Part shown: in pieces, positions 1 to 64,000 of the stretch | Layout of the letters: the number at the start of each line of letters is the position of its first letter | How positions within the stretch are numbered: position 1 is the first letter of the stretch | Source of the DNA: a virus | Lineage: Duplodnaviria; Heunggongvirae; Uroviricota; Caudoviricetes | Strand: one strand, 5' to 3' | Virus record (IMG/VR): IMGVR_UViG_3300013936_000289 | Coordinates: 280,064 to 344,063 of that record | Length of the DNA stretch: 64,000 nt | Translations under genes and position numbers: made by a program | The notes under the pieces: generated by a model | Told to the model about the DNA's origin: nothing | Seen by the model: the letters and a program-made list of their open reading frames with translations, nothing else | The model's database searches: none

Positions 1-146
1 TTAATATAATTAAATGTTCTTGGACATTTCTTAATAAGTTCTTGTGTTTTCTTATTAATTATTATATCACAAACTTCTTTAGCTGTTTTTACATTAATAG
101 TATCAAAATTAGTTTTATTATACTTTTTATGTTTAAACTTTATCAT
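1..146 (-). CDS. hypothetical protein, 3'-truncated by window edge
   Basis: ATG at 146-144 overlapping upstream stop; open to window edge (MIKFKHKKYNKTNFDTINVK...). Confidence 0.5.
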   Translation of the reverse strand, partial: MIKFKHKKYNKTNFDTINVKTAKEVCDIIINKKTQELIKKCPRTFNYI

Positions 147-532
147 TACTAAAAATTTTCATATTGTTTCTTTAGCTATTGTAATCTCTAATAACTTGTG
201 AATAAGATATTAGCGTCTCCACTCATAGGATTATTCACTAATTTATAGTAATCTAATTCTGCTTGCAAATATTCAGATTTTGCTATTTGATAATCTGATT
301 CTTTATATGCGTTAAATAAATCTGGTTCATATGATTCTAATTTTTCACCATATGTTTGTTCACCAACAGTATTAATTAAAGTCTATCTTGCATCATCATA
401 TATATGGTGACAAAACGTTTCATTAATATTACTAGACTATTCTTTTACTTGTTCTCCCTTTTTATCAACAGCATATATTACATACTATTTTGAAGAGAAA
501 AGTAATTTAATTATTTTAAATATATTTTTCAT
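146..532 (-). CDS. hypothetical protein, 128 aa (code 15)
   Basis: ATG overlaps TGA of upstream gene (ATGA); open to TAA if in-frame TAGs are read as Gln. Confidence 0.6.
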
Positions 533-891
533 TCTTCATTTAATATAAATTTAGTGAAATCTCTTGTCTTATATAAGAAATTTCTAGCGGACTCATATGT
601 TACAAAATAGTTGGAAATTAACTCAGTTTCATCATTTACAGTATATACTATCTGATTATCAGTTTTACTCAAAAAATTGTGAAAAAATGGCAAAATACTG
701 AAGTAATTCCAATAAATTTTATAGTATTTTCTTGATATTTTTGAATCATTGTCAAATTCTTCAATATATCTTATAGTATATTCTATGGGTCCAAAAAAAT
801 TAAATATGTTTATTACCTGAATATCTCTATGATATGTTAATGAAATAATAAACATATAAAAACATAACATTAAAATTATACTACTTATCAT
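529..891 (-). CDS. hypothetical protein with hydrophobic N-terminus
   Basis: ORF track, 120 aa, ends TGA. Confidence 0.6.
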   Translation of the reverse strand: MISSIILMLCFYMFIISLTYHRDIQVINIFNFFGPIEYTIRYIEEFDNDSKISRKYYKIYWNYFSILPFFHNFLSKTDNQIVYTVNDETELISNYFVTYESARNFLYKTRDFTKFILNEE

Positions 892-1033
892 TACAATATA
901 TTTTCTACATTATTTAACTTAATCTCTAATATTCTTATCTTATTATCTTGAGTTGCAATAATACTTTTTAATTTATTAACAGTGTCTACCAACTCATTAA
1001 TCTTATCATATATCTTCTTTAATTGTTCGTCTG

Positions 1034-1354
1034 TCATAGTTCAATCTTATCTTTTAAAATATTATCACTTATATTAATAATGATAGGAATAATGAAATTT
1101 TGAAAATCTGTATTTTTTTCAATAATCATCTCATTATTAATAAAATCCTTATACACTTGACATACAAGAAATCCGATATATTTATTGAATTTCATAATAT
1201 TCACATCATATTCAGATAACTCTTTTAAAATGTCATATACTTCATCAGCATCAAAGTATGAATTAAAATCTTTAATGTAATTCAATACTTTCTCACTTGC
1301 GAACTTAATATAAGTATTTATATTTGAATTATTTATTACCATTATTTTACTCAT
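1034..1354 (-). CDS. hypothetical protein
   Basis: ORF track 106 aa, tightly packed operon, TGA stop. Confidence 0.65.
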   Translation of the reverse strand: MSKIMVINNSNINTYIKFASEKVLNYIKDFNSYFDADEVYDILKELSEYDVNIMKFNKYIGFLVCQVYKDFINNEMIIEKNTDFQNFIIPIIINISDNILKDKIEL

Positions 1355-1598
1355 TTAAATAGTTACGTAATTTCCTTGACATTTCTAATAGCCTATCAAA
1401 TTCATATCTTGATAGATTACTATGTTCAGATGTACACCAATACATAGTATAAATTAATGCCCTATCATTAATTGGTAGTAATTCTATTTTATTACTAGAA
1501 TCATTAGACATAACCATATCTACTAATCCATTTAATTTATTACTATGAAATTTTATACTACTATTTTTTATTTCATTTGCTATATTTTGCATAATCAT
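1347..1598 (-). CDS. hypothetical protein
   Basis: ORF track 83 aa, overlaps next start. Confidence 0.6.
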   Translation of the reverse strand: MIMQNIANEIKNSSIKFHSNKLNGLVDMVMSNDSSNKIELLPINDRALIYTMYWCTSEHSNLSRYEFDRLLEMSRKLRNYLNE

Positions 1599-1614
1599 TA
1601 TTTATATTTAATTA

Positions 1615-1971
1615 TTAATCAGTTGGCCAAAGTTCTTCATCACCAACTTCAACAATAGAGTAATGAACATCTTTGCCATTGTCTTGCACTGTTTGATAAT
1701 GACCAATCTTCACAACTTCCTCAGGACGACGATTGAATCCTTTTGTTATTCTGAAATAGTTTCCATGAAACTTGTGATCGCCTATAGCAGCCATATTATG
1801 TTGGCAATATTGTGCAGCCTCATTCTCTTTGTCATTCTCTGGGAGTGCTGCTACTGTGACTGTCTTTGCATTGATCTTGGTAACAATGCAACGTAGCAAT
1901 GTTGAAACTTTTGGATGCGCAATAAGTACCAAGTCATCCAGCTCTAACTCTTGATTTAAACGATCTACCAT
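1615..1971 (-). CDS. hypothetical protein (first gene after a Bacteroidetes-type promoter)
   Basis: ORF track 118 aa; TATCTTTG promoter box at 2017-2024 on minus strand. Confidence 0.7.
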   Translation of the reverse strand: MVDRLNQELELDDLVLIAHPKVSTLLRCIVTKINAKTVTVAALPENDKENEAAQYCQHNMAAIGDHKFHGNYFRITKGFNRRPEEVVKIGHYQTVQDNGKDVHYSIVEVGDEELWPTD

Positions 1972-2079
1972 AATTATTATAATTTTTAATTAATTATTAC
2001 TTCATTTATACAGTTACAAAGATACATTGTTTATATGAAAAAAGAAAGGATGTTAAACTTAATTAACATCCTTTTTATA

Positions 2080-2466
2080 TTAATATATTTTCCACTAATC
2101 AAAATGATTTCGTTTACTTAAATATTCTAAATCTGATTCATTTGTAAAGGCTTCCTATTCAAATGTTATATTCCTATATGCCTAATGTGAAAATCTATGT
2201 TTTGTAAACAAGACTCTCCATAACCATTCAAAGAAATATATTATATAGAATATTATGCCACCTATATATTGCTATACACATTCTGGTAAAAAACTTGCAA
2301 AATCTTTCATCTATTCTGTATGGATAGATTCATGATTTAATACTCTTTTCTTATAATTATCATTCTTTAATTTATATTCATATTCTTTCCTTACAAAAAG
2401 ATTTCCAAAAATATTAATAGCTATAAATCCATGTGGAGGAATAATATTGTTATAAATCAACTTCAT
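2080..2466 (-). CDS. conserved Bacteroidetes/phage membrane-associated HExxH-like protein, 128 aa (code 15)
   Basis: Manual translation MKLIYNNIIPPHGFIAINIFG...LNHESIHTE(Q)MKD...FEWLWR...AYRNITFE(Q)EAF; five TAGs, ends TAA; absent from ORF track. Confidence 0.75.
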
Positions 2467-2469
2467 ATA

Positions 2470-3243
2470 TTAAATATCTTTATTTTCAATATTTATTTGG
2501 CATTCCTGCATTAAATCATAATATTTATTATGTCCGTCCTTTAAAAATTTTACTATATTATTATCACACTCTATTGCTGGAAAATTATAACGAATCTGGT
2601 AGATTAATTTATCTTTTAAATAATTTAATATATTTAAACTTGTATATTTTCGTTTTAAATAATCATCAAGACAATAACCGAGATTACTGCCTATCCATGT
2701 AATAACATCATTTTTTGTATATAATTCTTTTCTTGCATATATAAGTCCCATGCATTGACCTATTTGAAATGCAAATAATTTCAATATATCTTCTCTTGAC
2801 ATATTATTGTTTAATTTATCAAAATCAATATATTCTAAATTAATACTTAATAATACGTCTAACCTCTTATACCAATTACTTCTTAATGCTAATTTTATTT
2901 CTTTTCTATATTGCGATCTAGAAAGATGTGATAACATTGCACGTATTGCTCTAATAAGTTTCAATGGTATATCTCTACCAACCTTTCTATTAATAAGTAA
3001 TTCTGTATTTTGTTCATGTAACTTATATGTATCTAATATCGCATTATTTAATTCATCAACTGTTCCTTTATAACAATTAGTTATAATACCGTTATTTATC
3101 GTTATTAAGTTTCTGTTTTCATTCTTATCAGCCGAACAAAACTTTTTACATTCTTGTAATGATGGTAATTCATCAACTATATATGCAATATCTACATCAG
3201 TTGAATCTTCTGAACCATATATATAATTTCCTATTATATTCAT
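2470..3243 (-). CDS. Pol-beta-superfamily nucleotidyltransferase-like protein
   Basis: N-terminal YIYGSEDSTDVDIAY matches the GS-x-D-x-D motif. Confidence 0.6.
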   Translation of the reverse strand: MNIIGNYIYGSEDSTDVDIAYIVDELPSLQECKKFCSADKNENRNLITINNGIITNCYKGTVDELNNAILDTYKLHEQNTELLINRKVGRDIPLKLIRAIRAMLSHLSRSQYRKEIKLALRSNWYKRLDVLLSINLEYIDFDKLNNNMSREDILKLFAFQIGQCMGLIYARKELYTKNDVITWIGSNLGYCLDDYLKRKYTSLNILNYLKDKLIYQIRYNFPAIECDNNIVKFLKDGHNKYYDLMQECQINIENKDI

Positions 3244-3274
3244 ATCTTTATTTCTTTATCAAAACTATCCATAA

Positions 3275-4267
3275 TTATTTATGAAATTTATTATAAATTA
3301 TTTTCTTTATATCCTATTTGAATTTTCTATAATTTATTTGTAACTCAAATATCATTGCCTAAAATTTATCTTTGTCATCCTATGAATATTCAGATAATCT
3401 TGGTCTATAATCAAAATGATATTTGTTTAACTTATATTTTATCAAATGATATTTATAGCATGAGTAATTATATATTTCCATAGGTCCATAATTATTAGAA
3501 ATAAAAATAGTTCTTAATGTGTTTATACACTATTTCATTTCGTTTAATAACGTTATATTATTTAATGAATCAATATCTTCATCTTCTGATTTAATATGTT
3601 CATATACTGCATTTAATCTTGCTCGTTCTTCAGACTTATTAAATATATAACATAATCTTAAACTTTTATCAAAATAATTTGGATTATCCCAGTTAAAAGG
3701 ATTTTTTTCATCATCAGGTAATTTATTTTTATTAGACTATAAAACATCTTTATCTTCTAATGCATACATTTCTCTAATATGTAAAAACTCATGTTTACAT
3801 GAATCACGTAATAACTATATATTATCCTATATCATATATGAATTTAAATATATAACAATTTCATTATTATTCTTATCTTCACTTTTTATATATGAATATG
3901 AAGTTGATTCTGTATCGTTTAATATATAAACATATATAGGATATTTTATATTTTCATTATCTAGTTTTTTACATAAAGAATCTTTTATATTAAAATTATA
4001 TCCTGTATATACTTTTATATCATTACTTATATCTATATTATCCTTATAAATATTTCCTATAACATCTATAACATCATCAAAAACATCACTTATATGATAT
4101 TCTTCATTTACTATATTATCAAAATCTACATCATTATTATATTGATATAATAATCGTCTTTCATAAGACCAATTAAAATTCTCTCTAAATTTTCTATAAT
4201 TGTTTTCATATAATTCTTTTTCGTTATGAAAATAATATTCAACTAATTGCTTTATATATTTGTTCAT
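3275..4267 (-). CDS. zincin-like (HExxH) protein, 330 aa (code 15)
   Basis: ORF 3827..4267 continues through TAG into ...SCKHEFLHIREMY...; ends at TAA 3275. Confidence 0.6.
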
Positions 4268-4359
4268 AAGTGAATAAAATAAATTTCAATATTTATATAA
4301 AAATTAAAGACATTATATATTATAAATATATAATGTCTTTAAATATGTAAAACAAAATG

Positions 4360-4445
4360 CGGAAAGGAGAGGTGTCGATCCCCATACATTTCACTGTACG
4401 ACTTGTTTTCAAGACAAGCTTGCGAGCCGTCGCAATTTCCTTTCC
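4360..4445 (-). tRNA. tRNA-Ser(TGA)
   Basis: GGAAAGG/CCTTTCC acceptor, CTTGT-CTTGAAA-ACAAG anticodon arm, long variable arm, G73; atypical T-loop ATCGACA. Confidence 0.85.
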
Positions 4446-4586
4446 AAATAAAAAATTAAGGTTTATACTCTGTGAGAACCTTATAACTCAGTACCAATAC
4501 GATGGTCTCCAAGACTTTCCACTAAAAATATTTAATGTTCTTGTAGTTACGATTCTATATAATTAAATATAGACTATTAAAATTTG

Positions 4587-4656
4587 TTCCTGTCTACGGA
4601 ATTAAACCGTAACCTTCACTTTTCAAGAGAAAATGCTTTCGTTACAACAAACAGGA
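4587..4656 (-). tRNA. degenerate tRNA-like gene, probable anticodon CTT (Lys)
   Basis: TCCTGTT/GACAGGA acceptor, TACGG-TTTAATT-CCGTA T arm, 6-bp anticodon stem with CTCTTGA loop, shortened D arm. Confidence 0.5.
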
Positions 4657-4778
4657 TGCAGTGTTTTATTGTACAATTATTATCACTGTCATTCATATTT
4701 CCTCATTTATAATATTACTTTATAGATACACAATCGCGAACAGTTATCCATATTCATAAAATAAATGCATCATACTAG

Positions 4779-4851
4779 TAGCGGGAGTGTGACTCGAACA
4801 CACGACCTCAGGGTTATGAGCCCTGCAAGCTACCAACTGCTCCATCCCGCA
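4779..4851 (-). tRNA. tRNA-fMet(CAT), copy 1
   Basis: CAGGG-CTCATAA-CCCTG with three G:C pairs, 1:72 mismatch. Confidence 0.92.
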
Positions 4852-4879
4852 ATATAAAAACATAAAAATAATAATGAAT

Positions 4880-5180
4880 TCATAGATGGATTCCTGACTA
4901 CCATCAAACCCTATTACATATTAAGCACATTATTCAGTCACGACAAGTTAGTTCATGACGCTAACTCCTAAATGTCGGAAGGATTGATTACCTTCAAAGG
5001 CTACAAGCATCATATACCATTCTACGATTTGACCTTTCTTACGTCACTCATGGTTGGCCAACCATGGCTATTTTAACCTTATGTTTCTTAATATTGATTA
5101 CTCTAAATCATATCTTTTCAGATATAACCTAAATGCCTTATCCACTGCTAACAGATTATTCAGCAATATAAAAACATTAT
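4880..5180 (-). ncRNA. candidate structured ncRNA between tRNA-Thr and tRNA-fMet
   Basis: No convincing ORF, locally raised GC, hairpins such as CATGGTTGG/CCAACCATG. Confidence 0.35.
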
Positions 5181-5192
5181 TAAGTTATGTTG

Positions 5193-5265
5193 AGCTGAAT
5201 GTCGGATTCGAACCAACGACCTACGCATTACAAGTGCGTCGCACTACCAACTGTGCTAATCCAGC
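5193..5265 (-). tRNA. tRNA-Thr(TGT)
   Basis: ACGCA-CTTGTAA-TGCGT anticodon arm, canonical D and T arms. Confidence 0.93.
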
Positions 5266-5346
5266 ATAAATTATTTCAACTTATTATTTATCTAATTTAT
5301 TTTTGAAATTGATAATAAAATAAGAAAATATTTTATATTATTATTG

Positions 5347-5427
5347 TACTCCTACTCGGACTCGAACCGAGACGTAATTAAACCTAGATCCTTAATCTAG
5401 TGGCTAGACCAATTCGCCTATAGGAGT
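5347..5427 (-). tRNA. tRNA-Leu(AAG)
   Basis: ACTCCTA/TAGGAGT acceptor, CTAGA-TTAAGGA-TCTAG anticodon arm, variable arm, A73. Confidence 0.88.
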
Positions 5428-5504
5428 ATTTAAAATTAATTTCATAAAGAAACTTTTTAATTTAATAACGTAAATTTAAAATCTTGTTTATTTTTAACTA
5501 TTTT

Positions 5505-6500
5505 TTATTTAAAAGTTTTTCTTCCTCTTATATAACCATTATTTATATATTCATCATATAATTCTGTTCTAATCATATGATTCTCTTTTTCATTATGAAC
5601 CCATACATAAGTATAATTTTTCAAATCTAATTTTGGATTATAACCATCATATAATTTAATAAAATCAGTACCATATGTATTTATTACATAATCTAAATAT
5701 GGTTTTATATCATCTTTATATAAAACTTTTACATCCGGATTCTAGTTTTCTTTTAATTTCCACTAATCTGTAGAATATCCTTTTATTTCTATTATCCCGT
5801 CATCTGTTATAAAATCAGGATAATATGAATGAACTTCATTATTCCAAATATAAGACCTTTTTTCTTTACAACGTTCTATATTTAAATTATGATCTTTATA
5901 ATAAACAAGAAATGCTAATTCCCATGAACTATCACAATGAATTCCTTTATACCATCCTTGTTTGCCTCTTCCAGAACCTTCTCGATAACCACCAGTATGT
6001 GCAGATAAATATTTGTGTTTACATTCTTTTGAACAATATGTTCTTCCTCTAATATTGCGTATATCAAACACAGAAAAATCTTTATTACAATATTTGCACT
6101 AATATATTTTTCTTGAACGTTCAGCAGCTATCTAACATTTAATAGAATTTTTTACACTAATAGATGTTTTCTTTTTTGATTCTTCTGTTCTTTTTGCTCT
6201 ATGTGAATTGCCATATGCAGTTGCACAATATCTATTACAAAATCTTCCAGAACCATAATAACCATCTATTACTTTACCACAATTCTCACAATATAAAACT
6301 TTACTTTCTTCAAATTGTTTCTATTGTAATAAATAATCATTCTTTATCTTATTATAATCTATATTACGTTTTCTAAATAATCGTAATAAAGTATTTCCAG
6401 ATTTATTATATTTCTTATCAACTGCTTTTAAAGAATAATTACAATTTCTATATTCCTATATTAATTCGTCATCTGATAAAAATTCTAAATTCTATTTCAT
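5505..6500 (-). CDS. free-standing PD-(D/E)XK (TnsA-like) putative homing endonuclease with Zn fingers, 331 aa (code 15)
   Basis: CENCGK..YGSGRFC Zn-finger; DSSWELAF...YYPDF...IIEIKG nuclease motif; joined across TAGs; starts 12 nt after tRNA-Glu. Confidence 0.75.
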
Positions 6501-6512
6501 ATTATTGATTAG

Positions 6513-6584
6513 TAGTGGGTAGGAGAGTCGAACTCCTGTTTAGAGAATGAAAATCTCTAGTACTAACCGCTATACGAACCCACC
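6513..6584 (-). tRNA. tRNA-Glu(TTC)
   Basis: AGAGA-TTTTCAT-TCTCT anticodon arm, canonical cloverleaf. Confidence 0.93.
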
Positions 6585-6684
6585 AGTTAATTTGCGTATC
6601 TTAATTATTTTCAATTCATAATTATTATATGTAATCTTTATAGTAAAGTCTATATATTTATCAAAAATATTTTCAAAATATTTG

Positions 6685-6788
6685 TGGGAACAACAGGATT
6701 CGAACACTGTGAAGCAAGATCATTTCAACCGATTTGCAAATGCACTCTACTTACCGTAGAGTTCTCATACCAACGAGAAGATATTCCC
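6685..6788 (-). ncRNA. 104-nt non-canonical tRNA-like RNA
   Basis: GGGAATA/TGTTCCC acceptor, D arm TTCTC-GTTGGTAT-GAGAA, T-loop TTCGAAT with bulged stem; no canonical 7-nt anticodon loop at the standard position. Confidence 0.55.
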
Positions 6789-6932
6789 AAATATTAAAAA
6801 ATTACCGTATATAAGAAGTTGCTTAGCCAACATCCATTATAATTTCCCTTATTGAAATATATATTAACCACGTGTATTAACATACTTCGTACAGTTACTA
6901 AAACCGCCTTTTTCTAAGAAGGCTCATGACGT

Positions 6933-7589
6933 TTATGGTAATTTATTTATATATTCTTTTAATTCTTTTGATTTATATGGTAAATCATATTTTTTACACC
7001 ATTTTTTAATGGCATTTCCTGTAATACCATATAATCTACCAATATTTTCAAATGTAATATATTTCTTAAATAATTGTATTAATTCTTCTTTTGTAGGAAT
7101 TGTATAATTTTTAATTGGTTCTATTTTTTCAACTAATTTTTTATAATCATTATTCCTATTTATAGAATCAAATTTAAATTTATTTAATAAAATATTAACA
7201 TTTTCTTCATCTTTTATAATTTCAGTTGGGCATTTTATTATATTAGCATGTATTTCTCTATGACAATTTGCGCATACTAAAATACATTTATCTAATTCTA
7301 ATTTAACATCATTCCATCCATGTGTATAACCTGCATATCCTATTCCAAACTCTTTTTTATTAGGATCTATATGGTGAAATTCTAATGCAGATATACATTT
7401 ATTATATCCACAACATTGACATTTATTTCCTTTATATGCAACTGATAATAATTTTAAATGTTCTCGACGTCGCTATACATATTCTGTCTAACATTTATTA
7501 CATACCCAATGTATTTTATTATTATATGTATATAAAGAAAATAATGTATTACCATGAATATGGCATATACGACATTCTTTTTCTCTCAT
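6933..7589 (-). CDS. HNH endonuclease with C-terminal HTH, 218 aa (code 15)
   Basis: CQCCGYNKCISALEFHHIDP...CILVCANCHREIH; two TAGs; starts 5 nt after interrupted tRNA-Asn. Confidence 0.85.
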
Positions 7590-7594
7590 ATTTG

Positions 7595-7809
7595 CGCTTC
7601 GAGTAGGACTCGAACCTACGACTTTCTGATTAGCTACATAAATTGGATTCGAACCAACTAAACTTTCAGCGATTTAGATTTATTACTATAATAGTTATAA
7701 ATCAATATTGCGTCCGCAAGTCTGATACCTAACAGCATTATGTAGTTTAATTTAATCAGGTTGTTTCCTGTATACAGTCAGACGTTCTAACCAACTGAAC
7801 TATCGAAGC
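7595..7809 (-). tRNA. tRNA-Asn(GTT) interrupted by a 141-nt insert (7633-7773) in the anticodon
   Basis: 5' exon GCTTCGATAGTTCAGTTGGTTAGAACGTCTGACTGT plus 3' exon TAATCAGAAAGTCGTAGGTTCGAGTCCTACTCGAAGCG gives a perfect 74-nt cloverleaf with the same anticodon arm as the intact Asn at 13125. Confidence 0.85.
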
Positions 7810-8144
7810 AAAATTTGAATAGTTTATCTACGGACACTATTCTTTTTATTCTAATATTCAGGCGTATACTTTACCGAGAAAACATATACTTCCTATATCA
7901 TGAAGTTTATTTTAATGGAACTACATATCATGATTAAAACCATATTCAACTCCTGAAACTAATTATCAATAGATTAAAATAATCTTTCAGTCTCTCTTAA
8001 ATATAAGGTTAAATTACTTATATTCATAATTATTTTTTAAATCTATTTATTTATAATTTAAATCAGCATATCATTACTAAAAGAAATAATTAAAACTTTT
8101 AATAATGGTCCGGACAATGCTATACTACTAACTCTCGTTATATA

Positions 8145-8441
8145 TTAAAAATGTAGATAAAATATAGATAATATTGAATAACATATTTTTCTGAATAATG
8201 TTTCATTATCTAAATCCACATCTTTTGTCTATTCCCTTTTTATATGCAAATCATAAAGAAGATTATGTGATCTCCATTCATTTATTAAACTATACATACT
8301 CCTTTTATGAATAACATAAGTTTTATCACATTTTTCACGTATACTATTAATAACACATTTCATGTTTTTAATAGATTTTATTTTATAACTATCAATTATT
8401 TTCACGTCTTCCTAACTGATAATTACTTCAGGATTAATCAT
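8145..8441 (-). CDS. hypothetical protein, 98 aa (code 15)
   Basis: Manual translation MINPEVIIS(Q)EDVKIID...EWRSHNLLYDLHIKRE(Q)TKDVDLD. Confidence 0.6.
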
Positions 8442-8486
8442 ATATAAAAATTAATTGTTTCATATATTTATCTTTAATCCATTATG

Positions 8487-8560
8487 TGATTCTGGTGAGG
8501 ATCAAACTCACGACCCGTGCTTTAGAAGAGCACTGCTCTGTTCAACTGAGCTACAGAACC
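8487..8560 (-). tRNA. tRNA-Arg(TCT)
   Basis: GTGCT-CTTCTAA-AGCAC; T-loop variant TTTGATC. Confidence 0.9.
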
Positions 8561-8756
8561 ATTCACCAAAATTATAAAAATCAGAAGTCATTTATTTTTA
8601 AGTATTTGAGTTTTCTTTTTCTAGTAAACATTATCATAATTATATATGTTTGCTGTATTGACTTCCATCATCATAAATAAACTTTCATAAACACTTATAT
8701 TTCTTACTAATTAAAGTCTCATCATAAGTCAAATACTTTAATTCATTTACAATTTG

Positions 8757-8830
8757 TACTACAGGAGGGACTTGAACCCCCGACCGCCAAGGTATAAGCT
8801 TGGAACTCTAACCGACTGAGTTACTGTAGT
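8757..8830 (-). tRNA. tRNA-Ile(TAT)
   Basis: CCAAG-CTTATAC-CTTGG anticodon arm, canonical cloverleaf, A73. Confidence 0.88.
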
Positions 8831-8922
8831 GTAATTTTTAAACTCTTATATTATATTCAATTTATAAGTAAATGTTTATATTTTTTAATAAATTAATTTT
8901 AGATATACTAATCAAGTTATAG

Positions 8923-8995
8923 TGTTCCGTACGAGACTCGAACTCGTTACCCCGATATTAAAAGTATCGTGCTCTGCCAGATGAGCTAACGGAAC
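8923..8995 (-). tRNA. tRNA-Lys(TTT)
   Basis: CGATA-CTTTTAA-TATCG. Confidence 0.93.
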
Positions 8996-9184
8996 AACTC
9001 TATATTTTAATTTACATAACTATTTTAATTACATTAAAAAGATACATCTTTTATTTTTATTTGTAATTAAAAAATATTTTATAAATTATTTTCTTTCATA
9101 TTTCAAAGAACTAAATTCATAATCTTATATGAATATAATATTTAAAAGTTTATATTATTAACAACTTTTTTATTAAATATTTGT

Positions 9185-9256
9185 TGGGTGGGTGAGACTT
9201 GAACTCACGACTTCATCCTTATCAGGGATGCGCTCTAACCATCTGAACTACCACCC
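9185..9256 (-). tRNA. tRNA-Ile(GAT)
   Basis: CATCC-CTGATAA-GGATG. Confidence 0.92.
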
Positions 9257-9262
9257 AAAATT

Positions 9263-9530
9263 AAACAAGTAGATTTACGAGACACAGACTTTTTCACCCT
9301 TTATATAAAGGAATACTCGCTATTAGGCACTTGCGCTGTTTTACGAAATTGTTGTGTGTCAACTTATGGCTTCTTACGAAATCTGCTGCTCTTCACATCT
9401 ATGAACTAATGTTCAAACCAATTCCTTTCAATAATTGACCTGTAACCCTTATCAGTTCTTCTGTCTATAAATTAGCTAGCATATAATTATAAACTTACTC
9501 ATTATTCTACTTGGAAGTCTATACTTGTTT
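9263..9530 (-). ncRNA. candidate ~270-nt structured ncRNA
   Basis: Closing helix AAACAAGTA/TACTTGTTT, internal long-range pairs AGATTT/AAATCT and GACACA/TGTGTC, no ORF. Confidence 0.5.
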
Positions 9531-9589
9531 ATATCATTATTAGATAATATACGACATTAAAACTGTAAAGTATATTTCTAATAATTATT

Positions 9590-10456
9590 TTATAATTTAT
9601 ATAAATCTGTTTCTTTATGTTCTAGTATTAATTTAACATTATATCCTAATTTTATATATTCATTAAATTTATCTTTCATATTCTAAATATCTAATGTATA
9701 ATTAGATTTTACTTCAACTAATAAATTTTTATTTGAAATATAAAAATCTGGTATTGCGCATCTATATTTCTATTTAATAGAATCATAATATTTTATTCTC
9801 TTACATTCAACATCATAATCAATTTGTTTTGAATCTAAATATAATGCATAATCTAATTCATATGTACTTCGTAAATATACTTTTTTATTATTCCATGTAA
9901 TATGATAGCAATCTTTACCTAATGTATGTGTGGGTCCTTTTAATTTACCATGTAAATATGATACTGTTGTTGATTCACTAAAATGTCGTATAGGAAAATT
10001 ATATGATTTAAATAGATGTAATAAAGTTTCAGAATTATTTATATATTTTTTACAATTATATTTAATATAAATATCTTTTGGTGATAATTGATTAATTACA
10101 TATTCAGTATATAATAAATCTTTAACTTTATTATATTCATCAACAAATTTTTTTGTATATAATGTATTAATATTTAATCCAAATGGTATTAATTTATTAA
10201 ACCATTTTGATGACTAATGTTTTGATATTTCAGGGTTTTCATTATTTAACTATAATGTACCGCAAAAATATTTTTTAATTTTTATATCATTTTTTATATT
10301 ATAATACCTTTTTAATGACTCTGATATTTTTTCTTTTGTTTCGTTAGATATTTTCCTATGTTTATTTGTATATGCACATCTACAACTTCCACAACAAAAT
10401 CGTCCAGAACCATAAATAGGTTTAATATAATATTTCCCACAATTTTCGCAATTCAT
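9590..10456 (-). CDS. free-standing PD-(D/E)XK (TnsA-like) putative homing endonuclease, 288 aa (code 15)
   Basis: MNCENCGK..YGSGRFC Zn finger; LRSTYELDYA...AIPDFY...LVEVKS; joined across TAGs; follows interrupted tRNA-Phe. Confidence 0.75.
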
Positions 10457-10508
10457 AATAAAATTAATTTTATTTATTCGAACTGTATATATGATTTTTC
10501 AGTTAAAG

Positions 10509-10669
10509 TGGACCCTTGTGGAATCGAACCACAACCCCTGGATTGTCTCTATAATTAGAGTCGAACTAATAATTTTATATCCATAAAATATAATATATAG
10601 AGATTAATTTTATACAGTTTATTCTGTTAATTCAGTCCAATGTACAGGCACCAGCCATACGCAAGGTCC
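10509..10669 (-). tRNA. tRNA-Phe(GAA) interrupted by an 86-nt insert (10545-10630) in the anticodon loop
   Basis: GGACCTT/AGGGTCC acceptor; TTGGA-CTGAA|AA-TCCAG after removing insert; TGTGG-TTCGATT-CCACA T arm. Confidence 0.82.
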
Positions 10670-10678
10670 ATTTAATAG

Positions 10679-10751
10679 TAGCGGGAGTGTGACTCGAACA
10701 CACGACCTTCGGGTTATGAGCCAGACAAGCTACCAACTGCTCCATCCCGCA
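10679..10751 (-). tRNA. tRNA-fMet(CAT), copy 2
   Basis: Identical to copy 1 except anticodon stem and variable region (TCTGG/CCCGA). Confidence 0.88.
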
Positions 10752-10791
10752 ATATAATATTTTTATTATTTTTAAATATTCACTAAAATCG

Positions 10792-10862
10792 TTGGACTAC
10801 CGGGATTCGGACCCAGTCTAGAAGAACCAAAATCTTCTGTACTACCATTATACTATAGTCCA
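10792..10862 (-). tRNA. tRNA-Gln(TTG)
   Basis: GAAGA-TTTTGGT-TCTTC; T-loop variant TCCGAAT. Confidence 0.9.
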
Positions 10863-10896
10863 ATGTTTCAATAAACATATCTAATAATATTCATAG

Positions 10897-11132
10897 CGGT
10901 TATAAATGGATTCGAACCATTAATCTCCCTCGACCCAGGGTATTCTATGAGTAAACGATAATTATTGTATTCTCTACTTACTCATAATATAAAAACTAAT
11001 AACGGTAAAAGAGCTTAAGAATAATACCATTTGATCCGCAAACATCTCATATTAGTTTTTATATTACTTCCAATAGATATTCATGTCAATTACCAGTTAT
11101 TAACTACTCCACCTATTTTGAACTATATAACC
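10897..11132 (-). ncRNA. 236-nt tRNA-like RNA with multi-helix insertion
   Basis: GGTTATA/TATAACC acceptor, AATGG-TTCGAAT-CCATT T arm, D-like arm; internal helices ATAAAAACTAATA/TATTAGTTTTTAT and ATGAGTAA/TTACTCAT. Confidence 0.6.
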
Positions 11133-11141
11133 AAATTTTTG

Positions 11142-11216
11142 CGGTGCGTACGGAACTCGAATCCGTGACCTCTACAGTGACAGTGTAGCATTCTGACCAA
11201 ACTGAACTAACGCACC
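11142..11216 (-). tRNA. tRNA-Asp(GTC)
   Basis: CTACA-CTGTCAC-TGTAG, G73. Confidence 0.93.
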
Positions 11217-11238
11217 ATATCTTAACTTACATAACTAA

Positions 11239-11655
11239 TTATCTTTCTGGATGATAATAATCTTTCCAATTATTAAATGTATTTTTAATAGATAAACTTT
11301 GTAAATAATCTATTGAATAGCATTTATTCGTATGTATCATTCTATGATGATTTGGACATACAATAATTAAATTAGAAATATCATCAGTTCCACCATTAGA
11401 TTTTTCTATTATATGATGAATATCACAAGTAGATTCATTCCACCCACATATTGCACATCCTATTTTTGAACGTTTCAATATTTTAGATATTGTTCTTTTA
11501 GAACAATCTAATATACTATTTAATTCATTTTCTTTAGAATGTTTACGTTTTTGTTTACATTCATCACATTTTATATGTCTATCTTTTCTAAAAGTCTTAG
11601 TAGAATAAAACTTTTTATTACAAGATTCACATATATATTCTTTTAATTCTGACAT
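11239..11655 (-). CDS. HNH endonuclease, 138 aa (true start MSELKEY)
   Basis: CAICGWNESTCDIHHII...NLIIVCPNHHRMIH; the longer ORF-track start would run through tRNA-Tyr. Confidence 0.85.
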   Translation of the reverse strand: MSELKEYICESCNKKFYSTKTFRKDRHIKCDECKQKRKHSKENELNSILDCSKRTISKILKRSKIGCAICGWNESTCDIHHIIEKSNGGTDDISNLIIVCPNHHRMIHTNKCYSIDYLQSLSIKNTFNNWKDYYHPER

Positions 11656-11660
11656 ATTTG

Positions 11661-11743
11661 TGGGTGAGGTAGGACTCGAACCTACGAAGTCAAATGACAG
11701 CTGATTTACAGTCAGCCCCCTTTGCCACTCGGGACACTCACCC
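11661..11743 (-). tRNA. tRNA-Tyr(GTA)
   Basis: GCTGA-CTGTAAA-TCAGC, long variable arm, A73. Confidence 0.93.
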
Positions 11744-11748
11744 AAAAT

Positions 11749-11855
11749 TAATGAAATATACAAAAGGAATTGAACCTTTTAATACTCTTATAGCTTACCG
11801 GCTTTACGGTATTTTAATAGCACGCCCTTGCCCTGTGGGATAATATATTTCATTA
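11749..11855 (-). ncRNA. tRNA-like RNA with extended acceptor helix
   Basis: TAATGAAATATA/TATATTTCATTA terminal helix, AAAGG-TTCAATT-CCTTT T arm, CCC/GGG D-like arm, TACCG/CGGTA hairpin. Confidence 0.45.
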
Positions 11856-12073
11856 AATTTTACCTGAAACATTCACCGCTGCCCGTTCACCTATAGGATT
11901 TAAAATAGGTTCTAACCAGAATGAAATTAACATACGCCTTCAAATATATTTTATATTTAGACTTAATAATATATTCTACATGTTTACTTTAATTCATTTA
12001 TTTAATAAGTAATTAAGTATATTGTCTAATAATATAGTTTAATCCTTATTACTGTAATGTTTCACACCTAGCG

Positions 12074-12147
12074 TGGAGATAATGGTACTCGAAACCATGA
12101 CCCTCTGCGTGCAAAGCAGATGCTCTAGCCAACTGAGCTATACCCCC
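12074..12147 (-). tRNA. tRNA-Ala(TGC)
   Basis: TCTGC-TTTGCAC-GCAGA, G3:U70. Confidence 0.93.
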
Positions 12148-12203
12148 AATTTATAGAGATTTAGATAATACCCTATAAAATTCTTTTGAGTTAAAAACAA
12201 TAT

Positions 12204-12417
12204 TTAGATATTTAACTTAATAACATATATAAATTTTATAATATATATGAAGTTAACCTTAAAAACTATATATTAACTATATAGAAAAATAATTATCTAA
12301 ATCTTATCTTTTTAAAAATATGAATTTATTTAATTTTTACATACATAATTTATAAATTAAATTCTTCTAACGACTCAATTCATAAATACTCAATATATAA
12401 AACATAAATATCTTCAT
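12204..12417 (-). repeat. dispersed ~213-bp repeat, copy 1 (copy 2 at 60711-60923, +)
   Basis: Reverse complement aligns through long shared blocks such as TTTAAAAAGATAAGATTTAGATAATTAT and ATATGTTATTAAGTTAAATATCTAA. Confidence 0.85.
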
Positions 12418-12486
12418 ATTTTATGATTCAATATTTATATTGAATAAACATATAAAAGTCTATTTAAATTATAAATATTTTTATTA

Positions 12487-12691
12487 GTTGTCTTGATGGA
12501 TTCGAACACACCTTTATCCTTACAATACATACTTCAATTTTCGCTTCACTAATCATCTTTCACTCCAGTTCCATTTTGCACACTGCACTCGCAGTTAATG
12601 CTCCTTTCCCCTTATCTATATTTCATTTTCATACCTCGTTACTTCTCTTTTCTTTAGGACCATAGTAATACCATGTCTATACGAAAGACAA
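12487..12691 (-). ncRNA. 205-nt tRNA-like RNA with purine-rich insertion
   Basis: TTGTCTT/AAGACAA acceptor, GTA/TAC D stem, bulged T arm GGTGTG-TTCGAAT-CCATC as in the 6685 element. Confidence 0.5.
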
Positions 12692-12701
12692 ACCCAAAAG
12701 G

Positions 12702-12774
12702 TAGATGGTAAGAGATTCGAACTCCTGACAGCTCGGATGTAAGCCGAGAACTCTAACCACTGAGTTAACCATCT
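12702..12774 (-). tRNA. tRNA-Val(TAC)
   Basis: CTCGG-CTTACAT-CCGAG. Confidence 0.93.
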
Positions 12775-13124
12775 AAATCTAGTATACTGCTTTCACAAGT
12801 GGTATACTATAATAAAAATTTAATTTAAATTAAAAATAAGATTAAATAACTAACAGGGTGGAGTTGCACTTCCCTTACTTCATAGTTGCAATACGCAGTG
12901 ATGAACCCTTCTTTTTAAGAAATAAAAGAAATAGCGCTGTTTTTATTTCTTAAATTGTTTAACCCTTACTTTAACGTAAGACTTCATTTACCGTTAAACT
13001 ACGTTATTATTTAATCAATCATCAAAAAACATATTCAGAAACATTATATATCTCCGCCTTGACGGTATCATCTGAATTTGAAAGGTACGAGCCTTCATAT
13101 ATAAAATGTTATGTTTTTAACTTG

Positions 13125-13195
13125 CGGGTACTGAGGGAATCGAACCCACGTCTTCTGATTAACAGTCAGATGCTTGACCTTCCAGCTAAATACCC
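13125..13195 (-). tRNA. tRNA-Asn(GTT), uninterrupted
   Basis: TCTGA-CTGTTAA-TCAGA, G73. Confidence 0.92.
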
Positions 13196-13849
13196 AAATA
13201 TAACTTTAAAGTCAGTTAACTACACATCCGACCGTTACAGTGACACTTCTTATTCTTATAAGATTTATGTATATAACCAAACATTAGCTTGAGTCGTTCA
13301 TTTGTTCTATTCAGCTCGTGGAGATATATCTTTTTGAAAGCAATAGCAATATTAAAAGGACTTTAATATTCTATATATATCTCCTGATGCACTTTGGACA
13401 AGCAGTCTAATATAAGAAATCTTATATAGAGCCTGATATTTTTCAATCATATTTTTCTTTGGCAGCATCATTATTATAAATTCATATAGTTATGTTTGTT
13501 TCCTCACATAAACAATAATGAAATTATTTATGAAGTTACTTTTAAATTTGAAGTTCAATATTATATCTGATTAACTTCTCAGTAACATTAAACATAACAT
13601 ATATTATATGAATAATTTCTATATTTGTCTATCAAAATTTCAAAGAACTTTATTTTTTAATTACAATTCAAAGATACATCTTTATTTTGAATTAAAAAAT
13701 ATTCTAAGAAAAATTTTCAAAAAATTATTTTCTTATTTTGTTATCAATATTTCAAAGAACAATTTTTGTTTGTTATTTTATTAACAATACAAAGATACAT
13801 AATATATTTCAAATAAAAAAATTTGTCTGATAAAAAATCAAAAATATTT

Positions 13850-14098
13850 TTATTTAATCTTTATTATAGTATCATTATCTATAGAACGTCTAATCCATCT
13901 CATAAGAATAAGTGCTCTATCATAATGTGGTAAGAATGCTGCTGTTTCACCTACATCATGTTTATCTGATAAATCTATTTCTATCTAATATATATGATTA
14001 TCATCTGATGTAATGTTATAAACAACAATACCACCTGAATTTACACAAACAATGTCTGCTGTACCCTTAACTAAAGATTTTAAATTAATCTTTTCCAT
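13850..14098 (-). CDS. hypothetical protein, 82 aa (code 15)
   Basis: MEKINLKSLVKGTADIVCVNSGG...HIY(Q)IEIDLSDKHDVGETA...LMRWIRRSID. Confidence 0.7.
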
Positions 14099-14123
14099 TT
14101 TTCTAATTTAATTTATTTTTTAG

Positions 14124-14198
14124 TTGGGGTGGTGGGAGTTGAACCCACTACCAGTATTCTTAATAAGAATACCACTCTGACCGTTGAGTTACACCCCA
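14124..14198 (-). tRNA. atypical tRNA with extended anticodon arm (6-bp stem, TTATTAA loop; apparent anticodon ATT)
   Basis: TGGGGTG/CACCCCA acceptor, canonical D and T arms, anticodon arm 2 nt longer than standard. Confidence 0.65.
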
Positions 14199-14390
14199 CT
14201 ATGGAGTGTTCCTAAATATAATACAACAATATATCATTAAACATATAGGAACATGATTTCTTATGTCAATCCTATATATAATAATGTATAATATAAGATC
14301 AACAATTTATAACTGTATTCGATGCTTATGTATATGTCGTATTAACTTTGTCATATTATTCTTATTTTATTTGTATAAATTTTTAATTTG

Positions 14391-14481
14391 CACACAGAGA
14401 AGGATTCGAACCCTCGAACAGTACATATATACCGTTATTGGTTTTGGAGACCAACTGCATCAACCACTCGCACATCTGTGT
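14391..14481 (-). tRNA. type-II (Ser-like body) tRNA with Trp anticodon CCA
   Basis: ACACAGA/TCTGTGT acceptor, G73, TTGGT-CTCCAAA-ACCAA, ~20-nt variable hairpin. Confidence 0.85.
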
Positions 14482-14797
14482 ATTTCTATAATAAATGAAA
14501 AAAATCTTGAAACTCTCTGTTTATTGCAGAATGTTTCAAGATTTAAAATATATTAATAGTTTTACTATTATTTCTTTATTTATAAACGTATTAACTAATC
14601 ACAATATCTCGTAACATATCTGCATAACAATCTTGTTCATACCAATTAAATGAATCGGCATAAATATCAACGTTATTTTTATATATGTTATTAAATTGCT
14701 TCATAGTTTTTTTGTTTTTAAAAATTATTTCTTTATTATATATATCTAAATTTTTTTCAAAAGTCTCTCATTTTTGAAACTTTTTTTCAAAAAAATA

Positions 14798-15715
14798 TTA
14801 ATTTTTTGTTAATGGAGAAAATAAAGTTAAAAATGTTATTGATTTTGGTGCATAAGTTTCCAATATAGCATCAGCAGAATCTGATATAGTTTTACCTGAT
14901 GTAACTGTATCATCTATAACCAATATCTTCTTATCATTAAGATATTTTCCATATGTAATTTCATCTTTATATATATCATTAATATACATAGATTGAATAA
15001 TTGCATTCCTTAATGGTTTACCTAAAAATTTATATGAAAATATTCCATCATTGCCATTTTTATTTTTTGGTAAATTCATATGCCGTATTGATCTTGATAT
15101 TAACTTATGTATTTTTTCTTCCTCTTCTTTATTTTTACAATGAGTATCAAACCAATCAGTATTTAAAAAACCTTCATATACGTCATTTGCATCAAGCTTC
15201 TGGAAAAAATCAGTATATGTATGTTCGCACGTAATAAGTTTTTTAACTCTATATAATACTTCTGTATTTAATTTATTTGAAGAAGGTATAGTAATAATTA
15301 CATCAAACTTTTCTTTTAATTCTTTTGTAACTGCAACGAATCTACGTAATAAAGCAAATATATCATATGATGGATTTGAAAATTTCCATCCATGCAAACC
15401 TTTTAATGCATAAATTAATGGATTACCATCATATCTATCTTCTGTTTCTTTACGTTTAAATATCGAAATTACCTTATAACCTTCTACTTCATTATATATA
15501 GGTTTCGGGTTCCAAGGATCATTTGTATCTACATATTCTTGATGATTTGGATTGAATGAAACAATATGTGTTTCATCATCAAACTCTATTCCTTCATCCA
15601 TATATGAATTTAATGATTCCAAAATATCATTAATTTTGGAATCATTAAAATTATATTTTTTTAATGTATCTTTAATAGATATTGATATATCTTTTTTTAA
15701 TTTATCTATATTCAT
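14798..15715 (-). CDS. type I phosphoribosyltransferase-domain protein
   Basis: KKILVIDDTVTSGKTI PRPP-binding motif. Confidence 0.75.
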   Translation of the reverse strand: MNIDKLKKDISISIKDTLKKYNFNDSKINDILESLNSYMDEGIEFDDETHIVSFNPNHQEYVDTNDPWNPKPIYNEVEGYKVISIFKRKETEDRYDGNPLIYALKGLHGWKFSNPSYDIFALLRRFVAVTKELKEKFDVIITIPSSNKLNTEVLYRVKKLITCEHTYTDFFQKLDANDVYEGFLNTDWFDTHCKNKEEEEKIHKLISRSIRHMNLPKNKNGNDGIFSYKFLGKPLRNAIIQSMYINDIYKDEITYGKYLNDKKILVIDDTVTSGKTISDSADAILETYAPKSITFLTLFSPLTKN

Positions 15716-16281
15716 TACTCATCAATATTAAGTTTCTCTACTACAATGCCACATTCTTCCAAAAGTTTAATACCTGCATCACTCTTATAATTATTAAGAT
15801 AAACAACACGAGATACCTCTGATTGTACCAAAAGTTTAGCACAATGAATACAAGGAGAAAGTGTTACATATACGGTTCCACCTTTTGCTGATGAATTATA
15901 CTTAGCAAGTTTCGTTACTGCATTGCTTTCAGCATGCAAGGTAATATCCTTTGTAATAAGTCGAAAGCCTGGCATCATACCTTTATTGATATTACGATAT
16001 TGTACAAGAATTTCCTCTTGCTTCTTCTTATCATGATATGATTCAGGAGTTTCAAGTGTTGTATGTTCACCTGTATTGATATTATAGATTTCCTCACAGA
16101 TATTAGGCATTCCAATAGGCATACCATTAAATCCTTGGGAAATTACCTGATCATCCTTAGATACGATAATACAACCTACTTGTTTCTTAATTGCATATGA
16201 AAGCTTACTCATAGCGAGAGCCATGTTCATATATGCAATATCAAATTCATGCTGTCTTTCTATTGATGATTTCTGTGTCAT
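15715..16281 (-). CDS. dCMP deaminase
   Basis: KQVGCIIV..GFNG, HAESNA and TLSPCIHCAK Zn motifs. Confidence 0.9.
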   Translation of the reverse strand: MTQKSSIERQHEFDIAYMNMALAMSKLSYAIKKQVGCIIVSKDDQVISQGFNGMPIGMPNICEEIYNINTGEHTTLETPESYHDKKKQEEILVQYRNINKGMMPGFRLITKDITLHAESNAVTKLAKYNSSAKGGTVYVTLSPCIHCAKLLVQSEVSRVVYLNNYKSDAGIKLLEECGIVVEKLNIDE

Positions 16282-16375
16282 AATTCTTTATATTATTTTT
16301 AATTGTTTATTATCTTATTTTATTAACAATACAAAGATACACATAATTTTTGGAATTAAAAAATCAATTTAAAAT

Positions 16376-16669
16376 TTATTTTTTATCTTTTAACTTTAAA
16401 ATAACTGATGTCAAATTATAGCTTAATTTAAATTTACGATTACCTTTACCTTTAATAGACATTAATATTTTTGCATCAGTTAATGCAGATAATATAAACC
16501 AACTATCTAATAATTCTATATTATTCAGTTTTGATAATATTTTATATGTGACTTTTTCTGATTTATTTAATTTATTATACGTAACCCTATATACAGAATT
16601 ATACTAACGTATATATTTCTTTATTAATTCTGAATATTCAGATTTATATTTAATTTTTAATGTTTGCAT
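16376..16669 (-). pseudogene. possible N-terminal remnant of IS200/IS605 OrfB (TnpB), 97 aa
   Basis: MQTLKIKY...YIR(Q)YNSVYRVTYN...LNNIELLDSWFILSA recalls OrfB N-termini; no RuvC domain. Confidence 0.3.
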
Positions 16670-16977
16670 AAAATATTAATTAGTTATGTTAAATAAAAAG
16701 AAGTCCTGACGATTTTCACAAACAGACAGGACCAGATAGTTAAAATAAATTTTAAATTACGTTATTGATTATAATATTTATTGATAAAATATTCAAAAGT
16801 TTGATTTTTATCAATAAATTTTTAAAATATTTTTCAGTATAAAAGTTCAATATCTATATGAAGCAAATAAGTTTCATTTGTTTCAATATCAATCCATTGA
16901 ATCTTCGACATTCTTTTTACCTTTACGGATTTATTATCCTTTATCCGTAATGCATCCATTATTTCTTCCATAATATA

Positions 16978-17535
16978 TTAAACTAATTTAACATTATTAT
17001 TCTCATCACACAGTCCTACATTCCTGAAATAATCAAACTCTTTTTCATCTGTACAAGTTTTCAATTGTAAATTCAATAATCCCTTAGCAAATGAAACACT
17101 TCCATTAAGCTTGTTTATTTCTTCTTTATCATCCGATTTTATATCAGATAAGAAATTATATAGTCTCAATGCAAAAGTCTTGTTATAGAGAATTCTACCA
17201 TCTTTCACGAGATAATGTTCATCATGTTTAAGATATGTATTAATAACCAACTTAATCATATCTTGTTCTTGTTCTGATAGAAAATCATTTACCTTTGTAT
17301 TTTCTACAATATCTAATATCTGTTTATAATTATCATCATTTTGATAACCACTAAATAAATCTGGTAATCGTCGATATATAAATTTCTTATTATCTATATC
17401 ACACTGATAACCGTTACATGTTAACCAACAATTTCCACAATTTCCAGCAAATGAACAATTATCACAGTTTTTCTCATTATTTGAAACAACTTCATAATAT
17501 ACATTTCCCGGTAATTTTAAAATCTTATTACTCAT
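16978..17535 (-). CDS. hypothetical Cys-rich protein
   Basis: ORF track 185 aa. Confidence 0.7.
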   Translation of the reverse strand: MSNKILKLPGNVYYEVVSNNEKNCDNCSFAGNCGNCWLTCNGYQCDIDNKKFIYRRLPDLFSGYQNDDNYKQILDIVENTKVNDFLSEQEQDMIKLVINTYLKHDEHYLVKDGRILYNKTFALRLYNFLSDIKSDDKEEINKLNGSVSFAKGLLNLQLKTCTDEKEFDYFRNVGLCDENNNVKLV

Positions 17536-17537
17536 AA

Positions 17538-18563
17538 TTAAAAAGGATTTTCATTATTAATAGTTTCATATGGAGTTTCACCTTTTTTTATTAAACTTGC
17601 TCTATCTTTATCTGGAACATGTTCTTCACAATAAGGACAAATCCATCCTTTAGTTATATATTTTGCAGGTTTACCGCATACTATACATGTATTATAAGAA
17701 ATAGTTTCATATTTGTTTATAATATTATGTATTTCTTCTGTATCTCCCATAGAATACCAACGGAGACTTCCGTATTTCTCTTTAATCTGTTCAATCCTGT
17801 AATTCAATAACATACGTATTCCTTTTACATATGCTATTATATAAGAAATAAAAATTTTATTTTTAATTTCTTTAGTATATGTATGCAATAAACTATTCCT
17901 TATGTCTCTACATATATCTTCACCAAATCTTATTCTCCATCCTTTATCTAATGAATCTAATTCTGTATAAGATGGTAATATATGAAATAATCCTAAAAAT
18001 GAATTTAATTTCTTATATAGATATAATTTAATATTTGCATATTTAATTATATTAACTGTTACATATTTAAATAAATTATCTTTAGCATCATCTATTGATT
18101 TAACCGAAACATATATAACAGGATTTATAATATCTCCTGATAATGTTTTCCTTGTTGTTATATAAAATAATGCATTATATATAATATGATATTCATCTAA
18201 CTTATATATAGTATTATATATTTCTTTACCATCACGAATTACTGTTAACTCTATAGAACAATTTGGAATATTATGATGCCTTAATGTTATATTGGAACCT
18301 TTATAATCAAAAGATATTGTAGTTTTCCTATCAACATTATCTTTTTTTACTAATAATGATTTTAATTCGTTATTAAAATCATCTTCTTTTAATACTTTTA
18401 TTGATATTGTTTTAATACCATTATTTCTTAAATCCCAAATTTTATTTGATATTTTTCTATTATTATAATGTTCATCTGTAAATCTATTTCTTGGATACAA
18501 AAATGGATATTTAATACATAACCATGTATTCTTTAATATCTTCTTAATATTAAGTTTTTTCAT
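17538..18563 (-). CDS. hypothetical phage protein with C-terminal Zn finger
   Basis: EQIKEKYGSLRWY and CIVCGKP...GWICPYC motifs typical of a phage family. Confidence 0.75.
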   Translation of the reverse strand: MKKLNIKKILKNTWLCIKYPFLYPRNRFTDEHYNNRKISNKIWDLRNNGIKTISIKVLKEDDFNNELKSLLVKKDNVDRKTTISFDYKGSNITLRHHNIPNCSIELTVIRDGKEIYNTIYKLDEYHIIYNALFYITTRKTLSGDIINPVIYVSVKSIDDAKDNLFKYVTVNIIKYANIKLYLYKKLNSFLGLFHILPSYTELDSLDKGWRIRFGEDICRDIRNSLLHTYTKEIKNKIFISYIIAYVKGIRMLLNYRIEQIKEKYGSLRWYSMGDTEEIHNIINKYETISYNTCIVCGKPAKYITKGWICPYCEEHVPDKDRASLIKKGETPYETINNENPF

Positions 18564-18565
18564 AA

Positions 18566-19456
18566 TTAATTTATATTATTATTTAGATATTCCTCTAAAT
18601 TATTATATAACGGAACATTATATTTATGACATGTTATTTCAACATTACCATATCTATAAAAATCTTTTTCACATATAACTACCAACTTCCCTGATTTCAT
18701 AAACAATCCCATCTCCAATAATGTAATAGGAGATTTACTTGTTCCTAAAATATTCATCAATATAATATCAGATTCTTCAAGATGATTTAATTCCCAATTA
18801 ACTTGATATTCGAATTCATCTGATTTATAATCAGGCCAAACATTTCTTCGAGGATTAAATATCACGCATCTCTTATTATGTTCATCAAGGAATTTACAAA
18901 GATAATTCTACCAATCTACCGAATTTCCCATATCTATTGTTCCTGCAAGAAATATCTTTGGAACATCATTAAATTCATCATTAATATCTTGAACTTCGGA
19001 ATCTGGTTTAATCTCTTGTATATTAGTATATTCAAACATATCATTATCTGTTGTTTGGTTAATCTTTCCATTAAGATAATCTGCAATATCTTCCAATGTA
19101 TCTAATATAATTCCTCCATTCTTTTTAACAAGATCAGATGTAGCTTTACATGATTTAACCATAAACTTTTCCATTCCATCATATAAGACGCAGAATAAAG
19201 TCTATGCGGGTTTCTTATTAGATAAATCAACAACTTCTGCAATAGAGAAACAACCTTGCATTTCTTTCGTAATTACAAACAAATTATAATCATCGTTCTC
19301 TTTATGCCAATTCTCGATTACCTGACATTCTTCTGTCCAATCATCAACTACAGGGTTAAAATATGTTATATTATACTAATCCAACATAGGCATTAACTAA
19401 TCTCTCCATGTAGATTCCGCACATGTTCCTCCAAGGAATACATTATACTTTTCCAT
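18566..19456 (-). CDS. tandem nucleoside 2'-deoxyribosyltransferase-like domains, 296 aa (code 15)
   Basis: Two repeats: VFLGGTCAESTWRD(Q)...FNPVVDDW and IFLAGTIDMGNSVDW(Q)...FNPRR; ORF-track fragments are in frame. Confidence 0.75.
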
Positions 19457-19534
19457 AAAAATAAAAAATCTAATTTTACAATAATTTATACTGTAAAATT
19501 AGATTTTAGTTTTAATATATTACATAAAATTATA

Positions 19535-20440
19535 TTATAATGAAACTGATAAAAAAGAAATAACATGTGCAGTTACATTTTTCGCACCTTGCCAGCGTGG
19601 CGTTGGATCACTAAAATGTACACAATAATTATAATTATTATTATACTCTAAGCAAGTCCAATAATAATAATTACCAAATGTAGTTCCGTTTAACTATTTC
19701 TTCTTATTATTTATAAGTGTTTTATTATTAATAAACGCTGTCATTTCACCAGGTGAAGGTAAATACCAATCTCCTGGTTTTGTACCTATTGTTGAATATG
19801 CAACACAAGAACATGCTGCTGGACAATATCCAGCACCAGGATTATTAGTAATTCCATTACATAAACGTGAATCCTAATTATATGACTTATCTAAACATTT
19901 CTATGTATTTATTTTACCACCAACACATGAAGTTTTATCTCCATATCTATTTCCTATTGTTACACTATAATTACCAAACATTATTTTTCGATTTTCCTAA
20001 TCAGTATCTCTTGTTAACTCAAGATGCTCTATATCATATGTCATATATTCAAGAGCAATAAATCGTGCAGTTTCAACAGCGTCATCTGATTGATCACCTT
20101 TTTCAAAATTTTCCAAAACAGAAGGAATTACACAAATAGCAATAGCTATATTTTTCTTATCATCTGTTGTTTCATCTAATGTTAATTTACCATCAAGTGT
20201 TGAATATAAAACATCTCCAATTTCAAAATTCTATTTAATTGATGATGAATCAATCTTTAATGGCTTCATATTTATATTTTCAACATGTATACAGTTTGGT
20301 CCTGGATGTATTTCATTATAAAATGTTAAATTATCTGATGTATTCTTTACATTAAATACATAAGCGCCATCTCCATGTTTAATTGAACATATTGTTTCGT
20401 CTAATGCTTTTTTAGTACCACATAATTTTATATATTTCAT
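19535..20440 (-). CDS. DUF1566/Lcl-C (C-type-lectin-like) domain protein, 301 aa (code 15)
   Basis: CPAACSCVAYST...GDWYLPSPGEM...YYYWTCLEY motif after joining across TAGs. Confidence 0.65.
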
Positions 20441-20510
20441 GATTAGATTAGAAAAATATACTTTAATATATTTATCAATTAACTAATATTACAATATGAT
20501 ATTCTATAAT

Positions 20511-20987
20511 TTAATTAACATATGTATAATTCTTCATAACTCTATCAAGATTTCTCTTATTATCTTTTTCCTTAATAGAATCTCTCTTATCATATTCTTT
20601 TTTACCTTTACATAAAGCAATCTCTACTTTACATAATCCTCTTTCATTTATAAACATTCTCACAGGAACAATTGTAATACCCGGAATTCTTGTTTCCCTA
20701 TATAATCTTTTAATCTCATTCTTATTCAGAAGAAGTTTTCTCTGACGTCTTTCTTCATGTTTAATATATCCACTATTTTCATATGGTGCTATATAAGAAT
20801 TTGTCATCCATACTTCCCTATTATCTTTAACATAACAGAATGTATCTACAAGAGATGCTTTACCTTGCCTTATAGATTTAATCTCTGTTCCTGTTAATAT
20901 AATACCTGCTATAAATGTCTCTATAAAAGTATAATCAAAATATGCTTTCTTATTCTTTATATTAATATTTGTCTTCATAACCTTCAT
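20511..20987 (-). CDS. smpB: SsrA-binding protein SmpB
   Basis: [29 protein letters not shown]...[10 protein letters not shown]...GKKEYDKR. Confidence 0.95.
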
Positions 20988-21039
20988 TATTTAATAACTC
21001 TATATTACTATATAATAAAAATATACAATAGTTCATAAA

Positions 21040-22863
21040 TTAGCATTTATTAAATTCATATTGTATTATTCCACTACCATAACATTTTACTATAAATTTA
21101 TCATTCTTTTTTGCTAATACTGTATCATCTTTCTTAACTTTAAATTCTGTATAATTATCAACAGTTTTTAAATAATTACTATATTTCTTTATATTATAAA
21201 TATCACCAATATCATTATTAACATCTATAATTATTTTATTATCATATTTTAAAAACTTTATAAAATAATATATAATATCATTTATATAATAATTATACCT
21301 TGAACATATTTTAATAATATGCATATTTGTTTTATTATAATTAAATCCTATAACATATATTAATTTATCATTTACAAATAATCCATACTTTTCAGAAACT
21401 CTTTTATTATTTCTATCCAAATCATAAGTTTTTAAAAAATTCTTATATGTTTTATTATCAATAGACTTAATTTCATAATTATTATTTAATATAATATAAT
21501 TATCTATTTTATCTGTATATATCTTTAGAATATTAGTAATAAAACTTTCATTATGTTTAATATCATATTCCCAAAACGATAATAATTGTATATCTTTATC
21601 TTTACATAAATTATATTTGTTTATATGATAATCTTTATCTTTTTTATCTGTACTGTGCCAATATGTGCCATTACATTCTATTCCTATTTTATAATCAGGT
21701 AAATAAAAATCCAATTCTTTTGGAGCTATTATTTTTCTATCATGTTGAATATAATTTATTTTTAAATTATCTAATATATCTTTCATAATAGTTTCAATAG
21801 AAGTTTGTGGATTTCTTTCAGGATTACAAATTGGACATAATACTCCATACATATATCTTGTCGTTGAACACCTATTATGAAATTGATCATGTGTTAAAAT
21901 GAATTCTTTATGAATATCACATACATTAATAAATTTATATTGATTGTTATTAATTAACTCAATATTAAACCCTGTTAATTTTTTTATCTTATTAATTGTT
22001 TTTAAACGTTTACCTATTGATTGACATTCATGTGAACAATATTTCATAAATCTACTACTAAACTGAGATCTATCTTTTTTAAACATTAAAAGTTTCCCAC
22101 AAACTGGGCATCTTGGAATATGTTTTAAATTTTCTAATACCATATAAATTGCTTCATCATATGACCTATATTCTTCTTTAAACTTATTTTTTAAATATTC
22201 CTCAATTTTATCATGACCATACCATATACCTTTAAATAAACCGCCTTTCTTATCTAATGATTTTATATAATCATCAGTTATTTCTGGTAATAATGAAATA
22301 TTTTTACATCTATCTGAACATACATCATCATAACCATTTATTAAACTTAAAAATTTTACTTGTTTATTACATACTTTACACTTGGGTATTTCAAATATAT
22401 TATTACATATTCTATAAATTACTTCCCCAAAATTTTTAGTATCTTTATATCTATTTAATAAATAATTCTCATATCCATGTTCTTTAATATATTTAATTTG
22501 TAATTTATTTGTGTTTATCTTATTATTCTCTAAATAATCATTTTTAATTATATCATCTGTAATAATATTATTACTTTTTTCTTTTATATATTTTTTACTA
22601 CAACTTACTGAACATGATTCTCTATAGCCCGTTCCATTTATATATCTAACATATTTCCCACAATTTGGACATACTGGATGTGTTTCTATATGATGTTGAA
22701 TTCTATATAATGTTTCGCAATAATCATCATTACCATCAGTATAACGATTATCTAAATAATTTTTTATTTCTTGATTACTATTTATAATTTGTTTATAATG
22801 AGGATTAATTTTATCTTTACTTGTTATAAATCGCTGTATTATTAAATTATCATTCATTGACAA
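21040..22863 (-). CDS. large putative homing endonuclease (repeated CxxC Zn modules plus Vsr/DUF559-like nuclease)
   Basis: CPNCGK/CKVCNK/CPVCGK repeats; ELDFYLPDYKIGIECNGTYWHS. Confidence 0.7.
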   Translation of the reverse strand: MSMNDNLIIQRFITSKDKINPHYKQIINSNQEIKNYLDNRYTDGNDDYCETLYRIQHHIETHPVCPNCGKYVRYINGTGYRESCSVSCSKKYIKEKSNNIITDDIIKNDYLENNKINTNKLQIKYIKEHGYENYLLNRYKDTKNFGEVIYRICNNIFEIPKCKVCNKQVKFLSLINGYDDVCSDRCKNISLLPEITDDYIKSLDKKGGLFKGIWYGHDKIEEYLKNKFKEEYRSYDEAIYMVLENLKHIPRCPVCGKLLMFKKDRSQFSSRFMKYCSHECQSIGKRLKTINKIKKLTGFNIELINNNQYKFINVCDIHKEFILTHDQFHNRCSTTRYMYGVLCPICNPERNPQTSIETIMKDILDNLKINYIQHDRKIIAPKELDFYLPDYKIGIECNGTYWHSTDKKDKDYHINKYNLCKDKDIQLLSFWEYDIKHNESFITNILKIYTDKIDNYIILNNNYEIKSIDNKTYKNFLKTYDLDRNNKRVSEKYGLFVNDKLIYVIGFNYNKTNMHIIKICSRYNYYINDIIYYFIKFLKYDNKIIIDVNNDIGDIYNIKKYSNYLKTVDNYTEFKVKKDDTVLAKKNDKFIVKCYGSGIIQYEFNKC

Positions 22864-22969
22864 AATTTTAATATTTATATATTATATAATAAATTATGGA
22901 AAAAGTTATATAAAAAGATTAAAAATAAAAAATAGGTTAGAATATATAATTCTAACCTATTTAAATATA

Positions 22970-25900
22970 TTATGAATTTTGTAATGTATCTCTACGATTC
23001 AACGTAATTCTTTGGACAATGCGTTCCATTCCATGTGACATTATAACACTTATGTCCACTATTCCAAAATCTTCTGCTATGATGTCCGGTGTGTTGTTTG
23101 ACTCATCACATACGATTTCATAACTTTCAATCGCATTAGACAATTTCATAGTTTCGAGAATTGGAGTAAGCGCAGTAACAACTGAAGCACGAACTGCTGG
23201 AGTGTTATACAAGAAGTTATATTGCTTAAGAACATCCTCACATGCAATTTCAAGAGTATTAAGGTTCTCGCGAACATGTAACTTATTGAAATCACTCTTT
23301 GTTGTTTGATAACATGTTTGATTACCGTAGATAAGTATATTATTACCTTCCTGAATAATTGTATTAACTCCGAATGGTTCAAGATAATTTCTATCTGTAG
23401 TATCTGCATTAAACTCAATACCAGAAACATCAGAATTTCTAATGATACCGTTTCTATTAGCTGCAATTACATACGGATCACCTCCGTTGAACTTACGGAT
23501 AAGCACGTTACATACATCAGCTGCAGGTGGAACATTAATCTTTCTACCGTTTACATTATATACTAAGTGAGGCCAGAAAGCTGCTGCGAACTTAGAACCA
23601 TCATCTTCTGTAGGAAGTGTAAACATTGTAGTTGAATACATATCAGTATTACCACCTTGAGGAATATACTTAGTATCGAATGAAGGTTTTGTATAAACAC
23701 CCTAATCATAAGTATCGCAGAAACATGGATCTATAGAAAGTTCAAACTGTCTCTTAGATGGAAGATTAAGCAATGCGGTTGTCTTCATACGATCTTTAGC
23801 GAGAATTGCAAGGTATTTCTTACCACCCATTTCATTTGATAAACCATATGACATTGAATCAACGATATAACGATAATCAACCATATTAGGATTACAAAGT
23901 CCTCTGTGAATTCCGTCGTCCTCGAGCATTGAATAAATCTTCTCAATACCTCCTTCAATATCAAGTTTACCATATTCATCAAAACCTGGACGGTGCTTAG
24001 CAGAAATATGTAAACCTTTAAGTGGAATAAACTTTAAGTTATGTGAAATCACATCATTTGTAATAGCTTTCTAGCGAATAACATAATTAGTCTTACTAAT
24101 ATAAACAGGGTCTAATGTAGTGAACAAATAGAAACCGCGTTTACCAGATTTTGTTTCAATTAAATTACCGTCACTAGTTTTACTAACATTAATATGATAT
24201 TTAGTACCTTTATAATTAAATTCATTTCGAGCATCAACGTTAATAAATACTTTTGTAATAACTCTTGTAATACCTGGAATCAAATTATATTTTTCTGCTT
24301 CACCTTGATTATTATAGAATGAAATGTTATTAACGTAATCACCAACTGAAATATTACTTGCTTCATTATCATCCGTAATGATAAATGAATTTAAATTAGT
24401 ATCTGTTACAGGAACTGCATCATTATCATATAAATCATTATAAACCAAATTAATTTTTTCAGAAGTTTCAGAATTATTTGTATAACCATTGAAATAACAT
24501 GCATGATATACATTAGAAACAACTTCATTAATATGTTCTGTTATATAATTATATGATAAGAAGTTTACACCGAAATATGTAGGAGTATCAGATTTAACAA
24601 GTTTATACATGAGATTCTTATTATTGAATAATGTATCCACTTGCTCCAAACCTCTAATGAAGTAATCATTACCACCATAACTGAAAGTATATCCTCCTGC
24701 TGTTGCATTTGTAAATGAATCTGTTTTATGATCTTTAAAATTAGTAATTGAAACTTTTTCTAATTTATTTCCTTGTGTACTTGTTGTTATTGTATCAATA
24801 TCTCTGATAACTGCATAAGCATTAGCTTTATTACCGCCAATTACAGCAAATAATTGTACTGATTCATTTTCAACAGAAGGAATTGCATATGTACCATAAT
24901 ACAAAGTTTTATCTTCATATACGTAAATATCATTTGTATCTTTTACGACTGGTACTTCCTTAATAAATAATGATTTATCATCTGTTGATATAACATCAGA
25001 AACAATAGCTTGATTTGTTGTAAATTTCTTTCCTGTTGAATCTAACTTATAAACTTTATCTTTTATATTATATGAAACATTTAAATTTGGTTGCGCATAA
25101 ACAAACTTTTCTTTTATTAAATTTGTTAATGTATCACCAGTGGATGTTTTAAACTTATTTATACTATTTTCGTCTAATATAATATAAAAGTTCGCTCCAT
25201 ATCTGCTATTTTTTGCTTTAACTGGCTAATTAGTTTTTGTATTATAAATGGCAAATGCCTTCATTGGTTTATCATTGTTTGCATATAAAACTCTAACTAA
25301 TGCTGATGGTACTACATCATCTGTTAAATTTGCAGTTTCTCTACCATTAAATGATAAGCACCATGCTTTCTGACTATTAAACGTAGGGTCTTTAATGTCT
25401 GGATCAAATGCTTGTGTCTTTTGGAAATAATATGAAGGTACAACTATACCTGCATTTTCTATATCTGAAGCACTCATATCGCTTTGCGGATGTGCAAGAT
25501 TCAAATAATAATTATCTGAATAAATACCTGTCTGAAGATTATGTCCAACCATATCAACAAGATACCCTGACTCGTTAATCTCACTTTCTCCAAGTTCTGA
25601 TTCTGCTTGTTTATTTCCATCGAAATCAAATACCCATGTACCTGTACCGTTTTCATTACCTGTCTCAACATCAACGCCATTCTTATCATATGAAATAACT
25701 TGAAGAGCATCTTCATTAACAGACATCAAAAGGCCAGTACGTTCTGTATTAGCATTTACCTTTGATTCAATATACATGTAATTACCTTGTTTATCAGTAA
25801 AATCAGGAATAATAGTACCTGTCCAAGAACCAATAAATGTTACGCCTTCTGCTGAACATAAAGATGAAACTTTTGATTTAATTACACCTGTTTTGTCAAA

Positions 25901-26731
25901 ATATTTACTCCAAATAGGATCACTCGCAAGAACAGGATAATTTGTCCAGTTACCTTTAATAGCAACAACTCGAATAAAATAATCAGAAATATAATCTGAT
26001 GGACGAATCCATCCATAAGGGATGTTCTCATCACCACCCCACCATTCTTTAGCAGTTACATCATAACCAGTAATATTTTCAGGCTTATAAACAAGAATTG
26101 AAATTTCATCTGTACCGGTATTAGCAAAATTAAGTAAGTTCGTATGTTCATATGAACCTTGATCATTACTTAACAATCCATTAGCTGCAACACCTTGAAG
26201 ATTATTCTTGGAAGGAACCCAGAATCTAGCACGGTCAAACAAACTTGCATATGGAGTTTTACCTACATAAGGAATTACTGCACCTTGTGTTGTACCATAT
26301 AACTTATTATCAATAGTTTCCGCCTAATAATCGTATTCACCATATGTCTTTCCTGCATTAACAACTTTAGGATTAGGTTTACATGAGTCTAATGACATAG
26401 TTGCATAGTTTACCTAATCAGGACCATCAATTGATTCATCAACCTTCAATAAATTAAGAGCTAATACAGGGCCTTCCTTAAGCATAGTCTATGCCATTCT
26501 ATTAAAGAAACAACCTTTCTACTCAAGCTTACTGTCAATATCACCAAAGATCTTCTGACGTTCAGATTCATATTGCATGAATACAGGACGGTTGAATGGA
26601 CCTTTGTTATTAAAACCAGGTAACAAACGAAGTGAAGTAGGATTAGTTACTTCTCTCTGTGAGTTATCGATTTCTATAGTATAAATACCAGCTGATTTTA
26701 TAGTAGATAAGTCAATAGAAATTTTTCCCAT
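22970..26731 (-). CDS. contractile tail sheath protein, 1253 aa (code 15)
   Basis: Five ORF-track pieces are all in one frame, separated only by TAG (7 TAGs); N-term SAGIYTIEIDNS, C-term LHVRENL..F.YN..CDESNNTPDII. Confidence 0.9.
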
Positions 26732-26852
26732 ATTATGTTTTATTAAATAAATTTTCTTTTTATTATTTATCTATTATTCTTAACTGAATAAATTTAGAAT
26801 AATAACTATAAACATTTTTATATTTATAAGATAGTAAAACAGTATAAAATAA

Positions 26853-26885
26853 AAAATGCTAACCTATAAAAATAGGTTAGCATTA
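26853..26885 (-). terminator. terminator hairpin upstream of tail sheath
   Basis: AATGCTAACCTAT-AAAA-ATAGGTTAGCATT. Confidence 0.6.
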
Positions 26886-26915
26886 AACTCATCAATTATT
26901 ATAGTATGAAAGAAT

Positions 26916-27938
26916 TTAATCTTCCAATGTCATTACCACTGATAATGTTACTGTTGAATCTTTATCACATGAATCCTTTACTTCTGTTGCATGAATATAT
27001 ACATCAGGAAAATCATACTTTTCTTTAAGTGCTTCTGCAATATCATCAAGAATTTTATAATTATCCACTACACATGAACAAACTTCATGTAAATCAACCT
27101 GAACAGATGCAGGAATATTACCTTCTCGTGGATATACAACATAATCATGAGTATTTTCATCCTCAAGAATTGCGCAAATCTTATCAAGAAGAATTTTCTT
27201 AATTTCATTCCAATCAATCTCTTTCTTCTTTTCAACAGGTTTTGCTTCAGATTTAAGTCTATCAAGAACAGACGGTTTAACTTGTTCTTGCTCTACTACA
27301 GGTTTTACCTGTTGCATATTAAGATTATTCTTAAACTTAATCTTACGAGATTTCTTATCCTTTACTTTATTTTTACGTGTATACTTAGGAATATTTACGT
27401 CATCGCCTATAGTATCAAAATATTCTGGATGATCTTCCTCTTTAATCTTTCCGTGCTTTACAGCTTCATCATATTCAGGATCATTATCCTTATTAATACT
27501 AGTATAAAGTGAATCATCGTAAGAAACACCTCCATCATCAACATTCAAATCAATATCTGCAACATTATCATCTTCAATAGGCATTTGAACATCAATGTAA
27601 ATCTTATCTCCATCAATCTTCCAATTCTTAATAAACTCATCAGAAATACCAAGTTTTGAAAGTGTATCTGATGCAAGATCTTTGAGATCTTCTTTTTTAT
27701 TCTTAAGTTTAGACTTAATATCTTTACACTTATCCTTACAATCAGTAAACATATCTTCTGTTACCTTATACTTATTCTCTATACCCAATACATCACAGAA
27801 TGAATCCATAATACTATTAGTAGAATCGATAACTTTCTTTTTGTCTACATTAGACAACTTACCAAATTCATCCTTAACAGATTTCAACAACTTCTGATCC
27901 GCGTTAGACAAGAGTTCTGAAATATTCTCTTTCTTCAT
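26916..27938 (-). CDS. hypothetical acidic/lysine-rich protein
   Basis: ORF track 340 aa with phage-like codon usage. Confidence 0.75.
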   Translation of the reverse strand: MKKENISELLSNADQKLLKSVKDEFGKLSNVDKKKVIDSTNSIMDSFCDVLGIENKYKVTEDMFTDCKDKCKDIKSKLKNKKEDLKDLASDTLSKLGISDEFIKNWKIDGDKIYIDVQMPIEDDNVADIDLNVDDGGVSYDDSLYTSINKDNDPEYDEAVKHGKIKEEDHPEYFDTIGDDVNIPKYTRKNKVKDKKSRKIKFKNNLNMQQVKPVVEQEQVKPSVLDRLKSEAKPVEKKKEIDWNEIKKILLDKICAILEDENTHDYVVYPREGNIPASVQVDLHEVCSCVVDNYKILDDIAEALKEKYDFPDVYIHATEVKDSCDKDSTVTLSVVMTLED

Positions 27939-27996
27939 AATTAATTCAATTTAAAAATTTATGTTATTACTTTTAAATATTATATAATAATTATTA

Positions 27997-29127
27997 TCAA
28001 ATGTCTAATCCATCTAACATATCATTAGAAAAATATTTAGACCAATATATCTTTTGTGTATAATTATTATCACGACACCATTTAATCACGTCATTAATAT
28101 CCCATTTAAACTTATTAGATGAATATGGATTTTTATTTGGTAATCCTAAATCTTTCTTTAGTTTCTCCCACATAAAAACATTATATCCTTTCTCTAACAT
28201 TTTCATCGCATGTTCATTTCCAGTTTTATCAGAATCATATACAAACCAAAATGGTAAATCAATTCCTATGGATTTAGAGGCTCCTGACGTTGCTATACAA
28301 TTTGGTAAAAGAAATGCATCAAATGGACCTTCTGTAACAAGAATAGGCCTATATAAATCAATATTAAATATATTAAATACAGTTGATAATGCTTCTACAT
28401 TTGACGGTATTTCAATATCATCTTTTAATATCTTATTATGAATTTTTGATAAAGACATAGTAAGATACTTCGCTTTTTTCTTTCCTGTTATATCTCTTAT
28501 TTGAATACCGAATACTTTATCTGTATCAACTATATTTAAAATAACTATATATTTCCCCCTTGGATCATATAAAAAATTATTAAAATTATATTGACATCTA
28601 TCTATTAAATAATTATATCCTTCTACAGAATTTATATTATTTTTATCAATCTCATATAATCCTAAATATTTCTTTATATAATCTTTCTTTACGGAATATT
28701 GTATAACAGAAGATTTATCTAAAACTTCTGATGTAACTTCATTTGAATTTGTATGGAATGGTGTTAAATTAGTTACATGTTCATTAACATAAGAAATTGC
28801 GGATAATGACATCGGTACATCAAATGCTCTAAAAAAATTATTAATTTTCATAAATTTTCCACAATTGAAACATTTAAAATTTCCAGACCAATTTCCTTTA
28901 AGAATAAAATGTGCACGTTTCTTTCTTACATCTGTTGCTGAATCACCACAAAATGGACATGCAAAATTTAAGCCATCTACTGTCTTCTTTATTTGTTGCT
29001 TATATGGAATTCCTCTAAATTCATGTTGTAATATCTCAGACAATTTTGATGTTGTCTCTTCATAAAACTCATCATCTGACATATTCTTAATTGTCAAAGA
29101 TGATGTATCAAATATATTACTATCCAT
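27997..29127 (-). CDS. DNA primase (T4 gp61-like)
   Basis: NFACPFCGDS..FKCFNCG Zn finger; TOPRIM LVTEGPFDA...YDSD. Confidence 0.88.
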   Translation of the reverse strand: MDSNIFDTSSLTIKNMSDDEFYEETTSKLSEILQHEFRGIPYKQQIKKTVDGLNFACPFCGDSATDVRKKRAHFILKGNWSGNFKCFNCGKFMKINNFFRAFDVPMSLSAISYVNEHVTNLTPFHTNSNEVTSEVLDKSSVIQYSVKKDYIKKYLGLYEIDKNNINSVEGYNYLIDRCQYNFNNFLYDPRGKYIVILNIVDTDKVFGIQIRDITGKKKAKYLTMSLSKIHNKILKDDIEIPSNVEALSTVFNIFNIDLYRPILVTEGPFDAFLLPNCIATSGASKSIGIDLPFWFVYDSDKTGNEHAMKMLEKGYNVFMWEKLKKDLGLPNKNPYSSNKFKWDINDVIKWCRDNNYTQKIYWSKYFSNDMLDGLDI

Positions 29128-29215
29128 ATTAACATTTATACAATGTATATTCTTTTTAGTCTGTTTTTATAAATATAGATTATTAATAAATATTTAAATA
29201 TATAAATTATATATT

Positions 29216-29671
29216 ATGAAATTAAGTAATAATTTTTCTTTAGAGGAACTTATCAAATCAGATACAGCTAATAAATATGGAATTAAAAATAATCCAAATC
29301 AATTGGAATTAATCAATTTAAAAAATCTTGCAACTAAAATTTTACAACCTATACGTGAAGCATATGGTAAACCTATTATCATAAGTTCTGGTTACCGTTG
29401 TTCATAGTTAAATTCAAAAGTTGGTGGCGCAAGAAATTCGGATCATTTATTTGGTGCTGCTGCTGATATACATACAGTTTCTAACACATATGAAGATAAC
29501 AAAAAATTATGGGATTTAATTATCACCTTAAAGAATAAAGGTAAGATTTCATGTAGATAGATTATTTGGGAATATGGTAATAAAAAATTAGGTCCCAAGT
29601 GGATTCATATAAGTGTAAATCATATAAAAAATATACAAAAGAAAAATCAATTAGTTTTTGTTGGTATTTAA
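29216..29671 (+). CDS. peptidase M15 family endolysin, 151 aa (code 15)
   Basis: SSGYRCS(Q)LNSKVGGARNSDHLFGAAADI...(Q)IIWEYG...WIHIS; both TAGs read as Q. Confidence 0.88.
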
Positions 29672-29715
29672 AATATAAAAGGATAGAGATGTATTTCTCT
29701 ATCCTTTCCTTTATT

Positions 29716-31152
29716 TTATTTAATTACATTACTATAATTATTTTTATAATATAATAAAACAGCTATAGTATACCATAAAGCTTTTTGTAATTCTTTCATA
29801 TCTACCCTATATGCTGAAAAATCTTTGTTAGATGTATAATACGATGCAATATTTGCTGGAGGTCCATATTCTCTAGCTTCATATCCATATATTATTTGTG
29901 TCGTATATTTATCATCATACTTAAATTGAATAATAAACTATGCGGCTGGTTTAAAGCCATATCCAATCAAATCAAAAGTTTCCTATGAATTAAAGAATTT
30001 ACCTGTATATATAGGTTCATCTAATTCTAATACTTTACCACTATTTCTATTACCCATCCTTGCTTTATATAAAAATAATTCAAGAATATCATTACATTTT
30101 TTCATGGTATTATATTTCTTAATTACAAATGGTAATATCTTTTCAATTTCACCTTTATCTATTATAGAATTAAAATCACGTGATTTATTTCCAAATATAC
30201 CGAATGAAGTTGTTTTCTCTTTTATTTTAGGTAATAATGGATTATTATAATTACTCTATGTAGCATATCTTAATTTTGCTAATATAGTTAAACATATTTC
30301 ATATAACTATTGTTTAGTAATTACTGTATTATCATCTAACTATATAGTATTACCAATAGGGTCATCATTAATTGTCATATTATTAGTTAATATACAAAAT
30401 GTACCTTCAACTACTTTAGTTTTAACAATTTTTATCCATGTTATATAAACACAATGTTTATCATTGTAATAAAGTTTCTGATTCTCATCTGTTGTAACAT
30501 CTCTGAAATACAATTTATATTTAGGAGTTTCTATCTTATAAAAAGATTTCTTTAATGTAAAATATGTCATATCAAGAATATCATATATTTCACTGCAGAT
30601 TTCATATAAATCATTATATGAACGTTTTACAAAATCATATACTTCATCATAAGATTTAATACCTGGCGGTAATTGTTTCTATACCTTTGGTTTCTCATTC
30701 TTTACTTCTTTTGTTTTATCAACTTTAACCTAATCTTCTTTCTTTACTTCTTGATTAAGTTTTTGATTAACCTATGTAGTTTTCTAAGAATTTACATTAA
30801 TTATATTAGTAACTAATTTACCTCCGTTATTAATATACTCTTGCTTTATTTCATCTATTGTGCAACCTAACTATAGTAAACGTTTACCGACTAATTTAAA
30901 TGTCTTTATATCATCAATATCCTATTCATTTTCTGGACATTGCTTCTTCATTATAAGAAGAGCAGCTACATATCTCGGTAACAACTATTCTTTCGTCTAT
31001 GTTGATCGTGGTTTAATATTTTCAGCTTCAGTTGATTTATTTCGTGAACATGTAGATGCTATACTTAACCAAAGTTTCTTATCTATAGTTCTCTAAACAC
31101 GTGCTTCATTCAAACAATTTACCAATGATTCATATAGTGATTTAATTATCAT
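29716..31152 (-). CDS. putative virion protein with LYES/LNE leader, 478 aa (code 15)
   Basis: MIIKSLYESLVNCLNEARV(Q)...; open to TAA 29716 across many TAGs. Confidence 0.7.
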
Positions 31153-31185
31153 AATTTCAAATAAACAATTTGATATTTACATTAT

Positions 31186-31896
31186 TTATTTCATGTCATA
31201 GAAATATCCATATGTATTAAAATATGCTAAATCTTCTTGCAATAAATTAAATAATGGTTCAACTTGTTCAAATAAATTCATATATCTAGAATATGTATCT
31301 GTTTTAATAAAGTTAATATTCACTATTAATTTATTTTGCTCATTATCTACTTTTACATCTAATTTACAACTATAACAATGATATGCAACATTATTTAATT
31401 TATAAGTAATCATATCTTCATAATGTTCGATAACATTATATGTTGTTATTCCTTTTGGTTTACATATTAAACCTAAACATAAATCTCTAAGTAATTTTCT
31501 TATTCCATAGTAAGTCTCTTTTGTTCTAATCAACAGATTAGAAAGAGTCTCAGCAATTGGGGTCAATCTATCATAATCTGTTATTTTTCTTTTATACTTA
31601 AGAGAATATACATATATACAAAACATTTTTGTTAATTCGTCATCAATATATGATTGCTCATTAATTTTAATATTAAAAAATTTTAATATTTTATTTTGTA
31701 TTGGTTCTTTCCAAGTATAATCATCAAAATAATGTTTACATGTCTTTGTAAATAAAAACCACCCGCAAAATAAATTATGTGGATTAATATCATTATCATG
31801 AAATACTTTAAATATATACTCGTTCGCTTTATTTAAAATAACATCATTATCATTTGTAGATAATATATCAATTATACTGTTTGATTCTTCTAACAT
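31186..31896 (-). CDS. hypothetical protein
   Basis: ORF track 236 aa. Confidence 0.7.
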   Translation of the reverse strand: MLEESNSIIDILSTNDNDVILNKANEYIFKVFHDNDINPHNLFCGWFLFTKTCKHYFDDYTWKEPIQNKILKFFNIKINEQSYIDDELTKMFCIYVYSLKYKRKITDYDRLTPIAETLSNLLIRTKETYYGIRKLLRDLCLGLICKPKGITTYNVIEHYEDMITYKLNNVAYHCYSCKLDVKVDNEQNKLIVNINFIKTDTYSRYMNLFEQVEPLFNLLQEDLAYFNTYGYFYDMK

Positions 31897-32735
31897 GATT
31901 CTTGAATTGTTTTCATTAACTTAAACTTTTGATTTCCAAAATCAATAAATGAATTTAATCTATTAACATCAAAATCAAAATTTTGTTTAAATAATTTAAA
32001 ATTTAATCCTTGTTCATTTGGTTGCTTAAGTAAGTTACATACATAAACACTTATCTTATCATATGAAGATAACCCATATGTTTCAACCAATGCTTTCTTA
32101 TAAATATGTAATTGAATTGTATATGTATTCATATCACATTCATCTAACATATATGCAGGTCCTTGAAGTTTCTTTCCGTATTTAGATGATGTCGTTATTC
32201 CATCCGTTGTTTTCCAATCTATAATAATATATGCATCGGTATTCTCGTCATAGAATAAACAATCAAATCTACCATTAATTAATCCATCTTTTGGTGTCTT
32301 GCAATATAATGGTAATTCTCTTGCTACATACTTATAATTTGTCTTTGTTAATATATAATTATAAAAATCATCAAATCCTTTACAAATAGATTTCAATCTA
32401 TCATCATAATCATAACCATTATCTAATTTCCATAAGTCTAATTTATCTGTTTCATTATTAAGATTCATCCCTGCATAATCATCAAGTAGTGAACCATACC
32501 TTTTTGATTCAGATGATTTTGCATGCCATGCTTCCAGAATTTGAGTTGCATCCATACCAGCATATTTATAATTCGGATCATTCAAACCTTTCTTAGCACA
32601 TATTTCTGCTTGCACTTGATCATCAAATTTTTTCTTTATATATTCATTACAAAGTTTTGAAACAGATACACAACCTTTATATTCTTGCTTTATCTAATTA
32701 TTTTTATCTTCAATAATTTTCCTTATATCTTTCAT
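31872..32735 (-). CDS. PD-(D/E)XK exonuclease (RecB/Cas4-like), 287 aa (code 15)
   Basis: GRFDCLF...IIIDWKT...YTIQLHIY; start and stop both extended across TAG. Confidence 0.8.
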
Positions 32736-32835
32736 ATATTGTTAAATATAGTTTATCTATTATTTTATAGATAAAATAATAGATAAAGTTTATAAATTAA
32801 AAAGAGATTACTACATTAAAGTAATAATCTCTATA

Positions 32836-33522
32836 TTAATCTAATTTAATTGTTGCTATTGGAATAATATAACAATCTAATATTTCCATATTAGTTTCTT
32901 TAAAATCTTTTAATGTCTTAACATTATTCCATGCAGTATCATCATCTTTCTTATTATATTCCATATGGAAATTATCTTTAATGCCATATGTGAGTTTTAT
33001 GTTTCCTTTATTATCATATATAAGAATTCCATCTGATATTAATTCTTTTATATCTAAATTTTCAGGAACATTAAGTTTATTGAAATAATCTATTCCTTTT
33101 AATACCGCATCAGAATTATTAATTAATAATTGTAAATCTGCAGTAGTGGCAATATTAAACTTCATATCTTCTATATCTTCCTTAAATAAATCCTTTGTAT
33201 ATGTCCGAACAAAAGATTTAAGTTCTTTCATTATATTCTTCTCAGATATTCTTTCATTCATGTCTAATGAAACTTTAATAAGATATGGAGTTATAAGTTT
33301 TATTGTTTTTAAATCTGTTGATATATCAGCAATAACACCAATTGGTAAAAATCTAGGATTTATATATCTGTCATCATTAACTTCCTAAATGATAGTTTGC
33401 ATATCTACTGTATCATAATATAAAATATCTCCTATACATGGTATCATAATACCACGTATGTCATATTCTCTTGTTTTATTATAAAGATTTTTATGTATAT
33501 TATTATCCTACATTTCTTCCAT
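32836..33522 (-). CDS. hypothetical protein, 228 aa (code 15)
   Basis: ORF 32836..33261 extends upstream across TAGs to ATG 33522. Confidence 0.6.
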
Positions 33523-33532
33523 TTAAATTAAG

Positions 33533-34171
33533 TTAATTGTATTTTAATGTGAACACTGGTAAAAATTCAATTCTTGTTAATCCTAAAAGATTCTCTATTT
33601 TTCGTTTTTCACTTATTTTAGGAATCCATCGATAATATTTTCCTTTATGTTGCGATAATAATCCATGTTTATAAAGTCTTTCTATAAACTAATCATGTCT
33701 ATCATCACCCCATATTGTTTTAATAATATCTAATAATGTATATAAATTTTTATTAACAAAATCTAATAGAGCAATCTAAGGAATTTTATATCTAAATGAA
33801 CTTAAATCTATAACAGATGTTCTCTAATATTTATTACAATATCTATCAAACATATCTTTTAAATATGCAGGTATAAAACTAGGATTCTATACATATCTAT
33901 ACGGTATTAATAAAGGTTCAGTTGTCAAATAATTCTTCATTAATACATCCATTGTCATATCATCATTTACCTAAACAACTATACCTACTATAGCTTTATC
34001 ATCTTCAATACCACATCTTTCTTTAGACATCGTATCAAACTATTTTGTTTCATAATTATATACAACTAAATCACCAAATTTAGGTTTTATTATATTGTAT
34101 ATACTATCATCATAGCTTTCATCTATTATATTATAAAATTCGTCATCAAAGACTTCATCAAATGTATGCAC
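33533..34171 (-). CDS. hypothetical protein (code 15), start uncertain
   Basis: Long frame open except for TAGs; only a GTG start found. Confidence 0.45.
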
Positions 34172-34214
34172 AATAACTCATTTATAATAAATTTAAATTA
34201 TTTATTATAAATTG

Positions 34215-34757
34215 TTAAAATAATTTAGGTGTATTATCTTCATGTACGATAACAGATGAATCTTTAATAAATGTATCTTCTTTATGTGTTTTACTCCATA
34301 TTGTATCTATTAACTCTATATTACCTCCAATATTTACATTTTCTAATACGCTAATATCAGAAATAGGATTATGTGAAGCAATAAAGCAATTATTGATCCT
34401 CTTCGCAATTCCTGATATATCAGAAATATTACAATGATCACATACCAATGAACCTAAAATTTCTTTTGGACATCCATCTAATGATGTTAATTTAGGATTA
34501 TTAAATATATATACATTTCCATTTACAATATCAGGAAAATTCTTTAACGATTTCAATGAACCATGTGAATCATCCGATATATTACCATACCAATTAATAG
34601 AACCATTTATCTGATGAATCTTTACAGGAAACTCATCATATTGCTTATCAAATATTATAATAGAACCATCTACTATAATATTATTATTTTCATCTCTATA
34701 TACATGAACATACTTATCATTAAGCATATTCATTAATGTTAAAACTTCATTATCCAT
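34215..34757 (-). CDS. LRR-like ('LTSLDGCP') repeat protein
   Basis: SLKSLKNFPDIVNG / KLTSLDGCPKEILG repeats. Confidence 0.7.
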   Translation of the reverse strand: MDNEVLTLMNMLNDKYVHVYRDENNNIIVDGSIIIFDKQYDEFPVKIHQINGSINWYGNISDDSHGSLKSLKNFPDIVNGNVYIFNNPKLTSLDGCPKEILGSLVCDHCNISDISGIAKRINNCFIASHNPISDISVLENVNIGGNIELIDTIWSKTHKEDTFIKDSSVIVHEDNTPKLF

Positions 34758-34901
34758 AATGTTTATTATTTAAAATTATTAATATTTTATGTTATCATTT
34801 ATCTTAGTTAATATTTATATATGTAAAAATAGTCATAAGTAATAGAAGAACTCTATCACCTATGACTATCGTAAAATTATTTATTTAATATGTTTTTATT
34901 A

Positions 34902-35567
34902 TTACTTCTGATTCTCATCAGCTTCCTTCAAAAACTTCTTCTTTACATCTGTTGCTTTAACTGGAAAATTCTTCTTTTCTGATTTCTTTGTATCAGCAAT
35001 CTCCTCATCTGTCATCTCGACCTCTGCAATCTTACCATCCTTTGCATAACGTGCCTTAGCATCATTATATCCTACAAGATAAGAACCTGGGTCCTTCTTA
35101 AAATGCTCTGCTTCTTGCTCAAGCAATGCCTTAACCATCTTTGTATTAATCATACCAGGATGTGAAACATACAATGTATGCTCCCAAAGTTTCAATGCCT
35201 TACCATATGCAATTCGAACACCTAGGTCTGCATCATGTGTATCTCGTACACAACGTGTTGCAACACCAACGGAAAGCATCTTAGTAATAGGTGCAAGAAG
35301 CTCATCATACTCATCTACAAACTTCTCAGTAGACTTAGGTACATAAACGATCTGTCCTGTTTCTGGGTCCAATACATTCTTTGAAGGAATCTCATATTCA
35401 TCTTCAACTTCAATTGGACGTGTTACAACTGCATCATCATTCTTCATGGGAATTGAAACTGCAACCATTGTAAAATCACGTACCATTCCACGATAATCAG
35501 TAAACTTGCCTGTAAGCGTTTCGTACTTATACTCAGGCTTAAACTCATTCTTCTTTGTCTTATTCAT
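34902..35567 (-). CDS. hypothetical protein
   Basis: ORF track 221 aa, high-expression codon usage. Confidence 0.75.
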   Translation of the reverse strand: MNKTKKNEFKPEYKYETLTGKFTDYRGMVRDFTMVAVSIPMKNDDAVVTRPIEVEDEYEIPSKNVLDPETGQIVYVPKSTEKFVDEYDELLAPITKMLSVGVATRCVRDTHDADLGVRIAYGKALKLWEHTLYVSHPGMINTKMVKALLEQEAEHFKKDPGSYLVGYNDAKARYAKDGKIAEVEMTDEEIADTKKSEKKNFPVKATDVKKKFLKEADENQK

Positions 35568-35653
35568 TACAAAATTACATTAAATATTTGTTACTAAAAA
35601 ATCTTTATTCAAAAATCTTTAAACTATATTAAAAATAATTCAAATTGTCTACT

Positions 35654-35944
35654 TTATTTGAATATATTTTTAATTTTTTCTATTAATGTTTGTTTCTTCT
35701 TAAAATAAACATATTGTGAAAAACTCGTATAGAACTTCCATCCTATCTTTTCATATTGCATAATAAAATCTAAAAATTCTGCACGAGTACATCCACTTAT
35801 ATTACATAATTTAAATATGTTTACTACAAGAAACTCATTATTATTCCTTTTAATTAATCGTACAACACCATTTGGAAAATTACTAATATTTTTATGCTTC
35901 AGCTGTTCCAGTTGCTGTTGTGTCATCCTTAGTTGTGTTGCCAT
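35654..35944 (-). CDS. hypothetical protein (start uncertain)
   Basis: ORF track; N-terminus overlaps the upstream gene. Confidence 0.45.
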   Translation of the reverse strand: MATQLRMTQQQLEQLKHKNISNFPNGVVRLIKRNNNEFLVVNIFKLCNISGCTRAEFLDFIMQYEKIGWKFYTSFSQYVYFKKKQTLIEKIKNIFK

Positions 35945-36374
35945 ACTTCTTACTGTTTAAGTCCAATCCCTTTGCTCTACGTGTCGTCTGAATAACAGCT
36001 TTAACAATGCATGCAAGATAACTAGTCAAGTCAGATGCATATAATCTATTTGTATGTGGATTAATTGTTTGATCTATTACATCATAACAAAAAGAAACAA
36101 ATCTATTAAAATCGCTATATTCCGAAATTGTATCAATACTCAAAATCTTTGCCTGAAGTTTCAATGAACATGATTTACAATCATTAACAAGTTCAAACCA
36201 ATGTGTCAAGAACTTTCCCATATCATGAATAAAATTATCCTTCAAACCAGGAAATTGTTCATTTACTTCATTAATCATCTTTGTAAATACAGGAAGTGAA
36301 TTACCACCATCAATATGTTTATTAAGTGTATTCATCAACTCCACATATGCATTTTCGTCGTATTTCTTTACCAT
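35892..36374 (-). CDS. hypothetical protein
   Basis: ORF track 160 aa. Confidence 0.75.
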   Translation of the reverse strand: MVKKYDENAYVELMNTLNKHIDGGNSLPVFTKMINEVNEQFPGLKDNFIHDMGKFLTHWFELVNDCKSCSLKLQAKILSIDTISEYSDFNRFVSFCYDVIDQTINPHTNRLYASDLTSYLACIVKAVIQTTRRAKGLDLNSKKYGNTTKDDTTATGTAEA

Positions 36375-36533
36375 ATTAAATTTAAATTAAAAATAAAATT
36401 TATATAGTATACAAAGTATTACATTTATTGTTTATAATCATGATATTAATAAATGTTAAACGAATTAAAAGAAAAGTGAGATTAAAAATATTATCTAATC
36501 TCACTTCAGTCTAACAATTAAAAATATTATTTA

Positions 36534-37064
36534 TTATGAACACATTTTCTCTTTCAACTTCAGCAATGCAGGATTATCTTCTAATACACATGATGTTGAA
36601 TTCACTGGCGTTTCTACACGCTTTGGAAATTTATCTCTATTCATTTCCATTTTTTGCTTCTTATAATATTCACGTGTATGTGAAGACTTATCTGATTTGA
36701 ACATACTATTCATTGAATCAATATTCTTACGAACAAGTTGGATAGCTTCAAGTCCTGTACAATTAAGAAGTTTCTGAATTTCCTCAATTGTATTTGTAAG
36801 AACAGCTGCGTAACTCAATTGCTTAATATCAGGAACAGAATTCTGAACGATGAAAAATGCAGTGGTTGCAGTAGAAATCAAATCATCCAATTTATTCATA
36901 CGTTCAACCATAGTATCATTCATAACGGCATAAACATTATCAACAATATTATATCCAGAATTAAATTCGTCCCAAGAGAATTTAACTTCATTACCTTTTA
37001 CACGAAGAGTAATTCCATCTTTTTGTTTACGTACAATACGTATTTTCTTATTCTTATATTCCAT
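36534..37064 (-). CDS. hypothetical protein
   Basis: ORF track 176 aa. Confidence 0.75.
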   Translation of the reverse strand: MEYKNKKIRIVRKQKDGITLRVKGNEVKFSWDEFNSGYNIVDNVYAVMNDTMVERMNKLDDLISTATTAFFIVQNSVPDIKQLSYAAVLTNTIEEIQKLLNCTGLEAIQLVRKNIDSMNSMFKSDKSSHTREYYKKQKMEMNRDKFPKRVETPVNSTSCVLEDNPALLKLKEKMCS

Positions 37065-37085
37065 AATATATTATATTTTAAAAGA

Positions 37086-37406
37086 TTAATAAATGATACC
37101 ACATGCCTGAAGTAACATACACCATGTCATCTCCATTGCATCATCAAACGAGATACTCATATCTGATGGGCAACACTGCTTAACAGTATTCAAGAACCAA
37201 ATCTTAAAATTAATTTCGTCCTTATCATTATTATATGCGTATGCTCTCTTCAATACAGTATTATCTGTACCAAGCGGTAAAATCAACTGTGTACTCATTA
37301 CTTTACGTACATCAGAAATTCTCTGGTCGTCGATAAATTCAGAAACAACAAGAAGACGAACAGTAAAGTTATGAACTGCATTTGAACTAATCTTTTTCAT
37401 ATTCAT
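37086..37406 (-). CDS. hypothetical early protein
   Basis: Follows TATCTTTG promoter at 37443-37450. Confidence 0.7.
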   Translation of the reverse strand: MNMKKISSNAVHNFTVRLLVVSEFIDDQRISDVRKVMSTQLILPLGTDNTVLKRAYAYNNDKDEINFKIWFLNTVKQCCPSDMSISFDDAMEMTWCMLLQACGIIY

Positions 37407-37750
37407 TTTTATTTTTAATTGTTTATTGTTTTATTAACGATACAAAGATACACATAATATTTGGAATAAAAAAATAAATATAGTAATAAAAATAAATTTT
37501 TAATAAATGGAAGAGAATAATTATATCCAACGTTATTGTAAGAATTGTATTTTCTATAACCCTGATGAAAATTGGAATGAATGTAAATCAGGTTTATTCG
37601 GACATACATATGCAAATGATCATGGTTGTTGGTGTTGGAAATTAAAAGAAGAAAAATAAAATATAGTTATGTAAAATAATATATTGTATAGTAAGTAATA
37701 TTTTTAAATTTATATTTCAATAATAAATAATAAAAAATATAAATTTTATT

Positions 37751-38179
37751 ATGGATAAAATACAAAAGAAAAGACTTTATGAGTCAATAATGAAAAGTAT
37801 TTCTAAAACAGTAAAAGGAAAACTTAATGAAGATTATGTTGATGAAGATGATGAGAACGAAGCAACATATTTATGCAAAGAAACAAGTAAAGGCGATTAT
37901 ATATATTTAATTTCAAATAATACATTTGAAGAATATGAGGAATTTTTAAGAAATCATGCAATAAAAGGAGTATATTACTTTGATGAATTTACCGCATGGG
38001 TAATAACAGTTTCACCTGATACTAATATTAATTTTTTAAGAAAATTAAATAATATATTAGTAGAAAAAAATGAATATTATTTCTTTACATATAAACAAGT
38101 AAAATTACCAAATGCAGATTTATATGCAAGTTTATGTGAATATATGTCAAAAATTTTTGGTGGAAAATATGATAGATGA
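37751..38179 (+). CDS. putative virion protein with LYES/LNE leader
   Basis: MDKIQKKRLYESIMKSISKTVKGKLNED. Confidence 0.7.
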   Translation: MDKIQKKRLYESIMKSISKTVKGKLNEDYVDEDDENEATYLCKETSKGDYIYLISNNTFEEYEEFLRNHAIKGVYYFDEFTAWVITVSPDTNINFLRKLNNILVEKNEYYFFTYKQVKLPNADLYASLCEYMSKIFGGKYDR

Positions 38180-38274
38180 TAGAAAATATATTTAACAAAT
38201 TATATGTTTTCTGTTAAAAAATAATTAATGTGAAAAGAATAACTTATAGTAATTATTCTTTTCACATTTTTATT

Positions 38275-39951
38275 TTATTGTGAAGTTAACATAACAGAAA
38301 ATCTAGAAAACCCATTATGTTTCTCTACTTCTATTATCTCATCAAAATTCTCAAGGTATAAATCAGTGTGTGAAACAACAAAGCAATTCAACTTATTGTC
38401 TTTTGCAAAATTCTTAAGGAATTCCAATACAGCTCCAGAATTTGAGTTATCCAATGTAGATATTACTTCATCTAACGTAAATGTATTAATAGATGGGTAT
38501 CTGCGCTTAAGTAACTTAAACAAACTACATAATACAACAATATCTACACGTGTCATCTCACCATCACTTAATGTAACCGGATCCAATTCATTTCCCAAGT
38601 CTTTAAGATGTGGGTCAAACTTACTATCAAATTCTAATCCATAAGGAACATTTAATAATATAAGATTATCTTCTATCTCTTTATTTAATAAAGGAAGATA
38701 ATTATTAATTACCTTTTGCTTTACACCATCTATAGAATAAACCAATGATAAATTCTATAAATCCAACATCTATTGATTTTTATCTTCAATACTTTTCTTA
38801 ATTACATTAAGTTGATCTGTTGTTTTCTTTATAATATTCTATACAGCTTTATATTCAGAATTAGACTTTAATTTCTCTTGTATCACAAGATTTTCGGAAT
38901 TAAGTGTATTTATACTCTAATTAATTTTTGATACAGCAGACGTAATTTTATTAAGATAATCTGTAACAACTTTACTATTATCAGTAAGTGTCTTCATCTA
39001 TCCTTGTAATGTAGTATCAATATTCATTTTATCTTGCATTAACTTATTAAGGTTTTCTCTTAATTCATTAAACTATTCAGATGAAAATGAACATCCACAT
39101 GTTGGACACTTTTCCTATTTAAATAGATTTATCTTCTCTTGAATCTATCTTATATTAACAGAATTTTCAATTTGCTTATTCTTAATAACATTAAATTGAT
39201 TTGATATTTCCTATTGTTTCTAAACATATTGGTTATATCCATCATTTAATGTTTTTAATTTCTTATTATTTTCTTCTATCATTAAATTATTTTCCTATAT
39301 CTTATCTTGATTTTCTTTTGACTATACTTTCTACTGAATTTGAATTAACTCATTATTAGCGTTTTGAATAGTCTAATTTAAAGAGAATATGGTAGAATTA
39401 TCAGCGTTAATAGATGAACCTAAATCTCTCATATCTTTCTTAAGATTCTCAAAAACAACATTAATAATTTCCAAATCAAAAACTCTATCAATGATTTGTT
39501 TTCGATCTGCTGGTGACATTTTAAGGAATGACTTAAACGATTTCATAGATATAGAAATCATATTTGAATAAGTTGCTTGAGGAATATCGATAATTTCAGA
39601 ATCAATAAATGACTATGCATCTTTTGTACCGTAATTCTCTATATTCTCATTATCTTTAAAAACAGTTACACCATTGGGTGAAAATTTTCTTTCTATTACA
39701 TAAGTATGCTAACCTTGCTTAATTGTTCCTCGCATCCAACCATTCTTATTAATGCGGTTTGCTATAGAAGTCTTTGGAACCTTCTCCAACTTTCCATATA
39801 ACAATAAACATGGTAATGAAAGAATGGCTGACTTTCCAGCGCCACTTTGTCCCTTCAATAGGATTAACTTTCCTGTATCATCATAATTAATTTCCTATAC
39901 CTACTCACCATAAGAAAATAAATTACGAAATTCAATTTTTTCTATCTTCAT
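38275..39951 (-). CDS. SbcC/Rad50-like ATPase (T4 gp46-like), 558 aa (code 15)
   Basis: MKIEKIEFRNLFSYGE(Q)V(Q)...GQSGAGKS Walker A; CPTCG Zn hook; LSDGE signature, LDEV Walker B, VSH. Confidence 0.92.
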
Positions 39952-39954
39952 ATT

Positions 39955-40152
39955 TTAGTAATCATATCTATTTAATAGTAAAAGAAATAATTCAAACAGG
40001 ATCATCAATGGACTCGCAATTAATGAAATAATAAACATTTTTATCTTATATTTTCTATCTATATTTTCATTATCTTTTGTTATATATAAAAAATATCCAT
40101 ATGTTATTAATCCTATTAAAACATATACTACTATGAATATTATATTATCCAT
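39955..40152 (-). CDS. small two-TM membrane protein
   Basis: Two hydrophobic segments, 65 aa. Confidence 0.6.
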   Translation of the reverse strand: MDNIIFIVVYVLIGLITYGYFLYITKDNENIDRKYKIKMFIISLIASPLMILFELFLLLLNRYDY

Positions 40153-40241
40153 ATAATTATTTGTTTAACTTTTTTAATTATAATTAAAGGATATAACAAA
40201 TAAATGCTATATCCTTTATAATAATTAATTTATTTATTATG

Positions 40242-41360
40242 TTAAACTTCATTCATCTCATTTTCTGCTTGTTTAAGTCTTTCTCTACTTATATTCTTCA
40301 ATCTTTCTTTAGTATCATCATCAACATCCAATTGTGATATTGATTCATTTATAAGTTCTTCAATAGACAACTCTTTATATTCTTCATCATCTATATTATC
40401 TAAATCATGATGTGACTTATTAACTATAATCTGAACTCTCTTTGCATTAGAGAGATTTGCCATGTCATAAATAGTTCCTGACTTATATTTTCTTAAATCT
40501 GATTCTTCTATAATAATATCATTATAATTATTATCAAGAAATTCATCTCTTTCTTTTACTGATAACTTTAAAAAATCTTCAACTTTTATTTTATGAAATA
40601 TGGGACTATAAGCATTTTCTTCAAATGATAATTCATTATTGGAAAAATCTAATTTATAAATTCCTTTAGTATTTCCTATATCTGATCTTCTTAATTGATA
40701 AGGCGAGCCTACATAAATAACATTTCCTAATTCTTGACGTTTATGTATATGTCCTGAAAAGATTCGTCCTTTAAATATATTTGAATCAACTGCACCTATA
40801 ATTGTCATGCCATTATCAAATTTCATTTGTGAAATATCAGTATGCATCCATGCGTAATTAGCTTTTCCTGAATAATCTAGCAATACTTTGTTTTCTTCTT
40901 CATGTGAACCTAAATAAGGTATCGCAATGATATTTGATAATATTTTAGTTGATGGTTTAATCTTAATAAGTGTCGGCTCTTTTATAACTGTAACATTAGG
41001 AATATTTTCCAAACTTCTTAATGATGTATTACCTTTATTCGTTCTCTTAGATAAATCATGATTTCCATTGATAATATAAACAGGTAATAATTTACCTAAA
41101 TCTTCAAATATATCAATAGTTAAATCATTTACATTAATATCGATAGATTTTCTATCATCATAAACATCTCCCAATACTGCTAAAAAATAATTAGGGTCAT
41201 TTGCTATTAATGATTTAACATAAGGAATAAACCAATTATAAAAATAAGATGATATATTTTCTTGCCATTCTTCTGATGCAGATCTAACACCTAAGTGAAT
41301 ATCTGCTAAGAATAAACATTTATTTGCCTTTATCTATATTGTTTTCTTTGTTGTTGTCAT
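40242..41360 (-). CDS. SbcD/Mre11-like nuclease (T4 gp47-like), 372 aa (code 15)
   Basis: LADIHLG, LGDVYD, NGNHD, GHIH metallophosphoesterase motifs; one N-terminal TAG. Confidence 0.92.
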
Positions 41361-41680
41361 TTAAGAATAATTTATGTTTCTAAAAAATAGTTATTAATTA
41401 TTATATAAGAAAAAGAGGAAATAGTTTAATTTTTGTTAAAACTATTTCCTCTTTTTGATTGACATTAATATGATCATAGTAATTCTAAATCATATCTTGT
41501 TTATTATAAATATATCCTTTTAGGATTGCCATTGTTTCTAAAAATAAAGATGAATACATAATATTAACACATTAACAATTTACATTATTTATTATCCATT
41601 ACAATCAAAATCAAATGGCCGTATTGCCATTTGATGTGTGTTAATAATTTCATACTTCATCTAATTAAACTTAACTTTGG

Positions 41681-41815
41681 TTAAGCTACATATACCATTC
41701 CGCTAGTACCAATATAGGCAACAGTACCATCACCCATCTTAATAGTATTTGCTTCAGCATATGCATTACAGTATGCTTTACCAGCACGCTTCAATAAACT
41801 AATAATTTTACTCAT
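41681..41815 (-). CDS. small protein, 44 aa (AYCN motif)
   Basis: MSKIISLLKRAGKAYCNAYAEAN...; paralog of 41887-41991. Confidence 0.55.
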   Translation of the reverse strand: MSKIISLLKRAGKAYCNAYAEANTIKMGDGTVAYIGTSGMVYVA

Positions 41816-41886
41816 AATCTCTAACGTAACTTTAATTTTAAAACTTCTTTTTAACCATCTAATTTTTAACTATCAAATTTTGAAAA

Positions 41887-41991
41887 TTACATTGGAATAA
41901 GTCCAGCTTCATAAACGGATTTATTCATAATGTAGCTTCCATTGCAATATGCATTCCATGCATATTTAACTGCATTAATAATTGTTTTCAT
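41887..41991 (-). CDS. small protein, 34 aa (AYCN motif)
   Basis: MKTIINAVKYAWNAYCNGSY...; shared upstream sequence with paralog. Confidence 0.55.
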   Translation of the reverse strand: MKTIINAVKYAWNAYCNGSYIMNKSVYEAGLIPM

Positions 41992-42236
41992 AATCTTTAA
42001 CGTAAATTTATTTTTAATTTTAACTATCTTTATAACATAACCATCGTTAAGATACTGTTTGTGAAAACCGTATTTTAATTTCTTTTTATATTATAATTTA
42101 CTTTAACTAATCAATTTATAACTATCTTACATTTTATTTATCTAATTGTTTTCAAAAAATATGCTTTATAACATAAAATTATAACATTTTCTGATCTAGA
42201 TCTGTTAAATTGTATCATTTTGTTCCAAAATTTACA

Positions 42237-42758
42237 TTAATCATCATTTAATGATTCAGTTTCCCAAGGTTTATGAGATCTAAATGCTTTCTTTGTTATA
42301 TCCATAAACGTAGGATTATCAATTCCTCCATCTACCTTCTGATACATGATTTGATTTGTTGTTTCTGATGTTAATGGTCCGCATTCTTCTTTCCACGGAC
42401 CTAATTTAATATAATCAAATGTACCATGATGAAGTGGAAATACTTCTCTTCCCGAATACCACCCTGTATGTAAATTTGGATATTTATCTTTCACATACAT
42501 AGATAATCTAACAACTTCCTGAGGATTATTATCACCGCCCATAAATCCTACACATGTAATTCCTTTATTCTTATCTATAAGTTTATCCAATACATCTTCT
42601 GTTAATTCTTCACCTATATCATCTGCAAGATAAGATGAATGACAACCTATACAATGATTTGGACAGCCTGATATATTTAATGCAAGAGTAACTTCATCTG
42701 GAAACTCTCTGAATACAACTTCATCAATTACATATTTAAGATATTTTCTATTGTTCAT
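42237..42758 (-). CDS. nrdG: anaerobic ribonucleotide reductase activating enzyme (radical SAM)
   Basis: VFREFPDEVTLALNISGCPNHCIGCHS CxxxCxxC. Confidence 0.88.
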   Translation of the reverse strand: MNNRKYLKYVIDEVVFREFPDEVTLALNISGCPNHCIGCHSSYLADDIGEELTEDVLDKLIDKNKGITCVGFMGGDNNPQEVVRLSMYVKDKYPNLHTGWYSGREVFPLHHGTFDYIKLGPWKEECGPLTSETTNQIMYQKVDGGIDNPTFMDITKKAFRSHKPWETESLNDD

Positions 42759-42852
42759 AAAATAAAAAAGAAACGTTTAAAATATTTATACTTCAAACGT
42801 TTCACTTTGTCTAAAAATTAAAAATTTAAAAATATGAAAATTATGTATTTTA

Positions 42853-43509
42853 TTATTTAACCTTAAAATGAAGTTCTTCAATTTCTTCTTCATAAGGTGC
42901 CGATGCCATTTGATACTCTTCAGGAAGATTAATCCAATTAGAATAAAGAATATCACGAGTTTCAAAATAGTTACATTTTGTCTCATAATAATACATCATA
43001 CGAATCTGATGACGTTTATCTTCTGTAAGTTCGCCATCAAATGTATACATTAATGGCTTATGAGTTCCATAATGTGTACGAACAACAAGAATATTCTCTT
43101 TCTTATCTTTATCAACTTCATCCTTATAAGGATTTTCTCCATGTCCATCATATGAATCAAAGATTTCTTTTGCTAAACGCTCACGACTTGTCATCTTCTT
43201 TGTATATGTAAAATTATGAAGATCCAACTTCACAACAGCAGTAAGATAATCCATATTATCTATAATAGCATCTGTCAACTTCTCCGATGATTGAATATCA
43301 TAAGTCTTCAAAAATGAATATAGCTCATTATATGAAAAATGTTTCTTCAATACATTACAAAGAGTAGTAAACAAAAACTGCTGAATACCCTTATAACCCA
43401 AATTATATGTGGTGTTCTTATTATTAAGAGAAATGAACATATTTCTTACATCATTCTCTATCTTAATTGAAGAACTACTTGTACCGTTGAAAATATCAAT
43501 AATATCCAT
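42853..43509 (-). CDS. hypothetical early protein
   Basis: Follows TATCTTTG promoter at 43559-43566. Confidence 0.75.
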   Translation of the reverse strand: MDIIDIFNGTSSSSIKIENDVRNMFISLNNKNTTYNLGYKGIQQFLFTTLCNVLKKHFSYNELYSFLKTYDIQSSEKLTDAIIDNMDYLTAVVKLDLHNFTYTKKMTSRERLAKEIFDSYDGHGENPYKDEVDKDKKENILVVRTHYGTHKPLMYTFDGELTEDKRHQIRMMYYYETKCNYFETRDILYSNWINLPEEYQMASAPYEEEIEELHFKVK

Positions 43510-43558
43510 AATTTTTATTTTTTAATTGTTTGTTACTTTGTTATTTTATTTGTTATTA

Positions 43559-43592
43559 CAAAGATACACACAATTTTTTGAAATAAAAAATA
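43559..43592 (-). promoter_or_regulatory. Bacteroidetes sigma-A-type promoter (TAnnTTTG -7 box); same motif at 2017, 13669, 13790, 16332, 37443 (-) and 48857 (+)
   Basis: TATCTTTG(TA) with a conserved upstream TTTTTxxTTxxAAA tract, always oriented into the downstream gene. Confidence 0.8.
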
Positions 43593-43743
43593 TTTCTAAG
43601 AAAAACTTCAATTTTTCTTCAAAATTCTTAAGAAAAACATAAGAAAACTCGCAAAATTTTCAACTTTTTTCTCAACCAATACATCTATACTGTAACGAAT
43701 GAAAATACTTATTTAAACACGTTATAACGCGCGTACATTATTA

Positions 43744-44514
43744 TTAAATATAAAGGATATGTTGATTCATTATTTTTTCCTTAGAACCTGAAACAGTAGC
43801 GGCACATATACCAGATTTTGACTAACCTAATTTTGTATCGATATTAGCTGCCATCGTCTATAACAATGTCATAAGTTGTGTAGCATTAACAGCGCATGTA
43901 TTAGGTGTTGTTCCTTTTATACGGACAGCAGATGTTCCATTTAATGTTATAACCTTTCCCTCTATATTAACTTCATTACCTGATGTTATATTAATCTACT
44001 ATGGTGCCTATATATAAACCTTACCGTCTGTTAACTATATTTGTACACCTGTTGTCTCGTCAGGACCATAATGAATAGTTATAGTATTATCAGGTGTCAT
44101 CTACATATAAGAACCTTTATAATATAAAGCTAAACCAGAACCTGGTTGAAACTTAATAGACAAATCATATTCCGAGTCATAAAGAAGAACCTATGAACCT
44201 GCATAATCAGACGCCAATTCCTCTGAAAGTTTTCTGTCCAATGTATTTGTTCCATACCATTCCATGGAGTTTACATCATCCTATGCAAATCTAACTCTTA
44301 CCTTTGTTCCTACACGTGGTATAGAAATCTATCCACCACCTGAACCTGAAAACATACCACTTCCCGCGTAATTACACCATGGTAAATTCTCTGTTGATAT
44401 GTTATCATGTAAACCTGCAACCCTAACTTTTACTCTTCCTGAACATGTTGGATCATCAATAGACTCAACTACACCAGTTTTTACCTTTTTTGTATTATTT
44501 TTACTATCTGCCAT
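43744..44514 (-). CDS. baseplate spike/hub protein (gp5/Vgr OB-fold), 256 aa (code 15)
   Basis: GVVESIDDPTCSGRVKVRV.GLH...LPWC...(Q)ISIPRVGTKVRVRF; open across TAGs to TAA 43744. Confidence 0.85.
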
Positions 44515-44519
44515 ATATC

Positions 44520-45180
44520 TAAATTATTTAGTTTCAATTAATTATAAACTTTTTTCAATTTTTATTAAAAATATTTCTTAAAAATGTAGACTTTTTCTTC
44601 AAAAGTAAGTAAAATAAATACTGGTATTTTGAGAATCTAAGATATTTAAGAAATTATATAAAGAAATTTAGTTTAAAATTAATTTTTATATTTATTTTTA
44701 ATATTTAGTAAGGTAAGTCATGGAAAATTGTAAAAATATTTTATTTTAATTAAATATTATTTAGAATTTGTATAAATTAATAAAAATTATATATTGATTA
44801 TCAATAAGTTATAAATTATTTTTAAAAATTATTAAAAATATTTAAACAAAAAGTAGACTTTTTTTGAAAAGTGAAGTATAATTAATATTAAGATATTAAG
44901 GTAATGATAGATATTTAAGAAATTAAATAAAGAAAATTAAATTTAGATTTGAAAAATTAATTTCTTTTTGGTTCTTTTTCTTTGCCTACTTTCTTTTTGA
45001 ACATAGATTTTTAGAGAGATAAATATTATAGGATCAATTTTTATTTAAGTTTAATTTATGATTTCTTTTTGAAAACTTTTTCTTTGACTCTTTCTTTTTA
45101 TTGATTGAAATTCTTTTTGAGAATAAAACTTTATTTTTATTAAATGATATAATATATAAAGTATTATTATAAACTTTTGA
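44520..45180. other. divergent AT-rich intergenic region with ~270-bp-spaced duplication; candidate replication origin/regulatory hub
   Basis: Gene-strand switch; GTAGACTTTT and AGATATTTAAGAAATTA each occur twice about 268 bp apart. Confidence 0.4.
44854..44882 (+). promoter_or_regulatory. sigma70-like phage promoter TA(G/A)ACT-N17-TATAAT; also 6624-6652 (-), 12434-12462 (-), 60680-60708 (+)
   Basis: Exact 17-bp spacing in all four counted copies. Confidence 0.7.
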
Positions 45181-45183
45181 TTT

Positions 45184-45714
45184 ATGGATAAAGAAAATGA
45201 AGTAGTAACAGAAAATAATAATTCTATAGATAATAATCAAGTTCAACAAACTAATCAGAATAATAATGTTAATTCACAACAAAATTCATTGGAAAATTCA
45301 TTGAGTAATCTTCAAGATAAGTGGACAGATATTATTAAGAATTTAAATGAACGAATGAAAGATTTGAAATCTATTGATGGTTTGATGAATGAAGTTTATT
45401 TAAAGAGACAAGAAGCAATAGACTTATTTTATGGAACAGCAAAGATATTACAAAAGCAAACGAGAGATTATAAGTCTAAAGCATCAGGAATTTATTTAGC
45501 TTTAAAATCAGGTTCATCTGGAATTAGATATACGAATGAAAGTGCTATTAATTTACAGATTGAATCTCAGTTATCAGCAGAAAAAGAATCAGTTGATTTA
45601 TTGGATAATTTCTGTAAATATATGAAAGATACCATCTCAACTATTGATAATATTATTTACGGTATAAACAATAAGATTAAAGTTTTTGAAATGATACATG
45701 GTTTAAAATTTTAA
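45184..45714 (+). CDS. UvsY-like recombination mediator (tentative)
   Basis: Helical C-terminus LLDNFCKYMKDTISTIDNIIYGINNKIKVF recalls UvsY. Confidence 0.5.
   Translation: MDKENEVVTENNNSIDNNQVQQTNQNNNVNSQQNSLENSLSNLQDKWTDIIKNLNERMKDLKSIDGLMNEVYLKRQEAIDLFYGTAKILQKQTRDYKSKASGIYLALKSGSSGIRYTNESAINLQIESQLSAEKESVDLLDNFCKYMKDTISTIDNIIYGINNKIKVFEMIHGLKF
45661..45714 (+). repeat. 54-bp imperfect direct repeat, copy 1 (copy 2 at 47006-47059)
   Basis: 49/54 identical; all 5 differences are synonymous third positions; both encode GINNKIKVFEMIHGLKF*. Confidence 0.95.
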
Positions 45715-45722
45715 AAAATATT

Positions 45723-46856
45723 ATGTTAAAATATATTAAAATACGAATATATCCTGATAATGTTTAGAAAGAATTTATTTCTAAACAGTTAGGTTGTTGT
45801 AGACTTATATATAATAAATTATTGGATTATAAGAAGTCATAGTATGAGTAGAATAAACAAGTTGTATCATGGACACAATTAGGTAAATATTTGACTAATT
45901 TAAAAAAACAAGATGAATATACTTTTTTAAATGATGTATATGCTATGTGTTTATAGCAATCAATGTAGGATTTAATTAAAGCATATGATAATTTCTTTAA
46001 ATTACATAATGGTTATCCTAAATTCAAATCAAAGAAAGATATTAAGCAAAGTTGTAGATTTACAAGAACTATATTTAAATTTAAAAAGAAGAAAATTAAT
46101 GGTAATAGGATAACATTAATTAAATAGTTAAAGAATATATTATTTAAATGTTCTAAAAAAGATGAAATATATTTAAATCATAATCAAAATAAAATACATT
46201 CAATTACGCTTATTAAAACTTCTACAGAAAAATATTATTTGTTTATTTTAATATATTATAATATTATACAAAAAGAAAAATTAGATACCGTAATAGGTTT
46301 AGATTTAGGAATAAAAGATTTTATCGTTGATTCTAATGGAAATAGATATGAAAATAAACATTTCTATAGAAATCAAGAAAAGAAATTAAAGAAATTATAG
46401 AGGTTGTTAAGTAAGAAATAGAAAGGAAGTAATAATCGGAATAAAGTTAGAATTAAAATTGCAAAAGTTCATGAGAAAATAAAAAATTAGAGAAATACAT
46501 ATTTACATCAAATCACTTCAAAACTAGTTAATGAAAATCAAGTTATCTGTATTGAAGATTTAAATGTAAATGGAATGATGTCTAATCATAAACTTGCTAA
46601 ATCTATTCAAGAGTTATCTTTATTTGAATTTAGAAAATAGTTAGAATATAAATGTAGATGGTATGGAAAATAGCTGGTTATAATAAATAGATTCTATCCT
46701 TCATCTAAAACTTGCCATAATTGTAGACATATTTATAAAGATTTAAAATTAAGTTAGAGAGAATGGATATGTCCACATTGTGGTAAAGAGATTGATAGAG
46801 ATTATAATGCTTCATTAAATATTTTAGCAGAAGGATTAAAACAAATAAATTATTAA
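45723..46856 (+). CDS. tnpB: TnpB RNA-guided endonuclease (IS200/IS605 OrfB), 377 aa (code 15)
   Basis: [10 protein letters not shown] (RuvC-I D), IEDLNV (E), CHNC/CPHC Zn finger, DRDYNAS (D); 12 TAGs, several at conserved Gln positions. Confidence 0.92.
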
Positions 46857-47025
46857 AATATAATAGGTGTATATTTACCCGAATTTACGCTTGCGGAGAT
46901 ACCAACTATGGATGACTAAATCATTACTAATGATTATACTAAAAAGTAGAGTGTCTATGAAACAAGAAATAATTGTTTATATATTAGTATATAAACACAA
47001 ATATTGGCATAAATAATAAGATTAA
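46857..47025 (+). ncRNA. putative TnpB omega-RNA (scaffold to 47005 plus guide from 47006)
   Basis: Directly 3' of tnpB, locally GC-richer, terminal hairpin TGTTTATATA-TTAG-TATATAAACA, followed by the duplicated target sequence. Confidence 0.6.
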
Positions 47026-47059
47026 GGTTTTTGAAATGATACATGGTTTGAAGTTTTAA
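47006..47059 (+). repeat. 54-bp imperfect direct repeat, copy 2
   Basis: GGCATAAATAATAAGATTAAGGTTTTTGAAATGATACATGGTTTGAAGTTTTAA. Confidence 0.95.
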
Positions 47060-47083
47060 TGAAATTATATTAAATAGAAAAGT

Positions 47084-47132
47084 AAAGAGATTAATAAGCA
47101 ATAAACAAAACTTATTAATCTCTTTTTTATTT
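47084..47132 (+). terminator. Rho-independent terminator
   Basis: AAGAGATTAATAAG...CTTATTAATCTCTT followed by a T run. Confidence 0.7.
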
Positions 47133-47575
47133 TATGAAAATTATTATTTAATAAAATTCTCTCTGTATCACATTATTTTTAATTAAGACTAATAACTATA
47201 AGGTAAAGAGATTTTGACGCGATGCAGGAGAGATATTGTATCAAATTTCGAGTTTTATGTTTTATTAGTTATTATCACAATAATTTAACATTACATGCAT
47301 TACCATATTTTCCATAAGGATTTACTGAGCATGCTTTTTGCATAGCGGTGAAAAACTTAATATTTTCCTTAGGAATTAAGACTGGACAATTATCAACATA
47401 ATAACCACCATCCTAACCAATTTTACCTTTTATATTTTTATTTTTAACTGAAGACTTTTTAATAGTTTTCATATATTAATTAACCGGTTATTTTTATTAT
47501 TTATAAATGTAAACAATAACCTAATAATATAATATAATATTTGTTGTTATTTAAGATTTTAGTTTTAATTAATAT

Positions 47576-48832
47576 ATGGCAGAAAAAAAGAAAGATACAA
47601 ATAAAAAAGAAAATAAGTGTTCATTTTGTGGTAAGACGAAAGACCAAGTTGCATTACTTTTTAATGGTGAATATGGAAGTATTTGTAATGAATGTTGTGA
47701 CCAGATTTACAATATGAATTTGAGTATAGTAAATCATAATACACAGTTTTTACCACCAGATGATAATTTTCATAAGGATGATGTAAAAAAACCTACAGAG
47801 ATTAAAGAATTTTTGGATCAATATGTAATTGGTCAGGATAAAGCGAAACAAAGGTTAGCAGTTGCAGTTTATAATCATTATAAGAGAATTAAACAAAAAG
47901 GATTTGATGATGTAGAGATTGAGAAGAGTAACTGTATACTTTTGGGAGACACTGGTACTGGTAAAACACTTTTGGTTAAGTCTATTGCTAAAATGTTAGA
48001 TGTACCAATTAGTATAGTGGATTCTAATTCTATCACCGAAGCAGGATACGTTGGTGATGATGTTGAGACTGCAATCACAAGACTTCTCCAAGCATGTGAT
48101 TATGATGTTAAGAAAGCAGAACACGGAATAGTATTTCTTGATGAGATTGATAAGATTGCAAGGAAATCCGGAGGAAATCCATCTATAACAAGAGATGTTT
48201 CAGGTGAAGGCGTTCAACAAGCATTACTTAAAATAATTGAAGGTTCTGTTGTAAATGTTCCTCCAAAGGGAGGAAGAAAACACCCGGATGCTAAAATGGT
48301 AGAGGTTGATACAAAAAATATTTTATTTATTTGTGGTGGTGCTTTTGTTGGTTTGAATAAAATTATAGAGAGACGAGTTAATAAATCTACATTAGGATTT
48401 GTATCAAAGGATAAGAAATATTTTTCTGATAATAAAGAAAACATATTTAAATATGTAAATGCGGAAGATTTAAAGAATTATGGTTTGATTCCTGAATTAA
48501 TTGGTAGACTTCCTATTATTACATATCTTAATCCTTTAACTGAAGATGATTTGAAGAGAATTCTTACAGAACCGAAAAATGCTATTATTAAACAATTTAA
48601 GAAGTTGTTTAAATTAGATGGTATTGAACTTATAATAGATGATGAAGTTTATGATTATATAGTTAAGTTATCCATTAAGAATAAATTAGGCGCTAGGGGG
48701 TTAAGAGGAATAGTAGAGAATCTTATGGATGATGCAATGTATAATTTACCGGCGTCTAATGAAAAAGAATTTCATATAACTATAGAATATGCGAAAGAAA
48801 AATTAAAAGATTATGAAAATTCTTATGAATAA
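47576..48832 (+). CDS. clpX: ATP-dependent Clp protease ATPase ClpX
   Basis: CSFCGK..CNECC Zn domain, [36 protein letters not shown]. Confidence 0.97.
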
Positions 48833-48911
48833 TTTTTTATTTTGGAAATAATTGTGTATCTTTGTATTGTTAATAAACAAATAAGTTGAACAATTAAAAA
48901 GATATACAATT

Positions 48912-49274
48912 ATGAATAAATGGATTAAAACTTCAGAATATGTTAATAAAATGTCTACTGTAAAAATGTATCTAGGCTTACAGAAAGGCTTTGGAGGTGT
49001 TACTATTGTTTCTGGTAATACTAGTAAAGATTATATTATTGATCATTTTGATGCTATTTGTCCTATTCCAGTAGAAGGTATGTCTGAATTTAGAAAGGAT
49101 ACTCATAATTATGGTGAATCAACAATGGTATCTGTTTCATCTCTTAAAGTAGGTGATAAAATCTATTATAATTATGAAGTTTTAACAGTTAAGAAAATTC
49201 AAGATAATAAGATTGAGTTTGATGTACAAGGAATTGTAATTGATGATTTATCACTTGTAGTAGAGAAACTTTAA
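48912..49274 (+). CDS. hypothetical early protein
   Basis: Follows TATCTTTG promoter at 48857-48864. Confidence 0.75.
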   Translation: MNKWIKTSEYVNKMSTVKMYLGLQKGFGGVTIVSGNTSKDYIIDHFDAICPIPVEGMSEFRKDTHNYGESTMVSVSSLKVGDKIYYNYEVLTVKKIQDNKIEFDVQGIVIDDLSLVVEKL

Positions 49275-49284
49275 TAATAAAATT

Positions 49285-49554
49285 ATGGAATTTTATAATA
49301 TTAATAATAAAAAAACGTTAATCAACAATAAGATGAATACAGATAATATTGTTAGAAGTATTTCAGATATTAAAGAAATTAATGGTGTATTTGAAATTCA
49401 TCCATGTGGTGATGAGACAGTATCTGGGTTTATTAAATCAGAAAATGGAAAGTTAACAGATTTTTCTGATGGAAAAGAATATACAGATTATGATATTGCT
49501 TCTATTGAAGGATTTGAAGAAGAAGGAAATGTATTTTATAAAAAAGTAATGTAA
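49285..49554 (+). CDS. hypothetical protein
   Basis: ORF track 89 aa. Confidence 0.65.
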   Translation: MEFYNINNKKTLINNKMNTDNIVRSISDIKEINGVFEIHPCGDETVSGFIKSENGKLTDFSDGKEYTDYDIASIEGFEEEGNVFYKKVM

Positions 49555-49727
49555 AATGAATAGAAGTTATAATACTATAAATTATTCTACTATATGTATG
49601 GATAAAATAGATTTTAGAAAAGTAAAACCATCATTAAATAATATATCAACAAATGGTTTTACATATGAAGATATTCATACATTAGTTTATGGTAATTAAT
49701 AATAAATTTAACAAATAATTTAGAAAA

Positions 49728-50273
49728 ATGAAAAAGATTGCAATTATTATTGTTTCAATTATTATTGGAATTTTTGTAATTTCTGGAGTATCAATGTATT
49801 TCTCTTATAATAATCAGGAGATTTCATTGAGAAATGAAGCTGAAGCACAGAGAGGTAAGATTGAAGGCATGCATGATCGTATGTGGAAAACTATTTCTCA
49901 ACAAGCACAAATTAGTGATAAGTATGCAGAGAGTTTTGATAGTATTTATACACATATTATGAGTGAACGTTATGATGCAAATGATGGCTCACTTATGAAG
50001 TGGATTACCGAGGCAAATCCTCAATTTGATTCATCTCTCTATAAGAATATTATGGAAAGTGTTGAAGTATTGAGAAGTGAGTTTCAGAAGAGTCAGGAAC
50101 GAATGCTTGATATTGTAAGAGAACATAAAGATTTGTGTGCACGTTATCCTGGTAGATGGTTTATCAGTAATACATCGGATATTGAATATACTGTAGTTTC
50201 ATCAAGTAAATCAAAAGCTGTTATGGAAACAGGAATTGATAATGATATAGATATTTTTAAGAATAAGAAATAA
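49728..50273 (+). CDS. LemA-like membrane-anchored protein
   Basis: N-terminal TM helix followed by YNN.ISL coiled segment, ...YPGRWF. Confidence 0.65.
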   Translation: MKKIAIIIVSIIIGIFVISGVSMYFSYNNQEISLRNEAEAQRGKIEGMHDRMWKTISQQAQISDKYAESFDSIYTHIMSERYDANDGSLMKWITEANPQFDSSLYKNIMESVEVLRSEFQKSQERMLDIVREHKDLCARYPGRWFISNTSDIEYTVVSSSKSKAVMETGIDNDIDIFKNKK

Positions 50274-50359
50274 TTATATTAATAATATTAAATGGATATT
50301 ACAAAATACTATCCATTTTTTATAATAAATATAAAAAATAATTTTTTGATTTTCAAAAT

Positions 50360-53152
50360 ATGGTAAAAACTAAGTTAAATATACCTGCTACTCTTGTACA
50401 TTGTGTAAATGGTACATAGTATAAGATTAACGGTATTCTTTTATCGATTAACGAGTCTAACGATACTTGTTCAATGTGTTTTGATGATAATTACACAGAG
50501 AACAATATTCCATTAAATAAGATTTTAATTAATGAAGGTTTCTTAGATAAGATTAAGGAATACGGAAAGAAAGTAGCTTCATATATTACAGATAAAGTAA
50601 AGGGATTTATTGCACTTATTGATGAGACAACAGATGCTGTTATTAATTGGTCTCTTAATAATGTCGGTAATCTTGCTATCATGGCATAGAAACATCAATT
50701 ACCTAAAGGTGTTTATTTCGCGCCATCTGCTTCTCTTAAATCTACCGCTGGAGTTGGTGGGTTATCTATTGATCAAGCATTCGCAGAAGGTATTGCTAAT
50801 GATAAGAAAAATATTGTTAATTATTGGAGTCGTGTTATTAAGCGTGCTGGTACAACAGATGAGACTATCACAGAATCTATTAAGTATGTAAATGAAACAT
50901 ATTATAAAGAATCTAAATTACATAAGGCTTTGAATGAAGCAGTTTATTCATATGATGCAGTAAAGGACAGTAAAGGGTTTAGTCATTTCGGCGTCGCTGT
51001 TAATTCAAAACAATTAATCGCCAAGCTTAAGACTAATATTAAGAATCAAATTTCTGGGCCTCTTGGCGGACACTCAGATGTTGTACCATTCCTTATTTGG
51101 GGTGCTCCAGGTATTGGTAAAACTGCAATTATTAAGCAAACTATCAAAGATATGGCTAATGCTAAATATAAGGCAATTAACTTGAATCTTGAAGTTATTA
51201 TGCTTGCTGGCTATACTATTGAAAACTGGACATTACCTCGTGACTCTACACGTGAAATTGATTATGGTGTAGAACTTGGTTAGAAGAGAGATAGAACAAG
51301 TGTTCCTAAGAAATATAAGAGAGAAGGATTTACTGATACTCCTAAGAACTGGCTTCCAGTATATCTTAATACTTCTGATCCAGAGGAAAAGAAACGTCGC
51401 GATTATTTCTGTAATACATGTAAGTTCCTTGCAACTGATGATGATGGTGAAATCACTGCATCTAACGGACATCCATTTGAAGGTGGTGTTGTATTTATGG
51501 ATGAATATTCACGTGTTGAACCTAATGTTCAGAATATTATCATGGGTATCGTAAATGATCATAAGTTTGGTGATAATTATGTTGTTGCATCTAAATGGGG
51601 ATTTGTTCTTGCTTCTAATAGATCTATTGATGAAGGTGAAGCAGATTCAGAAGATAAGAGATATTTCCCAACTGCTGCGCAGACAAACCGTTTTATCCAT
51701 TATACATATGTTCCTTCTAAGGACGAATGGATTACTTGGGCACGTTCAGTTGATCCATTGACACATGAGGCAAATGTACCTCCATTTATTGTAGACTTCA
51801 TTGAAGCATCTCCTGATTATGTATGGTATTCTACTATTGCAAACGGTGGTTATGATGATATGCTTGAGAATCCAGAGGCAGATAAGAGAGCACATGAAAA
51901 TGATAAAGATTCTTTATCATCTATTCAGGATGTTCTTAATTAGGAAGTTATTCTTCGTACTAAGAGAATGGTTACTCCTCGTACATGGGCTAATACAGTA
52001 GGTCCATTCTATAAGAATGAATTAATTGAATTATTTGATGAAAATCCTGATGGTATTTCAGGTAAAGAATATTATCAGAAATTAATTGATCAATCTGTAG
52101 AAGAAAAGACTGATGATGAAGGTAATACATACAAGGAATATTATGGTGGTATTCTTCCTAATGTTCTTCAAGATGCATTGAATGGTCTTGATGATGATTA
52201 TTGGGATTATTGGGTAGAAGAACATGGTGGTATTGATGACTTAGATCCTGCTGGAACTGCAACAGGTATTCGTGGACGTTATAATATCTTCATGAATTAT
52301 TTCACTGATAACATGAGAGATATGGTTGGTGATGATACAGGTACAAATGGTGCTACAGCAACCGGTCCTGTTATGAGTGCATGGAAAACATATAATGAAT
52401 ATGCTAAGGTATTTACACCAGATGTTATGGATACTATTTGGGAAACTGGTAGTATGCCTAAGGAATATCAAGATGATGATGATAGAAAACCATTATCTGT
52501 TGATCAATATGCAACTTCGGAATATTCTAAGTGGAAGTGTATTTCTAGTATTGCAAAGGAATTACCAATGCAAGTATTCGCATCTTATCCAGGTAATCTT
52601 GAAGATGATGTTGCAGCAGATTTGAAAGCATTAAAGAAAGCAAAACCAATGTCAGATTCTGATGTTGCTGCTGAAGCACAGAATCTTATCAAGGAATATT
52701 CATTTAATATTAATGGTAAATCTATTAATTTGTTATTTGATGAGAATGAATTAGCAGATATGGATACATTACGTAATAAGGTTAATTCATTGGTTAATTC
52801 TCGTGTTGCTCAACTTTATGCACATTTTGCATCATGGATTGCTAAGATTAGTATTCAAACGGAAATTGGTAGTATCGCTCATAATATGAATACAACATTG
52901 TTTGATAGTATTAATAATATTGATACAGATCTTCGTAAGGAATTCATTAATACAGTAGCTATTAGAAAGACAAAAATTGCGTTAGAGAATGCTAGACAAT
53001 AGAAATCTTCTGATCTTAAATCTATTGCACATGAAAATCAAGTAGAAGAATCTAAAGTTCCAATTTTACCTGCGATGAATATTTTGGCAAGATCTGAATC
53101 TTATGAATTTAATAAGACTCGTTCAAACGCTAAATCACGAGCAAAGAAATAA
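50360..53152 (+). CDS. MoxR-like AAA+ ATPase, 930 aa (code 15)
   Basis: Four ORF pieces in one frame; WGAPGIGKT Walker A, VFMDE Walker B, LASNR, NRFIH. Confidence 0.85.
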
Positions 53153-53174
53153 TGTTAGATAAATAAACAATATA

Positions 53175-53225
53175 TAAAGAGAGTGAGTATAATTTATTAG
53201 AATTATATTCACTCTTTTCTTTTTA
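53175..53225 (+). terminator. Rho-independent terminator between AAA and vWA genes
   Basis: GAGAGTGAGTATAAT...ATTATATTCACTCTTTTC. Confidence 0.6.
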
Positions 53226-53262
53226 CAATAAATAATAAAAAGAATTTTTAACGTATTTTAAT

Positions 53263-55827
53263 ATGGTAAAAGTAAAGTTAAAAACTAATAAAACTCGAGT
53301 ATATGAAGCATATTCAAATAATACTGTTAAACAAACAATGGGTATTAAGTTGAAGACTGCTGAAGAAAAACAACGAGAACTTCAAGGATTATGGGGAAGA
53401 CTCATGAAAAAGAAGAGTATTGATATACGAAAGTTATATAAAGGGAAAACAATGGCAGATATGGGTATGGCAATACCTGTTGCTAAAATGCGTGTTCCTG
53501 TAAAAGTGAAGATAACTGATGCAATAACCGGTGTTCAAACAGAAGAGGAAATAGTTCCTGCAGAGATTGCTCAATTTTGCGAAATGGCAAAGACGCAAGC
53601 TGCAAGTACAAGGGAATTAGGACCAATTCTTGGACGATTTAATAAACCTATTTTATGGACATTTAATATTGATACTGCGGCAAGTGATGGTGTACGTATT
53701 GCGTTTAATCCTATATTTGCTGAACAACTTTTATATAAAGGAAAAGGACAAGTAAAGGAAATGCTTGCACAAGGTAAACGCATGTCGTCTAATGATAGAA
53801 TTATTACTATGGCACGTTTAGTATTATATGTTATTTGTCATGAGGCATATCATCAAATATATAGACATAGAGAACAAGCTGAAAGAAAAACAGAAACACA
53901 AGGAGGAAAGAATCATCAATTGGCAAATATTGCCATGGATGCAGAGATTAATAGAGATCTTGAAAAACAAATTCCTAAATATTTTGCAGGTGCAACTGCA
54001 GAATGTGAGGGTATATTTGATGATAGATTCCGAATGGAACCATGGCAATTAATTTTTGATGCTTATTTCTATAATAAGGTTTCTACACCAAATCAACCTA
54101 TTAATCAAAATCCTGTTAATAATCAACAACAGCAAGGACAACAAGGTCAAGGTAGTGGTAGTTCACAACAGCAACAAGGACAAGGTGGACAATCCGGACA
54201 GCAAGATGGTCAACAAGGACAATCTGGAAGTCAATCACAATCAGGACAACAAGGTCAGAGTGAACAATCTAGTCAGTCTGGAAGTCAAAGTGATTCTGGA
54301 AATCAGTCAGGTCAATCTGGACAACAGCAATCTGGCGACGGTAGTCAACAAGGAGGTTCATCAAATTATGATGATACAGATTTAAGTGCAGCTGATCCAG
54401 ATACAATGTCTGATTATGGTATGGATCAAATGCCTGATAATACAAATAAATCTAGTGAATATCAAGATGCTTATAATGATGAAGTAAAGAAAGAATTAGA
54501 TAAAGCAATGGGTAAAGGTTCTGGTAGTGGTGATGAAGATTCAGATGATAATCAGAATGGTAATGGTTCAGGTGATGATCAAGAAGGAGATAATTCAGGA
54601 AATGATTCACAAACTGGTAATGGAAATCAATCAGGAGAACAAGGAAATGAACGAGGTAATTCTCAATCTGGTAATAGTTCGTCTGATAATGATGGTTCAT
54701 CAATGAATGGTGATATGTCTGATCAAGGTTCAACTGGCAATTCAAAATCCGGTAGAAATTCTGGACAAATGTCTGCAGAAGAAAAAGCTGCACGTGAACA
54801 AGCGCGTAAGGATGTCAAGAACGCTATTGATGATATGAAAAATAAAATCGATAGAGATATGCAAGCGGGACCTAATGAGGAAGAAGTTCAGAAACAATTG
54901 GAAGGTAAAGAATTTGATACTACTACATCTTCTACATTTGGTGGCGCCGATATGTTGTCACAAGAACAAATGGCAGAAATTGCAAAAGAATCTGGTGATC
55001 CTTATACAGCTGAAGAATTAACATGTGATCCTAAAGAATTATCAAGAAAGTATAATGAAGAACACATGGATCAGTTAAGAAATATTTCTCCTGATTTAGC
55101 AAATAAACTTAATGATATTGCAGATAAATTAAAGAATATGCAATCATTGGCTAACTGGAAACAAAAGTTAAGAAAACATTTCACAGCTGCAATGGAAGCG
55201 GGAACACAAATGAAACGTTCGAAAAGAACAATGTCACAATCATGGCGTGATGATAGATTCAATCCATATAAGAAAGTTCCATTTGAAGAAAACAATGCGG
55301 CTAATATATTTTATCTTATAGATAATTCAGGTTCTATGTATGGTAATGGAAATGGAATATTCTATCAGATATTCAAGGAAATTTGTACAATGGAGAAAAC
55401 ATGTAAGGTATTGAATTCTGCCAGAGCATATTTTACAACAGGCCGTATTCTTCCTGAAAATGTAGCAATGTGGAATATTAAGACACCTATAAAGAAACGT
55501 CTTGAACTTCTTGGAGATCGTGGTGGTTCTGGTGGTACAGATATTCCTGGTAATACTATAAGTGTTACAAAACTTAAGAAACCATATTATTACGATAATG
55601 GAGAGAAACATACAACAATAATTGTATTTACAGATGGTGAAGATACAGGTTGGGAACAACTTAAATTAATTCCATCAAAAATAAGAAAAGATGTTGTTTT
55701 TGTTGTATTTAATCAAAATGTCAAGTTTATATTAAAGACTTTTGCAGAAATGCAGAAATTAGGAGGTATATCATTAAAGAATTTAATTGGTATTGATACT
55801 TCTAAATTTGGTAAACGTGGTATTTAA
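53263..55827 (+). CDS. HExxH metallopeptidase-like plus vWA domain protein (DUF2201-like) with Q/G/S/N-rich linker
   Basis: TAASDG, CHEAYH, N.AMD.EIN; LIDNSGSM MIDAS, GGSGGTD, VFTDG. Confidence 0.85.
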   Translation: MVKVKLKTNKTRVYEAYSNNTVKQTMGIKLKTAEEKQRELQGLWGRLMKKKSIDIRKLYKGKTMADMGMAIPVAKMRVPVKVKITDAITGVQTEEEIVPAEIAQFCEMAKTQAASTRELGPILGRFNKPILWTFNIDTAASDGVRIAFNPIFAEQLLYKGKGQVKEMLAQGKRMSSNDRIITMARLVLYVICHEAYHQIYRHREQAERKTETQGGKNHQLANIAMDAEINRDLEKQIPKYFAGATAECEGIFDDRFRMEPWQLIFDAYFYNKVSTPNQPINQNPVNNQQQQGQQGQGSGSSQQQQGQGGQSGQQDGQQGQSGSQSQSGQQGQSEQSSQSGSQSDSGNQSGQSGQQQSGDGSQQGGSSNYDDTDLSAADPDTMSDYGMDQMPDNTNKSSEYQDAYNDEVKKELDKAMGKGSGSGDEDSDDNQNGNGSGDDQEGDNSGNDSQTGNGNQSGEQGNERGNSQSGNSSSDNDGSSMNGDMSDQGSTGNSKSGRNSGQMSAEEKAAREQARKDVKNAIDDMKNKIDRDMQAGPNEEEVQKQLEGKEFDTTTSSTFGGADMLSQEQMAEIAKESGDPYTAEELTCDPKELSRKYNEEHMDQLRNISPDLANKLNDIADKLKNMQSLANWKQKLRKHFTAAMEAGTQMKRSKRTMSQSWRDDRFNPYKKVPFEENNAANIFYLIDNSGSMYGNGNGIFYQIFKEICTMEKTCKVLNSARAYFTTGRILPENVAMWNIKTPIKKRLELLGDRGGSGGTDIPGNTISVTKLKKPYYYDNGEKHTTIIVFTDGEDTGWEQLKLIPSKIRKDVVFVVFNQNVKFILKTFAEMQKLGGISLKNLIGIDTSKFGKRGI

Positions 55828-55839
55828 AAAATTAAATGA

Positions 55840-56463
55840 ATGAGTAAAAATATATTATTATTTCCGGGTGGTTTTAAACCATTTCATGATGGACATTTAT
55901 CTATATTAAGGTCACATATCTTTAATACAGATAATGTTCATATTGATGAAGCACGTATTTATATTTCATATAAAGATAGAGATTCAATAACAGCAGATTC
56001 TAGTCTTTGGTTTTTAAATAGTATAAAAGATAAATTATCAGATTTATATAATACAGAAATAAAAGTGAATATATCTGAATATCCTGCACCTATTAGAAAA
56101 TGTTATAATGATGTTGGAAATTCTTTGAACAATGATAAATTCTGTTTAGTTACATCAGATAAAGGAACAGATATAAAACGTAAAGAAGAATTTTGTAATC
56201 TTTATTCAATTAATGGCAAATATTATAATAAAGATATAGGTATTAAAACTATATATATAAATGCAAATATAGAACCAATTCATTATATAAATAGAGATGA
56301 TGAATATAATAATGAATGTGTTTCATCAACTGTGATAAGAAATGATATAAAACATAAAGATTATGAAGAATTTAAAACTTCATATATCAATATGTTGAGT
56401 AATAATATAATAAGTGAACAATTATTGAAAGAATATTATAATAAATTAATTAATTTAAGTTAA
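55840..56463 (+). CDS. HIGH-motif nucleotidyltransferase (cytidylyltransferase-like)
   Basis: FPGGFKPFHDGH and VSSTVIRN motifs. Confidence 0.75.
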   Translation: MSKNILLFPGGFKPFHDGHLSILRSHIFNTDNVHIDEARIYISYKDRDSITADSSLWFLNSIKDKLSDLYNTEIKVNISEYPAPIRKCYNDVGNSLNNDKFCLVTSDKGTDIKRKEEFCNLYSINGKYYNKDIGIKTIYINANIEPIHYINRDDEYNNECVSSTVIRNDIKHKDYEEFKTSYINMLSNNIISEQLLKEYYNKLINLS

Positions 56464-56523
56464 TTTATAGTAATTTTTCAATAAGATAAATAATAAAAAA
56501 GAAAATAATTCTATTTATATAAT

Positions 56524-58731
56524 ATGAAAAGAAAACTTAATGAAAGTTATGCATTTCCTGTAAAGATTGATGTTGTATAGCTTGTTCATGATTATCCTGA
56601 ACTTCAAGGTAATATGGATGATTTGGCTACACATATTGAAGATACGAATGCAGACGCTACAGTATCAAAGGAAGAGGATGGAGATACCGTATATATGGTA
56701 ATTGACGGACTTACACAAGATGATATTATTGATATTTTTGAAGACGAATATAATATTGATGATGTTGATACTTATTTTACATATGACGACGCAGATGATG
56801 AACTTGACGATGTAGAGTCTGATGATGATGCACGTGCTGCAGCTGAAGCAGATATGGAAGATGAGTATGGCGATGATTATCAAGATATGGATGAAGACTA
56901 TGGCCTTGATGATGAAGGTGAATGGCTTGATATTCCAGAAGATGATGATGCAAGAGATACAGCTATTGATGATATGAAGGATGAATATGGTGATGATTAT
57001 GTAGATATGGATGAGTCTATTGATGATGACTATCTTGATGACGAAGATGATTATGATGATATGATTCCAGATTATGATGAGGTAGATCCTAATGATCCAG
57101 ATGCATTGGATGCAAGAGATGATGCATATGCAGATATGGATGCAGAAGGTGAACTTGATGATGATGATGATCTTTATGATGAGACATATGAAGATGCAGA
57201 TGAAGAATTTGCAGATGAAGATTCTTTGAATGATTCAGATGATGAATTTGATGAATGCATGGAAGATGAAGAGTTTGAGTGCTATGAATCAAAGAATGAT
57301 CGTCGTTTAAAAAGAAAGAAGCTTCTTGAGAAAAAGAAAGGATGTTGTCCAGGAAAGAGAAGAAATGGTAAACGTCTTGTAAATCTTTCTGAAGCATTGA
57401 AGATGAGAAAGAATGGACTTACCACAAAGGATATTGTAAAATCTGCAAAGAAAACAACACTTAATGAATCTATTATTAATCGTGCAATTAATAAAGCTAA
57501 GAGTGAACCTGTTAATAAAAACGCAAAACTTCAACAGAAAAGAAGAGAACTTCTTGCATTAAAGGAATCAATTGGTTCAGAGAAGTTTGAGTTCATTCGT
57601 AAAGCAATGAAGTCTGGTAAGAAGAATCTTTATGAGAAGAAAACTATTAATGGTAAGAATATTACAGAATATACAGCAAAAGAACTTCTTGAATTGTTAA
57701 ATACCGTTAAAGCACAGCATACAAAACTTATGAAATCTTATAAGTCTTTGAATGAGTCTGCTTCTAAATCAACAAAGAGAGAACTTCGTGATTCAATTCT
57801 TAATAAAGAAAAGTTAATGAATATTCTTGATGAAGAACTTACATACCGTTTAACATATAAGAAATTAATTAAAGCTAAAGGTCTTAAGTTGAATGAGGAT
57901 GAAGAAACACAAGATAATCCATTGGAACCATTACCAGTAGATCCAACAGGTTCAGATGATGCAAGTGATGATGCTGATAATGCAGATGATAGTTCAACGG
58001 ATAAAGCTGATGATTCATCTACAGATGAAAATCCAGATACAGATGAAGAAGTTGAGTTATCACGTGTTGTAATTACAGTTGCAAATCAAGCAGCAGCAGA
58101 TGAGCTTAAGCAATCTCTTGTAGATGCTGGTGTTCCAGATGATGCTATTGAGTTTGAAGATGAAGATGATGAAACTGATGATTCTGAAGATGATAGTGAG
58201 TCAACAGATGACAATGCAGATGATATATCTTCTGATGATGAAAATTCAGATGATTCAACTGATACAGATGATAATGCATCAAATGAGTCTTTACATTATA
58301 ATAAGTTCAAGAAATTACTTGAAGATGATAATGATGATTCTTCTGATGATGCAAATGCAGATGATTCAGACGACAGTGATTCAGATTCTGATGATGCAAA
58401 TGCAGATGATTCAACAGATGATAATGTAGATGGTGATGATAAACCAGTTAAAGTTGTTTTAACAAATACAGATTATGTAAATGATCTTGCAGATGTTTTG
58501 AATAACGAATATGGTATTACTAAAGAAGAATTTGAAGATATGATTGGTGGACAAATTGTTGATGACGATTCCGATTCAACAGATGATAATGAGTCTTCAG
58601 ATGATAGTGATTCAGATTCTGATGAAGATAAATCAGATGATAAGAAAGACGATGAACCATCTACAAATGGTGATGATGCAGTAGATGCAATGTCACAAGA
58701 AGAATTAGATAAGTTATTCGGTGGAAATTAA
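56524..58731 (+). CDS. very acidic putative head scaffold/internal protein, 735 aa (code 15)
   Basis: Start MKRKLNESY found upstream across one TAG; D/E-rich blocks; many LNE/xNES sites. Confidence 0.7.
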
Positions 58732-59166
58732 TTTGTAAAAAAATATTTTTGAAAATTAGATAAATATATAGATATAGAAAAAAACTAAGAAAAAACGTTT
58801 GCTCGTTTTTCAATTAGTTTTCATTTTTCTAAATTATTTAGATTTAAGAGAGACTGTACGTGATGTATCGTCTCTCTTTTTATTTTAGACATTTTACAAT
58901 AAATATTATATAATAATTAAAATAAGTTTTCTAAATACTATGTTTACGTTTATTAATATTTTAAGTACGAATTCAGATGGAATTCATATATACTCTTATA
59001 AAGAAATTAAGAAGCTTTATAAGTTTTACCTGTATTTGTTCCGTCCAAAAGTTTGGACTATGTATAAAATATTTTATAAAATACGGAAAAATATAGTTAA
59101 CAGAATTAATAACTTATTTTAATAAATGAAGGTGAATAACAACAAATCTGTTATTCACCTTTTATT

Positions 59167-60204
59167 TTATAACCAGTACATATTTTTATAACCGGATTGA
59201 TAATATTTATATTTATAATCAGGATGTAATTCTGTATAAAATTGTTTTACTATATCGCCTCTGAATTTTATTTTTCTCTATTTTGTCTTATCATTAAACA
59301 ACTATGCGTTATACATTTTAGTATTATGATTTGGTAATATTAATGTATCTGTATTTATATTCGGACATTTATCTATTTTTAATTTCAATAGCTGTACCAT
59401 TTTTGAATTATCATTAATTTCTATATTTGATAATTTTTTGCAACTTTTTATTAATAATGAACCTTCTGTATAATTATTAATATTATAATTTATATTTAAA
59501 TCTGTTAACTAATTACAATTTGTTATTTCTAATGGATAACCATATGTCATATTTGGTAAATTTAATGAATTAATATGTAATTTATTTAATAATACATATT
59601 TGATATTTAAATAATTATGATTACCCGACTATAATAAAGAAATTAATTCATGTCCTATAACTTTACAATTATTTAATATTAATCCTATTGAATATGATTT
59701 TTGCTATACGTTTTCATGTTCATATAAATGGAAATTATTTAAAAAATTATGTGGTATTGTTATATCATTTAATATATATGTTATATAATTATAAATATCA
59801 TATTTACCATCATCCACTGGATATTGTATTATAATATTATAAGTATTAATGAAATCCATTAATTCCTATGTTGTTATAAAATAACAGAAAAGTCCAGAAT
59901 ATTTTAGTCCTGTTGGATACCCTGTTGTATATCCGCCATTTTTAGATGCTTCGGTTATAAATTTATAATCAGTTCCATTAATATTATATGTTTCTATTTT
60001 ACTAAATACAGGATATTCTAATAAATTATATTTACCTAATTTTTGGTTACTATATAATTCATTAAACTTTTCCAATAGATAATCATCAATATATAAGTCT
60101 GATATACTATTTGTATTTCCATTGGATAATATATCATCTGTATCATCAAATAAAGATTCATTTAAACATTTATATATAGATTTATCAAAGCTGAATTTTT
60201 TCAT
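59167..60204 (-). CDS. putative virion protein with LNES leader and LRR-like C-terminus, 345 aa (code 15)
   Basis: KCLNESLFDD; frame traced codon by codon to TAA at 59167. Confidence 0.7.
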
Positions 60205-60276
60205 TTATTATTAACATAAAAATTTTACATATAATATTTATAAGTGATAAATAACTAAAATGAAAACAATTAAATA

Positions 60277-60672
60277 ATGAGTAAGGAAACTGCATCAAAT
60301 AATGTATATGGCATACCAATGTTTAATGCTCATAAATTCTCTCCAGTTGAAATCTTTTCAAATAATAACGGAAAGACAAGTTCAACAAAAGTAGTAGGAT
60401 TTATAGCATCATGCGTATGTTTATTTTTATTTGTAATTCTCGTTGGATATTATTTTATTAATCCTGGAGAATGTGCAAATATTTTAGAATTTATAGATAG
60501 AACAATTACATATTTTACTGTATCAGCTGGTCTTATGGGTATTAAATCTATTACAAGTTCATTTGGTAAGAGTAAATTAGAAATTGTATAGCAACCAAAG
60601 AAAAATACTTCAAATAAACCAGAACAATTAGAAGGTGAAGATAATACAGGAAGCAGTGATACATGTGAATGA
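60277..60672 (+). CDS. two-TM membrane protein (holin-like candidate), 131 aa (code 15)
   Basis: KTSSTKVVGFIAS TM1, second TM, charged tail after TAG; ends TGA. Confidence 0.6.
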
Positions 60673-60710
60673 TAATTAATAAACTAATAATATAATATCC
60701 AATATAATAA

Positions 60711-60923
60711 ATGAATATTTATGTTTTATATATATTGAATATTTATGGATTAAGTCGACGGAAGAATTTAGTTTATAAATTATGTATATAAAATTTAGAT
60801 TAATTCATATCTTTAAAAAGATAAGATTTAGATAATTATCTTTCTATATATCATATATAGTTTTCTTAGGTTAACTTCACATATATTATAAAATTCATAT
60901 ATGTTATTAAGTTAAATATCTAA
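60711..60923 (+). repeat. dispersed ~213-bp repeat, copy 2
   Basis: Inverted relative to 12204-12417; both follow a TA(G/A)ACT-N17-TATAA(T/A) promoter. Confidence 0.85.
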
Positions 60924-61140
60924 TTATAAGGATAAAACTAATATTGGATAAATTTACTTCATGATTCAATTCATTAAGAAATGTTGGTATTGGTTCATCG
61001 GTATATTTACCAGTAAAGATGAAAATATACCGGATGAACATACCGATATAAATAAAGAAAATAATTTAGAAAAAAATAATATTAATGTCATATCTGTAAA
61101 GGTACGATATGTAAAAGAAAAAGAAAACTAATTTGGAAAT

Positions 61141-62259
61141 ATGGCAAAGTTTTATTAGCACATGCAACCAGGTGATACACTTGGTAAAATTACAAAACTT
61201 AAATATATCGACGATATATCTGATGATGAGTTAACACTTTATGTGTTTGAAGATCAAACAAAATGTGATGAATCTTATATTGCGGAAGTCAATAATATGG
61301 ACGCGTTTAATGGACAATTTGTTATGTCTGAATTATCATCTCCACTTAATAAATGGGATTTTAAAACATATGAGTTTAATTTAAATGAGACAAAAACTGT
61401 TTATGATAAAGATGGTAATCCATATGAAGTTCCTCAACCTGGTATTGGAATGAATGGTGAACATATAAGTGTTGGAATTAATAGCGAAGGCAAATCAACA
61501 TCAAGAACAATAGGAAATGAAGGAAAAAGAACAGATGCAACTCCACCTACTTTTGTGAAAAATCCGAAGGTAGAAGATAAAGAAAATTATTTACTTTCAT
61601 TACATCCTGAATTGTTGAATGGTAGTAAACCAGTTAATAAATCTGCTGATAATGTAACATTTGGTACTGTAGTAAAGAAAACAGAACCAACAATTACAGC
61701 AAATAAAAAAGAAATTGTTAATGAAATTACAGCACCAGTTGAAAAACAAGTTATAACTACAGGAAAAATTCAGACAGACTCACCTATAACAACATCTGTT
61801 ATAGAAACAGTACGACACGCAAGTATTACAATTAATCTCGATAATATTAATTCAAATTCTGAATATGATAAGATTAATGTAATATCAAATGGTAAGACAA
61901 CCGAACTTTCTATAGAACAATTTATTTCAAGGTTAAATAATGAGGTTACAGTAAAAACTGAAAAGAAAGTTTCGCCTTATGAAGATCCAAATTATACAGA
62001 AGATATTCTTATCACTAATATGATTGATAAGAGTAAGAAGAAAGTATATACCATTGGTGTTGATGTTGAACTTGAACTTCCACCTAAGGAAGTTTACAAG
62101 ACTATAAAGGATGTATATCCTGATGGAATGTCAGAACATTTTGTTACCAGTATATCAAGAAGAGTTGATAATAATATGTTAAAGGAAGCGTTAGCAAAAG
62201 GTTTAACTGATTATTATGAGACTTCATTGTCAGATAATAAAAATCAAAGTACTGAATAA
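61141..62259 (+). CDS. hypothetical protein, 372 aa (code 15)
   Basis: MAKFY(Q)HMQPGD...; ORF track plus a 7-codon extension. Confidence 0.75.
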
Positions 62260-62313
62260 TTGTTAATAAATATTTGGTAATTTTAATTAAAAACTAACCA
62301 TTTAATAACTCTA

Positions 62314-62766
62314 ATGAATATATACGTAACAACTGAATCTGAAAATAAACTAAGAATGTTATTCACTAACATTAAAAGTTTTTTTATTCTTGATGTATAG
62401 TCGTTCGTAAATAGTTTTAAACTGGATCTAAACAAATAGTCAAATATATATTTCGTTAATACAGAAATTCTAAACGCTATTTAGCAAGCTTCTAAATTAA
62501 AGAAATATCAGGGGATTATTTATATTAATAAAAATTTAGATGAAAATTTATTGTTTAATATCTCGTCTAAATTTAAATAGATTAAGGAAATTAGCAAGAT
62601 TGTACTTTTGGATAATGGAATATTGCCAAAACATACAGACTTGTACGATTTGTGTGAAGAAGTATTTTTTTATGAACGTTTTTATAAGAATAAGATAATT
62701 GAATGTTAGGGAATTAAAAAAGATGATAGAGGGAAAACAACTCTAATAATGAATGATGATAAATGA
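62314..62766 (+). CDS. hypothetical protein, 150 aa (code 15)
   Basis: Manual translation across several TAGs to TGA. Confidence 0.6.
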
Positions 62767-62806
62767 ACAAAAATAAATAATATAAAATATTATTTATTTT
62801 TTAATT

Positions 62807-63520
62807 ATGATTATTTCAGTTCCAGAATATAAGAAAATAAGAAAATATAACAACACAAAAATCTCAAAGTTGAATGAATCTCTGTTTGATGATTTTGATG
62901 ATGAAGATGATGATTTTTTAGGGCTTGATAGTGATACAACACTGTCAGACAACATATCATCAGAATATGAAGAAACAGAAATAAAACCAAGAGTCGAACG
63001 AATTTTAGATGAACTTGATGTAGAGAACTATGAGATTAAATGTACAGGTCATGGTATTTTGGTGGATGTCCATGATAATTTATACCTTTCTAATAAAGGA
63101 TTAAATAGAATGGGAATGCAGTTATTTAAATTCGATGAGGTAGATGGCTCTTGTAACTATACAGGAAATAACTTACCTGATTGGACTGCATTCCCATATA
63201 TTATACATGGAAATCTCTATGCTAACTTTAACAATATTAAAACATTCGATGGTGTACCAAGAGTATTTGGTAAAATTATCGCTAATAAGTAGAATAAGAA
63301 AACCAAATATCCATTAACATAGGAAAACTATAATAAATTTAAACAAAATAAATTATAGGAAAATAAAGTTTATATTATATCTAAAGATAAATTTGGTACA
63401 TTACATTCTATACAAGAAAAAATGAATACATGTATTGTTAAGTTTGATAACAACATAAAGTAGAGATTTAACTTAAATGATGTTGAATATTTAGGAAATA
63501 TTGAAAACTTAATTATTTGA
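62807..63520 (+). CDS. putative virion protein with LNES leader and LRR-like repeats, 237 aa (code 15)
   Basis: KLNESLFDDFDD; extends across TAGs to TGA 63520. Confidence 0.7.
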
Positions 63521-63522
63521 AA

Positions 63523-64000
63523 ATGAATACGATTACATCAAAATCAGGAACTATATATTATGAGTATGATGACGATGATGTTTAGATTGAGTCAAACAAA
63601 AAATATTATAAATAGAATTTAAGATATAAAACATATTATGTCGGTGAACCAAGAAATGAAATATTTGTTTCTTGGCATGATTATTATGAAGTTGATTAGA
63701 ACGGAAATTTAACAAATACAAAAATATAGGTTGATTTATCATATAATGTTACAAATAAAACAACGGATGAAGTTAAGAGAAATTTATCATTTGATGAATT
63801 GGAAAAATATGTAAATTCTTTTACATAGAAACAGTTAGAAGATCAAAATGATAATTCATCAGAAGAATTTGTAAATACAACAGGACATACAGAGCAAACA
63901 GATGAAGACCTTGAAGAATATACAGGTGCTTCTATATTTGATGAATCTAATATTATAGAAGAAGATACATTTGGCGTAAAAATTTCTAATGATGAGTATC
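63523..64000 (+). CDS. hypothetical acidic protein, truncated by window (code 15)
   Basis: MNTITSKSGTIYYEYDDDDV(Q)IES..., frame appears open to the edge. Confidence 0.55.

Follow-up and report, generated by a model that had tools for sequence, protein, structure and literature searches.

A tRNA-shaped, intron-like element in the anticodon loops of Lak megaphage tRNA genes

The interrupted tRNA-Asn(GUU) gene

The window analysed here is a stretch of 64,000 nt of DNA from a Prevotella Lak-B megaphage (IMG/VR record IMGVR_UViG_3300013936_000289). It has a G+C content of 26% and carries 18 tRNA genes arrayed on its minus strand. At positions 7595-7809, on this strand, lies a tRNA-Asn(GUU) gene whose two exons are separated by an insert of 141 nt (7633-7773). 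The 600 bases around the locus were 99.5% identical to the Prevotella phages Lak-B4, B7 and B8, and ~80% identical, in an alignment split in two pieces, to Lak-A1, A2 and C1. Exon 1 (7774-7809, minus strand, 36 nt) supplies tRNA positions 1-35, that is, the 5' strand of the acceptor stem, the D arm, the 5' strand of the anticodon stem and the loop bases C32, U33, G34 and U35. Exon 2 (7595-7632, minus strand) supplies positions 36-73, comprising U36, A37 and A38, the 3' strand of the anticodon stem, the variable loop, the T arm, the 3' strand of the acceptor stem and G73. In the RNA, exon 1 would end in ...UCUGA-CUGU, and exon 2 would open with UAA-UCAGA and run to G73; the base directly after exon 2, at 7594, is C.

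ARAGORN called no gene at 7595-7809 in the raw window and called a 75-nt tRNA-Asn(gtt) once positions 7633-7773 were removed. The exons were also delimited by an uninterrupted orthologue in Lak-A1, A2 and C1. In the alignment this empty allele reads GACTGT followed directly by TAATCAGA, which places the junction between CTGT and TAATC, at anticodon positions 35/36. No other pair of cut points reproduces the empty allele, and the gene is therefore a tRNA-Asn(GUU) split between positions 35 and 36. The first-pass annotation of this DNA, which was made from the letters alone, had proposed the same host gene, and the empty allele fixes the junction that it had chosen. Two other readings fail to reproduce the empty allele, namely GCT (ARAGORN -i, intron mode) and tRNA-Tyr(GTA) (tRNAscan and Table S6 of Devoto et al.), the latter with the intron two bases off; both are artefacts of programs that fix the intron at a preset position. 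An uninterrupted tRNA-Asn(GUU) paralogue, which had been reported near 13125, does exist at 13124-13195 on the minus strand, and its orthologue in Lak-A and Lak-C carries a 93-nt intron.

The insert, whose presence here and absence from the orthologue in Lak-A and Lak-C are precise to the base, represents the long, B-lineage form of the Asn type in a family of Lak tRNA introns. All of its elements lie on the minus strand. After A-U-A at the 5' junction comes a leader hairpin, CAGG-AAACAA-CCTG (7757-7770; intron nt 4-17), which was found in both the minimum-energy and the centroid folds. An A/U linker, ATTAAATTAAA (7746-7756; intron nt 18-28), single-stranded in all folds, joins the hairpin to a tRNA mimic. 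The mimic begins with the 5' strand of an inner acceptor helix, C(-1)-TACATAA (7738-7745; intron nt 29-36), which pairs with 7634-7641 and belongs to an invariant 13-bp stack. It is followed by an inner D arm, CTG-TTAGGTAT-CAG (7722-7735), with GG in the loop as expected at positions 18 and 19. In place of an anticodon arm there is a variable arm (7659-7721) with the base ACTT/AAGT; it is ~48 nt longer than in the 93-nt Lak-A form and has no 7-nt anticodon loop. The inner T arm, GTTGG-TTCGAAT-CCAAT (7642-7658), shows covariation in four of its five stem pairs. The mimic closes with the 3' strand of the inner acceptor helix, TTATGTA, then G73, which is paired with C-1, and C74, which is the final base of the intron (7633-7641).

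The 215-nt precursor folded better than its own shuffles (z = -2.83), and its centroid structure contained the outer acceptor stem and T arm, the leader hairpin and the inner acceptor helix and T arm all together. The only Rfam matches of the insert were to half-tRNAs, and at 18.7 and 13.7 bits these fell below the threshold. Coordinates and anatomy agree with the first-pass annotation: every element that it listed is present on the minus strand and recurs in eight other members of the family, and the insert is, as it had claimed, a tRNA mimic, discrete and structured, whose last two bases at the 3' junction are N73-C74.

The ordinary tRNA genes of the window and of Lak-A1 were compared at their ends. 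In 36 of 37 genes position 74 is C and the next base A or T, a second C never occurring there, and T stands at -1 in 29 of 37. Lak tRNA genes therefore encode N73-C74 only and no CCA; an enzyme of the CCA-adding type is encoded by the phage. HNH and other endonuclease genes are scattered through the tRNA array. One HNH gene, at 6933-7589, directly adjoins the locus, and because it adjoins the interrupted and the empty tRNA-Asn alleles alike, it is not tied to the intron. Zn-finger/endonuclease reading frames at 5505-6500 and 9590-10456 gave only weak endonuclease hints in Pfam, PHROGs, NCBIfam and PDB sequence searches.

The object itself has been published. Devoto et al. 2019 (Nat Microbiol; PMC6784885) described Lak tRNAs with 'enigmatic introns' that have no Rfam match, remarked that the Thr intron 'may itself encode a tRNA', reported a shorter relative in A1, A2 and C1 together with presence/absence polymorphism, and annotated a T4 Rnl2 in Lak. 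Under B1 and B9, their Table S6 has a 215-nt 'tRNA Tyr (GTA)' with a 141-nt intron that is identical to 7595-7809, and the novelty that the first-pass annotation had attached to the insert does not stand. A 2026 jumbo-phage survey found such introns to be common and stated that they 'could encode another tRNA'. Our literature search found no paper giving a removal mechanism. The 2019 paper and the present analysis differ in the typing of the host gene, which is Tyr(GTA) with a canonical intron at 37/38 in the former and Asn(GUU) with an intron at 35/36 here. They differ also in the count, since one intron was counted in B-Lak genomes and the window holds a second, in a tRNA-Phe gene. The shared architecture, the rule of 13 paired nucleotides plus one, the C74 coincidence, the covariation and the mechanism set out below are absent from that paper. 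The object is thus already published but mistyped, and what is added here is a corrected annotation and a sharper hypothesis rather than a discovery.

Relatives of the insert and their shared architecture

With the insert alone as BLAST query, a 93-nt relative was found in Lak-A1, A2 and C1, ~6.5 kb from their empty Asn gene. It splits the other tRNA-Asn(GUU) paralogue of these phages at the same junction, between CTGT and TAATC. Presence and absence are reciprocal: in the window, copy 1 is interrupted and the gene at 13124-13195 is intact, and in Lak-A and Lak-C the reverse is found. The shared parts of the 141-nt and 93-nt introns are 97% identical; the neighbouring DNA is ~80% identical, and the host genes differ throughout. 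A third, 129-nt form occupies the copy-1 tRNA-Asn orthologue on L236, a Lak-like contig from IMG/VR. A second gene of the window, tRNA-Phe(GAA) (10509-10669, minus strand), is interrupted at 36/37 by an 86-nt member of the family (10545-10630), and the tRNA-Phe orthologue of Lak-A1 holds a diverged 79-nt copy.

The family was assembled from Table S6 of Devoto et al., four whole Lak genomes, the window and IMG/VR, and consists of nine distinct introns. These are three Asn forms (141, 129 and 93 nt), two Phe forms (79 and 86 nt), two variants of a 114-nt Thr form and two Gly forms (87 and 84 nt). The insertion point was always inside the anticodon loop, at 35/36 or 36/37, in four different tRNAs that have no common DNA target. 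Such a distribution is the signature of an intron and not of random insertion.

The search for further members relied largely on exact-pattern scans, which miss diverged members. The tighter patterns matched only Lak-like contigs in IMG/VR (L090, L236 and L286), loose patterns gave mostly chance matches, and the Phe-type pattern found nothing there. In 185,579 prokaryote genomes there were 14 pattern matches, all of them due to chance. When 2.4 Mb of loci were scanned by structure for nested tRNA mimics, nothing beyond the known family was returned. The motif AAATTAAAC was tried as a general phage signal and was not enriched in the window (6 found against 4.6 expected). A search for sequencing runs that contain the locus turned up no RNA run. 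In the reads of four sequencing runs, the intron-bearing allele was seen in two DNA contigs (X2 and X4), and a third (X1) carried a variant of the 93-nt type in a different exon context; some uninterrupted tRNA-Asn contigs from these runs contained mismatches and represent other genes, not a spliced product. The family appears to be mobile, ORF-less and, as far as it was searched for, confined to Lak megaphages. We regard it as very probable that the insert is a structured, mobile, intron-like element.

All nine members share one architecture. Each starts with W-U-A-(A)-C-A and has a leader of 27-31 nt, made of a hairpin with a 6-nt A-rich loop and an A/U linker, which is followed by the tRNA mimic. 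The stem of the leader hairpin has 4-6 bp, and 8-12 single-stranded, A/U-rich bases follow it. The linker motif takes the related form (A)AAUUAAA in the Thr and Gly types and reads AAAUCAA or AAAUUAA in the Phe types. The order within the tRNA-like body is acceptor helix, D arm, middle part and T arm. The D loop has GG in every member, and the T loop conforms to UUCGNNU, being UUCGAWU in six members, UUCGUUU in the two Thr variants and UUCGACU in one Phe form (PheB). The middle part is absent in Phe and Gly, a short hairpin in the 93-nt Asn form, a 9-bp GAGA hairpin in the Thr type and ~60 nt long in the 141-nt copy of the window; the arm in L236 has another length. The mimic has thus kept the elbow of a tRNA, with the stack of acceptor and T stem, a consensus T loop and the GG of the D loop, and its anticodon arm is variable or missing.

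The distance from the T loop to the end of the intron is constant. Exactly 13 nt, all of them paired, lie between the T loop and the terminal C in nine of nine members. With a T stem of 5 bp, these 13 nt correspond to a 7-bp acceptor helix plus a -1:73 pair, after which comes C74. A sixth T-stem pair can be drawn in the Asn, Thr and Gly types; the acceptor then has 7 pairs and the total is again 13. The N73-C74 end of the mimic has the geometry of ordinary Lak tRNA gene ends, and the first bases of exon 2, (U)AA, resemble the usual A/T-rich trailer of a tRNA.

Covariation across related phages, whose absence the first-pass annotation had named as counting against its reading, was strong in the acceptor and T helices and in the leader hairpin. 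In the alignment of the inner helices, 102 of 102 cells paired over the 12 scored pairs, nine of the 12 pairs showed two-sided changes, and none of 500 shuffles reached the score. When the register was slid, pairing dropped to 28-55% of cells. In the leader hairpin, the four inner pairs were intact in 24 of 24 cells, and each of them showed changes on both sides. Across the three Asn forms the leader has a single change in 29 nt compared to ~16% in the exons. Because of this conservation, and because its stem covaries across types, the leader is too well conserved to be a mere spacer.

The 5' junction of all nine members is found at the foot of the hairpin, 7-8 nt ahead of the hexaloop. The last base of the 5' exon varies, being U in Asn and Thr, C in Gly and A in Phe. 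A guide pairing between the end of the 5' exon and the leader can be drawn for Asn (CUGU/ACAG) and Thr (UUGU/ACAA); Phe and Gly offer only 3 bp in another register, and the pairing was judged not significant.

Selection on the outer tRNAs and probable removal of the intron

The interrupted tRNAs were compared between lineages. Between the window gene and the copy-1 gene of L236 (AsnB and AsnC), compensatory changes were found at 11:24, 27:43 and 29:41, in the D and anticodon stems, and disruptive changes were zero. The two Phe genes (PheA and PheB) differ by a compensatory change at 49:65 and, at 27:43, by a change from C-G to U-G. Lak-B4 and Lak-A1 yielded no Phe anticodon arm free of an intron, and the published Lak tRNA table has no Phe row. 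The interrupted genes thus appear to evolve as tRNAs, which argues for, and does not prove, removal of the intron from the RNA. Near-identical intron copies across lineages could reflect recent spread, which would leave little time for exon decay in some comparisons, and the interrupted Asn copy could in principle be dispensable given one intact tRNA-Asn(GUU) per genome. On balance, sequence comparison makes removal at the RNA level probable.

No known self-splicing class accounts for the insert. Rfam cmscan over 7400-8000, at E-values up to 10, found no ribozyme or intron family. A core of group I or group II can be excluded because all nine members end in C instead of G, the 5' exon end varies and the introns are only 79-141 nt long. 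Group I has no core match in Rfam, and for group II, which would have GUGYG at the 5' end, AY at the 3' end and a domain V, the introns start with W-U-A-C-A, end in AGC or GAC and again have no Rfam match. The enzymes available were also surveyed. Neither an RNase Z-type metallo-beta-lactamase nor an RNase P RNA was found in Lak-B4 or Lak-A1. The host-type Bacteroides used as control has RtcB, an RNase Z-type enzyme and RNase P RNA, and EndA is absent from it. Several reading frames of the RNA ligase family PF09414 are present in both Lak-B4 and Lak-A1; the profile of the T4 Rnl1 family (PF09511) gave no match, with the control likewise unmatched.

The best explanation, which we put forward tentatively, is that the intron may be removed from the precursor by proteins, with tRNA end-processing enzymes making the cuts and a ligase joining the exons. 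We infer both the enzymes that would act and the end chemistry. The intron would set its own ends through its own structure, the 5' end at the foot of the leader hairpin and the 3' end one base past the 13-bp stack. RNase P, RNase Z and the CCA-adding enzyme recognise a tRNA elbow with a stack of fixed length. The 3' cut would be made by the endonuclease that trims the 3' ends of ordinary Lak tRNAs, presumably an RNase Z-type enzyme supplied by the host, which would read the elbow and the helix end. Textbook RNase Z cleaves after N73, not C74. A cut at the end of the stack would account for the 3' junction, provided that the enzyme cuts after C74 and not after N73. Since the phage has no RNase Z-type enzyme and no RNase P RNA, the model needs host enzymes.

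A second endonuclease would cut at the foot of the leader hairpin. RNase P cannot make this cut because the 5' end of the mimic lies 28 nt downstream of the 5' junction, and cleavage there would leave leader and linker on exon 1. An enzyme of the RNase E/G type is a candidate, as the cut would always fall before W-U-A in a single-stranded A/U context. As a conjecture from geometry, the leader hairpin might stack on the end of the acceptor helix, which would bring the two junctions opposite each other on either side of the stack. The exons would be held by the outer acceptor and anticodon stems and sealed by an RNA ligase, either a phage Rnl2-like enzyme or the host RtcB, and the joined tRNA-Asn is predicted to read GACUGU-UAAUCAGA. 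Excision by RNase P and RNase Z followed by ligation, as suggested in the first-pass annotation, thus fits at the 3' junction only: the 5' junction is 28 nt upstream of the mimic, and canonical RNase Z cleavage, after N73, would leave C74 on exon 2.

Other readings of the insert were weighed against removal by proteins. It could be a selfish DNA insertion that the transcript always retains, so that the interrupted tRNA-Asn is dead and its tRNA-like fold merely reflects an origin from a tRNA gene cassette; the dead copy would be tolerated since the paralogue and the host supply tRNA-Asn. One intact tRNA-Asn(GUU) is indeed kept in every lineage, no splicing endonuclease is encoded in Lak-B4 or Lak-A1, and the endonuclease genes in the tRNA array, HNH and others, could drive mobility at the DNA level. 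The leader, too, is unexplained by tRNA end-processing. We nevertheless consider a selfish insertion, and with it a tolerated dead copy, unlikely. Between intron-bearing lineages the outer stems change in a compensatory way and are never disrupted. The Phe intron occurs in both the A and the B lineage, where its exons are intact and no second Phe gene was found, and the insertions keep to the same two positions of the anticodon loop in four tRNAs without a common DNA target. A route of the archaeal or eukaryal kind, in which an EndA-like enzyme cuts a bulge-helix-bulge and RtcB ligates the exons, has in its favour that the host-type Bacteroides has RtcB. The geometry, however, fails in eight of eight precursors: only one or two of the four central pairs are possible, there are no flanking helices, and the covarying acceptor helix already engages the bases that would be the 3' partners. 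Searches for tRNA_int_endo (EndA, PF01974) and RtcB (PF01139) gave no match in Lak-B4 or Lak-A1, with positive controls. This route is highly improbable and, as far as sequence can tell, already refuted. The absence of an Rfam family and of a geometry that forms bears out the first-pass remark that the insert has no recognisable group I core and no obvious bulge-helix-bulge, and the insert is not a group II intron either.

The conservation of the leader, which exceeds that of the exons across the three Asn forms, would also be expected of a new and very small self-splicing or self-cleaving RNA. Catalysis would then reside in a fold made of the leader, the A-rich linker and the tRNA-like scaffold, with the exons joined either by a ligase or by the RNA itself. 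Conservation across types extends to the A-rich loop and linker, and both junctions lie at helix ends that could stack on one another. Such a ribozyme is nonetheless distinctly unlikely, given that no Rfam ribozyme or intron family was matched at E-values up to 10 and that the conserved unpaired bases are nearly all A or U in a genome of 26% G+C. The only strongly conserved tertiary motifs are those of the tRNA elbow; moreover, different bases (U, U, C and A) precede the 5' junction, and the introns end in C where group I has G. It is also conceivable, and in our view improbable, that the released mimic is itself the useful product and the host tRNA its carrier or a latent form, the mimic acting as a CCA-tailed decoy for defences that target tRNAs or the whole acting as a timer of tRNA supply. 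All features for RNase P, 3' trimming and CCA-adding enzymes have been kept with the anticodon arm lost, the phage encodes an enzyme of the CCA-adding type, and timing based on recoding is a known theme in Lak-type phages. A specific decoy, on the other hand, sits poorly with four diverged mimics in four tRNAs that have no conserved loop and a variable arm that ranges from nothing to ~60 nt, and from the selection on the outer tRNA it is clear that the carrier counts as well. The first-pass annotation had raised, as its own alternative, an element that may keep the tRNA latent or shield it from anticodon nucleases.

Comparison with known systems and significance

Removal of the intron by proteins guided by its tRNA shape would have partial precedents. 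Plant mitochondrial t-elements, the MALAT1 mascRNA and the tRNA punctuation of mitochondria are tRNA-like handles for RNase P and RNase Z. Like the Lak mimics, they present a stack of acceptor and T arm with an elbow, with or without an anticodon arm, inside a longer transcript. In contrast to the Lak introns, they mark the ends of transcripts and their flanks remain unligated, whereas the flanks of the Lak mimics are tRNA halves that need to be rejoined. The ends differ as well: the Lak 5' junction is not at the 5' end of the mimic but 27-31 nt upstream of its +1 position, and the 3' junction is one base past N73, so ends of the t-element or mascRNA type were not found.

Group I introns interrupt bacterial tRNA genes such as the cyanobacterial tRNA-Leu(UAA) and the tRNA-Ile of Azoarcus, in which the intron is ~205 nt long. 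They resemble the Lak introns in their location in the anticodon loop of a bacterial-type tRNA, in their mobility and in their presence or absence among relatives. Unlike them, the Lak introns have no P3-P9 core, are 79-141 nt long, end in C rather than G and do not always follow a U. In phage T4, anticodon loops cut by PrrC are repaired by Pnkp and Rnl1, and Rnl2 seals nicks. As would be the case for Lak, a phage RNA ligase there reseals a tRNA whose anticodon loop has been broken and whose halves are kept in place by the body of the molecule, and Lak encodes Rnl2-like ligases. The T4 system differs in that it mends a single cut inflicted by the host and removes no segment.

To our knowledge, bacteria are thought to splice tRNAs only by means of self-splicing group I introns. 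We suggest, more speculatively than for protein-dependent removal as such, that Lak megaphages may use a third route of tRNA splicing, different from both group I self-splicing and the bulge-helix-bulge/EndA pathway. In this proposal the mimic would recruit the cellular machinery that trims tRNA ends, a second, structure-specific cut would be made at the leader hairpin and a phage RNA ligase would reseal the anticodon loop; the same logic in reverse, or homing at the DNA level, would move the intron between tRNA genes. The 13 paired bases plus C74 at the 3' end and the covarying leader hairpin at the 5' end give concrete rules by which such a mechanism can be tested. If true, it would explain why gene finders miss or mistype tRNAs of huge phages, with Asn published as Tyr and Phe left uncounted, and mistyping of tRNAs matters for how Lak codon use and TAG recoding are read. 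RNA processing would gain a new branch if a bacterial virus had a protein-dependent pathway of this kind, guided by tRNA shape.

An interrupted tRNA-Phe and variant introns

On the minus strand of the window, tRNA-Phe(GAA) at 10509-10669 carries an 86-nt insert (10545-10630) between positions 36 and 37 that is a member of the Lak tRNA intron family. Neither ARAGORN nor the Rfam tRNA model called this interrupted gene when run on the window. Only one tRNA intron was counted in B-Lak genomes by Devoto et al. (PMC6784885).

The Asn intron was also present, in its 93-nt form, in a contig from another sample (record 5 of the sequencing run X1), which aligned to window positions 7628-7836 with 51 nt skipped and 3 other letters differing. 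The exons of this contig are not exact matches to either Lak-A or Lak-B, which suggests an additional host-gene variant.

Decoding potential of tRNA-shaped elements

The mimic within the Thr intron of Lak-A1 (L007:22370-22451) scored 30.4 bits as a tRNA in Rfam and was called tRNA-His(atg) by ARAGORN. A 9-bp hairpin capped by a GAGA tetraloop is the better fold for its 'anticodon arm', and because of this predicted fold the mimic is probably not a decoding tRNA.

Another tRNA-shaped RNA of ~236 nt lies at 10897-11132 (minus strand), with the acceptor stem GGTTATA/TATAACC, the T arm AATGG-TTCGAAT-CCATT and ~170 nt in place of the anticodon arm. Its layout is not that of the leader-plus-mimic type, and Rfam gave no match to it. 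At 14123-14198 (minus strand), ARAGORN called a tRNA-Asn whose anticodon, ATT, is unusual; for this site, the tables of Devoto et al. (PMC6784885) give Asn ATT in some B genomes and Ile AAT in others.

Endonuclease genes in the tRNA array

Four endonuclease genes of the window, all on the minus strand, lie directly 3' of tRNA genes. A clear HNH gene (6933-7589; phrog_2255, E 2.5e-31) lies 5 nt past tRNA-Asn and is found beside the uninterrupted allele in Lak-A too, and a second HNH gene (11239-11763) follows tRNA-Tyr. The other two (5505-6500 and 9590-10456) encode proteins with a weak endonuclease domain and a common zinc finger, CENCGK..YGSGRFC.

Sequences flanking phage tRNA genes

Three IMG/VR contigs with a G+C content of 21-23%, from another group of AT-rich phages, contain a hairpin resembling the intron leader, TACAAT-GAAAAT-ATTG followed by AAAAAAAATTAAAC (L132:4384-4507, L287 and L289). 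A free-standing tRNA gene (anticodon TCC, apparently tRNA-Gly) follows ~50 nt downstream of the hairpin, and the resemblance may reflect either chance or a common 5' signal of phage tRNA genes.

The immediate flanks of ordinary Lak tRNA genes were compared across all those of the window (4586-14481) and of Lak-A1 (n=37). Position 74 was C in 36 of the 37, with A or T as the next base and never CCA, and position -1 was a T able to pair with the discriminator in 29/37. We know of no published description of this uniform N73-C74 flank, and the sequence pattern hints at how Lak tRNAs are trimmed.

Follow-up and report, generated by a model that had tools for sequence, protein, structure and literature searches.

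A tRNA-like intron in the tRNA-Phe gene of a Lak megaphage: junctions, structural family and cassette

Known tRNA introns and the Lak phage locus

To our knowledge, bacteria and their viruses are thought to have only self-splicing introns in their tRNA genes, and since 2019 the introns of Lak phages have been an exception without an explanation. The insert studied here lies in the anticodon loop of a Lak phage tRNA-Phe(GAA) gene. The group I introns of tRNA genes (cyanobacterial tRNA-Leu(UAA), tRNA-fMet and others) resemble it in that they belong to the bacterial world, occupy the anticodon loop and are mobile and often linked to homing endonucleases. However, their core measures approximately 200 nt or more against 86 nt here, and the Phe intron has no P1–P9 or G-binding features, its conserved part being a tRNA-like domain. 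A group I assignment was rejected on the basis of the 86-nt length and of the lack of any match to RF00028 at E ≤ 10 in positions 3000–16000 of the window (the whole 64 000-nucleotide stretch of DNA that was analysed); in Lak-B8 this model matched only near 165–166 kb.

Archaeal and eukaryal introns of the bulge–helix–bulge (BHB) type (EndA/Sen, RtcB/Trl1) are likewise short, lie in the anticodon loop, depend on proteins, as we infer for the Lak introns, and need a ligase. The Lak introns differ from them in their position (35/36 or 36/37), in having neither a BHB nor a phage EndA, and in splice sites that appear to be set by their own tRNA-like fold. Non-decoding tRNA mimics that recruit RNase P and RNase Z to form precise ends, as proposed here for the 3′ site, are found in mascRNA/MALAT1, plant mitochondrial t-elements and mitochondrial tRNA punctuation. 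In these systems the flanking RNAs are released and not rejoined, and none of the mimics lies inside another tRNA, whereas the flanks of the Lak introns are two tRNA halves that need ligation. The locus also resembles T4 SegB and the 'collaborative homing' of cyanophage psbA, with a nuclease beside the gene (a tRNA gene for SegB), a clean cassette polymorphism and a short co-conversion tract. Unlike SegB, the nuclease in our window is of a PD-(D/E)XK/DUF7487-like family and not GIY-YIG and, unlike both cases, the Phe intron persists without the nuclease in Lak-A and Lak-C.

Devoto et al. (2019, Nat Microbiol, PMC6784885) reported highly conserved, 'enigmatic' introns in Lak tRNAs, which were detected using the eukaryote mode of tRNAscan-SE. 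Their Table S6 lists a Phe(GAA) intron for Lak-A1 and Lak-A2, and the A1 sequence published there matches Lak-A2. The Thr(TGT) intron was described as one that 'may encode a tRNA', with a predicted junction at 37/38 that is one base off the true one, and the B-lineage genomes are listed with a single intron, in 'Tyr'. PMC6784885 gives no Rfam match and no proposed mechanism for these introns, and neither a common architecture nor the C74 rule described below. The presence of tRNA introns in Lak phages is therefore not new, as both the Lak-A tRNA-Phe intron and the tRNA-like Thr intron are already in that paper, and our literature search found no follow-up on them after the 2019 report. Our study adds proven junctions, a common architecture, a 14-nt ruler to C74, covariation and a cassette, and this anatomy suggests a concrete mechanism that is open to refutation.

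The window belongs to a B-lineage Prevotella Lak megaphage, as one 5-kb piece of it matches Lak-B8, B7 and B4 with 99.5 % identity, and the flanks of the interrupted tRNA-Phe show 99.5–100 % identity with Lak-B8. TAG is read as glutamine in the genes of the window, and a tRNA array occupies the minus strand at 4.5–14.5 kb. Within this array, positions 10669–10509 of the minus strand are a tRNA-Phe(GAA) whose anticodon loop (CTGAA...AA) is broken by an 86-nt insert at 10630–10545. Standard tRNA finders miss or misname the interrupted Lak tRNA genes; this one was missed by both ARAGORN and the Rfam tRNA model, and an Rfam search of positions 3000–16000 gave zero matches to the insert even at E ≤ 10.

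The same tRNA-Phe is interrupted at the same site in Lak-A1, A2 and C1 by a homologous 79-nt insert, and a 181-nt match across the whole interrupted gene has 84 % identity to these intron-bearing genes. By this homology, the insert in the window can be placed in the Lak phage tRNA intron family of Devoto et al. (2019), of which A1 and A2 carry the published Phe(GAA) member. It represents a diverged allele, linked to a nuclease gene, in which two pairs of the inner T stem have changed in a compensatory way relative to the Lak-A copy and the D-like hairpin is a different one (the Lak-A copy has another stem and a GGTT loop). As the B genomes were listed with only one intron (PMC6784885), this B-lineage Phe intron appears to be an unreported allele of the published family. 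A metagenome search with the exact 5′-junction pattern returned only Lak-A-type copies and not the allele of the window, and a search with the neighbouring gene returned one distant relative, which had no tRNAs in it. An IMG/VR search with a Lak-derived pattern gave 52 loci, of which the 3 that passed the structural filter were all on Lak contigs.

Splice junctions and a shared intron architecture

The gene is split into two exons, and all features given here and below lie on the minus strand. The 5′ exon (10631–10669) comprises the acceptor strand GGACCTT, a D arm with an 11-nt loop, the anticodon stem strand TTGGA and loop nucleotides 32–36 (CTGAA); it differs from the uninterrupted tRNA-Phe of Lak-B8 by a single base, T28 for C28. 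The 3′ exon (10509–10544, nucleotides 37–73) comprises AA, TCCAG, the T arm TGTGG-TTCGATT-CCACA, the acceptor strand AGGGTCC and A73, and is followed by the outer C74 at 10508. The predicted spliced form, in which ...TTGGACTGAA would be joined to AATCCAGGGG..., would carry the exon SNPs of this allele.

The intron itself (10545–10630) lies between tRNA nucleotides 36 and 37, and all of the elements that an earlier note had listed for it, from the letters alone, were found where it had put them. It opens with a 5′ module at 10614–10630, made up of the spacer TTA (10630–10628) and the hairpin ACAG-AATAAA-CTGT (10627–10614). The A/T linker ATAAAATTAAT (10603–10613) follows, the core of which is conserved in all four intron families and the last T of which is able to pair with A73 of the inner fold. 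The 5′ strand of the inner acceptor, CTCTATA (10596–10602), pairs with 10553–10547, a pairing with covariation across the families. Between the acceptor and the T arm there is only a 7-bp hairpin with a 4-nt loop, ATTTTAT-GGAT-ATAAAAT (10572–10589). The inner T arm ATTAG-TTCGACT-CTAAT (10554–10570) is then followed by the 3′ acceptor strand TATAGAG with A73 and C74 (10545–10553), and the 3′ junction falls directly after C74.

A better reading of the hairpin with the GGAT loop is as an analogue of the D arm, its GG being available for the elbow, and GG-containing D-like loops are also found in the Gly, Asn and Thr introns. The domain is therefore a mimic without an anticodon arm, and not the 'armless' one that had been described, although the same layout does recur in both the Phe and the Asn insert. 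A genuine nested tRNA gene was rejected, as there is no 7-nt anticodon loop on a 5-bp stem and no match to the Rfam tRNA model.

The junctions were fixed using intron-less alleles. Two IMG/VR Lak contigs (L007 and L008) match Lak-A2 exactly in both exons and lack the insert (CTGAA/AATCC, the slash marking the junction), and because neither boundary can slide against these alleles the Phe junction is at 36/37. The Thr(TGT) junction is also at 36/37, as seen from the intron-less Lak-C1 gene against Lak-A2. In the window, a paralogous intron of 141 nt with the same architecture (7633–7773) interrupts a gene at 7595–7809, and its junction is at 35/36, as seen from the intron-less orthologue in Lak-A2 and Lak-C1. 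The proposal of different junctions in the Phe and Asn genes is thus borne out for both. So is the identity of the second host gene as tRNA-Asn(GTT); the Tyr(GTA) assignment (tRNAscan; PMC6784885, Table S6) and the Ser call of ARAGORN were both rejected.

From the 5′ junction to the hairpin there are 3 nt in Phe, Thr and Asn and 2–3 nt in Gly, and this spacing is the same whether the host site is 35/36 or 36/37. Taken together with the fixed 3′ end, this indicates that both junctions keep step with the structure of the insert rather than with the host tRNA. The suggestion that the inner structure sets the splice site therefore holds for the anatomy of the insert, with its 14-nt ruler and its 5′ hairpin 3 nt from the exon, and is carried over by inference to splicing. 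An RN/WU context at the 5′ junction fitted only three of the four families. Neither a search for RNA reads over positions 9500–11500 nor the literature yielded RNA evidence of splicing. The one DNA-type read run gave a contig identical to the intron allele and no joints; DNA is silent on splicing.

These positions bear on the reading of the insert as an archaeal- or eukaryal-type intron, with a bulge–helix–bulge cut by a splicing endonuclease. It would fit the short length, the anticodon-loop position and the detection of Lak introns by the eukaryote mode of tRNAscan-SE (PMC6784885). However, the junctions are at 36/37 and 35/36 and not at 37/38, and intron nucleotides −2 to −9 are locked in the inner acceptor helix, so that neither a central 4-bp helix nor a 3-4-3 BHB can form. 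In addition, the tRNA_int_endo (EndA) domain was found in none of three complete Lak genomes, whereas four archaeal controls matched. We consider this reading close to refuted.

The whole Lak-A2 genome (541 kb) was put together from fetched pieces and scanned for the structure. The intron module was present at exactly four sites, all of them anticodon loops, namely those of Gly(TCC), Asn(GTT) paralogue 2, Phe and Thr; the scan gave one further chance match, to an ordinary tRNA-Ala. Extra variants were taken from IMG/VR Lak contigs, so that the alignment comprised nine distinct introns of four families. Their alignment needs no gaps where the linker meets the acceptor or at the 3′ end and has 22 invariant columns, which indicates that the four families (Phe, Thr, Asn and Gly) are paralogous. 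The Phe and Asn inserts had been presented as two independent instances; with their shared linker and acceptor sequence, they are instead members of one family.

The common layout is WUA, a 4–5-bp hairpin with an A-rich hexaloop, a 10–12-nt A/U linker with a conserved core, and a tRNA-like domain consisting of an acceptor stem, a D-like hairpin or arm with a GG loop, a T arm with a TTCGAnY loop and a final C. The Phe insert of the window shows this layout in full and ends at C74. The anticodon arm is absent in the Phe and Gly introns. It is replaced by a tetraloop cap in the Thr intron (an 8–9-bp stem with GAGA) and in the Asn intron of Lak-A2, and by a larger variable insert in the Asn introns of the window and of contig L068. 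No intron of the family is able to decode. In all four families, a 12–13-bp acceptor/T stack is combined with the TTCGAnY loop, the GG D-like loop and N73-C74. These features make each of them a structural mimic of RNase P and RNase Z substrates, for which cleavage is predicted.

Folding of the Phe insert was unremarkable thermodynamically (z = −1.28, with 24 of 200 shuffles of this AT-rich insert folding equally well), and chance is not beaten by energy alone. The comparison between introns, in contrast, makes a convincing case for the structure. The covariation score of the acceptor and T helices over the nine introns was 0.625 against 0.233 for shuffles, none of 500 shuffles scored as high, and all slid registers collapsed. 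In the T stem 100 % of cells are paired and double changes are seen in 4 of the 5 pairs; in the acceptor they are seen in 3 pairs, and the unpaired acceptor cells come solely from two Phe rows in which the 5′ strand is one column off. The stems of the 5′ hairpin covary as well (ACAG/CTGT, CAATC/GATTG, CAGG/CCTG, CAAG/CTTG), and in a third Asn variant the eighth acceptor pair has changed from A-T to G-C. When sequences were folded singly, the 5′ hairpin and the acceptor helix were recovered in 8 of 8, and the T arm was missed only for Phe and Asn of Lak-A2. Of the earlier argument for conserved structure with divergent sequence, the covarying helices uphold the structural part, and the independence of the instances is what falls away.

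The distance from the end of the T loop to the 3′ junction is 14 nt in nine of nine introns, made up as 5+7+AC, 5+8+C or 6+7+C. The acceptor has 7 bp in Phe, followed by A73-C74, and 8 bp in Asn and Gly, followed by C; in Thr it has 7 bp, again followed by C, and the T stem has 6 bp. The observation that N73-C74 of the inner fold is the last part of both inserts could thus be extended to Thr and Gly, and all of the introns end at canonical position 74 with a base that is always C. Ordinary tRNA genes have the same end: C74 without C75 is encoded in 18 of 18 tRNA genes in the window, 28 of 30 in Lak-A2 and 39 of 40 sampled from Segatella (Prevotella) copri, which was used as a representative of the host genus. 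After this C74 there is usually A or T and then A, and the intron 3′ junctions read C/AA in Phe, Thr and Gly and C/TA in Asn. To an enzyme, the intron 3′ end with the 3′ exon would resemble a tRNA with its usual trailer. RNase Z canonically cuts after N73 and not after C74; judged from the gene ends, 3′ maturation in Bacteroidota may cut after C74. A literature search returned nothing on C74-terminated tRNA genes in Bacteroidota.

As everything for RNase P, 3′ processing and CCA addition is kept in the inner domain and nothing for decoding, the nested RNA could itself be the real product, for example a decoy or regulator that RNase P and the 3′ endonuclease would set free before CCA is added, with the outer tRNA mainly as its carrier. 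From general knowledge, mascRNA and the plant t-elements are precedents for such a release. We regard this reading as very unlikely: the central part of the domain varies greatly in length (56–113 nt) and sequence between the families, copies were found only inside anticodon loops and none free-standing in the Lak-A2 scan, and the reading offers no role for a 5′ hairpin fixed 3 nt from the exon. Release of a decoy could be compatible with splicing at the same time.

The linker and the A-rich hexaloop raise a different reading, as both are strongly conserved and have no obvious pairing partner; pairing of the linker with the intron body or the exons was rejected, since no partner was consistent across families. 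They might belong to a new small self-cleaving or self-splicing RNA, with a catalytic core at the three-helix junction of the outer anticodon stem, the 5′ hairpin and the inner acceptor, and with exons joined by a ligase or by the RNA itself. Both junctions are set by the intron itself, and host RtcB-type ligases could seal cyclic-phosphate ends. However, there were zero matches to Rfam ribozyme or intron models at E ≤ 10, and the group I model matches Lak-B8 elsewhere and not at the Phe intron. In addition, Phe introns of 79–86 nt are far smaller than known self-splicing introns, and the conserved parts are exactly those recognized by tRNA-processing proteins, all of which makes a ribozyme improbable. 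A hammerhead-like core at the three-way junction was rejected because the junction strands do not fit.

A cassette with a nuclease gene, and the mobility of the introns

Comparison of the window with Lak-B8 by blastn showed 100 % identity at 8001–9584, 99.8 % identity at 10631–11500 and nothing between. The intervening 1,046 bp (9585–10630) form a cassette of the intron, the 3′ exon, a spacer and a nuclease gene, which replaces 40 bp of Lak-B8 that are the 3′ part of its uninterrupted tRNA-Phe. The T stem of the 3′ exon is TGTGG/CCACA in the window and GGTTG/CAACC in Lak-B8; this exon therefore arrived with the cassette. Two linked SNPs ≤92 nt upstream of the cassette look like a co-conversion tract, and the co-converted T28 pairs with A42 of the new 3′ exon, restoring pairing.

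A 52-nt spacer separates the 3′ exon from the nuclease gene (9590–10456), a free-standing putative endonuclease gene of 288 aa with 4 TAG codons read as Gln, an N-terminal Cys4 zinc finger and a C-terminal PD-(D/E)XK-like motif. The product has weak matches to NUMOD3, Tox-REase-7, phrog_945, DUF7487 and T7 endonuclease I, and residues C3, C6, C21, C25, D237, E248 and K250 are invariant in 34 homologues. It has >360 relatives, and those checked sit in the tRNA arrays of other huge phages. On contig L015, a 76 %-identical nuclease gene lies behind another interrupted tRNA-Phe.

The locus thus shows a nuclease gene beside the tRNA gene, a presence/absence polymorphism and co-converted flanks. The Asn-type intron also differs in location between lineages, occurring in tRNA-Asn paralogue 1 in the B lineage and the window and in paralogue 2 in Lak-A2 and Lak-C1. 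Together, the cassette borders, the SNP tract and the differing paralogues carry the signature of homing-type mobility, in which cleavage by the nuclease is putative.

The linkage between nuclease and intron is loose. An HNH endonuclease gene (6933–7589; phrog_2255, E = 2.5e-31) lies directly behind the interrupted tRNA-Asn, and also behind the intron-less tRNA-Asn of Lak-A2 and Lak-C1; in Lak-A and Lak-C the Phe intron is kept with no adjacent nuclease gene, and another phage has a homologue of the PD-(D/E)XK gene behind a tRNA-Phe that is intact. The two nuclease genes found behind uninterrupted tRNAs also led us to reject, as a general rule, the idea that the intron shields its gene from the neighbouring endonuclease.

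Mobility of this kind would also be expected if the insert were a selfish, unspliced element of tRNA origin, spread by homing endonucleases nearby or by recombination, that had inactivated a tRNA gene which the phage can do without because the host supplies tRNA-Phe. Intron presence varies among close relatives, a nuclease gene travels with the intron and no splicing machinery is identifiable in the phage. Each genome has one intact tRNA-Asn while the other paralogue is interrupted, and with this intact copy and a host supply of tRNA-Phe a dead interrupted copy would be tolerable, which speaks against splicing. However, the interrupted genes are the only ones for their tRNAs in Lak-A2, where all 541 kb hold no uninterrupted tRNA-Phe, tRNA-Thr(TGT) or tRNA-Gly(TCC), and the exons remain perfect cloverleaves with their pairing kept. 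Covariation of the RNA helices and compensating changes that preserve the 14-nt ruler would not be needed under selection at the DNA level alone, and identical introns persist across human, pig and baboon cohorts. The sole gene copies in Lak-A2, with their conserved exons and intron helices, suggest that the split genes are used, and we consider an unspliced insertion unlikely. If it were correct, the anticodon loops of Lak phage tRNAs would be the target of a mobile element of tRNA origin, which would also be unusual.

A candidate route for removal of the intron by proteins

The explanation we favour, and to which we give an even chance, is that of a mobile tRNA-derived intron at 36/37 of tRNA-Phe(GAA) that is removed by proteins and is not self-splicing. 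Splicing of the Lak tRNA introns is proposed from their sequences, and the enzymatic steps set out below are our reconstruction; what the sequences show directly is where the junctions lie, that the structure is conserved and covaries, that the introns and ordinary tRNA genes end at C74, and the cassette. At the DNA level, the intron would have entered in one block with the replacement 3′ exon and the PD-(D/E)XK-like endonuclease gene, by homing-type gene conversion. In the transcript, the nested domain would make the 3′ splice site look like the 3′ end of any other tRNA; because it mimics such an end, we propose that the host tRNA 3′-end endonuclease (RNase Z type) cuts right after C74, which would leave a 5′-phosphate on A37. 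The 5′ cut, after A36, would be made by a second endonuclease positioned by the hairpin 3 nt downstream of the 5′ splice site. The resulting nick in the anticodon loop could be sealed by a phage Rnl-family RNA ligase, or by host RtcB after healing of the ends.

More tentatively, as a possibility that we hold to be real yet short of probable, these introns may represent a third mechanistic class of tRNA intron, belonging to a virus of bacteria and dependent neither on self-splicing nor on a BHB, in which a decoy of the tRNA top half would be cut by tRNA end-maturation enzymes and the exons would be rejoined by a phage RNA-repair ligase. Such a class would explain how the intron could hop between the anticodon loops of Phe, Thr, Gly and two Asn paralogues. 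If the introns are removed by tRNA end-processing enzymes and a ligase, they would reveal a new splicing route for RNA, offer a plausible model of the origin of protein-dependent tRNA splicing in tRNA processing, and give phages a novel means of controlling or protecting the tRNAs that they encode.

The 5′ step would need an enzyme other than RNase P, as the cut expected of RNase P at the 5′ end of the inner acceptor is 27 nt into the intron and leaves a flap. Action of RNase P at the 5′ splice site itself was rejected, since a helix starting from intron nucleotide +1 can be drawn for Phe and Thr and not for Asn and Gly. MazF-type cutting at a conserved ACA was also rejected, as the ACA is 2–3 nt from the junction. 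The 5′ hairpin was rejected as a general genome signal; it has 5 matches in Lak-A2, of which 3 are the introns. Candidates for the 5′ nuclease are host RNase E/G, host RNase Y or an as yet unrecognized phage nuclease.

Three complete Lak genomes gave no match to RtcB, to an RNase Z-type metallo-beta-lactamase, to the RNase E/G family or to the class A RNase P RNA model. The control genome of Bacteroides thetaiotaomicron matched RtcB, RNase E/G, RNase P RNA and the metallo-beta-lactamase family that includes RNase Z. The cuts would therefore be made by host enzymes or by unrecognized phage proteins. No Rnl1 match was found in the three Lak genomes, and no control matched that model either. Matches to the PF09414 RNA-ligase family, in contrast, numbered 4–6 in the Lak genomes, which also carry a CCA-adding-type enzyme.

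Identity of the tRNA-Asn intron host

The interrupted gene at positions 7595-7809 (-) of the window, like the one at locus L002 (8480-8644 (-)), was found to be tRNA-Asn(GTT), with the intron junction at 35/36. The intron host was named tRNA-Tyr(GTA) by Devoto et al. (PMC6784885) and was called Ser(GCT) by ARAGORN, and neither assignment is correct. The tRNA-Asn paralogue occupied by the Asn-type intron in Lak-A2 and Lak-C1 differs from that occupied in Lak-B and the window, and one tRNA-Asn copy is left intact in each genome.

Endonuclease-like genes behind tRNA genes

Four free-standing endonuclease-like genes lie directly behind tRNA genes on the minus strand of the window, at 5505-6500, 6933-7589, 9590-10456 and 11239-11763. 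Two are of the HNH type, and the other two share a Cys4 finger together with a motif resembling PD-(D/E)XK. Reading TAG as Gln is required in the first three, and the gene at 11239-11763 contains no TAG. Other huge phages have homologues of the 9590-10456 nuclease (53-62 % identity) within their dense tRNA arrays (loci L249, 2823-4137; L248; L247). One of these homologues is situated approximately 100 nt downstream of an intact tRNA-Phe, on a contig of 465 kb where 23 tRNAs fall within 7 kb.

C74 at the 3' ends of tRNA genes

C74 is encoded by all 18 tRNA genes of the window (4586-14481), by 28 of the 30 in Lak-A2 (L017-L044) and by 39 of the 40 examined in Segatella copri (L217-L246), while C75-A76 is almost never encoded; the bases after C74 are usually A/T, then A. 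The pattern, seen in phage and host genus alike, hints at tRNA 3' maturation that stops at C74 in this lineage, rather than at N73. We found no literature on C74-terminated tRNA genes of Bacteroidota.

Other tRNA-like genes and motifs

Much larger inserts than those of the intron family were seen in tRNA-like genes of the IMG/VR Lak contig L008 (1038-1360 (-); 232 nt) and Lak-A2 (488954-489377 (+); 327 nt, TTA anticodon), and these are probably group I introns. Lak-A2 also carries oversized tRNA-like sequences in pairs (34242-34476 (+) and 396968-397197 (-)), whose T arms and acceptor stems are intact and whose middle regions are aberrant; these do not belong to the tRNA-derived intron family. 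In the window, the manA RNA motif gave two weak matches below threshold (19-20 bits versus a gathering score of 55) between tRNA-Met and tRNA-Thr (4875-5164 (-)).

The tRNA at 14123-14198 (-) is conserved apart from its anticodon, which is polymorphic: ARAGORN reported ATT ('Asn') in the window, AAT ('Ile') at the corresponding place in Lak-B8, and for Lak-A2 TAT (Ile). A 91-nt tRNA-Trp(CCA) with a long variable arm (14391-14481 (-)) is conserved in Lak-A2, Lak-C1 and Lak-B8.

Follow-up and report, generated by a model that had tools for sequence, protein, structure and literature searches.

The Lak megaphages of Prevotella carry a tRNA gene with anticodon CCA (hereafter tRNA(CCA)) that appears to record a natural switch of identity from serine to tryptophan, in which the anticodon and the pairs 1:72, 2:71 and 11:24 would all have changed on a serine-type body with a long variable arm. 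From a comparison of its sequence with host-order tRNAs, we judge it probable that the product is a type II tRNA that accepts tryptophan. To our knowledge, textbooks limit the long variable arm to the leucine, serine, selenocysteine and bacterial tyrosine tRNAs, tRNA-Trp is of class I in every domain, and no bacterial TrpRS is known to accept a type II tRNA. If a class II tRNA is conserved and has the complete tryptophan identity set, the boundary between the classes can be crossed by an isoacceptor family, and tRNA(CCA) occurs in all Lak megaphages and resembles tRNAs of more than 100 other phage contigs. The gene is already known in that it is listed as Trp(CCA) in the supplement of Devoto 2019, whereas the text of the 2019 preprint never contains "Trp" and does not discuss the architecture of this tRNA; our literature search found no description of a class II or long-armed tRNA-Trp or of such a group of phage tRNAs. 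New here are the comparison with tRNA-Trp and tRNA-Ser of the host order, the switched identity positions 1:72, 2:71 and 11:24 on a serine scaffold, the compensatory evolution of the variable arm within Lak, and an examination of tryptophan codons in the phage release factor RF2.

Location, anatomy and conservation of the gene

The window, by which we mean the whole 64,000-nt stretch of DNA analysed here, has a G+C content of ~26% and is, judged by sequence identity, that of a Lak-B Prevotella megaphage: a 701-bp stretch around tRNA(CCA) shares 99.4% identity with Prevotella phages Lak-B7 and Lak-B8, versus ~88% with Lak-A1, A2 and C1. ARAGORN detected 18 tRNA genes in the window (4586-14481), all encoded by the minus strand, with tRNA(CCA) last in the list and first in the direction of transcription of this array. 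The program called a 92-nt "tRNA-Trp (cca)" at 14390-14481 (minus strand), while Rfam model RF00005 matched 14391-14481 with a score of 48.6 bits (gathering score 29; E-value 2.4e-7 for the whole window), and the 7-bp acceptor stem, the D, anticodon and T arms and a T loop of UUCGAAU were all present. The 91-nt tRNA gene (anticodon CCA) of the initial annotation is therefore real and lies on the minus strand at the coordinates given there; its type II cloverleaf, long variable hairpin and G73 are confirmed, with standard pairing at 29 of 29 pairs (Table 1).

Table 1. Parts of the Lak tRNA(CCA) gene in window coordinates
Feature	Position	Strand	Remarks
Whole tRNA gene, 91 nt	14391..14481	-	Nucleotide 1 = 14481, G73 = 14391; ARAGORN, RF00005
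5' acceptor strand ACACAGA	14475..14481	-	Forms A1:U72 and C2:G71, shared with Bacteroidales tRNA-Trp
D arm, serine-type, stem UGCG/UGCA, G13.U22, loop AGUGGUUGA	14456..14472	-	Preceded by U8 G9
Anticodon arm UUGGU-CUCCAAA-ACCAA	14438..14454	-	Anticodon CCA at 14445-14447
Variable arm, 8-bp stem and 4-nt loop (20 nt)	14417..14436	-	Sole variable part among Lak lineages
T arm GAGGG-UUCGAAU-CCUUC	14399..14415	-	16/17 identical to Bacteroidales tRNA-Ser(CGA)
3' acceptor strand UCUGUGU and discriminator G73 (14391)	14391..14398	-	Sequence

The acceptor stem (ACACAGA/UCUGUGU) begins with A1:U72, C2:G71 and A3:U70, and the D stem has 4 bp, of which the last is G13.U22 and the pair 11:24 is G:C, with G26 lying between the D and anticodon arms. 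The variable region exceeds 10 nt and forms a stem-loop, as in class II tRNAs, and its stem is flanked by one unpaired U on the 5' side and one unpaired C on the 3' side. The acceptor/T branch is 7/5 (a 7-bp acceptor and a 5-bp T stem), and the 3' CCA end is not encoded. Two special types of tRNA were considered and rejected. tRNA-Sec has a UCA anticodon, an 8/5 branch and a 6-bp D stem, whereas tRNA(CCA) has CCA, a 7/5 branch and a 4-bp D stem, and a suppressor tRNA as found in recoded phages was rejected as the anticodon CCA complements no stop codon. The suppressor-type tRNAs of Lak, with anticodons CUA and UUA, are genes apart from tRNA(CCA); in Lak-B7 these two genes (L008:557-629 and L009:554-626) would read UAA (anticodon UUA) and UAG (anticodon CUA), of which the literature explains only UAG reassignment.

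A promoter scan around the gene yielded nothing above the shuffled expectation, and a search for sequencing runs that contain positions 14100-14700 listed none recorded as RNA. At 14502-14544 the window contains a perfect 12-bp inverted repeat (AAATCTTGAAAC / GTTTCAAGATTT), followed on the minus strand by a run of seven T, ~17 nt upstream of tRNA(CCA). This element resembles a terminator of the upstream gene and escaped the terminator scan, its loop exceeding 8 nt. The adjoining tRNA at 14123-14198 (minus strand) differs in its anticodon loop from one Lak lineage to another: Lak-A1, A2 and C1 have CUUAUAA (anticodon UAU, Ile), while in Lak-B a 2-nt insertion gives AAU (B7, B4) or AUU (the window, called Asn) in genomes that are ~99% identical, and Table S2 of Devoto 2019 lists both AAT and ATT.

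ARAGORN found an orthologous gene with anticodon CCA in Lak-A1, A2, C1, B4 and B7, and an exact-pattern scan of a metagenome collection added four further Lak-like contigs, also with CCA; the same kind of scan in IMG/VR, with the Lak D arm and anticodon stem, returned zero matches. The anticodon was thus CCA in all 10 Lak sequences examined, which come from humans, baboons and other metagenomes, and in Table S2 of Devoto 2019 each of the 12 complete Lak genomes has a "Trp CCA" entry for it. Across Lak-A1, A2, B4, B7, C1 and the four contigs, 71 of 71 positions outside the variable arm were invariant, although the flanks and the wider region diverge among Lak lineages (~88% identity, ~12% divergence). 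Differences in the variable arm all lie in its distal part and keep its pairing (A:U to U:A, U:G to A:U and U:A to U:G; two double-sided compensatory changes and one single-sided), a third Lak version has a 7-bp arm, and the loop reads AUAU, UAAC or UAAAA. Standard pairing was found in 100% of 115 pair cells over the four distinct Lak versions, compared with 36-54% when the register was slid; the shuffle control (37/500) is weak with only four sequences. Even so, it is clear that the tRNA is invariant while its arm covaries. We also considered whether the variable arm might act as a decoy anticodon arm, and rejected this for Lak as its loop is neither conserved nor CCA-like.

Judged from this conservation, the Lak tRNA(CCA) is real and under selection, and its anticodon is old. 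A single base (C35 versus G35) separates it from the serine anticodon CGA, which would be in keeping with a recent anticodon mutation, a sequencing error or a decaying tRNA-Ser pseudogene. The presence of CCA in every Lak copy, in the ten sequences as well as in the 12 genomes of Table S2, argues against a recent mutation or error, as does the lack of any substitution outside the variable arm against ~12% divergence around it, and this explanation is so improbable that we regard it as essentially excluded by the conservation data. The initial annotation had proposed the anticodon of related phages as a check, with orthologs bearing GGA, CGA or TGA pointing to such an accident; no such ortholog was seen.

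A serine-type body with tryptophan identity positions

The 91-nt sequence was compared by BLAST with 81 Bacteroidales genomes and the matched loci were typed with ARAGORN. The 16 best-match loci held tRNA-Ser in 11 cases, tRNA-Leu(CAA) in two and tRNA-Sec in one; one locus had tRNA-Thr and tRNA-Tyr genes, one was without a tRNA call, and one had a long-armed tRNA(CCA) on a MAG contig. No canonical tRNA-Trp was among them. As the best matches were mostly tRNA-Ser genes and included no canonical tRNA-Trp, the body of the Lak tRNA(CCA) is, on sequence, of the serine type in U8-G9, D arm, T arm and arm geometry, in agreement with what had been read from the window alone. With Bacteroidales tRNA-Ser(CGA) and tRNA-Ser(GGA) it shares U8-G9, the layout of the D arm with G13.U22 and the loop AGUGGUYGA, and G26; it further shares with Bacteroidales tRNA-Ser a long arm with one unpaired base per side, a near-identical T arm, acceptor pairs 3, 5, 6 and 7, and G73. 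It differs in having the anticodon CCA, A1:U72, C2:G71 and G11:C24 where the serine tRNAs have G1:C72, G2:C71 and C11:G24, and the anticodon of tRNA-Ser(CGA) is one base away.

Canonical tRNA-Trp of Bacteroidales, which is of class I, shares another set of features with the Lak tRNA(CCA): the anticodon CCA in the loop CUCCAAA, the GGU/ACC end of the anticodon stem, decoding of UGG, A1:U72, C2:G71, G73, and the lack of an encoded CCA end. Against this, the Lak tRNA(CCA) is of class II, with a 20-nt variable arm in place of a 5-nt loop, a serine-type D arm, G9 instead of A9, and A3:U70/C4:G69/A5:U68 where tRNA-Trp has G3-G5 pairs. The class I body of tRNA-Trp, defined by a variable loop of 4-5 nt, a type I D arm and A9, is therefore not that of the Lak gene. 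While the sequence of the anticodon arm given in the initial annotation stands, its description as Ser-like does not, since Bacteroidales tRNA-Trp has the same loop, CUCCAAA, and the same GGU/ACC end of the stem; the whole arm is also one base from that of Bacteroidales tRNA-Leu(CAA).

C11:G24 in the D stem is a determinant of E. coli tRNA-Ser. In Bacteroidales, G1:C72, G2:C71 and C11:G24 were present in 13 of 13 tRNA-Ser genes that fold as a standard cloverleaf, and the tRNA-Ser(UGA) encoded by Lak-A1 has the same three pairs. Conversely, all six canonical tRNA-Trp genes from five Bacteroidales genomes have A1:U72, C2:G71, G73 and the loop CUCCAAA. The Lak tRNA(CCA) agrees with host-order tRNA-Trp at 1:72, 2:71, 73 and the anticodon and departs from tRNA-Ser at 11:24. 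Expressed as identity sets, it has every tryptophan element (C34, C35 and A36, G73, and the host-order pairs A1:U72 and C2:G71), while from the serine set it has the long arm and G73 and lacks G1:C72, G2:C71 and C11:G24. The positions at which it departs from serine tRNA are thus, in this comparison, the identity positions. The known tryptophan identity rules include G73 and the first pair A1:U72, G73 is an antideterminant against LeuRS and TyrRS, and C2:G71 counteracts recognition by the SerRS of E. coli (PMC9976931), a role that may or may not extend to the Bacteroidales enzyme.

In alloacceptor recruitment, a tRNA body of one type carries the anticodon of another amino acid, as in the tRNA-Ser(CAG) of Candida. 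A further parallel is the mitochondrial tRNA-Thr of yeast derived from tRNA-His (PMC3113583). The Lak tRNA(CCA) differs from these cases in that the identity of its acceptor end has apparently been switched too, and in that the class boundary, from a class II to a class I isoacceptor family, has been crossed. The comparison with allo-tRNAs made in the initial annotation breaks down on structure: the allo-tRNAs and (8/4) tRNA-Ser/His described by Mukai et al. 2017 (PMC5389517) are also long-armed, occur in part in phages and have an anticodon that mismatches the body, yet their acceptor/T branch is 8/4 or 9/3, as opposed to 7/5 in Lak, and a tryptophan anticodon is not mentioned in that paper.

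Charging, decoding and competing explanations

Whole-genome checks were made on the Lak-B7 and Lak-A1 records. Both phages carry tRNAs for nearly all amino acids, and tRNA(CCA) is the only one with a tryptophan anticodon; searches of both records with PF00579 (TrpRS/TyrRS) and PF00587 (the class II core, including SerRS) found no match. In Lak-B7 (MK250026.1, 201603-201698, minus strand) and Lak-A1 (215530-215630) we also observed a 96-nt class II tRNA-like gene that scored 45.3 bits with Rfam and was not called by ARAGORN. It has a serine-like acceptor (G1:C72, G2:C71, A3:U70), A73, the unusual anticodon loop UAUGAUG (UGA with A33) and a variable region of ~25 nt, and may be the only serine-type tRNA of Lak-B, which is without the tRNA-Ser(UGA) of Lak-A1.

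TGG makes up 0.78% of codons in the long ORFs of the window, an ordinary level of use. Lak-B7 RF2 has tryptophan, encoded by TGG, aligned with four of the five tryptophans of E. coli RF2, and on this alignment UGG appears to mean tryptophan to Lak. As TGG is kept at conserved RF2 positions, a tRNA(CCA) that inserted serine would be expected to harm the phage's own proteins; this speaks against the proposal of the initial annotation that serine at UGG might serve host sabotage, since the conserved tryptophans of the phage would be hit as well. ClpX could not serve as a second test because its aligned region has no tryptophan. A Pfam scan of eight large ORFs of the window identified only ClpX and one AAA_23 protein, the former being a full-length homologue with its zinc finger at 47576-48832 (plus strand), which matched solved ClpX structures with an E-value of 1.6e-124.

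We propose that tRNA(CCA) would be transcribed as the first gene of the minus-strand array and trimmed, with its CCA end presumably added post-transcriptionally because it is not encoded. Charging with tryptophan would fall to the host TrpRS, as the phage encodes none, and is favoured by the tryptophan pairs at 1:72 and 2:71, by G11:C24 and by the identity rules (PMC9976931); UGG in phage mRNAs would then be decoded as tryptophan by the phage's only tRNA-Trp. The gene probably arose from one resembling tRNA-Ser(CGA) by a change of G35 to C, a new top of the acceptor stem and a new 11:24 pair, and these changes would have stripped SerRS determinants and installed those of TrpRS. The long arm may have been retained because a type II core relies on it. 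Of the two readings offered by the initial annotation, serine insertion at UGG or an unusual tRNA-Trp, the second is thus the better supported, as positions 1:72, 2:71 and 73 copy host-order tRNA-Trp. Several features count against it: the long arm with one unpaired base per side, the serine-type D loop and G73 form the scaffold that SerRS recognises, G9 and A3:U70 differ from host tRNA-Trp, which has G3:C70 at the latter position, some phages have the long-armed type beside a canonical tRNA-Trp, and a minority of the wider group has a serine-like acceptor end.

That scaffold is the starting point for the alternative in which host SerRS charges the tRNA through its long arm and G73 whatever the anticodon, so that serine would be inserted at UGG. 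SerRS ignores the anticodon and treats the size of the variable arm as the major identity element, and the E. coli enzyme is reported to read shape more than sequence (PMC9976931). The preponderance of tRNA-Ser among the best Bacteroidales matches, the serine-like D loop, arm geometry and T arm, the maintenance of the arm by compensatory change and the occurrence in some phages of the long-armed type beside a normal tRNA-Trp are all in line with such a missense tRNA. We nevertheless consider it unlikely, as the three serine pairs common to all 13 standard Bacteroidales tRNA-Ser genes and the Lak-A1 tRNA-Ser have been replaced, at 1:72 and 2:71 by exactly the pairs of host tRNA-Trp, and C2:G71 blocks E. 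coli SerRS (PMC9976931); substitution of serine for tryptophan at conserved, functionally important RF2 positions would damage phage proteins, and Lak, whose tRNAs cover nearly all the other amino acids, would be left without a tRNA-Trp. A compromise, in which both TrpRS and SerRS charge the tRNA and produce a low-level, possibly regulated ambiguity at UGG, would account for the combination of a tryptophan identity set with a shape that SerRS recognises, and the wider group of such genes spans tryptophan-like and serine-like acceptor ends. Removal of three separate serine determinants, however, looks like selection against serylation, so that we rate this dual identity as distinctly unlikely. 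Overall, we see a small chance that SerRS charges the Lak tRNA(CCA) fully or partly and that Lak, and possibly many phages, deliberately insert serine at UGG or keep this codon ambiguous; were this true, the gene would be a natural device for sense-codon recoding carried by viruses.

Phage tRNAs can counter host defences that target tRNA (PMC10264068, PMC11555353), and the Lak gene could accordingly have a role other than that of an adaptor, either as a regulatory RNA or by diverting a tRNA nuclease, defence sensor or synthetase of the host as a sponge or decoy. The presence of a long arm on at least two different tRNA(CCA) bodies, tryptophan-type in Collinsella and serine-type in Lak, suggests that the arm itself is selected and would fit this idea. 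We find a mainly non-decoding role improbable, given that the gene has the invariant and perfectly canonical anticodon loop, acceptor end and T loop that a tRNA active in translation should have, and that it lies in an array of ordinary tRNAs, to which it adds the only isoacceptor family otherwise absent. A tryptophan-accepting tRNA could still draw a phage-specific advantage from its arm, and we speculate that it may be a poor substrate for tRNA nucleases that recognise the body or for other host factors; because the Lak anticodon loop is identical to that of the host, any escape from defence would act through the body. The Lak tRNA(CCA) offers a simple system in which to ask whether a bacterial TrpRS tolerates a type II body and whether C2:G71 and A1:U72 suffice to exclude SerRS.

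Long-armed tRNA(CCA) genes in other phages

Related genes were sought with the pattern "GGU-CUCCAAA-ACC, 15-32 nt, GGUUCGAAUCC", which excludes class I tRNAs (gap 10 nt). It matched at least 116 IMG/VR contigs, many of them longer than 100 kb, and 21 loci in the genomes of 185,579 prokaryotic species, one genome each, mostly on MAG contigs; one of the 21 (L141) apparently lies on the same 410-kb contig as an IMG/VR match (L066), with an equal match position. By these searches, long-armed tRNA(CCA) genes would form a large phage-specific group. U72 together with G73 occurred in 79 of 96 unique long-armed tRNA(CCA) genes on phage contigs among the matches listed, and in the same contigs in 4 of 53 tRNA-Ser, 4 of 4 canonical tRNA-Trp and at most 14% of every other isoacceptor family; G73 was present in 93 of 100 long-armed genes among the matches listed. 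The tRNA(CCA) genes of other IMG/VR phages thus resemble that of Lak in their long arm, their anticodon and, mostly, in U72 and G73, and they are enriched in large phages with tRNA arrays. They differ from it in that their bodies are heterogeneous, some being of the tryptophan type with an inserted hairpin and some having serine-like acceptor ends, and the 8-bp arm of Lak is among the longest of the group.

In the genome of a Collinsella aerofaciens isolate (L138/L187), the long-armed tRNA(CCA) has a class I, tryptophan-type body and D arm, its variable loop being extended by an inserted hairpin of 11 nt, and is part of a prophage-like array of at least 11 tRNA genes, while a normal tRNA-Trp lies elsewhere on the chromosome (L185). 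A minority of the wider group keeps a serine-like acceptor end, as in Pelagibius, where a serine-like body is combined with G1:C72/G2:C71. The long arm on a tRNA with anticodon CCA therefore seems, on sequence comparison, to have arisen more than once in phages, and this repeated origin would suggest that having the arm is in itself advantageous. A further question posed by these tRNAs is why a long-armed tRNA-Trp should be favoured in phages but not in cells. In a few IMG/VR contigs (L044, L114), a long-armed tRNA(CCA) is accompanied by a canonical tRNA-Trp of class I, both with A1-C2-G3 and G73, which suggests that the two are not simply redundant. For annotation, isotype calls of such genes need to take the body and the acceptor end into account. 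The tRNA-Ser(UGA) of Lak-A1 (L147:13495-13585, minus strand) has U73 rather than the usual G73, and U73 was found in 9 of 53 phage tRNA-Ser genes among the IMG/VR loci listed.

Follow-up and report, generated by a model that had tools for sequence, protein, structure and literature searches.

A TnpB cassette between two allelic copies of a gene end in a Lak megaphage, a candidate RNA-guided homing element

The window examined here is the whole 64,000-nt stretch of DNA that was analyzed, and the phage it comes from, a Lak-B Prevotella megaphage, translates TAG as Gln. Within it, an intact conserved phage gene is followed 8 nt later by tnpB, and behind the right end of the tnpB element lies a second copy of the last 54 nt of that gene. 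The following features were identified at the locus.

45184..45714, plus strand: conserved Lak phage gene, 176 aa, from ORF and translation, with zero in-frame TAG codons
45657..45660, plus strand: TTAC, candidate TAM in which TAC is a Tyr codon, adjoining the 5′ side of DR1
45661..45714, plus strand: DR1, the resident translated repeat copy, last 17 codons and stop codon, terminus TTA AAA TTT TAA
45715..45722, plus strand: 8-nt spacer AAAATATT, standing where sibling copies have a left end of ∼200 nt
45723..46856, plus strand: tnpB, 377 aa, 12 TAG (Gln) codons, RuvC D-E-D and zinc ribbon retained
46857..46973, plus strand: putative omega-RNA scaffold and right-end body, CCGAATTTACGCTTGCGGAGATACCAACTATGGATGA ... 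CTAAAAAGTAGNGTGTCTATGAAACAAGAAA, from family alignment and fold
46974..46997, plus strand: terminal right-end hairpin, TGTTTATATA-TTAG-TATATAAACA, from family alignment and fold
46998..47005, plus strand: right-end tail CAAATATT, the same in the L174 orthologue; sibling tails are 6 to 10 nt
47006..47059, plus strand: DR2, untranslated, supported as the displaced native gene end; its first ∼16 to 20 nt (GGCATAAATAATAAGATTAA) occupy the omega-RNA guide position
47084..47132, plus strand: native terminator hairpin AAAGAGATTAATAAG...CTTATTAATCTCTTT followed by a T-run, from comparison with empty alleles

The conserved gene, whose last 54 nt constitute DR1, has 43 homologues, each on a Lak-like phage contig. 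It had been called UvsY-like from its sequence; PF11056 (UvsY) was found on 21% of the members of its language-model neighbor cluster, but Pfam, PHROG, and PDB sequence searches returned zero matches, and a UvsY identity is only a lead. The hairpin at 47084..47132 corresponds in synteny to the terminator that follows each empty allele, meaning each relative's allele that lacks the cassette. A terminator scan that requires GC called none in this AT-rich DNA, this hairpin included, and a σ70 promoter scan gave fewer matches than in shuffled sequence; both outcomes are uninformative. ORF 9590-10456 had zero Pfam matches.

Repeat search and alignment bore out the second copy of the gene end at 47006. 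The two copies share 49 of 54 positions in register with the stop codon and differ at exactly five (3, 9, 21, 45, and 48), all of them synonymous third positions (GGT/GGC, AAC/AAT, AAA/AAG, TTA/TTG, and AAA/AAG). Five of five synonymous changes would be expected under random substitution with a P value of ∼1e−4, or 2e−3 if transitions only are considered. Chance or an assembly error could appeal to the AT-richness of the genome and to nothing more. It is already refuted by the 49/54 identity in stop-codon register and by the recurrence of the structure, both repeats included, letter for letter in at least 10 independent assemblies from different samples, which therefore cannot be an assembly artifact. 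The relatives L174/175 carry the orthologous repeat-cassette structure with different letters.

The tnpB ORF is open only when TAG is read as Gln. Scored against curated Pfam cutoffs, its product was above them for all three domains, HTH_OrfB_IS605 (PF12323; 60.8 bits), OrfB_IS605 (PF01385; 90.6 bits), and Cas12f1-like_TNB (PF07282; 88.5 bits). It matched phrog_506 (E value, 4e−122) and aligned over its full length to ISDra2 TnpB (8exa/8bf8; E value, 1e−60). ORF, domains, and full-length alignment agree with the first impression of an intact-looking TnpB directly behind the gene. The three RuvC acidic residues noted at that time were also seen, as D-E-D in the DLG, EDLN, and DRD motifs, which are retained together with a CHNC...CPHC zinc motif; this motif reading comes from one printed alignment, to the AI-designed TnpB-like nuclease 9yyg.

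Downstream of tnpB, a conserved region of 150 nt contains two covarying hairpins in 10 copies of the element. The scaffold holds a variable internal hairpin (46919-46935) with compensatory changes between copies, and in the terminal hairpin the outer GTTT...AAAC is conserved while the inner pairs covary across the 10 family members. In 1.1 Mb of Lak-B8, searched on both strands, the terminal hairpin motif occurred in two element copies only. From this architecture, the right boundary of the transposon is inferred to be at 47005, which would place the start of the guide at 47006, the position given by the sequence-only reading; it fits the scaffold, covarying hairpin, and short tail of the family. 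A boundary at 46977, where sequence identity between copies stops and from which the guide would precede the repeat by 28 nt, was considered and ruled out. The next ∼22 nt form the structure-conserved hairpin with compensatory changes plus tail in 10 copies, the L174 orthologue has the same tail, and the hairpin is not a native genomic motif. The 20-mer following 46977 had zero meaningful targets elsewhere. Near-matches to the 20-mer guide GGCATAAATAATAAGATTAA in four Lak genomes were alleles of the same gene only. The target matching the DR2 guide reads GGCATAAATAATAAGA.

The displaced gene end stands at the guide position, and a guide-bearing transcript is only hinted at. A single RNA-library contig of 151 nt and depth ∼2, from a library that could contain DNA, matched 46877-47027 with 0 mismatches (100% identity) and crossed 47006; the rest of the 2.4 kb had nothing at ≥99% identity in that RNA run. 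In the read coverage of X1, X6, and X7, uncovered parts and low-identity pieces of other organisms carry no information. An Rfam scan of 45000-47600 (E value, ≤1) returned zero families and zero intron features, and the fold of the whole 170-nt omega-RNA was not more stable than those of shuffled sequences (z, −1.2).

Genome-wide scans were run on four complete Lak genomes. They gave 0 matches to the Y1 (HUH) transposase TnpA (PF01797), with positive controls, extending to whole genomes the earlier remark that no tnpA lies nearby. A left end with a subterminal hairpin beside the TAM, as in complete IS200/IS605 elements, was not found at the window copy. Sibling copies c3, c4, c6, and c7 have a common left end of 180 to 215 nt (91 to 92% identity) that is absent at the window copy, where homology to the siblings begins at 45718, 5 nt ahead of the tnpB ATG. 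With neither TnpA nor a left end, any spread must go by recombination, in support of the original proposal of spread by recombination.

IS200/IS605 elements make no target site duplication. The window copy departs from this rule, being flanked by the 54-nt allelic repeat, which is interpreted as a recombinational rescue and not as a duplication made by a transposase. Short imperfect target duplications at c3, c7, and c9 were set aside as ambiguous, being AT-rich and overlapping the right-end hairpin, and a clean 10-nt overlap (ATTATTACAA) was present at c6 only. The c6 copy is a recent insertion in Lak-A1, between ATTATTAC and AACAATG, and the empty allele of Lak-C1 is identical to its flank. 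It interrupts a small ORF, whose final 9 residues give way to one (...YYNNEKNETRDLS and stop becoming ...YYNNF and stop), and c6 thus shows the element in its un-rescued primary state. The architecture of the window copy recurs at two further loci and at one TnpB-less omega-RNA, all at unrelated sites, and metagenomes contain more than 290 members of the family.

Long flanking repeats were found in left-end-less copies only (c1, 54 nt; c2, 27 nt; c5, 65 nt), and c3, c4, c6, and c7, with the left end present, had zero. One-event loss of the left end together with restoration of the gene predicts this pattern, and such an event is part of an explanation in which the cassette is a passive relic. 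An IS200/IS605 element, moved by a host TnpA in trans, would have landed in the gene tail, and a wild-type allele would have rescued the gene by illegitimate or microhomology recombination, putting a spare gene end where the left end had been. From then on the cassette, unable to move, would have been passed on vertically, shuffled by ordinary phage recombination, and sometimes lost through recombination between its two repeats, with TnpB taking no part in its spread. A plausible crossover point is offered by TGAAATTATATTA after the native stop codon, which shares ATTATATTA with the tnpB start of the siblings. At c5, decay with indels has affected the displaced remnant and with it the guide region, so guide-target matching is not always maintained, and the remnant at the orphan omega-RNA locus has likewise decayed; both fit a relic. 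Direct repeats also ease precise loss, and the Lak-B8 "empty" site of c3 resembles a right-end hairpin footprint, an indication that deletions happen. The relic account is nevertheless judged less likely than homing, on evidence from the alleles and divergences described below. Already within the window, the displaced 54 nt have zero indels and every state in them is also found in functional alleles, which a relic does not readily explain.

Close relatives are polymorphic for presence or absence of the cassette at this one orthologous site. Three allele types are occupied (the window type, L174/175, and L172), and the empty alleles comprise four Lak-B-like types plus Lak-A-like empties. Empty loci include L171, L176-180, and L185-187, together with an X2 contig that joins 45666 to 47012. 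Empty alleles can also arise by loss through recombination between the two repeats. The empty allele E1 (L176-178) reads ...ATAT followed at the junction by GGCATCAATAATAAG..., with a downstream flank identical to that of the window. Its gene end, TATAT followed by GGCATCAAT...TTG AAG TTT TAA, is nearly identical to DR2 and has 1 mismatch to the window guide. All three occupied types have the gene terminus TTA AAA TTT TAA followed by AA(AA)TATT, and the displaced copies and the empties E1/E3 end in TTG AAG TTT TAA. These comparisons support DR2 as the displaced native gene end, which kept the native terminator and matches E1, and support a linkage of the gene-proximal copy DR1 to the cassette. 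The cassette had been proposed to supply a recoded gene end. The supply of the end stands, as its terminus is cassette-linked; the recoding, however, is ordinary synonymous polymorphism. The empty allele E4 (L171) reads GGT ATT AAC ... AAA, and GGT, AAC, and AAA thus occur in functional empty alleles, a finding that the sequence-only reading had named in advance, for GGT/AAC, as counting against it.

The same L171 allele (TATAT followed by GGTATTAAC) matches the L174 cassette guide at 20/20 positions and is, by its letters, a susceptible-looking allele for that guide. In both lineages for which the guide is known, the resident copy and the guide disagree at position 9 of the seed, the direction of the change being opposite in the two lineages, and in the window also at position 3. 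The position 9 difference persists though both copies share lineage-specific states elsewhere, and its maintenance in two lineages speaks against a passive relic. The cassette junction pattern of the L172 type was absent from viral contigs, and the protein collection held no near-identical full-length match to the L172-type TnpB (best, 76%).

The sequence-only reading had also noted ATTTAC before the gene copy, as is seen in the sequence, and had taken TTAC for the target motif. The resident copy reads TTTAC followed by GGTATAAAC in the window and TTTAT followed by GGTATTAAT in L174, and the Lak-A empty allele reads TTTAT followed by GGAATTAAT. TAC is found in the occupied window type and L172, and TAT in occupied L174 and all empties. 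Empty alleles with TTAC followed by GGCATAAAT had been predicted; none was found in scans of viral and metagenome contigs or among the Logan/ENA contigs examined, and twelve or more empties all read TAT there. TTAC lies at the apparent left-end junctions of siblings c6 and c7, which favors it as target or TAM, whereas the junctions of c3, c4, and L161-167, all empties, and occupied L174 are without it. One common TAM motif was not found at the left-end junctions of the nine copies.

When the window type is compared with L174, pS is 0.40 for the cassette and 0.35 to 0.45 for the flanking genes, with zero sign of recent sweep-like transfer. The cassette is, by these values, evidently old and co-diverged with its flanks rather than a recent invader, as a relic would also be. 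TnpB has a dN/dS of 0.11 to 0.26 against eight paralogues and of 0.12 against the orthologous L174 copy, values that indicate long-term purifying selection although the element is without means of transposing. That TnpB has stayed intact under such constraint in each of the nine genomic copies, and in the L174 orthologue over a pS of 0.4, weighs against a relic. Identity to L176 drops toward the cassette from both sides (98.5, 95, and 91% on the left; 92, 89, 90, and then 98.5% on the right), as does identity to L172 (97, 93, and 87%). The L172 gene is 97% identical, yet its TnpB is at a dS of 1.4, and so deeply divergent a TnpB at this site in so similar a background is likewise difficult to reconcile with vertical inheritance of a relic.

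Selection on TnpB could also reflect domestication as a weapon or regulator, which would either kill guide-matched rivals without copying itself or bind the resident end or the terminator, leaving it uncut, and so tune expression. Homing endonucleases can kill competitors (review, PMC13565253), and domesticated TnpB repressors exist (PMC10705468). The fixed position and cotranscription 8 nt behind a conserved gene, the TAG-recoded, late-translated ORF under long purifying selection, and a guide near-cognate to the resident copy would all suit such a role. The RuvC residues are intact, however, so TnpB is not a TldR-like dead repressor, and the presence/absence polymorphism with its many empty genomes argues against a needed function, as do similar cassettes at unrelated loci. 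Domestication is accordingly regarded as quite improbable.

The plausible reading preferred here, with a probability of roughly 0.5, is that the TnpB cassette is an RNA-guided, TnpA-independent homing element. Counted in its favor are the presence/absence polymorphism, the susceptible-looking L171 allele, the position 9 difference, the fall in identity toward the cassette, the incongruence of L172, and the constraint on TnpB; the codivergence of cassette and flanks and the decay at c5 count against it. A TnpB-only element of the IS200/IS605 family would have inserted into the gene at ...TTAC followed by GG..., 54 nt ahead of the stop codon, and a second, allelic version of the last 54 nt of the gene would later have taken the place of the element's ∼200-nt left end. 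The resulting structure is the one that the sequence shows, an intact gene with tnpB cotranscribed 8 nt behind it, and because the displaced native end abuts the right end, the omega-RNA guide would be a natural allele of the same gene. Late in infection, with TAG read as Gln, TnpB and omega-RNA would cut co-infecting Lak genomes at unoccupied alleles that match the guide and bear the TAM. Repair templated by the occupied genome would copy the cassette in, using homology to the gene on the left and to the displaced end and terminator on the right; alternatively, cutting may do no more than knock out the rival genome. Seed mismatches (3 and 9; 9 in the sister lineage) and/or the TAM codon would spare the resident copy. 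TnpB is reported to tolerate guide mismatches and to depend strongly on the TAM (Meers et al., PMC10055086), so two mismatches may fail to protect the resident copy. More tentatively, the left-end-less TnpB cassettes of Lak phages might together form a non-transposing family engaged in RNA-guided homing or rival killing, each cassette placed within or after a phage gene's tail, with a replacement tail and a displaced-tail guide. On that wider reading an arms race would follow, with synonymous or TAM-codon changes in the gene conferring resistance. The system lends itself to direct testing, since it offers defined guides, natural alleles that look susceptible or resistant, and a small protein that could be expressed once its TAG codons are exchanged for CAA.

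TnpB is the ancestor of Cas12, and its natural role in bacteria is to restore the transposon after excision by TnpA. The TnpB-omegaRNA systems of ISDra2 and ISGst perform such RNA-guided homing, restoring excised transposons (PMC10055086). The Lak copy resembles them in its full-length protein family, RuvC D-E-D, and zinc ribbon, and in a conserved, putatively noncoding RNA region that runs from behind the ORF to the right end, with the abutting DNA as its predicted guide. It differs in having no phage TnpA and no left end, in its virus and TAG=Gln code, and in its place inside a coding tail with a 54-nt allelic duplication around it. Lacking TnpA and a left end, it cannot home in the "restorative" sense after excision. 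For plasmid populations, a spread of IS605 that does without TnpA has been conceived as "transposon non-restorative homing" (PMC13565253). The proposed TnpB cut of a vacant site on a co-resident replicon, followed by recombination that copies the element, is common to both; that case concerns a complete IS on laboratory plasmids, whereas the Lak cassette is natural, left-end-less, carried by a megaphage, and equipped with a replacement gene end.

Intron-less homing by free-standing phage endonucleases is known from T4 SegF/SegB (summarized in PMC13565253). As there, a nuclease gene lies between conserved phage genes and is present or absent in close relatives, self and target alleles in the neighbor gene are a few substitutions apart, and divergence climbs toward the insert. 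Unlike there, Lak recognition would use a guide RNA from the displaced end, and the gene end is duplicated. IStrons, in which TnpB elements are fused to group I introns (PMC10690162), also place a TnpB element inside a gene without killing it. The IStron restores its host gene by RNA splicing, whereas with the Lak cassette the restoration lies in the DNA itself, through a spare 3′ end, a second solution to living inside a gene. Mitochondrial free-standing homing-endonuclease ORFs near the 3′ end of atp6/cox are likewise accompanied by a duplicated gene end; the insert brings a functional 3′ end of the host gene, and the resident end is left as a downstream remnant. Those enzymes are protein-guided (LAGLIDADG/GIY-YIG), often in-frame fusions, and organellar, unlike the viral Lak cassette. 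If the homing reading is true, RNA-guided nucleases would be real elements of homing or competition among co-infecting phages and the Lak cassette an RNA-guided counterpart of the T4 Seg/Mob endonucleases; a natural TnpA-free, left-end-less viral cassette kept functional over long divergence would be new.

The TnpB region is 99.6 to 99.8% identical over 2.1 kb to Prevotella phages Lak-B8, Lak-B4, and Lak-B7, and Lak-B8 matches the whole window at about 99% identity. Many ORFs in the window stay open only with TAG as a sense codon. The locus comprises the following features.

45184-45714: gene upstream of tnpB, 176 aa, no TAG codon, conserved among Lak-like phages
45661-45714: last 54 nt of that gene (resident copy)
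45723-46856: tnpB, 377 aa with TAG read as Gln, 12 TAG codons
47006-47059: second copy of the 54 nt (displaced copy)

The TnpB is intact: all three TnpB Pfam domains were found, together with a phrog_506 match and a full-length match to ISDra2 TnpB (E value, 1e−60), and in an alignment with 9yyg, a designed TnpB-like nuclease, the RuvC motifs DLG, EDLN, and DRD and the zinc-ribbon cysteines are conserved. The label "UvsY-like" for the upstream gene is tentative; PF11056 occurs on 21% of the members of its language-model neighbor cluster, but Pfam, PHROG, and PDB sequence searches gave no match.

The two 54-nt copies differ at positions 3, 9, 21, 45, and 48, and all five differences are synonymous third positions, as noted in the sequence-only reading (p of about 1e−4 to 2e−3 under random substitution). 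Each copy was letter-for-letter identical in at least 10 independent assemblies. The displaced copy is followed by the native terminator and then by a syntenic small minus-strand gene and clpX, an order that is identical behind every unoccupied allele; the displaced copy is therefore the original gene end. Before it lies an inserted block of 1,345 bp, consisting of a spare gene end, an 8-nt spacer, tnpB, and the right end.

Lak-B-like contigs of closer relatives were found via a protein collection, and the alleles at the site are listed below (the slash marks the start of the 54-nt end).

Empty, Lak-A-like phages (all unoccupied): TTTAT/GGA ATT AAT AAT AAG ATT AA(A/G)...
Empty E1 (L176-178): TATAT/GGC ATC AAT, ending TTG AAG TTT TAA tgaaattatatt
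Empty E2 (L185-187): TATAT/GGT ATC AAT, ending TTA AAG TTT TAA
Empty E3 (L179/180): TTTAT/GGA ATT AAC, ending TTG AAG TTT TAA
Empty E4 (L171): TATAT/GGT ATT AAC AAT AAG ATT AAA, ending CTT AAA TTT TAA
Occupied, window type: resident TTTAC/GGT ATA AAC; guide GGC ATA AAT
Occupied, L174/175: resident TTTAT/GGT ATT AAT; guide GGT ATT AAC; TnpB of the same type as in the window
Occupied, L172: resident TTTAC/GGA ATT AAT AAC; very different TnpB, in which the contig ends

A DNA-metagenome contig from run X2 also joined position 45666 to 47012. Between the displaced copy of the window and E1, 4 of the 54 positions differ and the downstream flank is common to both, which again identifies the displaced copy as the native gene end. 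E1 differs from the window guide by one base (position 6). L171 is identical to the L174 guide over all 20 bases; thus, susceptible-looking alleles exist. In all three occupied types, the resident copy terminates in TTA AAA TTT TAA followed by AA(AA)TATT, and TTG AAG TTT TAA is the end of the displaced copies and of E1 and E3; the cassette therefore brings along at least the terminal part of the resident copy. The proposal that the resident copy had been purposely recoded did not survive this comparison. The GGT, AAC, and AAA states are present in the functional empty alleles E4 and E3, and empty alleles carrying GGT/AAC had been named in advance as evidence against that proposal; the differences are standing synonymous polymorphism. 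At seed position 9, resident and guide carry C and T in the window but T and C in L174, the two lineages with a known guide, and lineage-specific states are common to both copies (ATA at codon 2 in the window, GGA at codon 14 in L174). The position-9 difference is only suggestive of selection against self-match, seen as it is in the sequences of two lineages. The TAC of the window is TAT in every empty allele and also in occupied L174. TTAC as the TAM agrees with the junctions of the window copy (c1) and of the sibling copies c6 and c7 but not with the other junctions, and is retained as a candidate.

Identity among TnpB copies stops at ...GAAACAAGAAA-N5-GTT (46977). A right end at this point, which would leave 28 nt between the guide start and the repeat and so refute the sequence-only reading, was ruled out by a hairpin and tail lying beyond it. 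The hairpin occupies the next ∼20 to 30 nt in the same register in 9 of 10 family members; its outer GTTT.../...AAAC pairing is kept, and the inner pairs vary on both strands of the stem (GTTTATATA/TATATAAAC in c1, GTTTTAAAT/ATTTAAAAC in c5, and GTTTTTAT/ATAAAAAC in c6). A tail of 6 to 10 nt follows, and then unrelated flank. The orthologous L174 cassette has a different loop, the same stem ends, and an identical tail, followed by its own displaced gene end, and in Lak-B8 the hairpin-plus-tail motif occurs at element copies only. These features put the right boundary at 47005 and start the guide at 47006, as originally proposed, and match the usual IS200/IS605 layout of a subterminal hairpin a few nucleotides from the tip (PMC13565253, general family description). 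In RNA-sequencing run X6, one contig corresponded to 46877-47027 with no mismatches, and the rest of the 2.4 kb had no contig at ≥99% identity, a weak hint that the scaffold and ∼22 nt from the displaced gene end share a transcript. Other X6 contigs, of related omega-RNA scaffolds, covered window positions 46879-46969 with a shared start at 46879, one at a depth of 66, suggesting that the family's omega-RNAs are abundantly transcribed in this gut sample.

The complete genomes of Lak-B8, Lak-B4, Lak-A1, and Lak-C1 contain nine intact TnpB loci, seven of which form one family with 73 to 84% amino acid identity to the window copy; the other two are at ∼49%. Same-site orthologs share 96.6% amino acid identity in a tblastn run that counted TAG as a stop. 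None of these four genomes encodes a Y1 TnpA. Copies c3, c4, c6, and c7 have in common a left end of 180 to 215 nt, upstream of the ATG (91 to 92% identity). It is absent from c1, c2, and c5, and exactly these three lie between long direct repeats of local DNA, as follows.

c1, window: 54 nt, 5 mismatches
c2, Lak-B8 and Lak-B4, ∼218-219 kb (L019/L023): 27 nt, exact; first 24 nt of the downstream gene copied behind the right end
c5, Lak-B4 MK250023.1, ∼515264-516516 (L028): 65 nt, exact, from the end of the upstream gene, and an additional decayed remnant of that gene

c5 is missing in Lak-B8, and its tnpB is preceded by its own terminator. Upstream of this site, Lak-B8 (∼515.6-518.4 kb) has ∼0.6 kb more than Lak-B4 (about 2.9 versus 2.3 kb between shared flanks), with long minus-strand reading frames containing TAG codons. 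An omega-RNA scaffold without tnpB was also identified.

Lak-B8 MK250027.1, 186855-186987, minus strand: orphan omega-RNA
Lak-B4, 186644-186776: orphan omega-RNA

It keeps the right-end hairpin and tail, immediately follows the stop codon of a gene, and has behind it a decayed, frameshifted duplicate of the last ∼40 nt of that gene; apart from the missing nuclease, its architecture is that of the window cassette. It could be a guide used in trans or a deletion remnant. A primary insertion is shown by c6, present in Lak-A1 and missing from Lak-C1 with flanks 99% identical. Its left end is intact, and its junction reads ATTATTAC/AACAATG, although a 10-nt overlap (ATTATTACAA) means that the junction cannot be placed exactly. 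The last nine residues of a small ORF are replaced by one (...YYNNEKNETRDLS to ...YYNNF), and the native ORF end sits behind the right end.

At the "empty" c3 site of Lak-B8 (∼231744-231790; L035 ∼2050-2100), gatGTTTAAAAATAATTAATTGTTAACAAATG resembles the right-end hairpin of the family, indicating that deletions do occur. The flanks in Lak-B8 and Lak-B4 (L013) are 99.3% identical; the first codons of the next gene carry two synonymous differences (TTA TAT versus TTG TAC), and in Lak-B4 the upstream gene is extended by seven codons, which follow an imperfect repeat of the 15 nt before it. The pattern at the Lak-B8 site suggests a deletion footprint or repeated use of the site. Elsewhere in the window, Lak-B8 and Lak-B4 have ∼40 bp in place of a ∼1-kb segment (9585-10630), another presence/absence mobile-element polymorphism; the segment's minus-strand ORF (9590-10456; 288 aa, four TAG codons read as Gln) had no Pfam hit. 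The ∼1.1 kb at 24399-25490 aligns to Lak-B8, and Lak-B4 has a different ∼1 kb instead.

TnpB is under purifying selection (dN/dS of 0.11 to 0.26 against all paralogs; 0.12 at a pS of 0.40 against the L174 ortholog). The genes flanking the window and L174 cassettes are as diverged as the cassette (pS, 0.35 to 0.45), so the cassette is old and codiverged, with no recent sweep. Empty L176 is nearer to the window than occupied L174 in most flanks, and identity to both L176 and L172 declines from both sides towards the cassette. The L172 gene is 97% identical to that of the window; its TnpB (dS, 1.4; ∼68% amino acid identity) is no nearer to c1 than any paralog. Recombination therefore swaps cassettes and gene ends among Lak-B strains here. 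L172 is a 1,188-nt Logan contig (ERR2145019) whose same-site TnpB, at 670-1187, also lacks the left end. The occupied/empty polymorphism is long-lived, and the cassette could also be lost when its two repeats recombine. The main rival to homing, a passive, rescued relic, accounts for this codivergence and for left-end loss accompanying duplication, but leaves unexplained the long purifying selection on a nontransposing nuclease.

Under homing, TnpB and its omega-RNA would cut guide-matched unoccupied alleles in coinfecting Lak phages, after which the cassette may be copied in by recombination or the rival genome merely damaged. The resident copy could be spared by mismatches in the seed, by the TAM codon, or by both, with the caveat that TnpB is reported to tolerate guide mismatches and to rely on the TAM (PMC10055086). 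Decay of the displaced remnant, both at c5 and behind the orphan omega-RNA, is a further caveat. Most economically, the spare end would derive from a c6-like primary insertion that recombined with a wild-type allele through microhomology, losing its left end; ATTATATTA is common to the native 3′ UTR and the start of the sibling tnpB genes. Alternatively, integration of a circle excised through the two repeats would yield the same structure.

A literature search found no paper tying TnpB to Lak phages. TnpB homing is already known, and a TnpA-independent form has been proposed; new here are a natural viral case with a TAG-recoded nuclease, a cassette that has a spare gene end but no left end, seen at several loci, and a natural set of guide-matching and mismatching alleles. 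The proposed spread of the Lak cassette matches what PMC13565253 terms "non-restorative" TnpA-independent homing, and would extend the restorative TnpB homing shown by Meers et al. (PMC10055086).
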